Part shown: in pieces, positions 1 through 32,000 of the stretch
Numbering within the stretch: position 1 is the first letter of the stretch
Layout of the letters: the number at the start of each line of letters is the position of its first letter
NCBI RefSeq assembly: GCF_000008665.1
Contig: NC_000917.1
Coordinates: 300,001 to 332,000, forward strand
Direction of reading: 5' to 3'
Origin: Archaeoglobus fulgidus DSM 4304
GTDB lineage: Archaea > Halobacteriota > Archaeoglobi > Archaeoglobales > Archaeoglobaceae
Length of the DNA stretch: 32,000 nucleotides
The notes under the pieces: model-generated
Database searches by the model: none
What the model saw: only the letters and a program-made list of their open reading frames with translations
Told to the model about the DNA's origin: nothing
Made by a program: the position numbers and the translations under genes

Positions 1-1730
1 CGGTCAGATTTCAGAACTTCGGTGAGATTTTCGATTCGGGGATTTACTACACGGGTTACGACTCCTACTACCACATGAGGCTTGTGGAGGTAATGGTAAA
101 GGAAAGTTTCCGCCCGGATTACGATTACTATATAAACTATCCCTTCGGGCTGAAAATAACCTGGCCCCCGCTCTTTGATTATATCCTTGCCTTCCCCGGC
201 ATGCTCTTCGGTTTTCATTCGTCGGAAATCTTCGCCGTCTTCCTTCCCGTCATCCTTGGCGTTTTGTCTGTTGTGCTAATTTGCCTCACAGCCCTTCAGA
301 TTGTAAACAATCAGACCTTTGCTTTAATCTCGGCCTTCATCTATGCCGCAGCACCGGTGGCAGTGTGGAAGACAGTTCTTGGGCAGGCCGACCATCACGC
401 TTTGGTAATCTTTCTCTTTTTGCTATCAGCGTACCTTCTGCTTAAGGATGGTGTCTGGAAGATTCTAGCTGGACTTCCAATGCTTTTTATGGCTCTTGCC
501 TGGCTCGGTTCACCGATATATGGAGCATTGCTGGCATTTTCAGCACTTGTTCACTTTGACAGAAAAGCGCTGAGACTTGTAGCAGCCTCATACCTTATTC
601 CAGCAATCTCCTTCGTTCTGTATCCTCCAGTTGGTATATCATTTTTCGGACTTGCCGCCTTTCTTTTCGTTGGTAGTGTAGTAAAGGGTTACGAGGACAG
701 ATTTAGAAACGCCACGATCTACTACATAGCATTATCGCTTGCCACCGTTCTTATTATCTACTTTATTCCCCTCCCACACTTCGAATTCGTGAAGGGAGGC
801 ATCAACTACATCTTTGGGGCCAACATATACCTTCCAACCATAAGCGAGGCGAGGTCTCTACAAATTTTTGAAATCATATCAGCTTCAGGTTACATCTACT
901 TCATTTTCGCTCTGATTTCGGTTTTGTTTTTTAGAAACAGGTTTGTACTCTCGATGTTCTTCCTGTCCTTCATTCTTGCTCTGATGCAGCTCAGGTTTAC
1001 GGAAGTTCTTGTGGTGCCGTCGGCACTGCTATCTGCCTACTTGGTTAGCTTAGTTCTCGAAAGGCTGGAATATCCTGTTTTCGAAAAGGCTGATGAGGAG
1101 GAAAAGAGTAGAAGGAGGAAAAGAAAGGACAGAAAAGTCAAGCAGAAAAATGCGGAGGTAGAGTGGAAGGATCATGCTGTTGTTGCAGCATTCCTCGTAA
1201 TCCTCGCCATACCGTGTATAGTCGTTGCCGTAGTCCCCTTCGACCTCACCGAAGACTGGAAAGAAGCTCTCGAATGGATGAGAACTTCGCTGGAAGAGCA
1301 GAACTACCTGAACCCCTACGAAAAGCCTGAGTATTCTGTAATGAGCTGGTGGGACTACGGTAACTGGATTCTCTACGTTTCAAAAAAGGCTGTGGTCTGC
1401 AACAACTTTCAGGCAGGGGCTGTTGATGCGGCTAAGTTCTTTACTGCAAAAAGCGAGGATGAAGCCATTAAAATTGCAAAGAAACGTGGTGTGAGGTACG
1501 TTGTTACCGCCGATGAGATTACGATGAAGGACGCTAACAACACTAAGTTCCCCGCAATCATGCGGATCGCTGGCTACAATGTGGATTTGATGACTGAAGG
1601 TGAAATCCTTAACTTCTTCAACCATACCGTGCTTTACAGGCTCCACATGGAGAACGCCGAAAACCTGACCCACTTCAGGCTGGTAAAGGAATTCGGCGAT
1701 GTTAAGATTTTTGAGGTTGTGGGTAGCTAA
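1..1730 (+). CDS. aglB: Archaeal oligosaccharyltransferase AglB (STT3 family), 5'-partial (open to window edge)
   Basis: The frame of ORF 75..1730 stays open back to nt 3 (..GYDSYYHMR, the first-loop acidic motif of STT3/AglB). It has many hydrophobic segments, the catalytic WWDYG motif (SVMSWWDYGNW), and then a soluble C-terminal domain. Confidence 0.9.
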   Translation, partial: VRFQNFGEIFDSGIYYTGYDSYYHMRLVEVMVKESFRPDYDYYINYPFGLKITWPPLFDYILAFPGMLFGFHSSEIFAVFLPVILGVLSVVLICLTALQIVNNQTFALISAFIYAAAPVAVWKTVLGQADHHALVIFLFLLSAYLLLKDGVWKILAGLPMLFMALAWLGSPIYGALLAFSALVHFDRKALRLVAASYLIPAISFVLYPPVGISFFGLAAFLFVGSVVKGYEDRFRNATIYYIALSLATVLIIYFIPLPHFEFVKGGINYIFGANIYLPTISEARSLQIFEIISASGYIYFIFALISVLFFRNRFVLSMFFLSFILALMQLRFTEVLVVPSALLSAYLVSLVLERLEYPVFEKADEEEKSRRRKRKDRKVKQKNAEVEWKDHAVVAAFLVILAIPCIVVAVVPFDLTEDWKEALEWMRTSLEEQNYLNPYEKPEYSVMSWWDYGNWILYVSKKAVVCNNFQAGAVDAAKFFTAKSEDEAIKIAKKRGVRYVVTADEITMKDANNTKFPAIMRIAGYNVDLMTEGEILNFFNHTVLYRLHMENAENLTHFRLVKEFGDVKIFEVVGS

Positions 1731-2209
1731 TACCTGATTTTCGATGCACACTCCCTGCAGAAGCTAACCGGCTTTCTGTCAACATCCTGAACTGAGTTTG
1801 AAAACCGCATAACGCAGTTGTTACTGCAGTGCTTCAAACCAAGAACGTGGCCGATCTCGTGCACAGCCTCCTTGACAACCCTCTCCCTGTAAAGCTCGCT
1901 GTCCGCTGTTGTGAGGCGGAAAACTGATAGCACGGCCCTCGCCCCTCCGAGTTCTGCCTCGCCAAAAACGAAGTTCATTCCTTTGGCGTAGATATCCTTA
2001 CCCGTCACACCCAAGGTAACTTTAATCGGGGGGAGCATCCTCAGGATGCACGTTGAGTTGTACTGTCTTCTGGAGGCGTTGTAGCACTTAAGGCTAACAT
2101 CTGATGCCGGAAGCACAAAAACCTCGGCGTTGAAAATTTTCGGGAGGGAGTTTGCGAGTACCTCAACCGTGTGGCTGTTCACCGAAAGAGGCTGGATGTA
2201 TATCTTCAT
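1727..2209 (-). CDS. amzA: Archaemetzincin (zinc metalloprotease, AmzA family)
   Basis: Carries the HEIGHVLGLKHC motif (HExxHxxGxxHC) plus downstream Cys pairs (CSNNC, FCRECA). Its ATG overlaps the TGA of the upstream TraB gene (ATGA). Confidence 0.9.
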   Translation of the reverse strand: MKIYIQPLSVNSHTVEVLANSLPKIFNAEVFVLPASDVSLKCYNASRRQYNSTCILRMLPPIKVTLGVTGKDIYAKGMNFVFGEAELGGARAVLSVFRLTTADSELYRERVVKEAVHEIGHVLGLKHCSNNCVMRFSNSVQDVDRKPVSFCRECASKIRY

Positions 2210-3396
2210 AGGAGCCCTCCTATTACCTCAACAACCCTCTCCCCCACAACCTTTGCAACGTCCACACCGAAGGTGGAGATGATGTACCACCCGCCGTAAA
2301 TTGTTCCTATCATGCTCCCGACATTCGTTAAAGCGGCAACGAGGAGCACGCGGAAGAACTTGTTCTGCATCATCTCCCTAAGGCTTTCCGCCTCAACGAG
2401 CTTTGAGAAATCCTCAACCGTCGGTTTCCTAATCCATGCTTCCACTAGGCCCGAAACCCAGCCGGCAGCAACAAGCGGATTAAGGGAAGTCATCCAGGCG
2501 CACAGAAATGCCGTTACTATGGACAAAGGATGCCCCCTCGCCAGCGAAGCGCCTACTGCAGAGAGCACTCCGTTAATTAAGAACCAGTAAAGAAACGCCT
2601 GAACTAGAACTTCCGTGTTGAGCGACGTGGCTATGAGGATAAAGGTTCCAACAATCAGGGCAGTAAAGGCCCCCATGAAAATTTTGAAGTAGCTTCTACC
2701 CTTCTTCACCTCCTCAAGCTCCCTCAAATTTACGGGATTTTCCTTGAGTTTCAGCAGAGCCTCCTCGATCCCCTTCCTGTGGCCAGCACCAACAACGGCT
2801 ACAATTCTGTTGTATCTGGACAGAGCGTTGAGCAGGTTGGCGGCCATGTAAACATCCCTCTCGTCGATCAGAACTTTTGCAGCGTTGGGGGATATCTTTC
2901 TGAACTCCTTTACCAGCATGTCAAGAACGTCCTCTTCAAGCATCTCATCGACCTCTATCTCATCCCCGCTGAAGGTGCTTCTTACGAGGTGAAAAATGAG
3001 CTTTATTTTCTCCACGAACGTCAGCTTCTGCCAGAAGCGCGTGAAGGTAAGGCCAATATCTCTGTCTATGAGCAGCACATCTGCTCCTGCTTCCCTTGCC
3101 TTCTCAATTGCTGCAAGCATCTCGCTGCCCGGCTTCACTCCAGTCTCCTCTCCAACCTTCCTCTGAAAGTATGCAAGAATGAGCTGAAAGAGGAGCATGA
3201 AAACGTTGCCCTTCCTTATCACATCAGCTACCGAAATCTCCTCCCTCTGCCCGTGGACGAGGGCGTGATACCTTCTCGGACAGAGCTCAACCGCAACCGC
3301 ATCGGGCTTTTCCCTTTCAATAACCTCCGCGACCTCTTCAACGCTTCTCTTGGAAACGTGTGCTGTGCCTACTATGACGAGCCTCTTTTCCTCCAA
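2206..3396 (-). CDS. TraB/PrgY (Tiki-like) family protein with C-terminal membrane domain
   Basis: N-terminal VIVGTAHVS and later VVGAGHRKGI motifs are typical of the TraB family. The C-terminal ~170 aa contain about four hydrophobic helices. Confidence 0.8.
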   Translation of the reverse strand: MEEKRLVIVGTAHVSKRSVEEVAEVIEREKPDAVAVELCPRRYHALVHGQREEISVADVIRKGNVFMLLFQLILAYFQRKVGEETGVKPGSEMLAAIEKAREAGADVLLIDRDIGLTFTRFWQKLTFVEKIKLIFHLVRSTFSGDEIEVDEMLEEDVLDMLVKEFRKISPNAAKVLIDERDVYMAANLLNALSRYNRIVAVVGAGHRKGIEEALLKLKENPVNLRELEEVKKGRSYFKIFMGAFTALIVGTFILIATSLNTEVLVQAFLYWFLINGVLSAVGASLARGHPLSIVTAFLCAWMTSLNPLVAAGWVSGLVEAWIRKPTVEDFSKLVEAESLREMMQNKFFRVLLVAALTNVGSMIGTIYGGWYIISTFGVDVAKVVGERVVEVIGGLL

Positions 3397-4460
3397 CCCA
3401 TCACCTCCAGAGCCTCAAGAATCTCCTTGATTCTCATTAAGTCGCTCCTTGACACGATTCCGACAACTCTGCCGTGCTCAACCACCGGCAGCCTCCCGAT
3501 CCCCATCTCGCTCATAATCTTGAAAGCTTCAAAGGCCGATTGGTTTGGTGAGACCGCAACAACCTCTCTGCTCATAATGTTGCCAACCCTCTCCTCGGGC
3601 TCAACCCCGATTATGTCGTGGAGAGTGATAATCCCCACAAGCCTTTCTCCTTCAACAACTGGAAATCCGAGATGCTTTGTTTTCAGAATCAAATCAATCA
3701 CTTCCGAGACCGTCATCTCCGGGGTTACAGTAACAACCTCTGTGTTCATAACATCAGCCACCCTAACCCTTCCGAGCACGTTCTCAAGCAGCACGAGCCT
3801 CTCCTCCTCGTTGGCTCCGATGTAAACAAAGAGTGCTATGAGTATCAGCCACGGATTCGTGAATATCCCGAAGATTGCCATAAATATCGCCAGCGCCCTT
3901 CCGATCTCCGCGGCAATCTTTGTAGCTTCGGCGTAACTCCTCTTCTCAGCCAAAAAGCTCCTCAAAATTCTACCTCCATCCATCGGGAAGGCGGGAATCA
4001 GGTTGAAGATGGCAAGAATGAAGTTGAGGTAGCCGAAAAGCAGAAAGAAGGCGCTGAGCTCGGCAACGGGAATTGACGAGAGGAGAGCGGAGACAACGGC
4101 AATTCCGAAGCTCGTTGCGGGGCCGGATATGGCAACCACAAGCTCCTCTCGCGGCTTTTTCGGCAGCTCATCCATCATCGCAACCCCACCGAAGATGAAG
4201 AGCATTATTCCCCTTATCCTGACACCGTATCTCCTCGCAACGAGAGAGTGGCCGAGCTCATGCGCGAGAATTGAAGCGAAAAGTCCCACCGCAGCCATGC
4301 TTGATAAAATTATCCTCTCAGACAAAGGAAAATTTGCAAAGCCGTAGGGGAACGGAGAAACTGAGAAGGCGTATATGAGAAGAACAAGCAGGATTAGAAG
4401 GCTTATGTGCACCTCCACATCAATTCCGAAGACTCTGAAAATTTTGAAGGACGCTCGCAT
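3372..4460 (-). CDS. Site-2 protease (peptidase M50) with tandem CBS domains
   Basis: Has HELGH zinc motif in a TM helix, the second S2P motif FNLIPAFPMDGG, and a C-terminal CBS pair (VMNTEVVTV.., IMSREVVAV..). Confidence 0.85.
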   Translation of the reverse strand: MRASFKIFRVFGIDVEVHISLLILLVLLIYAFSVSPFPYGFANFPLSERIILSSMAAVGLFASILAHELGHSLVARRYGVRIRGIMLFIFGGVAMMDELPKKPREELVVAISGPATSFGIAVVSALLSSIPVAELSAFFLLFGYLNFILAIFNLIPAFPMDGGRILRSFLAEKRSYAEATKIAAEIGRALAIFMAIFGIFTNPWLILIALFVYIGANEEERLVLLENVLGRVRVADVMNTEVVTVTPEMTVSEVIDLILKTKHLGFPVVEGERLVGIITLHDIIGVEPEERVGNIMSREVVAVSPNQSAFEAFKIMSEMGIGRLPVVEHGRVVGIVSRSDLMRIKEILEALEVMGWRKRGSS

Positions 4461-4480
4461 AAATAGTGATTACAGGTGCT

Positions 4481-4488
4481 TTTATAAA
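4481..4488 (-). promoter_or_regulatory. Putative TATA box (TTTATAAA, self-complementary) for the S2P-TraB-AmzA operon
   Basis: Lies 21-28 nt upstream of the ATG at 4460, with leaderless-type spacing. Confidence 0.4.
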
Positions 4489-4591
4489 TACCTAACCTCA
4501 GTTGACATTCTGTGAACTTGCTTTGGAGTTAGATTCAAAAAATCGGAAAATTTTTTATTTTTTCAAAAGTAAAGTTTGAAGGGTGGAAGGC

Positions 4592-6085
4592 ATGATGAAC
4601 GGAAAGGAGTACATTGAGAGTTTGAGAAAGCTGAAGCCAAAGGTCTATTTCATGGGGAGGAAGATCGATAGCGTTGCTGACGATCCCATCACCGCTCCGC
4701 ATGTGAATGCTGCTGCAATGACCTACGAACTCGCTAACGATCCGAGATACGAGGATGTGATGACCGCTACTTCCCACCTAACTGGGGAGAAGATAAACAG
4801 GTTCACCCACATTCACCAGAGCACGGAGGATTTGGTCAAGAAGGTAAGGATGATGCGGCTGCTCGGCAGAAAGACAGGAAGCTGCTTTCAGCGCTGCGTG
4901 GGGCTTGATGCTCTCTGCGCTCTTTACATAACAACCTACGACGTTGACAGGAAATACGGAACCGACTACCACGAGAGGTTCAAGGATTACCTGATTCATG
5001 TTCAGAAAAACGATTTGATGGCGGCGGGAGCCATGACGGATGTTAAGGGCGACAGGAGCCTCAGGCCGCACCAGCAGGCAGACCCGGACGTGTATGTGAG
5101 GGTTGTTGAAAGGAGGGAAGACGGGATTGTTGTGAGAGGCGCCAAGGCGCACATTACCGGTGCGGTAAACTCTCACGAGATCATAGCACTGCCAACAAGA
5201 GCCATGGGGGAAGAGGATAAGGACTACGCCGTGGCGTTTGCCGTTCCGGTAGATGCAGAGGGAGTGGTGATGATTTTCGGAAGGCAGACAAATGACGTGC
5301 GAAGGCTGGACGGGGACATCGACTGTGGGAATGCTAAATATGCCACGGTTGGCGGAGAGGCTTTGATAATCTTCAACGACGTGTTCGTGCCGTGGGAGAG
5401 AGTTTTCATGTGCGGGGAGTACGATTTTGCGTCGGAGCTTGTTGAAACCTTCGCAACATATCACAGGCAGAACTACGGAGGCTGCAAGGTTGGAGTTGCG
5501 GATGTGCTGATCGGAGCTTCGGCAGCTATTGCCGAGTACAACGGCGTTGAAAGGGCTTCGCACATCGTGGACAAGCTGACTGAAATGGTTCATTTGGCAG
5601 AAACTTGCTGGTGCTGCTCCCTCGCGTGCTCCTACGAGGGCTTCAAAACTCCCTCTGGAGCCTACATGCCGAACCTGCTTTTGGCCAACGTCACGAAGCT
5701 CAACATAACCCGCTTCCCCTACGAGTGGTCGAGGCTGGCTCAGGACATCGTTGGCGGTTTGGTGGCGACAACACCGTCCGAGCTTGACTACAAGAATCCC
5801 GAAACAAGAGATTTGATTGAGAAGTACCTCAAAGGAAAGGCCGACGTACCGACCGAGCACAGGGTCAGGATGATAAGGCTGATCGAGAACCTGTCAATCG
5901 GGGCTGAGCTGCCGGAGTCTATGCACGGAGCAGGCTCGCCAGCCGCGCAGAAGATAATGATTGCGAGAAGGGCGAACATCGACGTGAAGAAGGAAGAGGC
6001 AAAGAGAGTTGCGGGGATTCTTCCAGATGAGGACTACTTGAGGGTGAGAGGGTTCAAGAGAGAAGGGGATGAAGGTCGGAGTTAA
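4592..6085 (+). CDS. abfD: 4-hydroxybutyryl-CoA dehydratase / vinylacetyl-CoA isomerase-like flavoprotein (AbfD/HpaB family)
   Basis: The family fold is recognisable. SCFQRC (CxxxC) and YHRQNYGGC (H-x6-C) match the remembered [4Fe-4S] ligand pattern of AbfD. The ORF track starts at GTG 4583, but ATG 4592 is preceded by GGTGGAAGG (SD-like). Confidence 0.8.
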   Translation: MMNGKEYIESLRKLKPKVYFMGRKIDSVADDPITAPHVNAAAMTYELANDPRYEDVMTATSHLTGEKINRFTHIHQSTEDLVKKVRMMRLLGRKTGSCFQRCVGLDALCALYITTYDVDRKYGTDYHERFKDYLIHVQKNDLMAAGAMTDVKGDRSLRPHQQADPDVYVRVVERREDGIVVRGAKAHITGAVNSHEIIALPTRAMGEEDKDYAVAFAVPVDAEGVVMIFGRQTNDVRRLDGDIDCGNAKYATVGGEALIIFNDVFVPWERVFMCGEYDFASELVETFATYHRQNYGGCKVGVADVLIGASAAIAEYNGVERASHIVDKLTEMVHLAETCWCCSLACSYEGFKTPSGAYMPNLLLANVTKLNITRFPYEWSRLAQDIVGGLVATTPSELDYKNPETRDLIEKYLKGKADVPTEHRVRMIRLIENLSIGAELPESMHGAGSPAAQKIMIARRANIDVKKEEAKRVAGILPDEDYLRVRGFKREGDEGRS

Positions 6086-6314
6086 GTACTGCGGTGGATG
6101 CAACCCCGAGTACAGGCGGGAGGATGTTGAGGATGTGCTGAGAAAGCACTTCACAATTTTTTACTCGGAGGATGCTGACGTTCTCGTTTTGATTAACGGC
6201 TGCAAGAAAGCCTGTTTGCTTGAGGAAGTGAATCATCCAAAAGTCGTGAGCGTTGATTCTCCGGTGAGTGAGGAGGAGCTGCTGAGAAGAGTTCTCAAGG
6301 CCATGAGAGGTTAG
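6069..6314 (+). CDS. Small (81 aa) 4-Cys protein of unknown function, translationally coupled to abfD
   Basis: Overlaps the abfD 3' end by 17 nt. Carries CGGC at residues 8-11 and CKKAC at 45-49. Confidence 0.6.
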   Translation: MKVGVKYCGGCNPEYRREDVEDVLRKHFTIFYSEDADVLVLINGCKKACLLEEVNHPKVVSVDSPVSEEELLRRVLKAMRG

Positions 6315-6337
6315 CTCCGCACACCATTTGTGCGGAG
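6315..6337 (+). repeat. Perfect 8-bp stem hairpin (CTCCGCAC-N7-GTGCGGAG) immediately after the stop codon
   Basis: The inverted repeat was read directly from the sequence. It is extendable to 10 bp with A-U and G-U pairs. No oligo-T tract follows. Confidence 0.5.
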
Positions 6338-6374
6338 TTAGGGAAAGGAAGCACAGGCAGCCAAGCAGAAAAAA

Positions 6375-6382
6375 TTAAATAT
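6375..6382 (+). promoter_or_regulatory. Putative TATA box (TTAAATAT) for PCNA
   Basis: Lies 24-31 nt upstream of ATG 6406 and is preceded by an A-rich BRE-like tract. Confidence 0.4.
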
Positions 6383-6405
6383 TAACACGTCTAAAAAAAG
6401 CTGAG

Positions 6406-7143
6406 ATGATAGACGTCATAATGACCGGAGAGTTGTTGAAGACCGTAACGAGGGCTATAGTTGCGCTGGTCAGCGAGGCGAGAATACACTTCCTAGAAAA
6501 GGGATTGCATTCGAGAGCCGTTGACCCCGCAAACGTTGCGATGGTCATAGTTGACATCCCGAAAGACAGCTTTGAGGTTTACAACATAGATGAGGAGAAA
6601 ACCATAGGAGTGGACATGGACAGGATTTTCGACATAAGCAAGTCAATCTCGACCAAAGACCTCGTTGAGCTGATCGTTGAGGATGAGAGCACGCTGAAGG
6701 TAAAGTTCGGAAGCGTGGAGTACAAGGTGGCGCTGATAGACCCCTCCGCAATAAGGAAAGAGCCGAGAATTCCCGAGCTGGAGCTGCCAGCGAAGATTGT
6801 TATGGATGCGGGGGAGTTCAAGAAGGCAATTGCGGCTGCAGACAAAATCAGCGACCAGGTGATTTTCAGGTCAGACAAGGAGGGCTTCAGGATTGAGGCG
6901 AAGGGGGATGTTGACAGCATCGTTTTCCACATGACGGAAACTGAGCTGATAGAGTTCAACGGAGGGGAAGCAAGGAGCATGTTCAGCGTTGACTACCTCA
7001 AGGAGTTCTGCAAGGTTGCGGGAAGCGGTGATTTGCTCACGATTCACCTCGGAACCAACTATCCAGTCAGGCTGGTTTTTGAGCTTGTTGGCGGCAGGGC
7101 AAAGGTCGAGTACATCCTGGCTCCGCGCATAGAGTCGGAGTGA
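6406..7143 (+). CDS. pcn: DNA polymerase sliding clamp PCNA
   Basis: The 245-aa length and conserved archaeal PCNA blocks fit (SRAVDPANVAMVIVDIP, RSMFSVDYLKEF, NYPVRLVFE). Confidence 0.92.
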   Translation: MIDVIMTGELLKTVTRAIVALVSEARIHFLEKGLHSRAVDPANVAMVIVDIPKDSFEVYNIDEEKTIGVDMDRIFDISKSISTKDLVELIVEDESTLKVKFGSVEYKVALIDPSAIRKEPRIPELELPAKIVMDAGEFKKAIAAADKISDQVIFRSDKEGFRIEAKGDVDSIVFHMTETELIEFNGGEARSMFSVDYLKEFCKVAGSGDLLTIHLGTNYPVRLVFELVGGRAKVEYILAPRIESE

Positions 7144-7146
7144 TTG

Positions 7147-8259
7147 ATGAAATACCTACCCCTTTACCCAATTTTGGCTCGCTATCCCTTTCTGAGAATT
7201 GCCTCACGCGTTTTCTCATTCAACATCGAGGATGAGCTTAGAAAGTTTCTGGATACTGTTGAAGCCGCAAAGAGGATTGTTGACAAGGCAATTGACGGCA
7301 GGGTGGAGTACGACAGGTTCACAGATGAGTCGGAGTTCTTCTGTCTTGGCTGTGAGGAGAACTGCTATGATTGCCAGAAAAGGGGAACGCTTGAAGGTTG
7401 CGACCTTTGTATGGGCTGTTTCGAAAACTGCTCGCTCTACTACCCCCGTGAAGCGGTTGAGAGGTTCTACACAAACGCCAAGCTCTCCCTCTTGACGTAC
7501 ATCGCATCCAGAATGATTGTTTCGGCGATGGAGGACTGGGTGAGGATGAGGTACGCTGTTAACGAGGCGAGCTATTACTCAAGGCTGTTGAGGGAAGATG
7601 TAGAAGAGAGCGGTAAAGAGCCGATAGTCAGGCTTGTGGCGATAGACCTCGGTGCGAAGCTTAAAGGCTGGAAAATGCACGTTTCAACCTTTGTTAGAGT
7701 TTCCGCGAGAATTAAGGATGACAAGTGGAGGCTCGTGAACAGAAAGCTGAGAAACGGTTGGGTTGAGACCACCAAAGCCGAGGTTTTAAGGGGGCTGGAG
7801 GAGCTACTGAGAATGAAGCTTTTCGAGAAGGTTCCGGTGAGCGAGGCGGTGAGCGAGGCAGTGAGGGAGCTTTCAAGGAAGGCGAAGAGGGAGTCGGAGA
7901 AGTTTGCAATGGACTTGGGGGAGGTTGACCTTAACTGCCTCCCTCCCTGCATGAGGGAAATTCTCTCAGAGCTTCAGAGGGGTATGAACATCCCCCATAC
8001 CGCAAGGTTTGCAATTACCTCCTTCCTCCTTAACATCGGAATGACCGTTGACGAAATAATAGCGCTGTTTAAGTCCGCACCTGACTTCGACGATGAAAAG
8101 ACGAGGTATCAGGTCGAGCACATCGCCGGAGAGAGGGGGAAGGGGGCTGAGTACACCTCCCCATCGTGCGACACAATGAGAACCTACAGCAACTGCGTTG
8201 CCGATTGCAGGGTTTCGCATCCCTTAATTTATTATAAAAAATGTAAATCGAAAAGTTGA
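7147..8259 (+). CDS. priL: DNA primase large subunit PriL
   Basis: C-terminal Fe-S domain cysteines are present (CLPPC, SPSCDTMRTYSNCVADC), and so is PHTARFAITSFL. The ORF track begins at TTG 7144, and ATG 7147 follows directly after the PCNA stop. Confidence 0.85.
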   Translation: MKYLPLYPILARYPFLRIASRVFSFNIEDELRKFLDTVEAAKRIVDKAIDGRVEYDRFTDESEFFCLGCEENCYDCQKRGTLEGCDLCMGCFENCSLYYPREAVERFYTNAKLSLLTYIASRMIVSAMEDWVRMRYAVNEASYYSRLLREDVEESGKEPIVRLVAIDLGAKLKGWKMHVSTFVRVSARIKDDKWRLVNRKLRNGWVETTKAEVLRGLEELLRMKLFEKVPVSEAVSEAVRELSRKAKRESEKFAMDLGEVDLNCLPPCMREILSELQRGMNIPHTARFAITSFLLNIGMTVDEIIALFKSAPDFDDEKTRYQVEHIAGERGKGAEYTSPSCDTMRTYSNCVADCRVSHPLIYYKKCKSKS

Positions 8260-8264
8260 AGGTT

Positions 8265-8483
8265 TTAAAGCTCCCTCAGAGCAAGCTTGATGTCATCCAC
8301 CTTTACCGTCTTTCTCCCAGCATGTTTTGCCAGCTCAGCAGCCTTTTTGCCAATTTGCATGGCGTATTCTTCTATGGCCTTCGCCAGTTCCACCTTTGCA
8401 TCCTCACTGACCCTTGAAGCTCCAGCCTTTCTCAGAAGCCTTTCCACAGGAGCAAGTGGAAGCTCCACCCTTAACACCTCCAT
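8265..8483 (-). CDS. Archaeal histone (HMf family)
   Basis: A 72-aa histone fold: [20 protein letters not shown]...[17 protein letters not shown]-type sequence. Confidence 0.92.
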
Positions 8484-8523
8484 TCTGGTTCAGACTAACC
8501 AATGATTAATGTGCCAAAATCCT

Positions 8524-8531
8524 ATATAAAT
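8524..8531 (-). promoter_or_regulatory. Putative TATA box (TTTATATA on minus strand) for the histone gene
   Basis: The reverse complement of tatataaa lies 41-48 nt upstream of ATG 8483, with an A-rich BRE-side flank. Confidence 0.45.
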
Positions 8532-8759
8532 TTTTTCATGAAATGGACTTTTCAGGAGGCAAAAATATCGTATTGGGAATCTGCTCAACACCTGATGATG
8601 GGCAAGAATGAGAGATAAAAATAGGTGTTAAATCGGAAAATGATGGTTACCAACATTAGCCCAATCTTCCCTCTAATGGTAAATTTGGCAAATTCGGCGA
8701 TTCTTTTCTAAACTAACAATATTTTAGATTGCAGTGCCAAGAATGCAGTAAAATAAATT

Positions 8760-10388
8760 TCAGAGTTCCTCAACGCCGAGGCGCTTCATCGCCCTCTCGG
8801 GATTCACCTGGTAGGTATGTATGACCGCAGAGACGTCTTTGAACATTCTTATTCCGTTGGAGAGCATAAACTCCAGCACTCTCCTCCTCCTCTCAAGCTC
8901 CTCGTTCAGCTCCCTCACACTCCACCCTCTCTGCCTCCTTATCTCCTCCAGAGCTTTGGAAGTTCCAACCATCGCGTGCTCGTCCTTAACGCTGTCCCAC
9001 TGGAATACGGTTGAGGTTCTCAGCATCTTTGTGTGCGCATCCAAACCGACAATCTCCGCAATCTCCATGTTCCTCCTAACTCTCCTGTCCCCAACGTAAG
9101 TTTGGGCCTGGATGCTTATAATGTCAAGAGCCTCGAGCATCGGCCTCGGCACTCCAATTGGCGGGTTTTCAAGCCTGTGTATCGCACCGCTTATGCTGTC
9201 AGCGTGCAGTGTTGAGTAGGTTGTGTGGCCTGTAGCCATCGCCTGGAAGAGCGTTAAAGCCTCCCTCCCTCTAACCTCACCGACTATTATGTACTCAGGC
9301 CTCTGCCTCAATGCCGCTCTGAGCAAATCGTACATGTCAACTGCTCCCTTCTCTCCGTGGAAGGCATCTCTTGTTACAGCAGGAATCCAGTTCTCGTGGG
9401 GGAGCATAAGCTCTCTTGTGTCTTCAATTGTCACTATCTTGGAGCGGCGGGGGATGAAGAGCGAGATGGCGTTCATCGAAGTGGTTTTACCGCTCGCAGT
9501 GCCGCCGGCAAAGATTAGTGACTTCTTGTTCTCGATGCAGAGCCATAGATATGCCATCTGCTCGCTGCTGAAGGTTTTCCATGCTATTAGGTCGATGGGA
9601 GTGACGGGCTCTTCGCGGAACTTTCTTATGGTGAAGGTCGAGCCGTGGTCGGTCACCTCCCTCCCCAAAGTCATCTGGATTCTGCTGCCGTCGGGCATTG
9701 TCGCGTCAACCATTGGCTCTGCGATGCTGATGTGCTTTCCGCACTTCTGGGCGAGGTTGACAACGAAGCTGTCAAGCTCATCCGGATCGTCGAAGATGAC
9801 GTTGGTGCGGAGGTTTGTGTACTTGCGGTGGAAGATGTAGATGTACTTGCCGTATCCGTTGCATGAAATGTCCTCGATCATCGGGTCGTACATTATGGGT
9901 GTTATCTTGCCGTAAAGGATAGTTCGCTTGAAAATGTGGTAAAGAACTCTGAAGTAATCCGAACCTTCAAGGTTTACTCTGTAAGCCTCAAGGATGGAAT
10001 CTATTTTCTTTTTGAGCGTTCCAACTTTGTCCCCAATTTCCTTGGGGTTTGCGGCATAGTACTCAAGCCTGCCGATCACATTCTTGACAATTTTCTCCTC
10101 CTCTTCACTCAGCTTGGGCTCGTTGACGTGATAAATGAACTCGTTATCTTCCTCATTATAGAGGATGTGAACGCTTGAGATTACGAATCTGCCGTAAACG
10201 GGATAACCCTCAACCTCAATCCACCCTTCAGGAGGTTCAAATTCCTGCGAAAGCCTCTTTGAGAGTGTTCTATAGGTTTCCTCACCGAGAAACTCCTCCT
10301 TTGCACCTTTTTTTATTATCTCGAAAACAGCAGTTCTTCTTGGAACTTCATCCTCCTTCTTTTTGAAGCTGAAGCGAAGAGTGGGCAT
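8760..10388 (-). CDS. Type II/IV secretion-family ATPase (FlaI/ArlI / VirB11 / GspE-like)
   Basis: Has Walker A AGGTASGKTT, Walker B YIIVGEVRG and His box TGHTTYSTLHA. I place the start at ATG 10388 (MPTLRFSF..), because the track's longer ORF (to 10547) runs through an AT-rich divergent promoter and into the ADH gene. Confidence 0.85.
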   Translation of the reverse strand: MPTLRFSFKKKEDEVPRRTAVFEIIKKGAKEEFLGEETYRTLSKRLSQEFEPPEGWIEVEGYPVYGRFVISSVHILYNEEDNEFIYHVNEPKLSEEEEKIVKNVIGRLEYYAANPKEIGDKVGTLKKKIDSILEAYRVNLEGSDYFRVLYHIFKRTILYGKITPIMYDPMIEDISCNGYGKYIYIFHRKYTNLRTNVIFDDPDELDSFVVNLAQKCGKHISIAEPMVDATMPDGSRIQMTLGREVTDHGSTFTIRKFREEPVTPIDLIAWKTFSSEQMAYLWLCIENKKSLIFAGGTASGKTTSMNAISLFIPRRSKIVTIEDTRELMLPHENWIPAVTRDAFHGEKGAVDMYDLLRAALRQRPEYIIVGEVRGREALTLFQAMATGHTTYSTLHADSISGAIHRLENPPIGVPRPMLEALDIISIQAQTYVGDRRVRRNMEIAEIVGLDAHTKMLRTSTVFQWDSVKDEHAMVGTSKALEEIRRQRGWSVRELNEELERRRRVLEFMLSNGIRMFKDVSAVIHTYQVNPERAMKRLGVEEL

Positions 10389-10465
10389 CAGAAGATTTCG
10401 GTATTTAAAATTAAAAAATGTTTCGTGTAAAAGTGAAAGAATGACAAAATGAACATTGAAAAACA

Positions 10466-10473
10466 TTTTATAT
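10466..10473 (+). promoter_or_regulatory. Putative TATA box (TTTTATAT) for the ADH-AOR operon
   Basis: Lies 21-28 nt upstream of ATG 10494. This supports the shorter ADH start. Confidence 0.4.
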
Positions 10474-10493
10474 TGTTCAATCATCCTCTCATC

Positions 10494-11636
10494 ATGTGGT
10501 GGTTTGTTGTACCAAAGACAGTTTTCGGTGACGATGCCATTGAGCACCTGCAGAGCGAGAGAGCAGAGAGGGTGCTGATTGTAACTGACAAGGTTCTGAG
10601 CGAGATGAGCTACCTTGAGGAGGTAAAGAAAAATCTCAAGGCGGAGAGAATAGAGGTTTTCGACGAGGTAGAGCCGGAGCCGAGCATAGAAACTGCCCTA
10701 AAATGCTCAAAAGTGGCGAGAGAGCTTGATGCGCAGCTCATAATCGCTCTCGGTGGTGGCAGCGTTATGGACGTTGCGAAGATGGCGAGGATACTGATGG
10801 AGCTTGACGTCGATCCAGAGTTCATCACGCCCTTTACAGATCTCTATGAGCTCGGTTTTCAAAAGAAAGCAAAGCTCATCGCCATTCCGACAACCAGCGG
10901 CACGGGAGCGGATGCAACATGGGCAATGGTGCTTACCGACACCAAGGAAAAGAGAAAAGTTCTTCCTGCGAACAGAGAAGCGATACCGGATTTAACAATA
11001 CTCGACTACAGGTTTGTTGAAAACCTTCCGCCCAAGCTCGTAGCCGGCACGGGAATGGATGCGCTAACCCATGCAATCGAGGGTGCTCTGGCTCCGTGGA
11101 GAAACGACTTCAGCGATGCAATGTGCGAGAAGGCAATTGAATTAATCTTCGACAACCTTGAGAAGTCTTACAACGGGGACAAGGAGGCGAGGGCTAAGAT
11201 GCACCACGCCGCAACGATGGCCGGAATGGGATTCGGAAACTCTCAGGTGGGGCCGGTGCACTCCTTGGGCCATGCTTTCGGAGCCTACTTCAAGGTGCAC
11301 CACGGCATTTGCGTTGCGGTGTTCCTCCCCTACGTTTTGCAGTTCTACCTTAACGATGAAGGCTCGAGGGCAATGATGGATTATCTGGCTGGTAGGGTTG
11401 GATTGGAGAGCGGAGAGTCTATGGTGGAGAAAGTAATGGACCTCATGAAGAAGATAGAGGCTCCGACAAAGGTTTCAGACATTGTTGGTGAGAAGGAGTA
11501 CTTTGGGGCAATTGAGGATATATGGAGCCATGCTATCAACGATGCGTGCATGATTACCTCTCCGAGATGTCCAGACACCGAGCAAACGAGGAAGCTGCTT
11601 GAGTACGCATTCTACGGAAAGAGGGTTGACTTCTGA
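10494..11636 (+). CDS. Iron-containing (group III) alcohol dehydrogenase
   Basis: Has GGGSVMDVAK, TTSGTGAD, and the His cluster HAIEG / HSLGHAFGAYFKVHHG. The N-terminus MWWFVVPKTVFG is typical for the family, so the track start at 10449 is probably too long. Confidence 0.85.
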   Translation: MWWFVVPKTVFGDDAIEHLQSERAERVLIVTDKVLSEMSYLEEVKKNLKAERIEVFDEVEPEPSIETALKCSKVARELDAQLIIALGGGSVMDVAKMARILMELDVDPEFITPFTDLYELGFQKKAKLIAIPTTSGTGADATWAMVLTDTKEKRKVLPANREAIPDLTILDYRFVENLPPKLVAGTGMDALTHAIEGALAPWRNDFSDAMCEKAIELIFDNLEKSYNGDKEARAKMHHAATMAGMGFGNSQVGPVHSLGHAFGAYFKVHHGICVAVFLPYVLQFYLNDEGSRAMMDYLAGRVGLESGESMVEKVMDLMKKIEAPTKVSDIVGEKEYFGAIEDIWSHAINDACMITSPRCPDTEQTRKLLEYAFYGKRVDF

Positions 11637-11645
11637 GGTGAGAGC

Positions 11646-13442
11646 ATGTACGGCTACTGCGGTAAGATTTTGAGGGTTGATTTGTCCGAAAAAACGGTTT
11701 CGACTCTCATTCCAGAGGAGAAGGATTTGAGGGAGTTCATTGGTGGTGCGGGGTATGCGGTAAAGCTCCACTACGACATGAGAAGTTTTGAGGTTGACCC
11801 CCTTTCTCCGCAGAATCCCCTTGTGATTGTGACCGGCCCGCTTACGGCAACAAAAGCCCCCTCAACCAGTAGGCTTGAGTTCTGCGCCCGCAGCCCCTTC
11901 ACGGGAATTTGGGGTGAGTCCAACTCAGGCGGAAGGATGGCCGCTTACCTCAAATACGCGGGCTGGGACGGCATTATTGTGGAGGGGGCGAGCGATAAGC
12001 CCGTTCTTCTCAAGGTAGATTTAACCGGTGCGGAAATCCTTGATGCCGAGCATTTGTGGGGAAAGGGATGCTACGAGACACAGGAGCAGATTGAGAAGGA
12101 TTTGGGAGAGAAGAGAGTCGCAACGGCTGTGATAGGCCCAGCTGGCGAGAATCTGGTGAAGTACGCGTGCATCCAGGTTGACAACTCAAGGCATGCCGGA
12201 AGAACGGGAGTGGGGGCTGTGATGGGCTCAAAGAAGCTGAAAGGCATTGCTGTTGTTTATGATCCGTCAGAAAGGCAGAGGGTTGAGGTTGCGGACGAGG
12301 AGGGCTTTAACAGAGTCGTCGATGAGGTTTTGCAGAGAATAAAGGATGATTTCACCTGCAACATGTTCACACAGCTTGGAACTTCCGGCTACATGGAAAC
12401 CGCCGAAGGCTTTGGTGACCTGCCAATCAAATACTACACTCAGGGAACATGGGATGGGGCAACTAAGATTTCCGGTGCGGCGATGGCGGCATCGGTTCTA
12501 AGGGGAAACGATGGGTGTTTGGGCTGCGTCGTTAGGTGCGGAAGGGTTGTTGAGCACAAGGGAAAGCAGATTCACGGGCCAGAATACGAGACTCTTGCGG
12601 CTTTCGGGGCTCTCCAGCTCAACGACGACCTGGAGTCGCTGATTGAGATTAACTACCTCGTCAACGACCTCGGAATGGATTCCATCTCTGCTGGAGTTAG
12701 CGTAGCCTTTGCCATGTACCTCACCGAGAAGGGAGTTGGAGACTTCAACATCAAGTGGGGTGATGCCGAGGCTGTGAAGCAGATGGTTAAGGACATCGCC
12801 TGCAGGAGAGGCAAAGGAGAGGAGCTTGCAGAGGGTGTGAGGTTCATCGGCCTGAAGTACGGCAAGGAGGCGTGGAGCGCTCATGTAAAGGGGCTTGAGA
12901 TACCTATGCACGATGCAAGAGCCTTCAGCAGCCTTGCCGCGGCTTACGCAACTCATCCAAGGGGGGCGTGCCATTTGCCACATCAAATGTACCTCTACGA
13001 GATGGGAAAGACTATTAGCGAGTATGGCATAAAGAGCGACGACAGGTTCAGCAACGAGGGCAAAGGAATTCTTGCGGCAAAGGTTCAGAACTTCTCTGAG
13101 CTTTTCAACGCCATCACAATGTGCGCCTTCATGCCCGTCAAACCGAGACACATTGCAGAGATGCTGAGGGCGGTTACGGGCTACAACTACACCGTTGAGA
13201 ACATCTACACTGCAGGAGAGAGGATGTTTACACTCAAGAGAGTTTACAACGTGAAGTGCGGGGTTAAGGCGGAGCACGACACCCTGCCTGAAATAGTCCT
13301 CCAGCCGCTTGAAGGCGGGAGCGCCGGAAACGTGCCTGATGTGAAAAAACAGGTCTCGGAGCTTTACGAGTTCAGAAAGTGGCCTGAGGGTGTGCCAAGC
13401 AGGGAGAAGCTGGAGGAACTCGGTTTGGAGTGGGTTGAATAA
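11646..13442 (+). CDS. aor: Aldehyde:ferredoxin oxidoreductase (tungstopterin AOR family)
   Basis: Has the N-terminus MYGYCGKILRVDLS, the [4Fe-4S] motif CLGCVVRC and DLGMDSISAG. It starts 9 nt after the ADH stop. Confidence 0.9.
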   Translation: MYGYCGKILRVDLSEKTVSTLIPEEKDLREFIGGAGYAVKLHYDMRSFEVDPLSPQNPLVIVTGPLTATKAPSTSRLEFCARSPFTGIWGESNSGGRMAAYLKYAGWDGIIVEGASDKPVLLKVDLTGAEILDAEHLWGKGCYETQEQIEKDLGEKRVATAVIGPAGENLVKYACIQVDNSRHAGRTGVGAVMGSKKLKGIAVVYDPSERQRVEVADEEGFNRVVDEVLQRIKDDFTCNMFTQLGTSGYMETAEGFGDLPIKYYTQGTWDGATKISGAAMAASVLRGNDGCLGCVVRCGRVVEHKGKQIHGPEYETLAAFGALQLNDDLESLIEINYLVNDLGMDSISAGVSVAFAMYLTEKGVGDFNIKWGDAEAVKQMVKDIACRRGKGEELAEGVRFIGLKYGKEAWSAHVKGLEIPMHDARAFSSLAAAYATHPRGACHLPHQMYLYEMGKTISEYGIKSDDRFSNEGKGILAAKVQNFSELFNAITMCAFMPVKPRHIAEMLRAVTGYNYTVENIYTAGERMFTLKRVYNVKCGVKAEHDTLPEIVLQPLEGGSAGNVPDVKKQVSELYEFRKWPEGVPSREKLEELGLEWVE

Positions 13443-13448
13443 AATATC

Positions 13449-13466
13449 TTTCTACTTTTTGCTTTT
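13449..13466 (+). terminator. Oligo-T tracts downstream of aor
   Basis: T5 at 13456-13460 and T4 at 13463-13466 fit the archaeal oligo-T terminator type. The tract overlaps the 3' end of the convergent small ORF. Confidence 0.3.
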
Positions 13467-13598
13467 GGCCATCCTCGTTTCCCTGTAGCTTTTTATCTCC
13501 TCAAACTGCTCCTTAGTCGCACCGCACCTTCCGCAAACTTCAGGCGGCTCATCCCCTCTGAAAACAAGCCCGCAGAGCTTACATCTCCACCTCTTCAC
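13452..13598 (-). CDS. Mini-rubredoxin / zinc-ribbon protein (48 aa), not in the supplied ORF track
   Basis: Hand translation gives (GTG)KRWRCKLCGLVFRGDEPPEVCGRCGATKEQFEEIKSYRETRMAKSKK*. The pattern is CxxCG-x11-CxxCG. Its GTG overlaps the TGA of the upstream gene (GTGA). Confidence 0.6.
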   Translation of the reverse strand: MKRWRCKLCGLVFRGDEPPEVCGRCGATKEQFEEIKSYRETRMAKSKK

Positions 13599-14047
13599 TC
13601 TCCAATCACCTCAAACTTCTCAAAGCTCTCTCCAGGAGCGTTGCACAGCGGGCAAACGTCGGGCGTTTCGTCCTTGACAATGTATCCGCACATGGGGCAT
13701 ACGTATATCGCTTTGAAGTCCTCTGGAAACTCCAGCATTTCGGACATGTTCTTCTTGATTACCGCGAGGAATCTCAGATTCGTTGCAACCTTCCTGTTTT
13801 TCTCGGCCAAAGCTTCCTTCATCTTCTCCTCCATGAACCTTGCCTCATCCTCAAGCCTCTCCCCCATTTCCACTGCATCCCTGTAGGGGTCTTTTCCCAG
13901 GTTTCGGAGAAGGGAAATCAGTGCAATCTCCTCCGCCCTTGCGAGGGACTGGTAGAGCTTCTTTATCCTCTCGTCCTTGGCCATCTTTGCATAAGCCGAA
14001 AAAAGGCCGTAACGCTCAAGCTCCCTCCCAACAACATCCTCATACAT
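13595..14047 (-). CDS. Rubrerythrin-like protein: helical N-terminal domain lacking all His, plus a C-terminal rubredoxin-like CxxC-x11-CxxC domain
   Basis: The C-terminus is YVCPMCGYIVKDETPDVCPLCNAPGESF. The N-terminal ~110 aa are helical and Glu-rich, but the protein contains no histidine, so there are no ExxH motifs. Confidence 0.7.
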   Translation of the reverse strand: MYEDVVGRELERYGLFSAYAKMAKDERIKKLYQSLARAEEIALISLLRNLGKDPYRDAVEMGERLEDEARFMEEKMKEALAEKNRKVATNLRFLAVIKKNMSEMLEFPEDFKAIYVCPMCGYIVKDETPDVCPLCNAPGESFEKFEVIGE

Positions 14048-14078
14048 AACTTAACTTGGCCAAACTCTAACTTAAGTC

Positions 14079-14128
14079 TTTCGAAATTTTTCTGGATTTT
14101 GAAAAATCCAAATTTACGAAATTCGAAC
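14079..14128. promoter_or_regulatory. Operator-like cluster: TTTCGAAA, 8-bp IR TGGATTTT-GA-AAAATCCA, and TACGAAATTCGAAC
   Basis: Read directly from the sequence. 14115-14128 is the exact reverse complement of 15193-15206. The cluster lies upstream of ATG 14047. Confidence 0.45.
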
Positions 14129-14184
14129 CATTTGCCTGTCTGACCTCAGGCTAAGGAAAAGGTAAAAATTGCAAACGGTAAAGT

Positions 14185-14760
14185 TTAGCAGAGCTTTTCA
14201 GCCACCTCTGCCACCCTTTTTCCGAGCATTTTTGCAACCTGCAAGTCATCCTCCTTGGGAACTCCTGTTGATGCCGCCCCGTAGTAGCTTCCAGCCCTGT
14301 AGAGTTCTTTCGCCGGGGGCAGTCCGACAATAATCATCCCGTGTGCGAAGAGAGGAAGGAGCATTGAGAGCAGCGTCGCCTCCTTACCGCCGTGGGGCAT
14401 CTCGTTTGAGGTGAAAACAGCCCCAACCTTGCCCTCAAGCCTCCTCTCCATCCACAACCTTCCCGTCATATCAATGAACTGCTTCATCTGCGAGGACATC
14501 ACTCCAAATCTCGTCGGAGAGCCAAAAATGATTGCATCATAATCTTGAAGCTCCTCTGGCCTTGCAACCTCGAAGCTTTCAAGCTCTTCCCTTACTTTAA
14601 CGTAGCCGGGGTTCTTTTCGAGGATTTCAGCCGGGATGGTTTCGGGAACTCTCTTAACAGCAACCTCCGCTCCTCCTTCCCTCGCACCATCAGCAACGGC
14701 CTTTGCGAGCTTCATCGTGTTGCCCGTGATGGAATGAAAAATAACAAGAATCCTGGCCAT
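14185..14760 (-). CDS. Flavodoxin-like NAD(P)H:quinone oxidoreductase (WrbA type)
   Basis: Has the FMN-binding N-terminus ILVIFHSITGNTMKLA, then FGSPTRFG and a WrbA-like insertion. It begins 4 nt after the SOR stop. Confidence 0.85.
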   Translation of the reverse strand: MARILVIFHSITGNTMKLAKAVADGAREGGAEVAVKRVPETIPAEILEKNPGYVKVREELESFEVARPEELQDYDAIIFGSPTRFGVMSSQMKQFIDMTGRLWMERRLEGKVGAVFTSNEMPHGGKEATLLSMLLPLFAHGMIIVGLPPAKELYRAGSYYGAASTGVPKEDDLQVAKMLGKRVAEVAEKLC

Positions 14761-14764
14761 TCAA

Positions 14765-15142
14765 TCACTCCAAGCTTAGCGTCGCCTCTCCCATCCAGAG
14801 GCCATGGATGTTGCAGTAGGAGAAGGCCGTAAGCTTCCCGGATTTCTCAGCTTTGAAGGCGAACACCGCAACCGGATCGGTGTAAACACCACTCGTGTTC
14901 GGGCCGTCAACTGAAGCCCCGTGGGCGGCAAACTCTGCCCTGCCAACTACGTAGGGGAACTTGCTGCCTTCAGGCTGAAATACAAGCTCTATCCACGCAA
15001 TGTGGTGCTCGGTTGTGTTCGGATGCGGGATTTCCTTCCCAACGCTGACCTTTACCTCCACAACTCCGCCCTCAGCCCTTAAAACCTCAATTACTGGCAC
15101 GTGCTTCTCCTTCTTCCAGTCTGCAGTCTGAAACAGTTCCAT
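14765..15142 (-). CDS. sor: Superoxide reductase (1Fe-SOR, neelaredoxin type)
   Basis: Iron ligand motifs are present: EKHVPVIE, HPNTTEHHIAW and CNIHGLW. Length is 125 aa. Confidence 0.92.
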   Translation of the reverse strand: MELFQTADWKKEKHVPVIEVLRAEGGVVEVKVSVGKEIPHPNTTEHHIAWIELVFQPEGSKFPYVVGRAEFAAHGASVDGPNTSGVYTDPVAVFAFKAEKSGKLTAFSYCNIHGLWMGEATLSLE

Positions 15143-15192
15143 GCTATCACCTCCCTTACCTTTAAAATTTCTTCCCTAATAAACCTTTCTAT

Positions 15193-15216
15193 GTTCGAAT
15201 TTCGTATTTACGAATT
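15193..15216. promoter_or_regulatory. Operator-like half-site array GTTCGAA-T-TTCGTA-TT-TACGAA-TT upstream of sor
   Basis: Lies 51-74 nt upstream of ATG 15142. It contains the IR TTCGTA-TT-TACGAA and the 14-mer shared with 14115-14128. Confidence 0.45.
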
Positions 15217-15381
15217 AATATCGCTAAACTGGCTGTAAATCACCAAAGAGGAAGAGTTTGTAGCGGGCTGATGGAAAGTACCCTGGTTTCTGAGTCCAAC
15301 AAGCTGAGCTTCCATGCCTTCGAAAAAGGTGTTAATCTGGTTGGAGATGGAAAGGCTGCTCGAAGAAAAAGCAATGATCTT

Positions 15382-15876
15382 CTATAGCAGCCTGTATCTA
15401 ACAATAAATCCATCTTCAACCTCCTCATAGTCCAGAACCTCCGCATCCTGAGTCAAATCCTCGAAGTAGTCGTAAACTCCGCAGCTCACGCAGAAGGGGC
15501 CTGTGAACCTGACGTAAACGACCTCACCCTCCTCCTTCATGAACTCTGCAACAGCTTCGGGGGAGTGAAAGCGGTTGAACTTCTCAACAGCTTCCTTGAA
15601 CTCAAGGAGCTTCGTGTATTCAACATCTCTGTCAAAGCCGTGCTTTTCAATCCAGCTTTTGATGTAGGGGCACGACACCTTTATTTTCTCGAATCCTCTG
15701 GCATAATTAAGAGCCTCACCAACAACCTTCGAGGCGTAGCCCTTTCCCTCCTCCCCCTTTGCGGTGAAGGTTGCGAGTAGCTCTATCTCCCCGCTATGCT
15801 TTCTGTATAAAACCCATGACACCCTTTTCGAGTCAGCGTAAAGGGATATCCTGTCATCCTCTACTTTGAACTCCAT
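15382..15876 (-). CDS. Small GNAT-like (YjdJ-type) acetyltransferase domain fused to an uncharacterised CxxC-containing C-terminal domain
   Basis: The N-terminal ~90 aa resemble the minimal GNAT fold (..ATFTAKGEEGKGYASKVVGEALNYAR..VSCPYI). The C-terminal ~70 aa contain FTGPFCVSCGVYDYFEDL. Confidence 0.55.
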   Translation of the reverse strand: MEFKVEDDRISLYADSKRVSWVLYRKHSGEIELLATFTAKGEEGKGYASKVVGEALNYARGFEKIKVSCPYIKSWIEKHGFDRDVEYTKLLEFKEAVEKFNRFHSPEAVAEFMKEEGEVVYVRFTGPFCVSCGVYDYFEDLTQDAEVLDYEEVEDGFIVRYRLL

Positions 15877-15996
15877 GCATATTATAGCCCGGCATCTAAA
15901 TTAGCTTTTCCCGTCTAAGCATGATGGCTTCATCAGAGACAGAAATGCATCCCGGTGATTATTAGCGTCTATCTTGTCAAACCTTAAGCCTGCCTT

Positions 15997-16611
15997 TCAT
16001 CTCTTTTCAAGCCGTGCAGAGTAACCTGCTCCCTCAACAGCCTCAACGAGTTTCTGCAGCTCCGCTTCCTCGTCAACCTCAACAACAGCCCTGTCCAGCC
16101 CAATTTCAACAACATTCGCTCCGGCCTCTTCAAGAGCCGCCTTTACAGCGCTAACACACCCCATGCATGTGAGACCGTCAAGCTTAATTTCCACTCTTTT
16201 AGCCGCTTTCTTCTCACCTCCAACGGGAAATCCCAGCCTCTCCAGATGCCAGTGGCAGCATCTCCCGGATGGGTTGGTAACGACGCACCATTTTCCTTTT
16301 CCTGCTCCCGTGATCTCGACAGCTTTCTCCTTTCCGAACTTTTCGGCAGCTTCCAACAGCATCTTCTCTGTAACCCTGTTGCAGTAGCAAACCGGCTTTG
16401 GTTCTTCCCGTTCCTTAACACCCACTCTCGTCTTCAGCTCACCCTTCCTAAAGACCGTTTGCTCGTTGAAGTAAACAACCTCGCAGCTCTCCAAAGAGCA
16501 GAAGTAAAAATCCCCTTTGATTTTACTCCAGAGTCCCTCCTTAACGTGTGCGCCGACGGTCAGCGGCAAAACTCTCCATCCTTCCGTGCTGCATTCTGGG
16601 CATCGCATCAT
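15997..16611 (-). CDS. copZ: Copper chaperone CopZ with Cys-rich Zn/[2Fe-2S]-type N-terminal domain and C-terminal HMA domain
   Basis: The N-terminus has MMRCPECS.., FYFCSLESC, CYCN and CC. The C-terminal ferredoxin-like HMA domain carries GLTCMGC (CxxC). Length is 204 aa. Confidence 0.85.
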   Translation of the reverse strand: MMRCPECSTEGWRVLPLTVGAHVKEGLWSKIKGDFYFCSLESCEVVYFNEQTVFRKGELKTRVGVKEREEPKPVCYCNRVTEKMLLEAAEKFGKEKAVEITGAGKGKWCVVTNPSGRCCHWHLERLGFPVGGEKKAAKRVEIKLDGLTCMGCVSAVKAALEEAGANVVEIGLDRAVVEVDEEAELQKLVEAVEGAGYSARLEKR

Positions 16612-16763
16612 TTTTCTTCACCACATTCTCCTGAAAAGCTTTTTCACTCAAAGAGTTCAACAGTCTTACAGATTGACTTCACTACAACTTTACCACACGC
16701 CATTTTTCTTTTTAATTTCAAAACCGCAAAAAACTATTAAGCTTAGAAATTAAACTGAACCAC

Positions 16764-17723
16764 ATGAGTCTGAAAGAGTTCAAGATAGGGTGGTTTGCGA
16801 CGATTCTTGGGACTGGTGGAGTGGCCATAGCATCGCTGCCGTATTTTCCGGTGCTAAGCGTAGTTCTGACCTACCTTCTTACAGCAATCTTTGTTATTCT
16901 AACCGCAGTATGGCTGGCGAAAATAATCAGATATCCGAGGGTTGTGGCGGCAGAACTGGGACATTTTGTTATGGGAAACTTCTACCCTCTGCAACCCATT
17001 TCAGCGGTCATTCTCGCCATACTCTACAGGAAGCTCGGAATTCCCCTTGACCTGCCGCTTCTCGCTTACGGAGCTGGGCTCATTTTAGTCCTCACCGTCT
17101 ATCTCTCCTACCATTTCTTCGCCAACGTTAAGGCTGAGATTCACCACATCCATGGTGGATGGTTCATCCCTCCCGTCTCGACCATACTTGTCACAGACGC
17201 TCTGCTGCAGTACTCACCGAACGAGACCTTTTTCGTTACCTCGCTGATTTACTTCGGAATAGGTTTGATGCTGTTTCTCTTCATTTCCACGATACTCTTT
17301 CTCAGACTCGTGAACCACGAACTTCCGGTTTTCGAACTCGCACCCACAAACTTCATACTCCTCGCTCCGATAGGCATACTGATCGTTGATTTCACGCTTA
17401 TAGCAAAGCACGCAGAAGCAATATTCTCCGCAAATCTCGTTCCTCTGGCGTTGATTGCATCAATTTCGCTCTGGGGATTCGGGCTGTGGGCTCTTGCAGT
17501 TAACATTTTACTTCTTCTCAGGTACCTCAGACAAGAGATGCCCTTTTTCCTCGGCTGGTGGAGCTACGTCTTCCCCACCGCAGCCTACACACTTTCAACC
17601 ATCGCGCTTTCACACTTCGTGCCAGTGTTTAGCTACGCAGCAACTGCCCTCTACGCGTTCCTCATTGCAGCGTGGGCCATTATTGGAGTTAGAACTGTTG
17701 GCATAGCGATTAGAGGAGCTTGA
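16764..17723 (+). CDS. TDT-family transporter (TehA / Mae1 / SLAC1-like C4-dicarboxylate or anion channel)
   Basis: About 10 TM helices, with the N-terminal signature FKIGWFATILGTGGVAIA. Confidence 0.75.
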   Translation: MSLKEFKIGWFATILGTGGVAIASLPYFPVLSVVLTYLLTAIFVILTAVWLAKIIRYPRVVAAELGHFVMGNFYPLQPISAVILAILYRKLGIPLDLPLLAYGAGLILVLTVYLSYHFFANVKAEIHHIHGGWFIPPVSTILVTDALLQYSPNETFFVTSLIYFGIGLMLFLFISTILFLRLVNHELPVFELAPTNFILLAPIGILIVDFTLIAKHAEAIFSANLVPLALIASISLWGFGLWALAVNILLLLRYLRQEMPFFLGWWSYVFPTAAYTLSTIALSHFVPVFSYAATALYAFLIAAWAIIGVRTVGIAIRGA

Positions 17724-17733
17724 CCGCAAACAC

Positions 17734-17748
17734 TTTTCCTTTTTCTTT
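17734..17748 (+). terminator. Oligo-T tracts downstream of the TDT transporter gene
   Basis: T4, T5 and T3 runs lie within 15 nt, starting 11 nt after the stop codon. Confidence 0.35.
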
Positions 17749-17806
17749 ACCATTATTAGCTCCTCTTTAACAGAAAAAGCGCTGGAGACACTCTCGTTTT
17801 TCTTTG

Positions 17807-17821
17807 GTTTAAATTTTAAAC
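17807..17821. promoter_or_regulatory. Perfect palindrome GTTTAAA-T-TTTAAAC just upstream of the TATA box of the AhpD-like gene
   Basis: Read directly from the sequence. The TATA-like TTTATATT at 17831-17838 lies 21-28 nt upstream of ATG 17859. Confidence 0.35.
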
Positions 17822-17858
17822 GACAAAGGATTTATATTATTACTTTCTAAACAAAAAC

Positions 17859-18239
17859 ATGGTAGAAGGTAGTCAGGAGGCAAAGGTCGCAGAGATACTC
17901 CAAAAAATGGAGGAGATGATAGGCGAGGAGCCAAAGCCGCAGAAGCTATTCTCCAAGGTCGCTCCGGAGTGGCTGGAGAGGCAGATGGATGAGAGGCAGT
18001 TCGTGATGAGCCTTGAGAGCATTCCTGAGAAGTACAAGCACCTGATAATGATTGCCGTTGCAGCTGCAGTGGGAAGCAAGATGTGCACAGAGGTTTTCAC
18101 GAAGATTGCAAAGCGGAGGGGTGTGAGCGAGAGGGAGATTGGAGAAGCTATACTGGTTGCAAGGTTCGCCTTAGCTTCGACGATCTTCGCAACCGTAACT
18201 CCAGCATTGGAATGGCTTGAGGGAGGTGATGAAGAATGA
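17859..18239 (+). CDS. Carboxymuconolactone decarboxylase (CMD) / AhpD-like family protein
   Basis: The core PEKYKHLIMIAVAAAVGSKMCTEVFTKIAKRRGVSEREIGEAILVA is typical of the CMD family. Only one Cys sits at the usual CxxC position. Confidence 0.7.
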   Translation: MVEGSQEAKVAEILQKMEEMIGEEPKPQKLFSKVAPEWLERQMDERQFVMSLESIPEKYKHLIMIAVAAAVGSKMCTEVFTKIAKRRGVSEREIGEAILVARFALASTIFATVTPALEWLEGGDEE

Positions 18240-18490
18240 AAGTTCTCGTTCCGCTGGACTTCTCGAAGGAGGCGGAGAAGGCGCTTGAGAAGTACGACGT
18301 TGAGAAGAGGATTGTAAAGGCAGGGAAATGCTGGAAAGTAATCATCGACACAGCGGAGGAGGAAGGAGTTGACATGATAGTGATGACGGAGAGGGGAAGT
18401 GGTGCGGTTGCGGAGATCGGCGATGCGCTCGGCTCCTGTGCTGAGAAGGTTGCGAGGCATGCCAGAAACCCTGTGTTAATAGTGAGGTGA
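18236..18490 (+). CDS. Shortened universal stress protein (UspA-like, 84 aa)
   Basis: Has a USP N-terminus (MKVLVPLDFSKEAEKAL) and C-terminus (VDMIVMTERGSG..LGSCAEKVARHARNPVLIVR), but about 50 central residues are missing. Its ATGA overlaps the upstream gene. Confidence 0.6.
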   Translation: MKVLVPLDFSKEAEKALEKYDVEKRIVKAGKCWKVIIDTAEEEGVDMIVMTERGSGAVAEIGDALGSCAEKVARHARNPVLIVR

Positions 18491-18495
18491 TTTGA

Positions 18496-19055
18496 ATGGA
18501 CCCGATAACCGCCACGCTGCTTTTCGTTACCGGGCTGATAGCCGGAACGCTCGGCGGTCTGCTTGGCATTGGTGGCTGCGTTATAATGCTCCCTGCCCTC
18601 GCATTCCTCTTCAACTACCCGCTGCCGGTAGCGATAGGGACGACGATAACGGCTGTGATTTTAACCGCAAGCTCCGGAGCTGTAGGCCACATAAGGCTGA
18701 AGAACGTGGACTACTCAACTGCAAAGGTTGTTGCGGCAAGCGGTGCGGTTGGGGCTGCAGTTGGGAGCATAATCTTCTTCTACATCGCAAACCAGCTGTG
18801 GCTTCTGAACTTCATCCTCGGCTTTGCCTTCCTCTACGTCAGCATAGGATGATTTACGAGGGAACGATAAAGAGGGCGATGCCCGAAAAGCCCGGAAATG
18901 AGGTTCCCGGCTCAAGCACGGCGAAAGCAACCATAGGATTCGTTATAGGTATCATCACGGGAATCGTCGGGCTTGGAGGAGGATACGCTCTTGTTCCTTC
19001 ATTCATATACCTCCTCGGCTCGGCCGTGAAAATAGCCGTTGGCACCTCACTGGCT
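18496..19055 (+). pseudogene. Decayed TauE/SafE (DUF81) sulfite-exporter-family membrane protein: frameshifted and 3'-truncated
   Basis: The first half (118 aa; GLLGIGGCVIMLPAL..AIGTT) ends at TGA 18850-18852. The second repeat (GIVGLGGGYALVPSF..AVGTSLA) continues in another frame from about 18849. No hydrophobic continuation exists in any frame after about 19055. Confidence 0.7.
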
Positions 19056-19183
19056 GAAGTACTGCTACCTCCGTTTCTACCTCAGACCAAAGTTCATATG
19101 GAAGGAAATCAGAAAGGGTCGCTTTAAGGTTGTCCAGGAGATTGTAATGAGGGCTATAAAGGGAGGTAGGGAGAGCTAAATCA

Positions 19184-19266
19184 TGCGGGGGGAGGGATTC
19201 GAACCCTCGAACCCCTACGGGACTGGACCCTAAATCCAGCGCCTTTGGCCGCTCGGCAACCCCCGC
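19184..19266 (-). tRNA. tRNA-Leu (anticodon UAG), class II with long variable arm, no encoded CCA, no intron
   Basis: Hand-folded cloverleaf. Acceptor stem is GCGGGGG/CCCCCGC. Anticodon stem is CTGGA/TCCAG with loop TTTAGGG. The T arm is GAGGG-TTCGAAT-CCCTC, and a long variable arm is present. Confidence 0.9.
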
Positions 19267-19308
19267 TTAAATTGCGTTTACGTAGCGGATAAAGAAAATT
19301 TTGGTCGC

Positions 19309-19989
19309 TTAAAAAATCTCCGCTTCTTCGTAAACAACTATTCCAGAATCGGTGATGATGTATGGCTTGGGCTTTCTTGAATGCTTGACTCTCCTCATTT
19401 TAACGACCTCAAGCCCCAAGGTGGGCTCATCGAGCTCGCTCTTCCTGACAACCTTCAGGCTGATCATACCATCGCAGATGTACTCCAGAATTCCGTACTT
19501 CGAGGTGTTCGGCTGGTATTTGTCCGCCTCGCTTGTAATTATTGCGGTAATGCCGTTTTCCTTGAGCATTTTTCTGAAAGCTGCGAGCATGCTGTATCTG
19601 CCTGCATCATCGAAAAGCGTCTCGAGAACGCTTATGGAATCAACCAGCATTCTACTAACTCCTAAACTTCTGACGATCTCAGGTAAATCGCTCTCCAGCT
19701 TTTCGAGGCTTTTTTTAACCTCCGACGCCTCCAGCCTGACTATGTGGACTTTGTCTCCAAAGGCCGTCAAGTCCATTCCCACGCTCTTAGCATCCCCAAT
19801 TATGCTCTCCTCATCCTCGTCAAAGCTAATAATCATGCACGCCTCCCCATTCTTCAAGCCCTCGTAGATGAAGTGCAGACCCAGCGTCGTCTTGCCGGTT
19901 CCGTACTGGCCAACAACCGCAACAATATGCCCCTCGGGAATCCCCCCACCCAGAATTGCATCCAGTCCCTCAATCCCCGTCTTCAGCAT
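19309..19989 (-). CDS. KaiC/RadC-like RecA-superfamily ATPase, single domain, all catalytic motifs intact (cassette gene D)
   Basis: Has GIEGLDAILGGGIP, Walker A GQYGTGKT, the acidic cluster ISFDEDEE, Walker B RMLVDS and KMRRVKHS. Confidence 0.85.
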   Translation of the reverse strand: MLKTGIEGLDAILGGGIPEGHIVAVVGQYGTGKTTLGLHFIYEGLKNGEACMIISFDEDEESIIGDAKSVGMDLTAFGDKVHIVRLEASEVKKSLEKLESDLPEIVRSLGVSRMLVDSISVLETLFDDAGRYSMLAAFRKMLKENGITAIITSEADKYQPNTSKYGILEYICDGMISLKVVRKSELDEPTLGLEVVKMRRVKHSRKPKPYIITDSGIVVYEEAEIF

Positions 19990-19998
19990 CCGACCACC

Positions 19999-20760
19999 TC
20001 ACATGACCCTCATGATCCTCGAAATCGTGAAGCCTATTACAGGATCGATTTTTACTGAGTATTTAACAATTCTCTCCTTTTCTATCTTGGGCAGCAGTCC
20101 AAGGAACTTTCTAAAGTACATCCAACGCAGTATTGTGTCTTTTTCAACTGACCACTCAAAAATGACCACTCCATCAGCCTGGTCGAGCATTTCCTCTTCC
20201 TTCCCCTTCTCGAAAACCTCCGAAGTCAGGAGAGCGGTTAGCAGAATGTTGTTCTTTATACAGTAAACCCTTATACCCTTCAGCAGGTCAACGAAGTTCT
20301 CCCAGCCAAGTCTGTTCACCGCCGCCCTGGCAAGGTCTGTGAGGGAGTCCAAAAAAACGTAGCTGTTACTCTCAAGGCCGTCAAAGAACTCAACGAGCTT
20401 CGTAAACAGATTCTTCTCACCCTTCAATAGCTCGATCGCAACTCCCCTCTCAGAAACCCACTTGAGGGGAACAAGCGTGTCCTTGAAGTAAAAGTCCGCA
20501 AGGCTCACTACTTCAATATCAGGTACGCTGCCCCTTTCGGGGATGGCGCTTTCGAGCTCCTTTTTAACGACGTCAATTGGCTTTGAGATGGACAGATACC
20601 GGATTTTGAACTTGTCCGCGTTGTTGAACATCGAAGTTACTGCAAACTCTCTGCCCCCTGCTCCGGCGTTCTCGTAGAGAATCACCAAACCCGGTGGGAA
20701 GCCCCCTATCTGCTTGTCCAGAAATTCGAGGCCTGTTGGAAAAGTCTCAGTCAACTTCAA
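19999..20760 (-). CDS. KaiC-like paralog with degenerate P-loop (cassette gene C)
   Basis: TGLEFLDKQIGGFPPG is conserved, but the P-loop position reads ENAGAGGREF (no GK[TS]). A Walker B-like YVFLDSLTDL is retained. Confidence 0.7.
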   Translation of the reverse strand: MKLTETFPTGLEFLDKQIGGFPPGLVILYENAGAGGREFAVTSMFNNADKFKIRYLSISKPIDVVKKELESAIPERGSVPDIEVVSLADFYFKDTLVPLKWVSERGVAIELLKGEKNLFTKLVEFFDGLESNSYVFLDSLTDLARAAVNRLGWENFVDLLKGIRVYCIKNNILLTALLTSEVFEKGKEEEMLDQADGVVIFEWSVEKDTILRWMYFRKFLGLLPKIEKERIVKYSVKIDPVIGFTISRIMRVM

Positions 20761-21307
20761 TCACCTCATCGACCATCAGGGAAATCTGGGAGTAGTAGCT
20801 CTCGTCCATTTCCTTCTCAATGGTGAAGATTGTTCCTACAAAACCCCTTAACCTCATTTTTCCTGTGAGATGCCTCAGGAACTTAACGAGGGTTTCAAAG
20901 GACTTGTAGAGAGATATCGTCGAGAGGGAGTCGAGGTAAATGAACCTATTATTTACTGTAACCAGGTCCATTGCCCTCTCTATTGTTACCTGCAACTGTA
21001 CCGGATCGGGAGAGGTGAGGTAGAAGCACCTCTCCTCGTCAATAACCTGTCCACCGAGCTGAAGGGTAATGCAGTCGATGAAGTAAAGCTTGCTGATATC
21101 CACGCCCTCCTTCAGCAGCATCTTCTTCAGGCTGAAGTAGGGGCGGTTGAGGGTGACAAAGATTCCCTCCGCAAACTCCGTGAAGTGCTTGACCAGCTCT
21201 AAGCTCATCTTCACATACTTCTTCGAATCAACTTTAACCAGTATAATTTCCGCTCCGCGGTCTATAGCTTCTTTAACAAGCTCAACCGCGTTTGTATTCG
21301 TAGTCAT
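20747..21307 (-). CDS. N-terminally reduced RecA/KaiC-fold-like protein without P-loop (cassette gene B)
   Basis: No GxxGxGK[TS] is present. It retains a Walker B-like strand RFIYLDSLSTISL and KaiC-like C-terminal strands. It overlaps its neighbours by 26 and 14 nt. Confidence 0.55.
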   Translation of the reverse strand: MTTNTNAVELVKEAIDRGAEIILVKVDSKKYVKMSLELVKHFTEFAEGIFVTLNRPYFSLKKMLLKEGVDISKLYFIDCITLQLGGQVIDEERCFYLTSPDPVQLQVTIERAMDLVTVNNRFIYLDSLSTISLYKSFETLVKFLRHLTGKMRLRGFVGTIFTIEKEMDESYYSQISLMVDEVIEVD

Positions 21308-21998
21308 AGCTTCTCTTCACAATGTATCCGTCCTTTATAACCACACCCTCGTCAGTAATTTCGTAAGGAATCCACTCAAGCGGCACCCTCGTTCTGTACT
21401 TCTTCAGGATTCTCATCGCCCTCTGGTAACCTTCCTGAGTTCGCAGAAGGTTTAGGAAGATTACGCTGTCAACGATGTTCTTTGTGCTGCTCCAATCGCC
21501 CTGCATGGGAGCCTCCTCTATCCAGAGGGATGTAATCTCGTAATCGTAGGAGAGGTCCGACATGTAGGTCAAAGCCCTCCTGTAAAGCACCGGATCCGCC
21601 AGTGCGAGTTCGAGGTCTGTGCAGGAATCAAAAACGACTCTATCAATATCCTTACCGTCCATTCCGAAAGTTGCCCTTAGCCCTTCAACAATTTTCTCCC
21701 TCGTCAGCGGAAGAACGAACTTGGGGTCGACCCGTATGAACCTCCACTTTATTTTGTCGTAAACATCCTCCATGAACGGGAACCTGCCGAGATAGGCTTT
21801 GCAGTTTTTCTTGTTCATGGTGGTTGAGAGATACACAACAGTCTCATCATTTCTAGCCCCCTCCGCCGCCCAGTGTGCAGCAAGAATTGTTTTTCCAATT
21901 CCGCTCCTTCCAATGATCAGATTTTCGGTGTATCTGTCGAGTCCGCCGCCAAGCAACTCGTCCAGTCTGCTAATGCCGAACTTGGCAACATCGGTCAT
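21282..21998 (-). CDS. KaiC/RadC-like ATPase with intact P-loop but lacking the catalytic acidic pair (cassette gene A)
   Basis: Has GISRLDELLGGGL, Walker A GRSGIGKT and Walker B RVVFDS. The position of the KaiC EE motif reads YLSTTMNKK. Confidence 0.8.
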   Translation of the reverse strand: MTDVAKFGISRLDELLGGGLDRYTENLIIGRSGIGKTILAAHWAAEGARNDETVVYLSTTMNKKNCKAYLGRFPFMEDVYDKIKWRFIRVDPKFVLPLTREKIVEGLRATFGMDGKDIDRVVFDSCTDLELALADPVLYRRALTYMSDLSYDYEITSLWIEEAPMQGDWSSTKNIVDSVIFLNLLRTQEGYQRAMRILKKYRTRVPLEWIPYEITDEGVVIKDGYIVKRSYDYEYKRG

Positions 21999-22088
21999 AA
22001 AATAAATTGCGAATAATAGTAAATAAATTTTACTTGCAAAGTTGAAATAATGCGAAGCTGTTTAATACTTTCAGCCCCTCTTTCTTTC

Positions 22089-22259
22089 ATGCCTGCTGTG
22101 GTTGATGCTTCGCTGTGTGATGGCTGCGGCACTTGTGTAGATGAGTGCCCTGTTGGGGCTATAGAGCTCAACGACTACGCTCATGTGGATGAAGAGATAT
22201 GCACTGAATGCGGAGCTTGTGTAGACGTGTGCCCAACTGAGGCGATTAGCCTTGAGTAG
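22089..22259 (+). CDS. 2x[4Fe-4S] ferredoxin (56 aa)
   Basis: Has CDGCGTCVDECP and CTECGACVDVCP. I start it at MPAVVDASL, because the track's 13 extra N-terminal codons look non-native. Confidence 0.85.
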   Translation: MPAVVDASLCDGCGTCVDECPVGAIELNDYAHVDEEICTECGACVDVCPTEAISLE

Positions 22260-23139
22260 CGCAATAGGCTTCGGAGCTCTTAACCTCGACAAGATTTACA
22301 CCGTTGACAAAATCCCAAGGGAGGATGAAGAAGGCTTCGTCATCGATTTGAAGCTCTCTCCTGGTGGTAGTGCGGCAAACACAATTGTGGGGCTTTCGAG
22401 ACTAGGCATTGAGACAGCATACATAGGTAAGGTCGGAAGCGATGAAGAAGGCAGAATTCTCCTCGCTGATTTTGAAAGAGAGGGCGTGAGCACGGATTTC
22501 GTAATCAGGGCGGAGGGGAGAAGCGGAACTGCCATGATTTTCGTTGACGAGAAGGGAAACAGGGCCATCCTCGTCGATCCTGGTGTGAACGACACAATAG
22601 CCTACGATGAAATCGACGTCGATTCAGCGAGAAAGTACGACCTCATCCACCTAACTTCCTTCATATGCAAGAACGGTCTGGATTCGCTGAACTCGCAAAA
22701 AAGGATAGTTGAGGAGTTTGATAGTGTCAGCTTCGACCCCGGAATGCCCTACGCTGAGAGGGGACTGGGGGACATGGAGAAAATTCTGAAAAACACCACG
22801 ATATTCCTCCCAAACAGGCAGGAAATCGAGATGCTCTTTTCGGAGGATTACAGGACTGCAGCGGAACGCTGCATTGAAATGGGTATTGAAATAGTTGCGG
22901 TCAAGCTCGGCTCGGAGGGATGCTGGATAAAAAAGGGAGACAGGGAAGTTACCGTAAAGCCCGTGAGCACAAAGGTTGTTGACACAACGGGTGCGGGAGA
23001 TGCTTTCAACGCCGGATTCCTATATGGATACCTGAAAGGAAAGGACATAGAGGAGTGCGGAAGGCTCGGAAACTTTGTTGCGGCGAAGTGCATAGAAAAG
23101 TACGGTGCAAGAGAGGGCCTTCCTAGAAGTGTGGATTAA
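22252..23139 (+). CDS. PfkB-family carbohydrate/nucleoside kinase (ribokinase-like)
   Basis: Has GGSAANT and the signature [13 protein letters not shown]. The putative TTG start overlaps the ferredoxin stop by 8 nt. Confidence 0.85.
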
Positions 23140-24542
23140 TCAGTCCTTTCAATCACAGCCTCTCCGAGACCTATCCACCTTACTCTGTAGCCGAAAGCCC
23201 GGATAGCGCTCTCTCCGAGACCGTACTTTTTAAGAATGGCTTTGATATCTTCGAGAGTTGATGGGTTCGAAACCTCAATCTCCCTTTTTATCTCCTCGAA
23301 AATCTCCCTCCTCACAGCATATTTCCCCGCGATCACGTACTCTGAAGGAACTTCCGCAAAGTTTTCCAGCTCCACAACGTCCCCCTCAACTTTCTTTTCC
23401 GGTTTATACCTCTTCAGCGCTTTAATAACCTCCCCGTAAGGGATTTTTCTGCTGAAGAGTATTACGTCTTTCACATTAGCTCCGCCGTCTCCAAAGTCCT
23501 CCCTTGCAATCAGAATCAGCGGAATTGAAGAGCTTTTAATCTTCTCAGCCTTCTTCCTGAGATACTCGTCCGTCCAGAAACCTGCTATTTCAATGTAAAC
23601 CTTCTTATCTCCCAAATTTACCGCAAAATCCGGTATAAATGCGTACTTTCCCGCTTTAACCACATCAGGCTCCCTCTCCACTTCGTAACCTAGCATCTGC
23701 ATCTTCCTTGCAAACTCCTCCTCGAGCGTTGAGTCGTAGGATAAGCGCTCCTCAACATCTGGAAAGAGGTCCCTTATCCTGTCGTCGATTTCCATGATGT
23801 ATAGCCTGTCGAAGTCCGAAATCTCAGCCCTGATGAACCAGTTTTTCGCCCGCAGTATCCACGGAATGAGCTTTGCAAAGGAGACGCCGTACTTTCGAGT
23901 CATCTTCAAGAGTGTTGCCGCTCCCGTAACCTCAACCATTAGCCTGCCAGAATCCTCATAAAGTTCGTACATCAACCCCAAACGCTTTATCGACCTGAAT
24001 ATTTCCTTATGTCTGTCGGATGCCCAGAACGTCAGCCTCAGAGCGTTGAAAAGGGTCGTCTGAAGAAGAGAAAGGTTGTAGAGCTTTATGAGGTTGTCGG
24101 GAGTCAAGGGTCTAAATTTCGTTAGAATCAACTCCTCTTCCCTGTCGGCATACATCGCCCTCTCAACCGTCTCAGGAGTAGTGCTGAAGTATCTCGCGAC
24201 ATACTCCAGAACCCTGTCCCTCTCCTTCTTAGACGTAACAAAGCCGTGTTCGAAGAGCAGCATTCTGACCTTTCTCGGCTCAAGCTCGCTGTCGACATCG
24301 AAGGCGCAGCTTTTCTCGATGCAGTGGTTCTCAAGCACCCTGATGAATCCCCTGACCTTCTTGAAGTTCTTCGCATTCTCAAGCTTTCTCGCCTGCTTCA
24401 TCAGATTGCCGTATTTCTTTCCCAATCCCTTCTTGAAAATCTCAATTACCTTTTCCGCCAGTTCGTAGTCCCTCTCATCCGCAAATTTCGGAAAAATTCT
24501 TCCCTTTGCCCTTCTGACGTCAAGCAGCTCCTTTGGCAGCAT
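23136..24542 (-). CDS. bax1: Bax1 (DUF790) XPB-associated endonuclease
   Basis: Length is 468 aa with N-terminus [20 protein letters not shown]. The gene sits immediately downstream of XPB and overlaps it by 23 nt, which is the classic archaeal XPB-Bax1 pairing. Confidence 0.8.
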
Positions 24543-25878
24543 TCTTTCTCCTCCTCGCTGTGTTCACCTCTCCTGTCCCTCTGGAAATCAGCTCATACAG
24601 CACGGCTTCCTTTTTCCCCTTGGACGGTCTGAGAATTCTCCCGAGTCGCTGGATGTACTCCCTCGCGCTACCGCTACCGCTCATTATCACACCGACGTTG
24701 GCATCAGGCACGTCAATCCCCTCGTCGAGAACCTGGCTGCTCACAATTGCCCTGAATCTGCCCGTCCTGAAGCCCTCAAGTATCTCCTCCCTCTCCTCCC
24801 TGCTGGTTCGATGCGTTATTGCCGGAATCAGAAAAACTTTCGAAATCCTGTAGACGAGCTCGTTGTGGCGGGTGAAGATTATGATTTTGTCTTTCCTGTG
24901 CCTCTCGAGTATCTCCCTCAGCTTCCTGATTTTGTTTTTGGAGTTAAAGGCTATCCTCCTCGCCTCTTCCCACGCCCTCAACGCCTCATAAGCCCTTTCA
25001 TCGTATCCAGAGGCCATAACTATCTTGTTGAAGTCCTCCGCCCTTCTCAGCGTTATTCCCCTTGCCCTGAGAAACTGCTTGTACACTTTCTCCCTTTTCT
25101 CGTACTCCACCCTCTCGTCCTCAGCAAGAGGGACAAAAATTCTTTTTATCGTGTATTTCGCAAGGTGCTTTCCCGCCAGGCTGTCTGGAAAAAGCTCGAA
25201 AACCTTCCCACCAACCACTTCCTTTAGAATTTCATGCCTTCCATCCTCCCTTTCGAAAGTTGCCGTCAGTCCCAGCCTGAAGGGAGCAATAGACATCTGA
25301 GCTATCTGGACGTAGGACTCGGCTGGAAGGTGGTGCACCTCATCGAAAATGAGAAGCATAAACCTGTTTCCCAGCTTTTCAGCGTTTACGTATGCGGAGT
25401 CGTAGGTTGAGACGGTGAGGGGTTTCAGCTCTTTTATTCTGCCACTGAACTCTCCAACGTACTCCTCACCGAAAATTCCCAGCCTCTCCTTCCACTGTTC
25501 AGCGAGGGCAAGAGTTGGGACCACAATAAGAGTTGGGGTTGAAAGCTCGTTAATAGCAGCCATTGCAACGTGAGTTTTTCCTGAGCCTGTTGGAAGGACA
25601 ATACAACCTCTTTTATCAACAAGCCACCTCTCCAGCGCCTTTTCCTGATAATCTCTCAGGCTGATTTCAGCATCGAAGTAGGGTGTGGGAATTGGGTCCG
25701 CTGCGTTGTCAACAAACTCAATGCCGTTACTTTCAAAGTACTCGATTATGTCCCTATATCTGAAGGCAAGCGCCCTGTAAGTTCCGCTTCGAGAATCGAA
25801 CTTAGCATGAGGAACGTGAGCATCACCTTTAACAACAATTGTTCCCCGTTCATAATATATTTCAGCAATCATTTGCAT
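24520..25878 (-). CDS. xpb: XPB/Rad25-type SF2 DNA helicase
   Basis: Has motif I PTGSGKT, motif II DEVH, the XPB-specific RED motif (TFEREDG), and helicase C motifs ([20 protein letters not shown]). Confidence 0.9.
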
Positions 25879-25977
25879 ACCTCCGTTTTCATACCTTTAA
25901 GCTTTGCTGGCAGGTGAATAACACTTTACTTCCTTCACAACGTTCTGCATCTTCAGCAGCCGCAACAACGGGAAAAA

Positions 25978-25984
25978 TTTATAT
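25978..25984 (+). promoter_or_regulatory. Putative TATA box (TTTATAT) for the PRC-barrel/DUF1614 pair
   Basis: Lies 23-29 nt upstream of ATG 26007. Confidence 0.4.
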
Positions 25985-26006
25985 GGATGGATTGAAAATT
26001 TAGTTC

Positions 26007-26246
26007 ATGTACGTTCCTGCGAGAAGTCTGGCGAGAAAGTCGGTCGTGCTCACGGATGGGACTGTTGTCGGAACTCTTTACAACATTACGGTTGACTTCA
26101 AAACCGGAACGATAGTCAATCTTCTTGTAAAGCCCGAAAATGAAATTCCCGATTTCAAGAAGGAAGAGGGGCTTTACATAATCCCCTTCGAGTGTGTGAG
26201 GTCTCTAAAAGACTTCATAGTTGTCGACAGAAGAAGAGTTAGATGA
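26007..26246 (+). CDS. PRC-barrel domain protein
   Basis: VVLTDGTVVGTLYNITVDFKTGTIVNLLVKP matches the PRC-barrel consensus. Length is 79 aa. Confidence 0.65.
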   Translation: MYVPARSLARKSVVLTDGTVVGTLYNITVDFKTGTIVNLLVKPENEIPDFKKEEGLYIIPFECVRSLKDFIVVDRRRVR

Positions 26247-26941
26247 GGGACTACATTTTCCCGCCTTTAATATTACCCCTTTTTCTGCTCCTTATTTTCC
26301 TCCCTCTCCTGCTTCTGATGTTTATCTTCACGGGCACTGCCGTCTTTCAGCTTGTTTTTGGTGTGAGTGCAAAAACAGCAATGCTTATCTTCTTCTTCAT
26401 ACTGGTTGGGAGCTTCATCAACATCCCAATCTACGAGAGGGAGGGCGTGGAATACGAAACGACCTACAGAATTTTCGGCCTGATGTATGTGGTCAAGAGA
26501 AGGCAGAAGATGGTGGTGGCGGTTAACCTGGGTGGTTGCGTTTTCCCATCAATTCTCGCTGTTAAGGCGATGCTGGACCTCCTCCACTACATCCCCCTAT
26601 CAGCATGGCTCACGACGTTTCTGCTGACCTCTGCGGTAATATACTACTTCGCCAAGCCCGTTCCCAATGTTGGGATTGTTGTGCCAATGCTAATCCCACC
26701 GCTAACAGCGGCATTTTTCAGCTTCCTGACTCTCGCAATGATTGACGCCCACATGGCTCTGCTACCAAAGCTCTCGTTCTCAACAGGAGTTCTCTCAGCC
26801 CTCTTCGGAGCGGACATCCTTCATCTGAAGGATTTAAACAAAATAGGTTCGGGAGTCGTGAGCATTGGCGGTGCTGGAACCTTTGACGGCATCTTCCTTA
26901 CCGGAATATTTGCGGTAATCTTCTCAGTTCTGTTCGTCTAA
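26243..26941 (+). CDS. Polytopic membrane protein, probably DUF1614 family
   Basis: Has 6-7 hydrophobic segments and a conserved-looking IGGAGTFDGIFLTG. Its ATGA overlaps the PRC-barrel gene. Confidence 0.55.
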   Translation: MRDYIFPPLILPLFLLLIFLPLLLLMFIFTGTAVFQLVFGVSAKTAMLIFFFILVGSFINIPIYEREGVEYETTYRIFGLMYVVKRRQKMVVAVNLGGCVFPSILAVKAMLDLLHYIPLSAWLTTFLLTSAVIYYFAKPVPNVGIVVPMLIPPLTAAFFSFLTLAMIDAHMALLPKLSFSTGVLSALFGADILHLKDLNKIGSGVVSIGGAGTFDGIFLTGIFAVIFSVLFV

Positions 26942-27841
26942 ATCTTCAACGAGGTCTCTCACGGCCATTCTCACAGCTTCCTCGCTGTTGTATCTTGGCT
27001 TCCATCCCAGCCTTTTCAGCTTTTCAATGCTGAGGAGCATTACCGGCACGTCTCCCTTCCACCCCCTATCTCCTCCCGTGAATCTGAATCTGGGAGACAG
27101 TCCAAGCTCCTCGCAGACTATTTCGGCAATTCTCTTCACCTTAATCTGATCCTCGCTGCCTATGTTGAATATGTTGACTCTCTCATCGCCCCTCAGACCG
27201 AAAAGCATCGCATCAACGCAGTCGGAAATGTAGATGTAGGATTTGTTCTGCTCTCCATTACCGAGAATTTCAAGCTCCTCCGGATTCCTTTTCAGCTTCA
27301 TTATGAAGTCGTATATCACGCCGTGTGTGCTCCTCCTCCCGATGACATTGGCGAATCTGTAAATCCACGCCTGCATGTCAAAGGTATGGCAGTAGGACTC
27401 GATCAGAGCTTCGCAGGCAAGCTTCGAAGCACCGTAAAGGCTTATTGGGTGCGTGGGGTAGTCCTCGGGAGTTGGAATCACCTTAGCCTCACCGTAAACG
27501 GTCGAAGTGGAGGTGAAAACTATCCTTGACACCCCCGCTTTTCTCATGGCCTCGAGCAGTCTGTAAGTTGCGAGAACGTTGTTTCTGTAAATTTCATCGG
27601 GATTTTCAGCCCCAATTCTCACATCTGGGTTCGCGGCGATGTGCCAGACCTCTTCAGCACCTTTCAGGTAATCCTTGATGTCATCAGCAGCCAAATCAGC
27701 TTTAACGAGCCTTGCCGCCTCGTTGACAAACTCCTCGTTTCCGCTGGAGAGGTTGTCAATAACTACTATTTCGTTTGATTCTGACAGTTTATCGACGACA
27801 TGGCTGCCTATAAATCCTGCTCCTCCCGTCACCACAATCAT
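26924..27841 (-). CDS. NAD-dependent sugar-nucleotide epimerase/dehydratase (GalE-like SDR)
   Basis: Has the Rossmann motif VTGGAGFIGSHV and the catalytic YGASK (YxxxK). Confidence 0.88.
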   Translation of the reverse strand: MIVVTGGAGFIGSHVVDKLSESNEIVVIDNLSSGNEEFVNEAARLVKADLAADDIKDYLKGAEEVWHIAANPDVRIGAENPDEIYRNNVLATYRLLEAMRKAGVSRIVFTSTSTVYGEAKVIPTPEDYPTHPISLYGASKLACEALIESYCHTFDMQAWIYRFANVIGRRSTHGVIYDFIMKLKRNPEELEILGNGEQNKSYIYISDCVDAMLFGLRGDERVNIFNIGSEDQIKVKRIAEIVCEELGLSPRFRFTGGDRGWKGDVPVMLLSIEKLKRLGWKPRYNSEEAVRMAVRDLVEDLDEQN

Positions 27842-27900
27842 TGGGAAAGATTTTAAAATGAGTTGTTATATACTTTTTCTGCACAGGTCAGCGAGGTGAT

Positions 27901-28128
27901 ATGGTGCTTCCAAATCAGATGGTAAAGTCAATGGTGGGAAAGATAATAAGGGTCGAAATGAAGGGCGAGGAGAACCAGTTAGTCGGGAAACTTGAGGGTG
28001 TGGACGACTACATGAACCTATACTTGACAAACGCGATGGAGTGCAAGGGGGAGGAGAAGGTAAGGAGCCTGGGAGAAATAGTGCTCAGAGGTAATAACGT
28101 CGTTCTAATCCAGCCGCAAGAAGAATGA
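27901..28128 (+). CDS. Archaeal Sm-like protein (SmAP, Sm2 type)
   Basis: Sm1/Sm2 motifs are present: IRVEMKGEENQLVGKLEGVDDYMNLYL and IVLRGNNVVLI. GAGGTGA precedes the ATG. Confidence 0.92.
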   Translation: MVLPNQMVKSMVGKIIRVEMKGEENQLVGKLEGVDDYMNLYLTNAMECKGEEKVRSLGEIVLRGNNVVLIQPQEE

Positions 28129-28511
28129 CGGAATTTCAGATTACCGACACAAGAGAAGAAATATTAAAGATTCTCGAGGAGAGAGGAGCTGTTCTCCAGA
28201 AGGACCTTTGGAAGGAGCTCAACATAGACAGCAGCAAGTGCTCAAGGATACTCAGGAAACTGGAGAAGGAGGGGCTGATAAAGAGAGTAGAGGTTGTCGT
28301 TGATGGAGTAAAGACCTTCAAGATTATCCCCGCGGGTGCGGAGGAGGAGGTGGAAGAGGAGGAAGAGCTGGACCTGAAGGCGGTTCTCGACAGAATGGAA
28401 GAGGTTGCAGGCTATCCGCCATGCTTTGCCTGCACAGAGATAGATTGCGATGCCAAGGAGTGCATAAAACTCGAGGTGTGGTTTCTGGGTAAGTGTAGAA
28501 TGCTGGGCTAA
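28125..28511 (+). CDS. Winged-helix DNA-binding protein with acidic linker and C-terminal Cys4(+1) cluster
   Basis: The wHTH reads LQKDLWKELNIDSSKCSRILRKLEKEGLIKR. The linker is EEEVEEEEE. The cluster is C100-x2-C103-x4-C108-x4-C113, with an additional C124. ATGA overlaps the Sm gene. Confidence 0.6.
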   Translation: MTEFQITDTREEILKILEERGAVLQKDLWKELNIDSSKCSRILRKLEKEGLIKRVEVVVDGVKTFKIIPAGAEEEVEEEEELDLKAVLDRMEEVAGYPPCFACTEIDCDAKECIKLEVWFLGKCRMLG

Positions 28512-28545
28512 GTTATTTTAACACGTTTGTCCAATTTGTGAGAGG

Positions 28546-30411
28546 ATGAATGAGGAAGTAAGGGAAATCCTTGGCGGGCTGGACTTTGAATCCACAAAGG
28601 ACGTTGCTGTTCCAGAGAGGTTGATAGACCAGGTTATAGGTCAGGATCATGCGGTTGAGGCCATAAAGAAGGCAGCTGTTCAGAAAAGGCATGTAATGCT
28701 CATCGGCTCACCAGGAACCGGAAAGTCCATGCTCGCCAAGGCGATGGCAGAGCTTTTGCCGAAGGAGGAGCTTGAGGACATCTTAGTTTACCCCAACCCT
28801 CAAGACCCAAATCAGCCAAAAATAAGGCTCGTTCCCGCAGGGAAGGGAAGGGAGATTGTAGAGGCCTACAAAGAGGAGGCGATGAAGAAGGCCCAGGCGA
28901 GGAACTTCCTGATCTTCACCCTCGTCTTCCTCGTCATAGGCTACACCGTGCTGACAAATCCGGGAAATCTGATCTGGGGAATCATTGCAGCAGTGCTGAT
29001 TCTAATGATGTCCCGCTACTTCATACCAAGAGAGGACAGAAACGTTCCGAAGCTGCTGGTTGACAACTCGGACAAGGTTACCGCTCCCTTCGAAGATGCG
29101 ACTGGAGCACATGCCGGAGCACTGTTTGGTGACGTTCGCCACGACCCCTTCCAGAGCGGCGGTCTTGAAACTCCAGCCCACGAGAGGGTTGAGGCGGGTG
29201 CAATCCACAGGGCCCACAAGGGAGTTCTCTACATTGACGAGATAAACACACTGACAATCGAATCCCAGCAGAAGCTTCTCACAGCCCTTCAGGACAAGAA
29301 GTTCCCAATCACTGGGCAGAGTGAGAGGAGCAGCGGTGCAATGGTGAGAACCGAGCCGGTGCCATGCGACTTCATTCTGGTTGCTGCCGGCAACCTCGAC
29401 GCCTTGATGGGGATGCATCCAGCTCTGAGAAGCAGAATCGAGGGCTACGGTTACGAGGTGTACATGAACGATACGATGCCCGACACTCCCGAAAACAGGC
29501 AGAAACTGGTAAGATTTGTTGCCCAGGAAGTTGTCAAGGACGGCAAGATTCCGCACTTCGACAAGTATGCTGTGGCGGAAATAATCAAAGAAGCCAGGAG
29601 GAGGGCTGGAAGAAGGAACCACCTCACCCTGAGACTGAGAGAGCTTGGAGGTCTTGTGAGGACTGCTGGCGATATTGCGAAAAGCGAGGGGTCGGATATC
29701 GTGAGGCTGGAGCACGTTTTGAAGGCAAAGAAGATTGCAAAAACAATCGAGGAGCAGCTTGCAGACAAATACATTGAAAGAAGAAAGGACTATAAGCTCT
29801 TCATCACGGAAGGATACGAAGTTGGAAGGGTTAACGGCCTGGCGGTTATAGGAGAGTCGGCAGGAATAGTTCTGCCAATTATTGCTGAAGTAACTCCTTC
29901 AATGAGCAAATCTGAGGGAAGGGTTATTGCCACCGGCAGGCTACAGGAAATTGCGAGAGAAGCTGTGATGAACGTCTCGGCAATCATCAAAAAGTACACA
30001 GGCAGAGACATTTCAAACATGGACGTTCACATCCAGTTCGTCGGAACCTACGAGGGTGTTGAGGGCGACTCTGCAAGCATAAGCATTGCAACAGCAGTGA
30101 TTTCGGCAATTGAAGGAATACCCGTCGACCAGTCGGTGGCGATGACCGGAAGCCTTTCTGTTAAGGGTGAAGTGCTTCCAGTGGGTGGTGTAACGCAGAA
30201 AATCGAGGCGGCGATTCAGGCAGGTCTGAAGAAGGTAATCATACCGAAGGACAACATAGACGATGTGCTGTTGGATGCGGAGCACGAGGGCAAAATAGAG
30301 GTGATTCCGGTTTCGAGAATCAACGAAGTTCTTGAGCACGTGCTTGAGGACGGTAAAAAGAAAAACAGGCTGATGAGCAAGTTCAAGGAGCTTGAGCTTG
30401 CCGCAGTCTGA
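28546..30411 (+). CDS. lonB: Membrane-anchored archaeal Lon protease LonB
   Basis: Has Walker A GSPGTGKS, two TM helices inserted before Walker B (VLYIDEI), the protease Ser motif GDSASI, and the Lys of the dyad in TQKIEAA. Confidence 0.93.
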   Translation: MNEEVREILGGLDFESTKDVAVPERLIDQVIGQDHAVEAIKKAAVQKRHVMLIGSPGTGKSMLAKAMAELLPKEELEDILVYPNPQDPNQPKIRLVPAGKGREIVEAYKEEAMKKAQARNFLIFTLVFLVIGYTVLTNPGNLIWGIIAAVLILMMSRYFIPREDRNVPKLLVDNSDKVTAPFEDATGAHAGALFGDVRHDPFQSGGLETPAHERVEAGAIHRAHKGVLYIDEINTLTIESQQKLLTALQDKKFPITGQSERSSGAMVRTEPVPCDFILVAAGNLDALMGMHPALRSRIEGYGYEVYMNDTMPDTPENRQKLVRFVAQEVVKDGKIPHFDKYAVAEIIKEARRRAGRRNHLTLRLRELGGLVRTAGDIAKSEGSDIVRLEHVLKAKKIAKTIEEQLADKYIERRKDYKLFITEGYEVGRVNGLAVIGESAGIVLPIIAEVTPSMSKSEGRVIATGRLQEIAREAVMNVSAIIKKYTGRDISNMDVHIQFVGTYEGVEGDSASISIATAVISAIEGIPVDQSVAMTGSLSVKGEVLPVGGVTQKIEAAIQAGLKKVIIPKDNIDDVLLDAEHEGKIEVIPVSRINEVLEHVLEDGKKKNRLMSKFKELELAAV

Positions 30412-30939
30412 CTATTTTTCGACTACAATCAGCTTTCCAAATCCCTCTTTTATCTCCGCCTTCAAATTCTGACCTTCAAAGACCTTTTCAAGAAAAGTTT
30501 TGACGAACCTCTTGATTTTCAGGTCGTTGAGGATGAGCGTGTAAACACCGTTTCCTTCATCCTTTATCTCATACCAGTTGGCCTTCTCCACGTACCTCAG
30601 AATTTTTTCAACGGTGTCAAGACCCTTCATCTTGTACTGCACTGCGTGGCTTAACCCAATTTCCTCCATCTGCCTCCAGAACTCAGAGTTGTTCACCCCC
30701 TCAATTTCATTGAAAATTACCCTCCAGTGCTCGATGTCAAGAATCATGTGCTGCCTCTTCGCCAGATAGTCAACCCAAGCCTCAAGCGAGTCTGTATCGA
30801 CTCCTAACTGATAAATATCGTACCCGAGGTCGATGAGGTCGCGAATAAGCTCGCTTGTGCTTTTACCAGTCATCTTCCTCATTTTCTCCAACTTTTCCTT
30901 GGATTTGTCATCGAGAGAAACACTCAATCTTTCTGCCAT
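30412..30939 (-). CDS. Ribbon-helix-helix (CopG/Arc/MetJ) DNA-binding protein with ~125-aa uncharacterised C-terminal domain
   Basis: The RHH N-terminus reads RLSVSLDDKSKEKLEKMRKMTGKSTSELIRDLIDLG. Its stop codon abuts the lonB stop codon with zero spacing. Confidence 0.65.
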   Translation of the reverse strand: MAERLSVSLDDKSKEKLEKMRKMTGKSTSELIRDLIDLGYDIYQLGVDTDSLEAWVDYLAKRQHMILDIEHWRVIFNEIEGVNNSEFWRQMEEIGLSHAVQYKMKGLDTVEKILRYVEKANWYEIKDEGNGVYTLILNDLKIKRFVKTFLEKVFEGQNLKAEIKEGFGKLIVVEK

Positions 30940-30981
30940 TGTTCCTTTTTAATATCGCTGATTAATTACTCTTTCGATGGT

Positions 30982-31036
30982 ACAACAAGGTACATTGTTG
31001 TGCACTGCAGTGCAATTGTGAGCAAATTTGCGCAAA
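30982..31036. promoter_or_regulatory. Cluster of four palindromes between the RHH gene and acs
   Basis: ACAACAA-N6-TTGTTGT lies at 30982-31001, TGCACTGCAGTGCA at 31001-31014, GCAAATTTGC at 31022-31031 and TTTGCGCAAA at 31027-31036. CGCAAAA is repeated at 31031 and 31051. Confidence 0.45.
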
Positions 31037-31157
31037 AGTGTTTTAATTTTCGCAAAAATTTTCATTTTTAATCGTTAATCCCAAATAAAGTTAAATATCA
31101 ATAATTTAACCTATTTTTGGTGATGAATAGATGACGGACTTTAAGGGGGGAGTTTAG

Positions 31158-32000
31158 ATGGCAGACCCGATGGAAGCTATGAAAAAAGAGTTTGAGAACC
31201 GCATCATTCCACCAAGCTGGAAGGACAGGGTTTGGGAAATAGAAGATTACAGGAAGTTCCACGAGGACACCATCAAGGACAAGGAATCGATAGAGAAGTG
31301 GTGGGAGAAGTGGGCAAACGAGATTTTCTGGTTCAGGAAGTGGGACAGGGCTCTTGACGATAGCAACCCGCCCTTCTACAGGTGGTTTGTTGGCGGAGAG
31401 ACGAATCTCGCTTACCTCTGTACCGACTGGCAGATTGAGCAGGGAAGGAAGAACAAGGTGGCGATTATCTGGGAAGGAGAGCCGGTTAAGGAAAATGGAG
31501 AGCCGGTTGAAGTGAGAAAGCTAACTTACTACGACCTTTACAGGGAATCGAACAGGATTGCCGCGATGCTGAAGGACAAGCTTGGAGTTAAGAAGGACGA
31601 GATCCTGACCTTCTACCTGCCAATGATTCCTGAACTGCCGCTTTTCATGCTTGGAGTGCAGAGAATAGGGGCGAAGCACAGCATAGTGTTCAGCGGATTC
31701 AGTGCTCAGGCTCTGGCGGTTAGAATAATGGATGCTGGTGCGAGGTATGTTGTCACTGCAGATGGCGTTTACAGGAGAGGGAAGGTGCTGAACCTCAAAG
31801 CGATTGTAGATGACGCCGTTAAGATTTGCGAGCAGGAGGGTCACAAGGTTGAGAAGGTTATCGTGGTCAAGAGAGCAGGAAATGAAATCCCGTGGAACGA
31901 TAGCAGAGATGTTTGGTTTGAGGACCTGATGGCAGACATTGGAAAGAACGTGAAGGTTGAGTGCGAGAAAATGGGTTCTGAGGACTTCAGCTTCATCCTA
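31158..32000 (+). CDS. acs: AMP-forming acetyl-CoA synthetase, 3'-partial (runs off window)
   Basis: This gene is not in the ORF track because no stop occurs inside the window. Hand translation gives MADPMEAMKKEFENRIIPPSWKD..YRWFVGGETNLAYLCTD..LTYYDLYRESNRIAAML..HSIVFSGFSAQAL. GGGGGGAG precedes the ATG. Confidence 0.88.
   Translation, partial: MADPMEAMKKEFENRIIPPSWKDRVWEIEDYRKFHEDTIKDKESIEKWWEKWANEIFWFRKWDRALDDSNPPFYRWFVGGETNLAYLCTDWQIEQGRKNKVAIIWEGEPVKENGEPVEVRKLTYYDLYRESNRIAAMLKDKLGVKKDEILTFYLPMIPELPLFMLGVQRIGAKHSIVFSGFSAQALAVRIMDAGARYVVTADGVYRRGKVLNLKAIVDDAVKICEQEGHKVEKVIVVKRAGNEIPWNDSRDVWFEDLMADIGKNVKVECEKMGSEDFSFIL

Follow-up and report, generated by a model that had tools for sequence, protein, structure and literature searches.

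The control of oxygen-defence genes in strictly anaerobic archaea is, to our knowledge, poorly understood, and we know of no clear physiological role for the structurally famous regulator LrpA/FL10. The redox regulator MsvR is restricted to some methanogens. Archaeal regulators of the Lrp/FFRP family bind a 13-bp dyad of the form abcde-WWW-e'd'c'b'a' (PMC2715240). For FL10 of Pyrococcus sp. OT3, the P. horikoshii counterpart of LrpA, the optimum selected by SELEX is GTTCGA[AAT/ATT]TCGAAC, and TACGA half-sites are bound with 63% relative affinity (PMC2715240). In the published recognition code, Glu35, Thr or Ala at position 36, Ala37 and Arg39 specify TTCGA (PMC2715240). LrpA of Pyrococcus furiosus represses its own gene (PMC2995911); autorepression from a position downstream of its TATA box is the one activity characterised for it, vor and por are the sole targets listed (PMC2995911), and no link between LrpA and antioxidant genes was found in the literature searched. 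In the activators Ptr2, LysM and Ss-LrpB, a few bp separate the dimer site from the BRE downstream of it (PMC2995911). Ptr2 of Methanocaldococcus jannaschii, for which activation has been shown, acts on fdxA, rb2 and rbr (PMC2995911); its targets carry two regularly spaced sites with the consensus GGACGA[AAA/TTT]TCGTCC, and it has serine at positions 36 and 37 (Ser36/Ser37). LysM of Sulfolobus solfataricus is a lysine-responsive activator that regulates lysine biosynthesis, with a consensus that can be written GGTTCGA[AAT/ATT]TCGAACC. MsvR belongs to a different protein family, carries a V4R domain and is a repressor in its reduced state. Its operator is TTCGTA-N4-TACGAA, its boxes lie next to the BRE/TATA (for box B, which precedes the TATA box, a block of the BRE has been proposed), and it controls the oxidative-stress operon fpaA-rlp-rub, which encodes rubrerythrin-like and rubredoxin proteins.

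The window analysed here, a 32,000-nucleotide stretch of the Archaeoglobus fulgidus genome, contains two minus-strand units whose upstream intergenic regions had been predicted to share the operator of a redox- or peroxide-responsive regulator, recognised by an exact 14-mer and by TTCGAA/TACGAA half-sites. The parts of the two loci are the following.

14765..15142, minus strand: sor (AF0344), 1Fe superoxide reductase/neelaredoxin, first gene of the upstream unit (Pfam Desulfoferrodox, E = 2.6e-33)
14185..14760, minus strand: AF0343, WrbA-like flavodoxin-fold protein, 4 bp after sor (Pfam Flavodoxin_1, FMN_red)
13595..14047, minus strand: 150-aa rubrerythrin-like protein, whose gene opens the downstream unit (Pfam RUBY_RBDX, C-terminus only)
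13452..13598, minus strand: 48-aa mini rubredoxin-like gene that overlaps the rubrerythrin-like stop codon (RUBY_RBDX, E = 1.4e-13)
15194..15206: putative operator of the sor promoter, TTCGAATTTCGTA, fitting TTCGA-WWW-TCGAA at 12/13 positions, with a flanking G at 15193
15176..15190, minus strand: BRE (AGAAAGG) and TATA box (TTTATTAG) of the sor promoter, predicted from sequence
15209..15214: third half-site, TACGAA, forming TTCGTA-TT-TACGAA with 15201-15206; unconserved in relatives
14115..14127: putative operator of the rubrerythrin-like unit, TACGAAATTCGAA, 12/13 fit, with a flanking C at 14128
14097..14114, minus strand: predicted BRE/TATA-like stretch of the rubrerythrin-like promoter (AATTTGGA-TTTTTCAAAA), with a weak TATA
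14080..14092: half palindrome, TTCGAAATTTTTC, with one perfect TTCGA arm and a WWW centre

The 14-mer GTTCGAATTTCGTA was recovered at 15193-15206 on the plus strand and its reverse complement at 14115-14128, as originally reported, and the entire genome (2,178,400 bp) has no third copy. Apart from the operator itself (the 14-mer and an overlapping 9-mer, ATTTACGAA), the two intergenic regions have no sequence in common, and they are therefore not the remnant of a duplication. When both regions were shuffled with their composition preserved (n = 3000), a shared 14-mer never arose (0/3000) and a shared 13-mer arose five times (5/3000); the match is thus improbable by chance, as had been claimed, at a p below about 1e-3, which is somewhat weaker than the 1e-4 first estimated. 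The half-sites are also present. On the sor side they occupy 15194-15199 (TTCGAA), 15201-15206 (TTCGTA) and 15209-15214 (TACGAA), so that the array ends at 15214 and not at 15216. Their interpretation as an array of hexamers did not survive. The predicted functional unit is a single 13-bp palindrome, TTCGA-WWW-TCGAA, usually flanked by G and C (G...C), and its palindromic form accounts for the opposite orientation of the two 14-mer copies. Both window copies agree with the FFRP site form at 12 of 13 positions. The specificity of the FL10/LrpA type (TTCGA with TACGA tolerated and G at -1) is recognisable in GTTCGAATTTCGTA of the window and in (G)TTCGAAWTTCGAA(C) of relatives, and perfect palindromes occur at cydA in A. 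fulgidus and in many relatives.

As in promoters of the Ptr2 type, the dimer site lies a few bp from the BRE and is constrained in position. A gap of 0-3 bp lies between the site and the BRE that follows it. In 27 of 29 promoter contexts the distance from the palindrome to the start of the TATA box is 6-10 bp, and the same proportion of sites (27/29) are upstream of the BRE and abut it. In the sor promoter, the BRE starts 3 bp and the TATA box 10 bp after the operator; the stretch GAAAGG-TTTATTA is also conserved in loci L002 and L003, and orthologous sor promoters carry TWCGAAATTCGAA at the corresponding place. The PDO-like promoter of L071/L072 has its site downstream of the TATA box, and the site is also found between divergent TATA boxes. 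Two regularly spaced sites per control region, as in the Ptr2 type, were not found here, each promoter having one full palindrome. No close ortholog of the 150-aa rubrerythrin-like gene exists among 59 related genomes, which makes footprinting of its promoter impossible in this sample.

Neither in the A. fulgidus genome nor in 60 genomes of the family does the palindrome occur more often than reversed or other control patterns, and half of the genomic sites with at most one mismatch lie in coding sequence. Over-representation was therefore discarded as evidence, and the case is built on position and gene context, not on count. Two perfect sites (genome positions 1430118 and 1120824) and one with a single mismatch (1910582) have no plausible promoter or target. 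Elsewhere in the window, matches to TTCGWA are isolated and one full site with one mismatch falls within a coding region (25788-25800); clusters of at least three half-sites within 45 bp occur in the whole genome only at the two promoters discussed. Rather than being scattered with respect to function, sites with at most one mismatch are associated in A. fulgidus with 7 of 12 antioxidant transcription units vs 3 of approximately 1125 others (Fisher p = 2e-13, and 2e-9 when the gene set is stricter). The site-bearing units are sor-wrbA, the rubrerythrin-like/mini-rubredoxin unit, ferritin-dfx-rubrerythrins, two further rubrerythrin units, and those of the flavodiiron protein, cytochrome bd oxidase and peroxiredoxin, the last with a more degenerate site. 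The sites predicted for these eight units are at genome positions 247463, 314121, 315200, 741825, 1374471, 1471074, 2059058 and 2070318. Four antioxidant units have no site: two rubredoxins, a short rubrerythrin-like ORF and a second FDP-like gene. This functional bias, together with the conservation described below, supports the predicted sharing of one regulator's operator by the two window units. The site is thus predicted to mark an oxygen/ROS-detoxification regulon that would include most of the O2-detoxification genes of A. fulgidus. In a transcriptome of growth on CO, AF0343 and AF0344 both fall 1.8-1.9-fold on CO, and AF0342 and AF0341 are not listed as changed.

The candidate for the protein that binds the operator is AF1723, a member of the Lrp/AsnC family encoded outside the window (genome 1546913-1547329). 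AF1723 matches PF13404 (HTH_AsnC) with 47.9 bits (cut-off 27) and PF01037 (AsnC_trans_reg, RAM) with 49.7 bits (cut-off 25), both domains lying within 1546916-1547314, and the ortholog in L077 likewise has the Lrp/AsnC domains. The best match among solved structures is LrpA (1I1G, E = 2e-33). AF1723 is also 46-50% identical, over its full length, to Methanocaldococcus homologs with the recognition residues of Ptr2. Its own recognition residues are Lys24, Thr34, Glu35, Ala36, Ala37 and Arg39, and its orthologs have T-E-[T/A]-A-x-R. Among the Lrp paralogs of the genome, Glu35-Ala36-Ala37-Arg39 is found in AF1723 alone, and no other combines Glu35 with Arg39. The other paralogs, including two with Cys-rich tails, have residues unfit for a CGA site and were rejected as candidates. 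No convincing palindrome was found in the short promoter of AF1723 that would suggest autoregulation.

In relatives, Prx and a 138-aa regulator with HTH_AsnC and AsnC_trans_reg domains, of which AF1723 (66% identical) is the A. fulgidus ortholog, diverge from an intergenic stretch that holds the palindrome; in the compact layout the regulator is divergent from an operon of Prx-Rbr-Rbr-SOR. Of 30 regulator loci, 18 have a site (one mismatch at most) at a fixed distance of 47-53 bp before the regulator start codon, and this divergent layout with its fixed-distance site recurs in many genera. Conservation in orthologous promoters, by which the original prediction was to be judged, was thus found across genera, the site being kept amid unrelated flanking DNA. 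The regulator was not found in five genera (g4, g5, g6, g16, g17), and the motif is missing from genera without it. Among close sor orthologs, a site with at most one mismatch is present in 5 of 6 regulator-positive vs 0 of 7 regulator-negative genomes; for rubrerythrin loci the counts are 5/13 and 0/9, respectively.

On balance, we favour the reading that the 14-mer is an Lrp operator bound by a dimer of AF1723, a protein of the LrpA/FL10/Ptr2 clade, and that it marks an antioxidant regulon, with activation in the manner of Ptr2 as the likeliest mechanism in view of the 0-3 bp between the site and the BRE that follows it. An Lrp/AsnC dimer, presumably AF1723, would occupy the palindrome abutting the BRE and help recruit TBP/TFB, thereby activating transcription. 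By analogy with Ptr2, binding probably activates rather than represses, and the activity of the regulator presumably responds to redox or oxygen status. Ptr2 resembles AF1723 in protein clade, in the 13-bp dyad with a CGA core, in the position of the site a few bp upstream of the BRE, in targets that serve oxygen defence or electron transfer (rubredoxin, rubrerythrin) and in being divergent from a target gene in many genomes. In contrast to the Ptr2 system, the arms here are TTCGA...TCGAA and are matched with Thr/Ala36 and Ala37, one full palindrome is accompanied by half-sites at most, the regulon is wider (SOR, Prx, FDP, cytochrome bd, ferritin) and activation is predicted from sequence. LrpA/FL10, the closest solved structure, has the same residues at positions 35, 36, 37 and 39 as most AF1723-type orthologs and a single cysteine in a VCP motif, as here, and the SELEX optimum of FL10 is the motif of these promoters down to the flanking G/C and the tolerance of TACGA; positions 24 and 34 differ, being Phe and Ser in LrpA/FL10 and Lys and Thr in AF1723. 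LysM shares Glu35-Ala36-Ala37-Arg39 with AF1723 and a site just upstream of the BRE, but comes from another phylum, and no orthology is claimed.

The same operator and the same protein could also act in the opposite sense. A repressor placed near or over the BRE would hinder TFB/TBP and be released under oxidative stress, a reading that we consider unlikely but worth keeping in view. A protein bound at a site in contact with the BRE could just as well keep TFB out, much as box B of MsvR is proposed to block the BRE, and LrpA is a repressor of its own gene and, among homologs of the same DNA specificity, the closest to have been characterised. Two loci speak for repression: the PDO-like promoter of L071/L072, where the site beyond the TATA box is in a repressor-type position, and a Hadarchaeota locus (L143), where it lies 14 bp before the start codon of a regulator homolog. 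However, LrpA represses from downstream of the TATA box, whereas 27 of the 29 sites here are upstream, as in Ptr2, LysM and Ss-LrpB. Moreover, dfx, rubrerythrins and cydA are reported to be constitutively highly expressed in anaerobic cultures, which is hard to square with tight repression when no oxidant is present.

The remaining explanations give up the pairing of operator and AF1723, or the operator itself. That another protein reads a genuine operator, either an MsvR-like or other winged-helix redox regulator or a Cys-tailed Lrp paralog, with the association of AF1723 being coincidental, appears improbable. The half-sites TTCGTA/TACGAA and the control of an oxidative-stress operon recall MsvR, and in the genus of the window the candidate regulator is unlinked to its targets, its gene adjoining none of them and having no autoregulatory palindrome. 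MsvR was nevertheless rejected: the V4R domain (PF02830) has no match in the genome, which is 99.99% complete, and the spacing is wrong. The MsvR motif (TTCGTA-N4-TACGAA, or TTCG-N7-9-CGAA with N7-9 between the CG cores) is unlike the conserved TTCGA-N3-TCGAA with its 3-bp centre; the sor promoter has N2 between the half-sites and the rubrerythrin-like promoter has no such pair. The Cys-tailed paralogs lack Glu35 and Arg39. Against any other binder stand also the divergent regulator-Prx layout of many genera, the co-variation of regulator and motif presence, and the identity of the site with the FL10 optimum. The constant position directly upstream of BRE/TATA would further suit an extended core-promoter element, read by a general factor (a TFB/TBP variant) in this class of genes. 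This we regard as very improbable for an element that is a perfect dyad about a WWW centre, is usable in both orientations and between divergent TATA boxes, equals an Lrp SELEX optimum exactly and is missing from genomes without one particular Lrp gene. Chance resemblance without function, to which the lack of over-representation against control patterns and the half of the near-matches in coding sequence might point, is the least credible and already strongly disfavoured, given that shuffles never shared the 14-mer, that the site is conserved across genera amid unrelated flanks and strongly enriched at antioxidant promoters, and that its distance to the TATA box is fixed.

An Lrp operator bound by AF1723 would tie a DNA specificity established in vitro to a coherent natural regulon (SOR, Dfx, rubrerythrins, peroxiredoxin, flavodiiron protein, cytochrome bd and ferritin) and supplies a named candidate for its regulator. 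It suggests that Ptr2-style activation of antioxidant genes may be common to Archaeoglobales, Methanococcales and possibly Thermoplasmata; at one Methanocaldococcus locus, the same type of site is found 7 bp upstream of a rubrerythrin TATA box, beside the Ptr2 ortholog. A bolder, speculative extension, of which we are doubtful, is that the LrpA/Ptr2/TvFL3 clade constitutes an ancient and widely conserved archaeal master regulator of O2/ROS defence, a functional counterpart of bacterial OxyR/PerR, which activates from a site abutting the BRE and senses redox state or metal, not an amino acid, through an invariant His (GDH) and a single invariant Cys (VCP) of the RAM domain. If this were true, the Archaeoglobus regulon, the rb2/rbr targets of Ptr2 and the regulator-rubredoxin pairs of Thermoplasmata would be one system. 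The promoter set and the 13-bp site are ready for use in in vitro transcription and binding studies.

Further repeats surround the two operators. Both TTTCGAAA at 14079-14086 and the inverted repeat TGGATTTT-GA-AAAATCCA at 14093-14110, with arms of 8 bp, are in the places first assigned to them. The inverted repeat has no second copy in the genome and overlaps the predicted TATA position, within the BRE/TATA-like stretch 14097..14114 of the rubrerythrin-like promoter; it was rejected as a second shared operator. The extra half-sites, with centre-to-centre distances of approximately 15 and 35 bp, are irregular and show no conservation in relatives, and were not accepted as regularly phased Lrp sites. 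The half palindrome at 14080..14092 may serve as an auxiliary site; its centre is 35 bp from that of the main site and close to where transcription is expected to start.

The 14-mer GTTCGAATTTCGTA lies at 15193-15206, in the promoter of sor-wrbA (AF0344 and the WrbA-like AF0343), and its reverse complement at 14115-14128, in that of the rubrerythrin-like/mini-rubredoxin unit (ATG 14047), as originally noted; both units are on the minus strand. The whole genome (one contig, 2,178,400 bp, with the window at 300001-332000) holds these 2 copies only, and the closest match with one mismatch is upstream of the peroxiredoxin gene. That such sharing is improbable by chance also stands, with no common 14-mer in 3000 composition-preserving shuffles, although the resulting p < ~1e-3 is slightly weaker than the earlier estimate. 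The TTCGAA/TTCGTA/TACGAA half-sites are all present as listed, except that the sor-promoter array ends at 15214 rather than 15216; genome-wide, at least three such hexamers within 45 bp occur at the two window promoters only. The putative operator is the sole sequence common to the two intergenic regions, which are thus not a duplication scar. The inverted repeat described at 14093-14110 is also present: it consists of perfect 8-bp arms (TGGATTTT-GA-AAAATCCA), occurs once in the genome and lies exactly over the expected BRE/TATA position of the rubrerythrin-like promoter.

In a sample of 60 genomes from the family of A. fulgidus, what recurs is not an array of hexamers but TTCGA-WWW-TCGAA, a dyad of 13 bp that often has G...C flanks. 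As this is a palindrome, it makes no difference that the two copies in the window point in opposite directions with respect to the genes they precede. The position of the dyad is fixed: for 27 of 29 promoter contexts, a TATA box starts 6-10 bp past it, and the bases in between are A/G-rich and BRE-like.

Predicted elements of the sor promoter, in gene sense
TACGAAATTCGAA, CAT, AGAAAGG (BRE), TTTATTAG (TATA), GGAGGTGA (Shine-Dalgarno), ATG

Footprinting in relatives, proposed as a check, bears the element out: the sor promoters of two congeners carry the dyad followed by identical GAAAGG-TTTATTA, and that of a third relative, from another genus, carries it before a different TATA stretch. Farther upstream, the sequence is unrelated in all three. 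The dyad is no more abundant than control palindromes in either the window genome or the family sample, and the case therefore rests on context; of the genome's sites with no more than one mismatch, about half fall by chance in coding DNA. The 1-mismatch palindrome TTCGAGAATCGAA at 25788-25800, which lies in coding sequence of the gene at 24520-25878 (minus strand), is probably a chance occurrence.

Dyad sites with a correctly placed TATA box in the window genome (at most one mismatch, except the last)
Upstream of sor-wrbA, minus strand (window)
Upstream of the rubrerythrin-like/mini-rubredoxin unit, minus strand (window)
Upstream of ferritin, then dfx and two rubrerythrins
Upstream of a flavodiiron protein gene
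Upstream of two further rubrerythrin units
Upstream of cydA
Peroxiredoxin promoter: 2 mismatches, same TATA geometry

The expected functional bias is found genome-wide. Sites with at most one mismatch precede 7/12 antioxidant units, chosen independently by Pfam families, vs. 3/~1125 others (Fisher p = 2e-13), the latter total being approximate and the genes outside the window coming from crude in-house calling. With the SOR, rubrerythrin, rubredoxin and Prx families only, p = 2e-9. Four antioxidant units of the window genome have no site. Among relatives, the genes downstream of the dyad encode SOR, 1-Cys peroxiredoxin, a flavodiiron protein, cytochrome bd subunit I and a thioredoxin-fold, protein-disulfide-oxidoreductase (PDO)-like protein.

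At genome 2070361-2070543, a 60-aa ORF (MSDPKQLVLEAMKRAGKPVRPGDIAKETGLDSKEVSKIIKELRKEGLV...), which by eye resembles a small helix-turn-helix protein, precedes a rubrerythrin gene and has the putative operator at its promoter; the five other congeneric genomes all keep this arrangement and the site. In the peroxiredoxin gene, the 5′ end (genome 247300-247420) reads in two frames, with LAPLLGDN... after the Shine-Dalgarno sequence and FPEIEVVTTHGRMKLPE... continuing in another; comparison with intact orthologs suggests that a single base was gained or lost around codon 8, either as a true frameshift or as an error of sequencing. At L063:1501-1513, a locus of genome G033, TACGAAATTCGAAC precedes a 309-aa ORF by 155 bp, and no TATA box obviously adjoins it; this ORF, with a hydrophobic N-terminal stretch (...GFTGLEAAIVLIAFVVVAAVF...), looks archaellin-like by eye.

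Eight of the loci found by motif encode a 138-aa protein with HTH_AsnC and AsnC_trans_reg domains, divergent from a peroxiredoxin gene, the dyad lying between the two TATA boxes. Of 30 loci from a protein-based search, 18 have a dyad with no more than one mismatch, at a constant distance of 47-53 bp from the regulator start codon on its upstream side. In the three genera examined in full, the regulator is divergent from a Prx-Rbr-Rbr-SOR series whose gaps of 8-44 bp indicate an operon. Its ortholog in the window genome, 66% identical, is encoded at genome 1546913-1547329, directly following the gene for the large subunit of DNA polymerase II; it is AF1723, by match to AF1722/AF1723, an "AsnC family transcriptional regulator" in the literature. 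Its best solved-structure match, over the full length, is Pyrococcus LrpA (1I1G, E = 2e-33). FL10, the counterpart of LrpA in Pyrococcus sp. OT3, has the SELEX optimum GTTCGA[AAT/ATT]TCGAAC and binds TACGA half-sites at 63% relative affinity (PMC2715240). In the archaeal Lrp recognition code, residues 24, 34-37 and 39 determine bases a to e (PMC2715240); the residues of AF1723 there are Lys, Thr, Glu, Ala, Ala and Arg, the last four being those that the code pairs with T-T-C-G-A, and its orthologs have an invariant T-E-[T/A]-A-x-R. The combination of Glu35 with Arg39 is absent from every other Lrp paralog of the genome. A GDH motif and a single cysteine in a VCP motif, both also in LrpA, are kept across the orthologs and may offer a lead, at most, on what the regulator senses.

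The regulator occurs in 39/60 family genomes and was not found in genera g4, g5, g6, g16 and g17 of this sample. Among close sor orthologs, the dyad is present in 5/6 regulator-positive vs. 0/7 regulator-negative genomes, the sixth having a degenerate dyad at the same spot, and among rubrerythrin loci in 5/13 vs. 0/9, counts that overstate independence, as the genomes are kin. All five positive rubrerythrin loci belong to the window's genus, at the position corresponding to the site at genome 2070312. Together, the in vitro specificity of relatives, the recognition code and this co-distribution link the dyad to an AF1723-type regulator as its probable binder. Four sor promoters from genomes lacking it (L006, L008, L011, L013) share another motif, CCGATAG / CGCGATAG, right before the TATA box; in that genus, a different regulator that binds there may stand in for the Lrp system.

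The element is most probably an operator of the Lrp/FFRP class; its specificity is of the FL10/LrpA type, and its placement is that typical of Ptr2, the Methanocaldococcus Lrp activator, whose targets are fdxA, rb2 and rbr (PMC2995911). It differs from the Ptr2 system in its half-site (TTCGA vs. GACGA), in having one full site instead of two phased sites and in a much wider regulon. An operator of MsvR, a V4R-domain redox regulator, is ruled out, as the genome has no V4R domain and the spacing is unlike TTCGTA-N4-TACGAA.

The activators Ptr2, LysM and Ss-LrpB have their dimer site just upstream of the BRE, a few bp away (PMC2995911), and the promoter architecture of the dyad is of this type. 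Methanocaldococcus proteins with the exact Ptr2 recognition residues, encoded divergently from a ferredoxin gene, share 46-50% identity with AF1723. In Methanocaldococcus sp. 16A (L145:3491-6100), rubrerythrin, hemerythrin-like and flavodiiron genes adjoin the divergent fdxA/Ptr2-ortholog pair, and the dyad TTCGAAATTCGAA (3988) and the sequence TTCGAAATTCGAC (4660) each precede a TATA-like box by 7 bp; a clear target, the rubrerythrin gene 72 bp downstream, is seen for the 3988 site alone. On the grounds of architecture, kinship and this rubrerythrin dyad, we favor a model in which an AF1723-type dimer on the dyad would activate its target promoters as Ptr2 does. A site touching the BRE could instead block TFB and thus repress. 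The site through which LrpA represses its own gene follows the TATA box (PMC2995911), and at the PDO-like gene of two relatives (L071:1440-1530, L072:1440-1530) the palindrome lies between TATA box and start codon, 16 bp short of the latter, a repressor-type placement unlike that of all other targets. Published arrays report constitutively high expression of dfx, the rubrerythrins and cydA; AF0343 and AF0344 drop together 1.8-1.9-fold on CO. These data fit activation mildly better than tight repression.

Activation or not, the finding gives the LrpA/FL10 clade a predicted physiological regulon and anaerobic archaea a candidate oxidative-stress regulator. Full-text literature searches, incomplete in coverage, found no paper on AF1723 and none linking LrpA-type proteins to control of SOR, Prx or rubrerythrin; an earlier description is possible. 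In two Thermoplasmata MAGs (L152:2850-3001, L153:2850-3001), regulator homologs whose loop is of the TvFL3 type (S-E-G-T-x-R) form divergent pairs with rubredoxin-like genes (MRKYVCRVCGY...), and the intergenic region between them holds TACGA-type palindromes, as the published recognition code predicts.

What the first reader, a model, noticed from the sequence alone, without database searches (positions are those of the whole stretch)
19309..21998. Four tandem, overlapping KaiC/RadC-like genes with graded loss of catalytic motifs
Four co-oriented minus-strand genes are packed with 26-nt and 14-nt overlaps and one 9-nt gap, so they probably form one transcript.
- Gene A (21282-21998) keeps the Walker A motif GRSGIGKT and Walker B, but the KaiC catalytic EE position reads YLSTTMNKK.
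- Gene B (20747-21307) has no P-loop and no N-terminal GxD..GGG motif, but keeps a Walker-B-like strand (FIYLDSLS).
- Gene C (19999-20760) keeps the N-terminal motif, but its P-loop reads ENAGAGGREF.
- Gene D (19309-19989) has every motif: GQYGTGKT, ISFDEDEE, LVDS and KMRR.

One fully competent ATPase plus three progressively disabled paralogs suggests an obligate hetero-oligomeric ring, or an ATPase with dedicated pseudo-enzyme regulators. Single-domain archaeal KaiC-like proteins have been proposed as signalling hubs and as RadA paralogs (aRadC) in DNA repair. I know of no characterised four-paralog cassette like this one. The cassette ends 42 nt from tRNA-Leu and lies about 1.1 kb from XPB-Bax1.
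Basis: partly seen in the sequence, partly recalled or inferred. Interest (0 to 1): 0.72.

Follow-up and report, generated by a model that had tools for sequence, protein, structure and literature searches.

The report
Conserved operon of four KaiC-like paralogs
Four neighbouring Archaeoglobus fulgidus genes (AF_0354 to AF_0351) all encode KaiC/RecA-fold proteins, only one of which keeps a complete ATPase site; they form a conserved, uncharacterised operon that probably builds a mixed active/inactive protein complex and may work with type IV pilus machinery rather than with DNA repair.

Summary
Four co-oriented minus-strand genes, A to D, lie at the stated coordinates with the stated overlaps and motifs. 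They are A. fulgidus AF_0354 to AF_0351.

All four have the KaiC/RecA fold:
- A and D by sequence (Pfam KaiC; D also passes TIGR03880).
- B and C by confident AlphaFold models whose best PDB matches are SSO2452, FlaH, PH0284/PH0186 and KaiC.

The motif pattern is ancient specialisation, not decay. P-loop-less B is the most conserved of the four.

The order A-B-C-D is kept in 27 of 44 species-level loci of Archaeoglobi, and also in Methermicoccus. C-D is the core: every C-like gene examined, in seven archaeal lineages, sits next to a canonical KaiC ATPase. The only exception is one MAG locus. A-B is an accessory pair.

XPB-Bax1 and tRNA-Leu adjacency occurs only in the closest relatives, so a DNA-repair link is unsupported.

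In four independent lineages the cassette, or its C-D core, lies within PilB3-type type IV pilus gene clusters. The window itself carries such an ATPase 8.8 kb away.

Best reading: hetero-oligomeric KaiC-like switch modules, analogous to ArlH acting with ArlI. Physical interaction is untested.

The parts
21282..21998 (-). Gene A (AF_0354, 238 aa). Single-domain KaiC-like protein. It keeps Walker A (G30..G33-I-G35-K36-T37), Walker B (D124) and a K-x-R motif (LKKYR), but has T60/M61 where D has the catalytic acidic pair D57/E58. Predicted to bind ATP with impaired hydrolysis.
   Evidence: Pfam PF06745 scores 88.1 bits against a cut-off of 26.6. BLASTP to D gives 26% identity, E 3e-12. hhalign A-D gives E 1.3e-22. 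The motifs are conserved in 30 orthologues and in Methermicoccus.
20747..21307 (-). Gene B (AF_0353, 186 aa). KaiC-fold pseudo-ATPase. It lacks the N-terminal motif and the P-loop; strand 21-26 runs straight into helix 28-45. DSLST (126-130) is invariant. It is the most conserved of the four proteins.
   Evidence: Pfam hits are all below threshold: DUF835, DUF7504 and KaiC at E 3e-5 to 1e-4. The AF2 model has pLDDT 90.9 and pTM 0.87. Foldseek PDB top hits are KaiC, FlaH, PH0284 (TMq 0.71), PH0321 and SSO2452. The family profile finds FlaH 4yds at E 0.0019. Mean pairwise identity is 0.735, against D 0.705, A 0.657 and C 0.545.
19999..20760 (-). Gene C (AF_0352, 253 aa from the first TTG; 251 aa from the TTG at 20754). 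KaiC-fold pseudo-ATPase. It keeps the N-terminal TGxxxLD..GG motif, and its degenerate P-loop is E30-N-A-G33-A-G35-G36-R37-E38-F39, with Lys replaced by Gly and Thr by Arg/Lys. Walker-B-like FLDSLTDL and the strand RWMYFRKF (R212, R217, K218) are conserved.
   Evidence: The window protein has no Pfam hit; its homologues carry precomputed DUF7125 or KaiC hits. The AF2 model has pLDDT 85.6 and pTM 0.85. Foldseek PDB top hits are SSO2452 at 9.6e-13, then FlaH, PH0186, KaiC and PH0284. hhalign to D and A is colinear over 170-187 columns but weak, E about 0.01. Invariant columns come, and the wider family motif GExGAGxxEF.
19309..19989 (-). Gene D (AF_0351, 226 aa). Canonical single-domain KaiC-type ATPase. 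It has Walker A K33/T34, catalytic pair D57/E58, Walker B D117 and K197-x-R199 (equivalent to KaiC CI KLRG). It has E169/Y170 at the positions of the KaiC-CII phosphosites S431/T432, so it resembles CI.
   Evidence: Pfam PF06745 scores 228.6 bits, and NCBIfam TIGR03880 KaiC_arch_3 scores 332.5 bits against a cut-off of 249.45. phmmer against the PDB finds KaiC at E 1e-38 to 7e-46, with the residue-level alignment shown.
22020..22030 (-). TATA-like box (aaaTTTATTTa) 22-29 nt upstream of the ATG of A. It probably drives a leaderless transcript that starts at A.
   Evidence: Read directly from the sequence. A TTTAWWTA-like box sits at the same distance before A in nearly all orthologous loci. Function is inferred; no transcript data were available.
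20761..20767 (-). Shine-Dalgarno-like GAGGTGA immediately before the TTG start of C, inside the 3' end of B. It suggests translational coupling.
   Evidence: Sequence.
19994..20000 (-). Shine-Dalgarno-like GAGGTGG overlapping the stop codon of C, 4 nt before the ATG of D.
   Evidence: Sequence.
19291..19316 (-). T-rich tracts (TTTTTT at the end of D, then TTTTCTTT). This is a plausible archaeal oligo-T terminator before the tRNA-Leu gene.
   Evidence: Sequence only; inferred.
8760..10547 (-). PilB3-type type II/IV secretion ATPase (T2SSE) with no adjacent TadC, 8.8 kb from D. It is a possible functional partner, but its membership of the system is an inference.
   Evidence: Pfam T2SSE at 8.3e-39 plus PilB3_C. 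It is 50% identical over 495 aa to the T2SSE that sits in the C-D locus of Methanoperedens. It also matches those of L027, L044 and L054.

Best explanation
AF_0354 to AF_0351 form one operon encoding four specialised single-domain KaiC/RecA-fold proteins, organised as two pairs.

The pairs:
- Core pair: D, a complete CI-like KaiC ATPase, plus C, a pseudo-ATPase whose P-loop has lost the Lys/Thr but keeps a glycine-rich loop and a conserved basic strand.
- Accessory pair: A, which has an intact P-loop and Walker B but no catalytic acidic pair, so it is an ATP-binding, slow or non-hydrolysing switch like ArlH/FlaH; plus B, a truncated P-loop-less KaiC fold.

Inferred mechanism:
- RecA/KaiC active sites lie at subunit interfaces. 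The proteins therefore probably assemble into hetero-oligomers (C with D, A with B, possibly mixed rings).
- In such assemblies only the D sites turn over ATP.
- The inactive subunits supply trans-acting residues and docking surfaces, giving a nucleotide-dependent switch.

Inferred role, with less confidence: gene neighbourhoods in other lineages suggest that the output is a PilB3/TadC-type type IV pilus machine, by analogy with ArlH acting on ArlI in the archaellum.

What is shown: fold, motif states, conservation, pairing and gene order. What is inferred: co-transcription, physical assembly, division of labour and the T4P connection.
For: Fold:
- A and D match by sequence.
- B and C match through confident models whose top PDB hits are all KaiC-family, plus weak profile hits to PH0186, SSO2452 and FlaH.

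Operon:
- The same order and strand are kept in 27 of 44 species-level loci; 3 more are cut by contig ends.
- A/B overlap by 17-41 nt in 27 of 29 loci.
- B/C mostly overlap by 4-28 nt.
- C/D lie between -4 and +9 nt in A-B-C-D loci.
- There is a conserved TATA-like box only 22-29 nt before A, and SD motifs before C and D.

Purifying selection on the 'dead' members:
- B is the most conserved of the four.
- Invariant residues cluster in the degenerate P-loop of C and in DSLST of B.
- The same motif states are found in Methermicoccus.

Pair logic:
- A and B always co-occur.
- C-like is next to a canonical KaiC ATPase in Archaeoglobi, Methanoperedens, Methermicoccus, Alkanophagales, Thermoplasmata, Syntropharchaeales and Methanocorpusculum.
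- The C family is small and distinct: 235 representatives among 1.84 billion proteins.

T4P link:
- Methermicoccus: T2SSE-T2SSF-pilin-like-A-B-C-D on one strand.
- Archaeoglobus JdFR-22: T2SSE-T2SSF-adhesin-DUF7504-KaiC/GTPase-Roadblock-V4R-C-D on one strand.
- Alkanophagales: pilin-C-D divergent from PilB3-TadC-pilins.
- Methanoperedens: C-D-pilin...T2SSE-T2SSF.
- The window has a PilB3-type ATPase 8.8 kb away.

Literature:
- Archaeal single-domain KaiC-like proteins PH0284 and PH0186 crystallise as hexamers, and FlaH binds ATP without hydrolysing it and acts through FlaI (PMC5019145).
- KaiC-family genes are associated with archaeal T4P loci (PMC4858521).
Against: - There is no direct evidence of interaction. 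I could not run multimer prediction, and no transcript or proteomic data for these genes were found.
- Sequence-level homology of B and C to A and D is weak: hhalign E about 0.01 for C and nothing for B. Their assignment therefore rests on predicted structures.
- None of the roughly 29 A-B-C-D loci of Archaeoglobi (about 0.4 Mb) has a T2SSE within 8 kb.
- Thermoplasmata, Syntropharchaeales and Methanocorpusculum C-D loci lack T4P genes nearby. The T4P link is therefore recurrent but not universal, and the window's T2SSE could be a coincidence.
- One MAG locus (L019) has A-B-C without D.
- Assigning C's R217/K218 as a trans-acting finger rests on alignment only.
Confidence: 0.5

Rival explanations
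1. The four proteins are independent homo-oligomeric KaiC-like regulators. They are merely co-transcribed, for example as parallel signalling hubs in the sense of Makarova et al. 2017, and do not form mixed complexes.
For: PH0284 and PH0186 form homo-hexamers (PMC5019145). H. volcanii has four dispersed KaiC homologues that act separately (PMC3941300). C-D exists without A-B in many genomes, so at least the two pairs are separable.
Against: B lacks the whole nucleotide site and C lacks the Walker Lys, so neither could run a homomeric ATPase cycle. Even so, they are under strong constraint. C is next to a D-type ATPase in every lineage examined, with tightly overlapping frames.
Confidence: 0.2
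2. The cassette is a DNA repair or recombination mediator set: RadA paralogs of the aRadC/Rad55-57 type that work with the nearby XPB-Bax1 helicase-nuclease.
For: Public names include 'RAD55 family ATPase' for A. The best structural match of C is SSO2452, a RadA paralog. XPB-Bax1 lies 1.1 kb away. Eukaryotic Rad51 paralogs form heteromeric complexes with degenerate ATPase sites (general knowledge).
Against: XPB and Bax1 adjacency is seen in only the 5 closest relatives. Flanks differ in A. sulfaticallidus, A. veneficus, Methermicoccus and others. D matches KaiC far better (E 1e-38 to 1e-46) than SSO2452 (2e-21) or RecA (1e-6). RadA and RadB NCBIfam models are far below cut-off.
Confidence: 0.08
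3. B and C, and perhaps A, are decaying duplicates of D with no function of their own, that is, a series of degenerating paralogs.
For: The catalytic motifs are lost in different degrees.
Against: The reading frames are intact in dozens of species. B is the most conserved of the four (0.735 mean pairwise identity, 29% invariant columns). The altered motifs themselves are invariant. The same states are found in Methermicoccus and in a family spanning several archaeal orders.
Confidence: 0.02
4. It is a KaiC-based timing or stress-signalling module unrelated to pili. The T4P neighbourhoods reflect only the general tendency of KaiC-like genes to sit near surface-structure loci.
For: Most loci, including all A-B-C-D loci of Archaeoglobi, lack T4P genes within 8 kb. 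Seventeen loci instead share a divergent ferredoxin-PfkB kinase pair. KaiC-like ATPases have been proposed as general hubs (cited in PMC5847659).
Against: D has Glu/Tyr at the KaiC phosphosite positions. No KaiB-, KaiA- or MEDS-type partner is in the window. Same-strand embedding in PilB3/TadC clusters recurs in four separate lineages.
Confidence: 0.2

Closest known systems
ArlH/FlaH, the KaiC-like ATP-binding subunit of the archaellum motor that acts on the T2SSE ATPase ArlI/FlaI
   Same: Both are single-domain KaiC/RecA folds. FlaH is among the top structural matches of B and C and the best PDB sequence-profile hit of B. Like A, FlaH binds ATP without detectable hydrolysis (PMC5019145). In several lineages both are encoded beside a T2SSE/T2SSF pair.
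   Different: The NCBIfam ArlH model is far below cut-off: D 49 bits and A 24 bits against 215. The cassette is not in an archaellum operon. It has four specialised paralogs instead of one protein, and two of them cannot bind nucleotide canonically.
Cyanobacterial circadian KaiC (CI domain)
   Same: D aligns end to end with CI, with Walker A/B, the acidic catalytic pair and KxR conserved (E 1e-38 to 7e-46).
   Different: The proteins here have one domain, not two. D has E169/Y170 instead of S431/T432. No kaiA or kaiB is nearby. Nothing suggests a clock.
PH0284, PH0186 and SSO2452, structurally solved single-domain archaeal KaiC-like / aRadC proteins
   Same: They have the same size and fold. 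They are the top Foldseek hits for B and C, and sequence hits for D at E 1e-21 to 1e-24. PH0284 and PH0186 form hexameric rings (PMC5019145).
   Different: Those are canonical P-loop proteins studied as homo-oligomers. No fixed active/inactive partner set is described for them.
Inactivated KaiC (iKaiC) domains, DUF835 and DUF7504, of archaeal signalling proteins
   Same: B gives sub-threshold hits to DUF835, DUF7504 and KaiC. The concept of a KaiC fold that has lost ATPase motifs is published (PMC5847659, citing Makarova et al. 2017).
   Different: Here the inactive domains are stand-alone proteins in a fixed operon with active paralogs, not output or sensor domains fused to REC, PAS or membrane modules.
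Eukaryotic RecA-fold paralog complexes: Elp4/5/6 heterohexamer, Rad55-Rad57 and RAD51 paralog complexes
   Same: Each is a set of RecA/KaiC-like paralogs with degenerate ATPase sites working as an obligate hetero-oligomer (general knowledge). D and the Methanoperedens C-like protein hit Pfam PAXNEB (Elp4).
   Different: The resemblance is only an analogy. No orthology has been shown, and heteromer formation is untested here.
Haloferax volcanii CirA-D KaiC homologues
   Same: Four KaiC-family paralogs occur in one archaeon. CirA lies in the arl cluster and represses motility (PMC10983859).
   Different: The cir genes are dispersed, not an operon, and all keep Walker A/B and the catalytic glutamates (PMC3941300).

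Membership tests
KaiC/RecA-superfamily ATPase domain (Pfam PF06745) | Sequence score above the Pfam gathering threshold (26.6 bits) | tested here: met
   A scores 88.1 bits and D 228.6 bits. This applies to A and D only.
KaiC/RecA-superfamily ATPase domain (Pfam PF06745) | The same threshold applied to B and C | tested here: not met
   B scores 22.3 bits, below 26.6. C has no hit. Some orthologues have precomputed PF06745 hits.
KaiC/RecA fold (structural) | Predicted structure superposes on solved KaiC-family domains | tested here: met
   The C model (pLDDT 85.6) matches 2w0m at E 9.6e-13, with TM 0.63-0.72. The B model (pLDDT 90.9) matches 7wdc, 4yds and 2dr3 at E 2e-5, with TMq up to 0.71. 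The models are predictions, not experiments.
Functional P-loop ATPase | Walker A GxxxxGK[ST], Walker B Asp, a catalytic acidic residue after strand 2, and a trans-acting K/R | tested here: met
   Met for D only: K33/T34, D117, D57/E58 and K197/R199, aligned to KaiC CI. A lacks the acidic pair (T60/M61). C lacks Lys/Thr (G36/R37). B has no P-loop.
NCBIfam TIGR03880 KaiC_arch_3 | Score above the curated cut-off of 249.45 | tested here: met
   D scores 332.5 bits. A scores only 69 bits and is not a member.
Circadian KaiC (TIGR02655 / NF006799) | Two tandem KaiC domains and a score above the cut-offs (546 / 408) | tested here: not met
   All four are single-domain proteins of 186-253 aa. D scores 86 and 126 bits.
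Circadian KaiC | Ser/Thr autophosphorylation sites (S431/T432 equivalents) | tested here: not met
   D has E169/Y170 at the aligned positions. By my reading of the alignments, A has K/N and C has L/D there.
Circadian KaiC | kaiB or kaiA partner genes nearby | tested here: not met
   No such family appears among the window ORFs scanned with Pfam.
ArlH/FlaH (NF052589) | Score above 215 and location in an arl operon next to arlI/arlJ | tested here: not met
   D scores 49 bits and A 24 bits. No archaellin, ArlI or ArlJ is adjacent. The only T2SSE is 8.8 kb away and is of PilB3 type.
RadA paralogs (RadB / aRadC) in DNA repair | Equivalog model score, or conserved linkage with repair genes | tested here: not met
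   RadB and RadA models score 13-33 bits against cut-offs of 172-361. XPB and Bax1 linkage is seen in only 5 close relatives.
DUF7504 (PF24336) / DUF835 (PF05763), for B | Score above the gathering thresholds (27 / 33.1) | tested here: inconclusive
   Window B scores 24.2 and 24.3 bits, just below threshold. Many orthologues carry precomputed PF24336 or PF05763 hits.
DUF7125 (PF23442), for C | A Pfam hit | tested here: inconclusive
   There is no hit with the local Pfam copy. The identical public protein P0001 carries a precomputed PF23442.2 hit.
Hetero-oligomeric RecA-like ring with pseudo-ATPase subunits | Physical, stoichiometric assembly of the paralogs | not testable with these tools
   Only indirect support is available: obligate gene pairing and overlapping frames.
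Type IV pilus-associated KaiC-like regulators (Makarova, Koonin & Albers 2016) | Encoded in or next to a T2SSE/TadC/pilin locus | tested here: inconclusive
   Met in Methermicoccus, Archaeoglobus JdFR-22, Alkanophagales and Methanoperedens. Not met in the window (nearest T2SSE is 8.8 kb away) or in about 29 A-B-C-D loci of Archaeoglobi.

The most novel reading that the evidence does not exclude
C-D, and A-B where present, form obligate mixed rings of active and pseudo-ATPase KaiC-fold subunits. These would be the ArlH-equivalent cytoplasmic switch of a PilB3/TadC-type archaeal type IV pilus machine. In this reading the inactive subunits supply the trans-acting finger and the docking surface for the secretion ATPase. 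It would be a prokaryotic counterpart of eukaryotic RecA-paralog hetero-complexes, and a previously unrecognised component of non-archaellar archaeal pili.
Probability: 0.2. Interest if true: 0.7.

Novelty: new variant of a known kind. Interest (0 to 1): 0.5.

Why it matters
Archaea carry many KaiC-like genes whose roles are mostly unknown. Only ArlH, CirA, GvpD and a few RadA paralogs have any experimental footing.

This cassette offers a clean, conserved test case. It has one competent ATPase, one ATP-binder without catalytic residues, and two nucleotide-site-less folds. The partnerships are fixed: C with D across at least seven archaeal lineages, and A with B.

Showing that they form hetero-oligomers would give the first prokaryotic example of a KaiC-family ring built on the active/pseudo-enzyme principle. 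That principle is already known from F1-ATPase, Elp456 and the Rad51 paralogs.

The recurrent embedding in PilB3/TadC pilus clusters also suggests a concrete, testable output for a branch of the proposed KaiC signalling network.

The finding also corrects a tempting but unsupported association with XPB-Bax1 DNA repair.

Tried and rejected
- DNA-repair link: rejected. XPB and Bax1 are conserved as neighbours in only 5 close relatives, and tRNA-Leu in 3.
- Defence system or mobile island: PADLOC gives only weak P-loop-level hits (mad8). G+C content is like the surroundings.
- Non-coding RNA in the region: Rfam finds only the tRNA.
- Direct sequence proof that B is a KaiC paralog: BLASTP finds nothing, and hhalign of narrow family profiles finds nothing significant. 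I had to rely on predicted structures.
- Literature on AF0351 to AF0354: the search returned only unrelated accession-number collisions. 'Archaeoglobus fulgidus' + KaiC returned nothing specific.
- The key paper, Makarova et al. 2017 (mBio e01959-17, PMC5717392), is not held. I cannot exclude that its supplementary neighbourhoods list this cassette.
- The supplements of Makarova et al. 2016 hold no AF035x or arCOG01172/3 entries.
- A profile search with the wider C alignment mostly re-found Archaeoglobi, because of the candidate cap.
- The Halobaculum hit (L043) and L044 were too weak or fragmentary to interpret.
- The correlation of pairwise identities between families (r 0.78-0.93) was computed, but it is not evidence of interaction, because shared phylogeny explains it.

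Full report
**Observation.** The window is Archaeoglobus fulgidus DNA. Exact copies of the four proteins are public as AAB90881, AAB90882, AAB90891 ('predicted coding region AF_0352') and AAB90883. The genes are therefore AF_0354 (A), AF_0353 (B), AF_0352 (C) and AF_0351 (D).

- A 21282-21998
- B 20747-21307
- C 19999-20760
- D 19309-19989

All are on the minus strand. The overlaps are 26 and 14 nt and the gap is 9 nt. tRNA-Leu lies 42 nt after D. C begins with TTG. The current public annotation uses the second TTG (20754), which makes the B/C overlap 8 nt. All quoted motifs are present.

**Are all four KaiC-like?**

A and D are, by sequence:
- Pfam KaiC scores are 88 and 229 bits.
- D also passes the curated NCBIfam model TIGR03880 (332 against 249 bits).
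- A and D are 26% identical (E 3e-12). Family profiles match at E 1.3e-22.

B and C are not demonstrably KaiC by simple sequence tests:
- B gives only sub-threshold hits to DUF835, DUF7504 and KaiC.
- C gives none.
- BLASTP to D is insignificant.
- hhalign gives only a colinear but weak C-D/C-A match (E about 0.01) and nothing for B.
- Profile searches of PDB sequences give weak hits of the right kind: C to PH0186 and SSO2452, and B to FlaH.

Structure prediction settles it:
- The C model has pLDDT 85.6 and pTM 0.85. The B model has pLDDT 90.9 and pTM 0.87.
- Their best solved-structure matches are exclusively KaiC-family domains: SSO2452, FlaH, PH0186, PH0284, PH0321 and KaiC CI/CII.
- Foldseek E-values go down to 1e-12 for C and 2e-5 for B, with TM-scores of 0.6-0.72.

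**Motif states are fixed, not decaying.** I built family alignments from 30-40 orthologues and a residue-level alignment of D to KaiC. They show:

| Protein | Nucleotide-site state |
|---|---|
| D | Walker A K33/T34, acidic pair D57/E58 (= KaiC E77/E78 positions), Walker B D117, K197-x-R199. E169/Y170 at the CII phosphosite positions, so it is CI-like. |
| A | Conserved GRSGIGKT and Walker B D124, and a K-x-R. T60/M61 replace the acidic pair ('STT' is conserved). |
| C | Invariant E30..G33-A-G35-G36-[RK]37-E38-F39: a glycine-rich loop without the Lys/Thr. FLDSLTDL and a conserved basic strand RWMYFRKF are also present. |
| B | The N-terminal motif and the whole P-loop are absent. DSLST is invariant. 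|

Across the 25 orthologous loci plus the window that carry all four genes, B is the most conserved. Mean pairwise identity is 0.735 for B, 0.705 for D, 0.657 for A and 0.545 for C. The same states recur in Methermicoccus orthologues. Degeneration of useless duplicates is thus excluded.

**Conservation of the cassette.** One scan of species-representative genomes with the C family returned 44 loci. HMMER assignment of six-frame ORFs shows:
- A-B-C-D in the same order and strand in 27 loci.
- Three more loci truncated by contig ends.
- One MAG locus with A-B-C but no D (L019).
- C-D alone in 11 loci (nine Archaeoglobaceae and two Methanoperedens).

Among cultured species, A. sulfaticallidus has A-B-C-D and A. 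veneficus has only C-D, both in unrelated surroundings.

Junctions are tight:
- A/B overlap by 17-41 nt in 27 of 29 loci.
- B/C mostly overlap by 4-28 nt.
- C/D lie between -4 and +9 nt in four-gene loci.

A TATA-like box lies 22-29 nt before the ATG of A, in the window and in nearly all orthologous loci. This fits a leaderless operon transcript. GAGGTGA and GAGGTGG precede C and D. Co-transcription is therefore likely but remains an inference.

**The core is a C-D pair.** A profile of the C family finds only 235 cluster representatives among 1.84 billion proteins. Ordinary KaiC proteins are not reached, so this is a small, distinct branch. Its wider consensus is GExGAGxxEF, in which the Walker Lys is not conserved.

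Members occur in Archaeoglobi, Methanoperedens, Methermicoccus, Alkanophagales, Syntropharchaeales, Methanocorpusculum and Thermoplasmata. In nearly every locus I could open, the C-like gene is followed within a few bases by a canonical KaiC ATPase. In one locus the ATPase is divergently adjacent instead. The Methermicoccus D-like protein is 40% identical to D.

A and B always co-occur. Methermicoccus shengliensis has true orthologues of all four in the same order (A 180 bits, B 118 bits).

**Genomic context.**

Neighbours that are not conserved:
- XPB and Bax1 are neighbours only in the five closest relatives.
- tRNA-Leu is a neighbour only in three.
- I find no support for a repair connection.

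A neighbour with intermediate conservation:
- A divergent ferredoxin plus PfkB-kinase pair accompanies gene A in 17 loci.
- This may be plain synteny.

Type IV pilus genes, which were unexpected:
- Methermicoccus: PilB3-type T2SSE, T2SSF/TadC, pilin-like DUF7289, then A, B, C, D on one strand.
- Archaeoglobus sp. JdFR-22: T2SSE, T2SSF, an Ig-like/DUF2341 surface protein, a P-loop-bearing DUF7504 protein, a KaiC-N/Ras-like GTPase fusion, Roadblock/LC7, V4R, then C and D, all on one strand.
- Alkanophagales: a pilin-C-D unit divergent from PilB3-TadC-pilins.
- Methanoperedens: C-D-pilin, followed 3 kb later by T2SSE-T2SSF.
- A distant B-like protein also sits with a KaiC-like ATPase and a T2SSE.
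- The window itself encodes an orphan PilB3-type ATPase at 8760-10547. It is 50% identical to the Methanoperedens one and 8.8 kb from D.

Against this:
- About 0.4 Mb of flanks around A-B-C-D loci of Archaeoglobi contain no T2SSE.
- Three other lineages lack T4P genes nearby.

[quoted passage not shown] KaiC-like ArlH acts on the T2SSE ATPase ArlI/FlaI by nucleotide-dependent binding without detectable hydrolysis (PMC5019145). KaiC-like CirA represses motility in Haloferax (PMC10983859).

**Mechanism (inferred).** RecA/KaiC nucleotide sites are formed between neighbouring subunits. Related single-domain archaeal proteins form hexamers (PMC5019145). The simplest model has five parts:
- D is the only turnover-competent subunit.
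- C is its obligate non-catalytic partner, possibly donating a basic finger from the RWMYFRKF strand.
- A is an ATP-bound switch subunit like FlaH.
- B is a nucleotide-free adaptor.
- They assemble as C-D and A-B hetero-oligomers, or as a mixed ring.

I put about 0.5 on this heteromeric-switch reading as a whole, and about 0.2-0.3 on the specific connection to a PilB3-type pilus machine.

Rivals and my rough weights:
- Independent homo-oligomers: about 0.2.
- A KaiC-type signalling module unrelated to pili: about 0.2.
- A RadA-paralog repair set: below 0.1.
- Decaying duplicates: effectively excluded.

**Comparison with the known, and novelty.**
- D is a member of TIGR03880. From memory, that model is named after AF_0351; I could not verify this here.
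- A is a KaiC-domain protein outside any curated equivalog.
- B and C are stand-alone inactivated KaiC folds, borderline to DUF7504/DUF835 and DUF7125.
- None is a clock KaiC: they have one domain, no phosphosites and no kaiB.
- None is ArlH or RadB by model score.
- Public databases already label all four 'KaiC-like domain-containing' or 'RAD55 family'.
- Inactivated KaiC domains and KaiC-T4P associations are published in general terms.

What I did not find described is the fixed four-paralog operon, the near-universal C-D pairing across orders, and the conserved division into one competent ATPase, one catalytic-residue-less ATP binder and two site-less folds.

I therefore rate this as a new variant of a known kind. 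It is of moderate interest, with clear experiments available.

Noticed in passing
window 18496-19127 (+): A TauE/SafE permease gene appears to be split by a frameshift near 18850. ORF 18496-18852 matches only profile positions 1-105 of 237. The second half (GxGGG...) continues in another frame, in ORF 18492-19127. It is either a pseudogene or a sequencing error.
   Followed up: no
window 18236-18490 (+): This universal stress protein ORF is unusually short, at 84 aa. It matches only the C-terminal part (79-141 of 141) of the Usp profile.
   Followed up: no
window 22050-23139 (+): A 2x[4Fe-4S] ferredoxin and a PfkB-family sugar kinase are transcribed divergently from gene A. The ferredoxin's real start is probably the ATG at 22089 (MPAVV...), judging from conserved upstream sequence. 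This pair accompanies the cassette in 17 of about 30 A-B-C-D loci, far more often than XPB-Bax1 does. It could be plain synteny or a shared bidirectional promoter.
   Followed up: partly
window 8760-10547 (-), with 8265-8483 (-): An orphan PilB3-type T2SSE ATPase has no adjacent TadC or pilin gene. It sits next to an archaeal histone gene and the PriL primase subunit. It is 50% identical to the T2SSE linked to the C-D pair in Methanoperedens.
   Followed up: partly
L027 5244-7990 (Archaeoglobus sp. JdFR-22): Four genes lie between a T2SSE/T2SSF/adhesin block and the C-D pair. They are a P-loop-bearing DUF7504 protein, a fusion of a KaiC N-terminal region with a Ras/Arf-like small GTPase, a Roadblock/LC7 protein and a V4R protein. 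The arrangement recalls an MglA/MglB-like polarity module embedded in a pilus locus.
   Followed up: partly
L047 (A. veneficus), L041 (Methanoperedens), L028 (Archaeoglobaceae): In three distant genomes the C-D pair lies within one to three genes of an aspartate/ornithine carbamoyltransferase gene (pyrB/pyrI or OTCase). This may be a remnant of an ancestral location.
   Followed up: no
L019 8747-9500: One Archaeoglobi MAG has A-B-C, but an unrelated opposite-strand gene occupies the place where D should be. Its close relatives L005 and L006 keep D. This could be a real loss or relocation, or a chimeric contig.
   Followed up: partly
L050 4375-8122 (uncultured, JGI 3300021156): A distant B-like (DUF7504) gene is clustered with a 112-aa ORF, a KaiC-like ATPase, a 182-aa ORF and a T2SSE ATPase. 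The cluster resembles an ArlH/ArlI arrangement that includes an inactive KaiC partner.
   Followed up: no
window 21282-21330 (C-terminus of A): A carries a conserved aromatic and charged C-terminal tail (DGYIVKRSYDYEYK). Its coding sequence overlaps the start of B by 26-41 nt in almost all loci. The tail might be a docking peptide for B. PH0321, an iKaiC-like structure that matches B, was crystallised with an unknown bound peptide. This is speculative.
   Followed up: no
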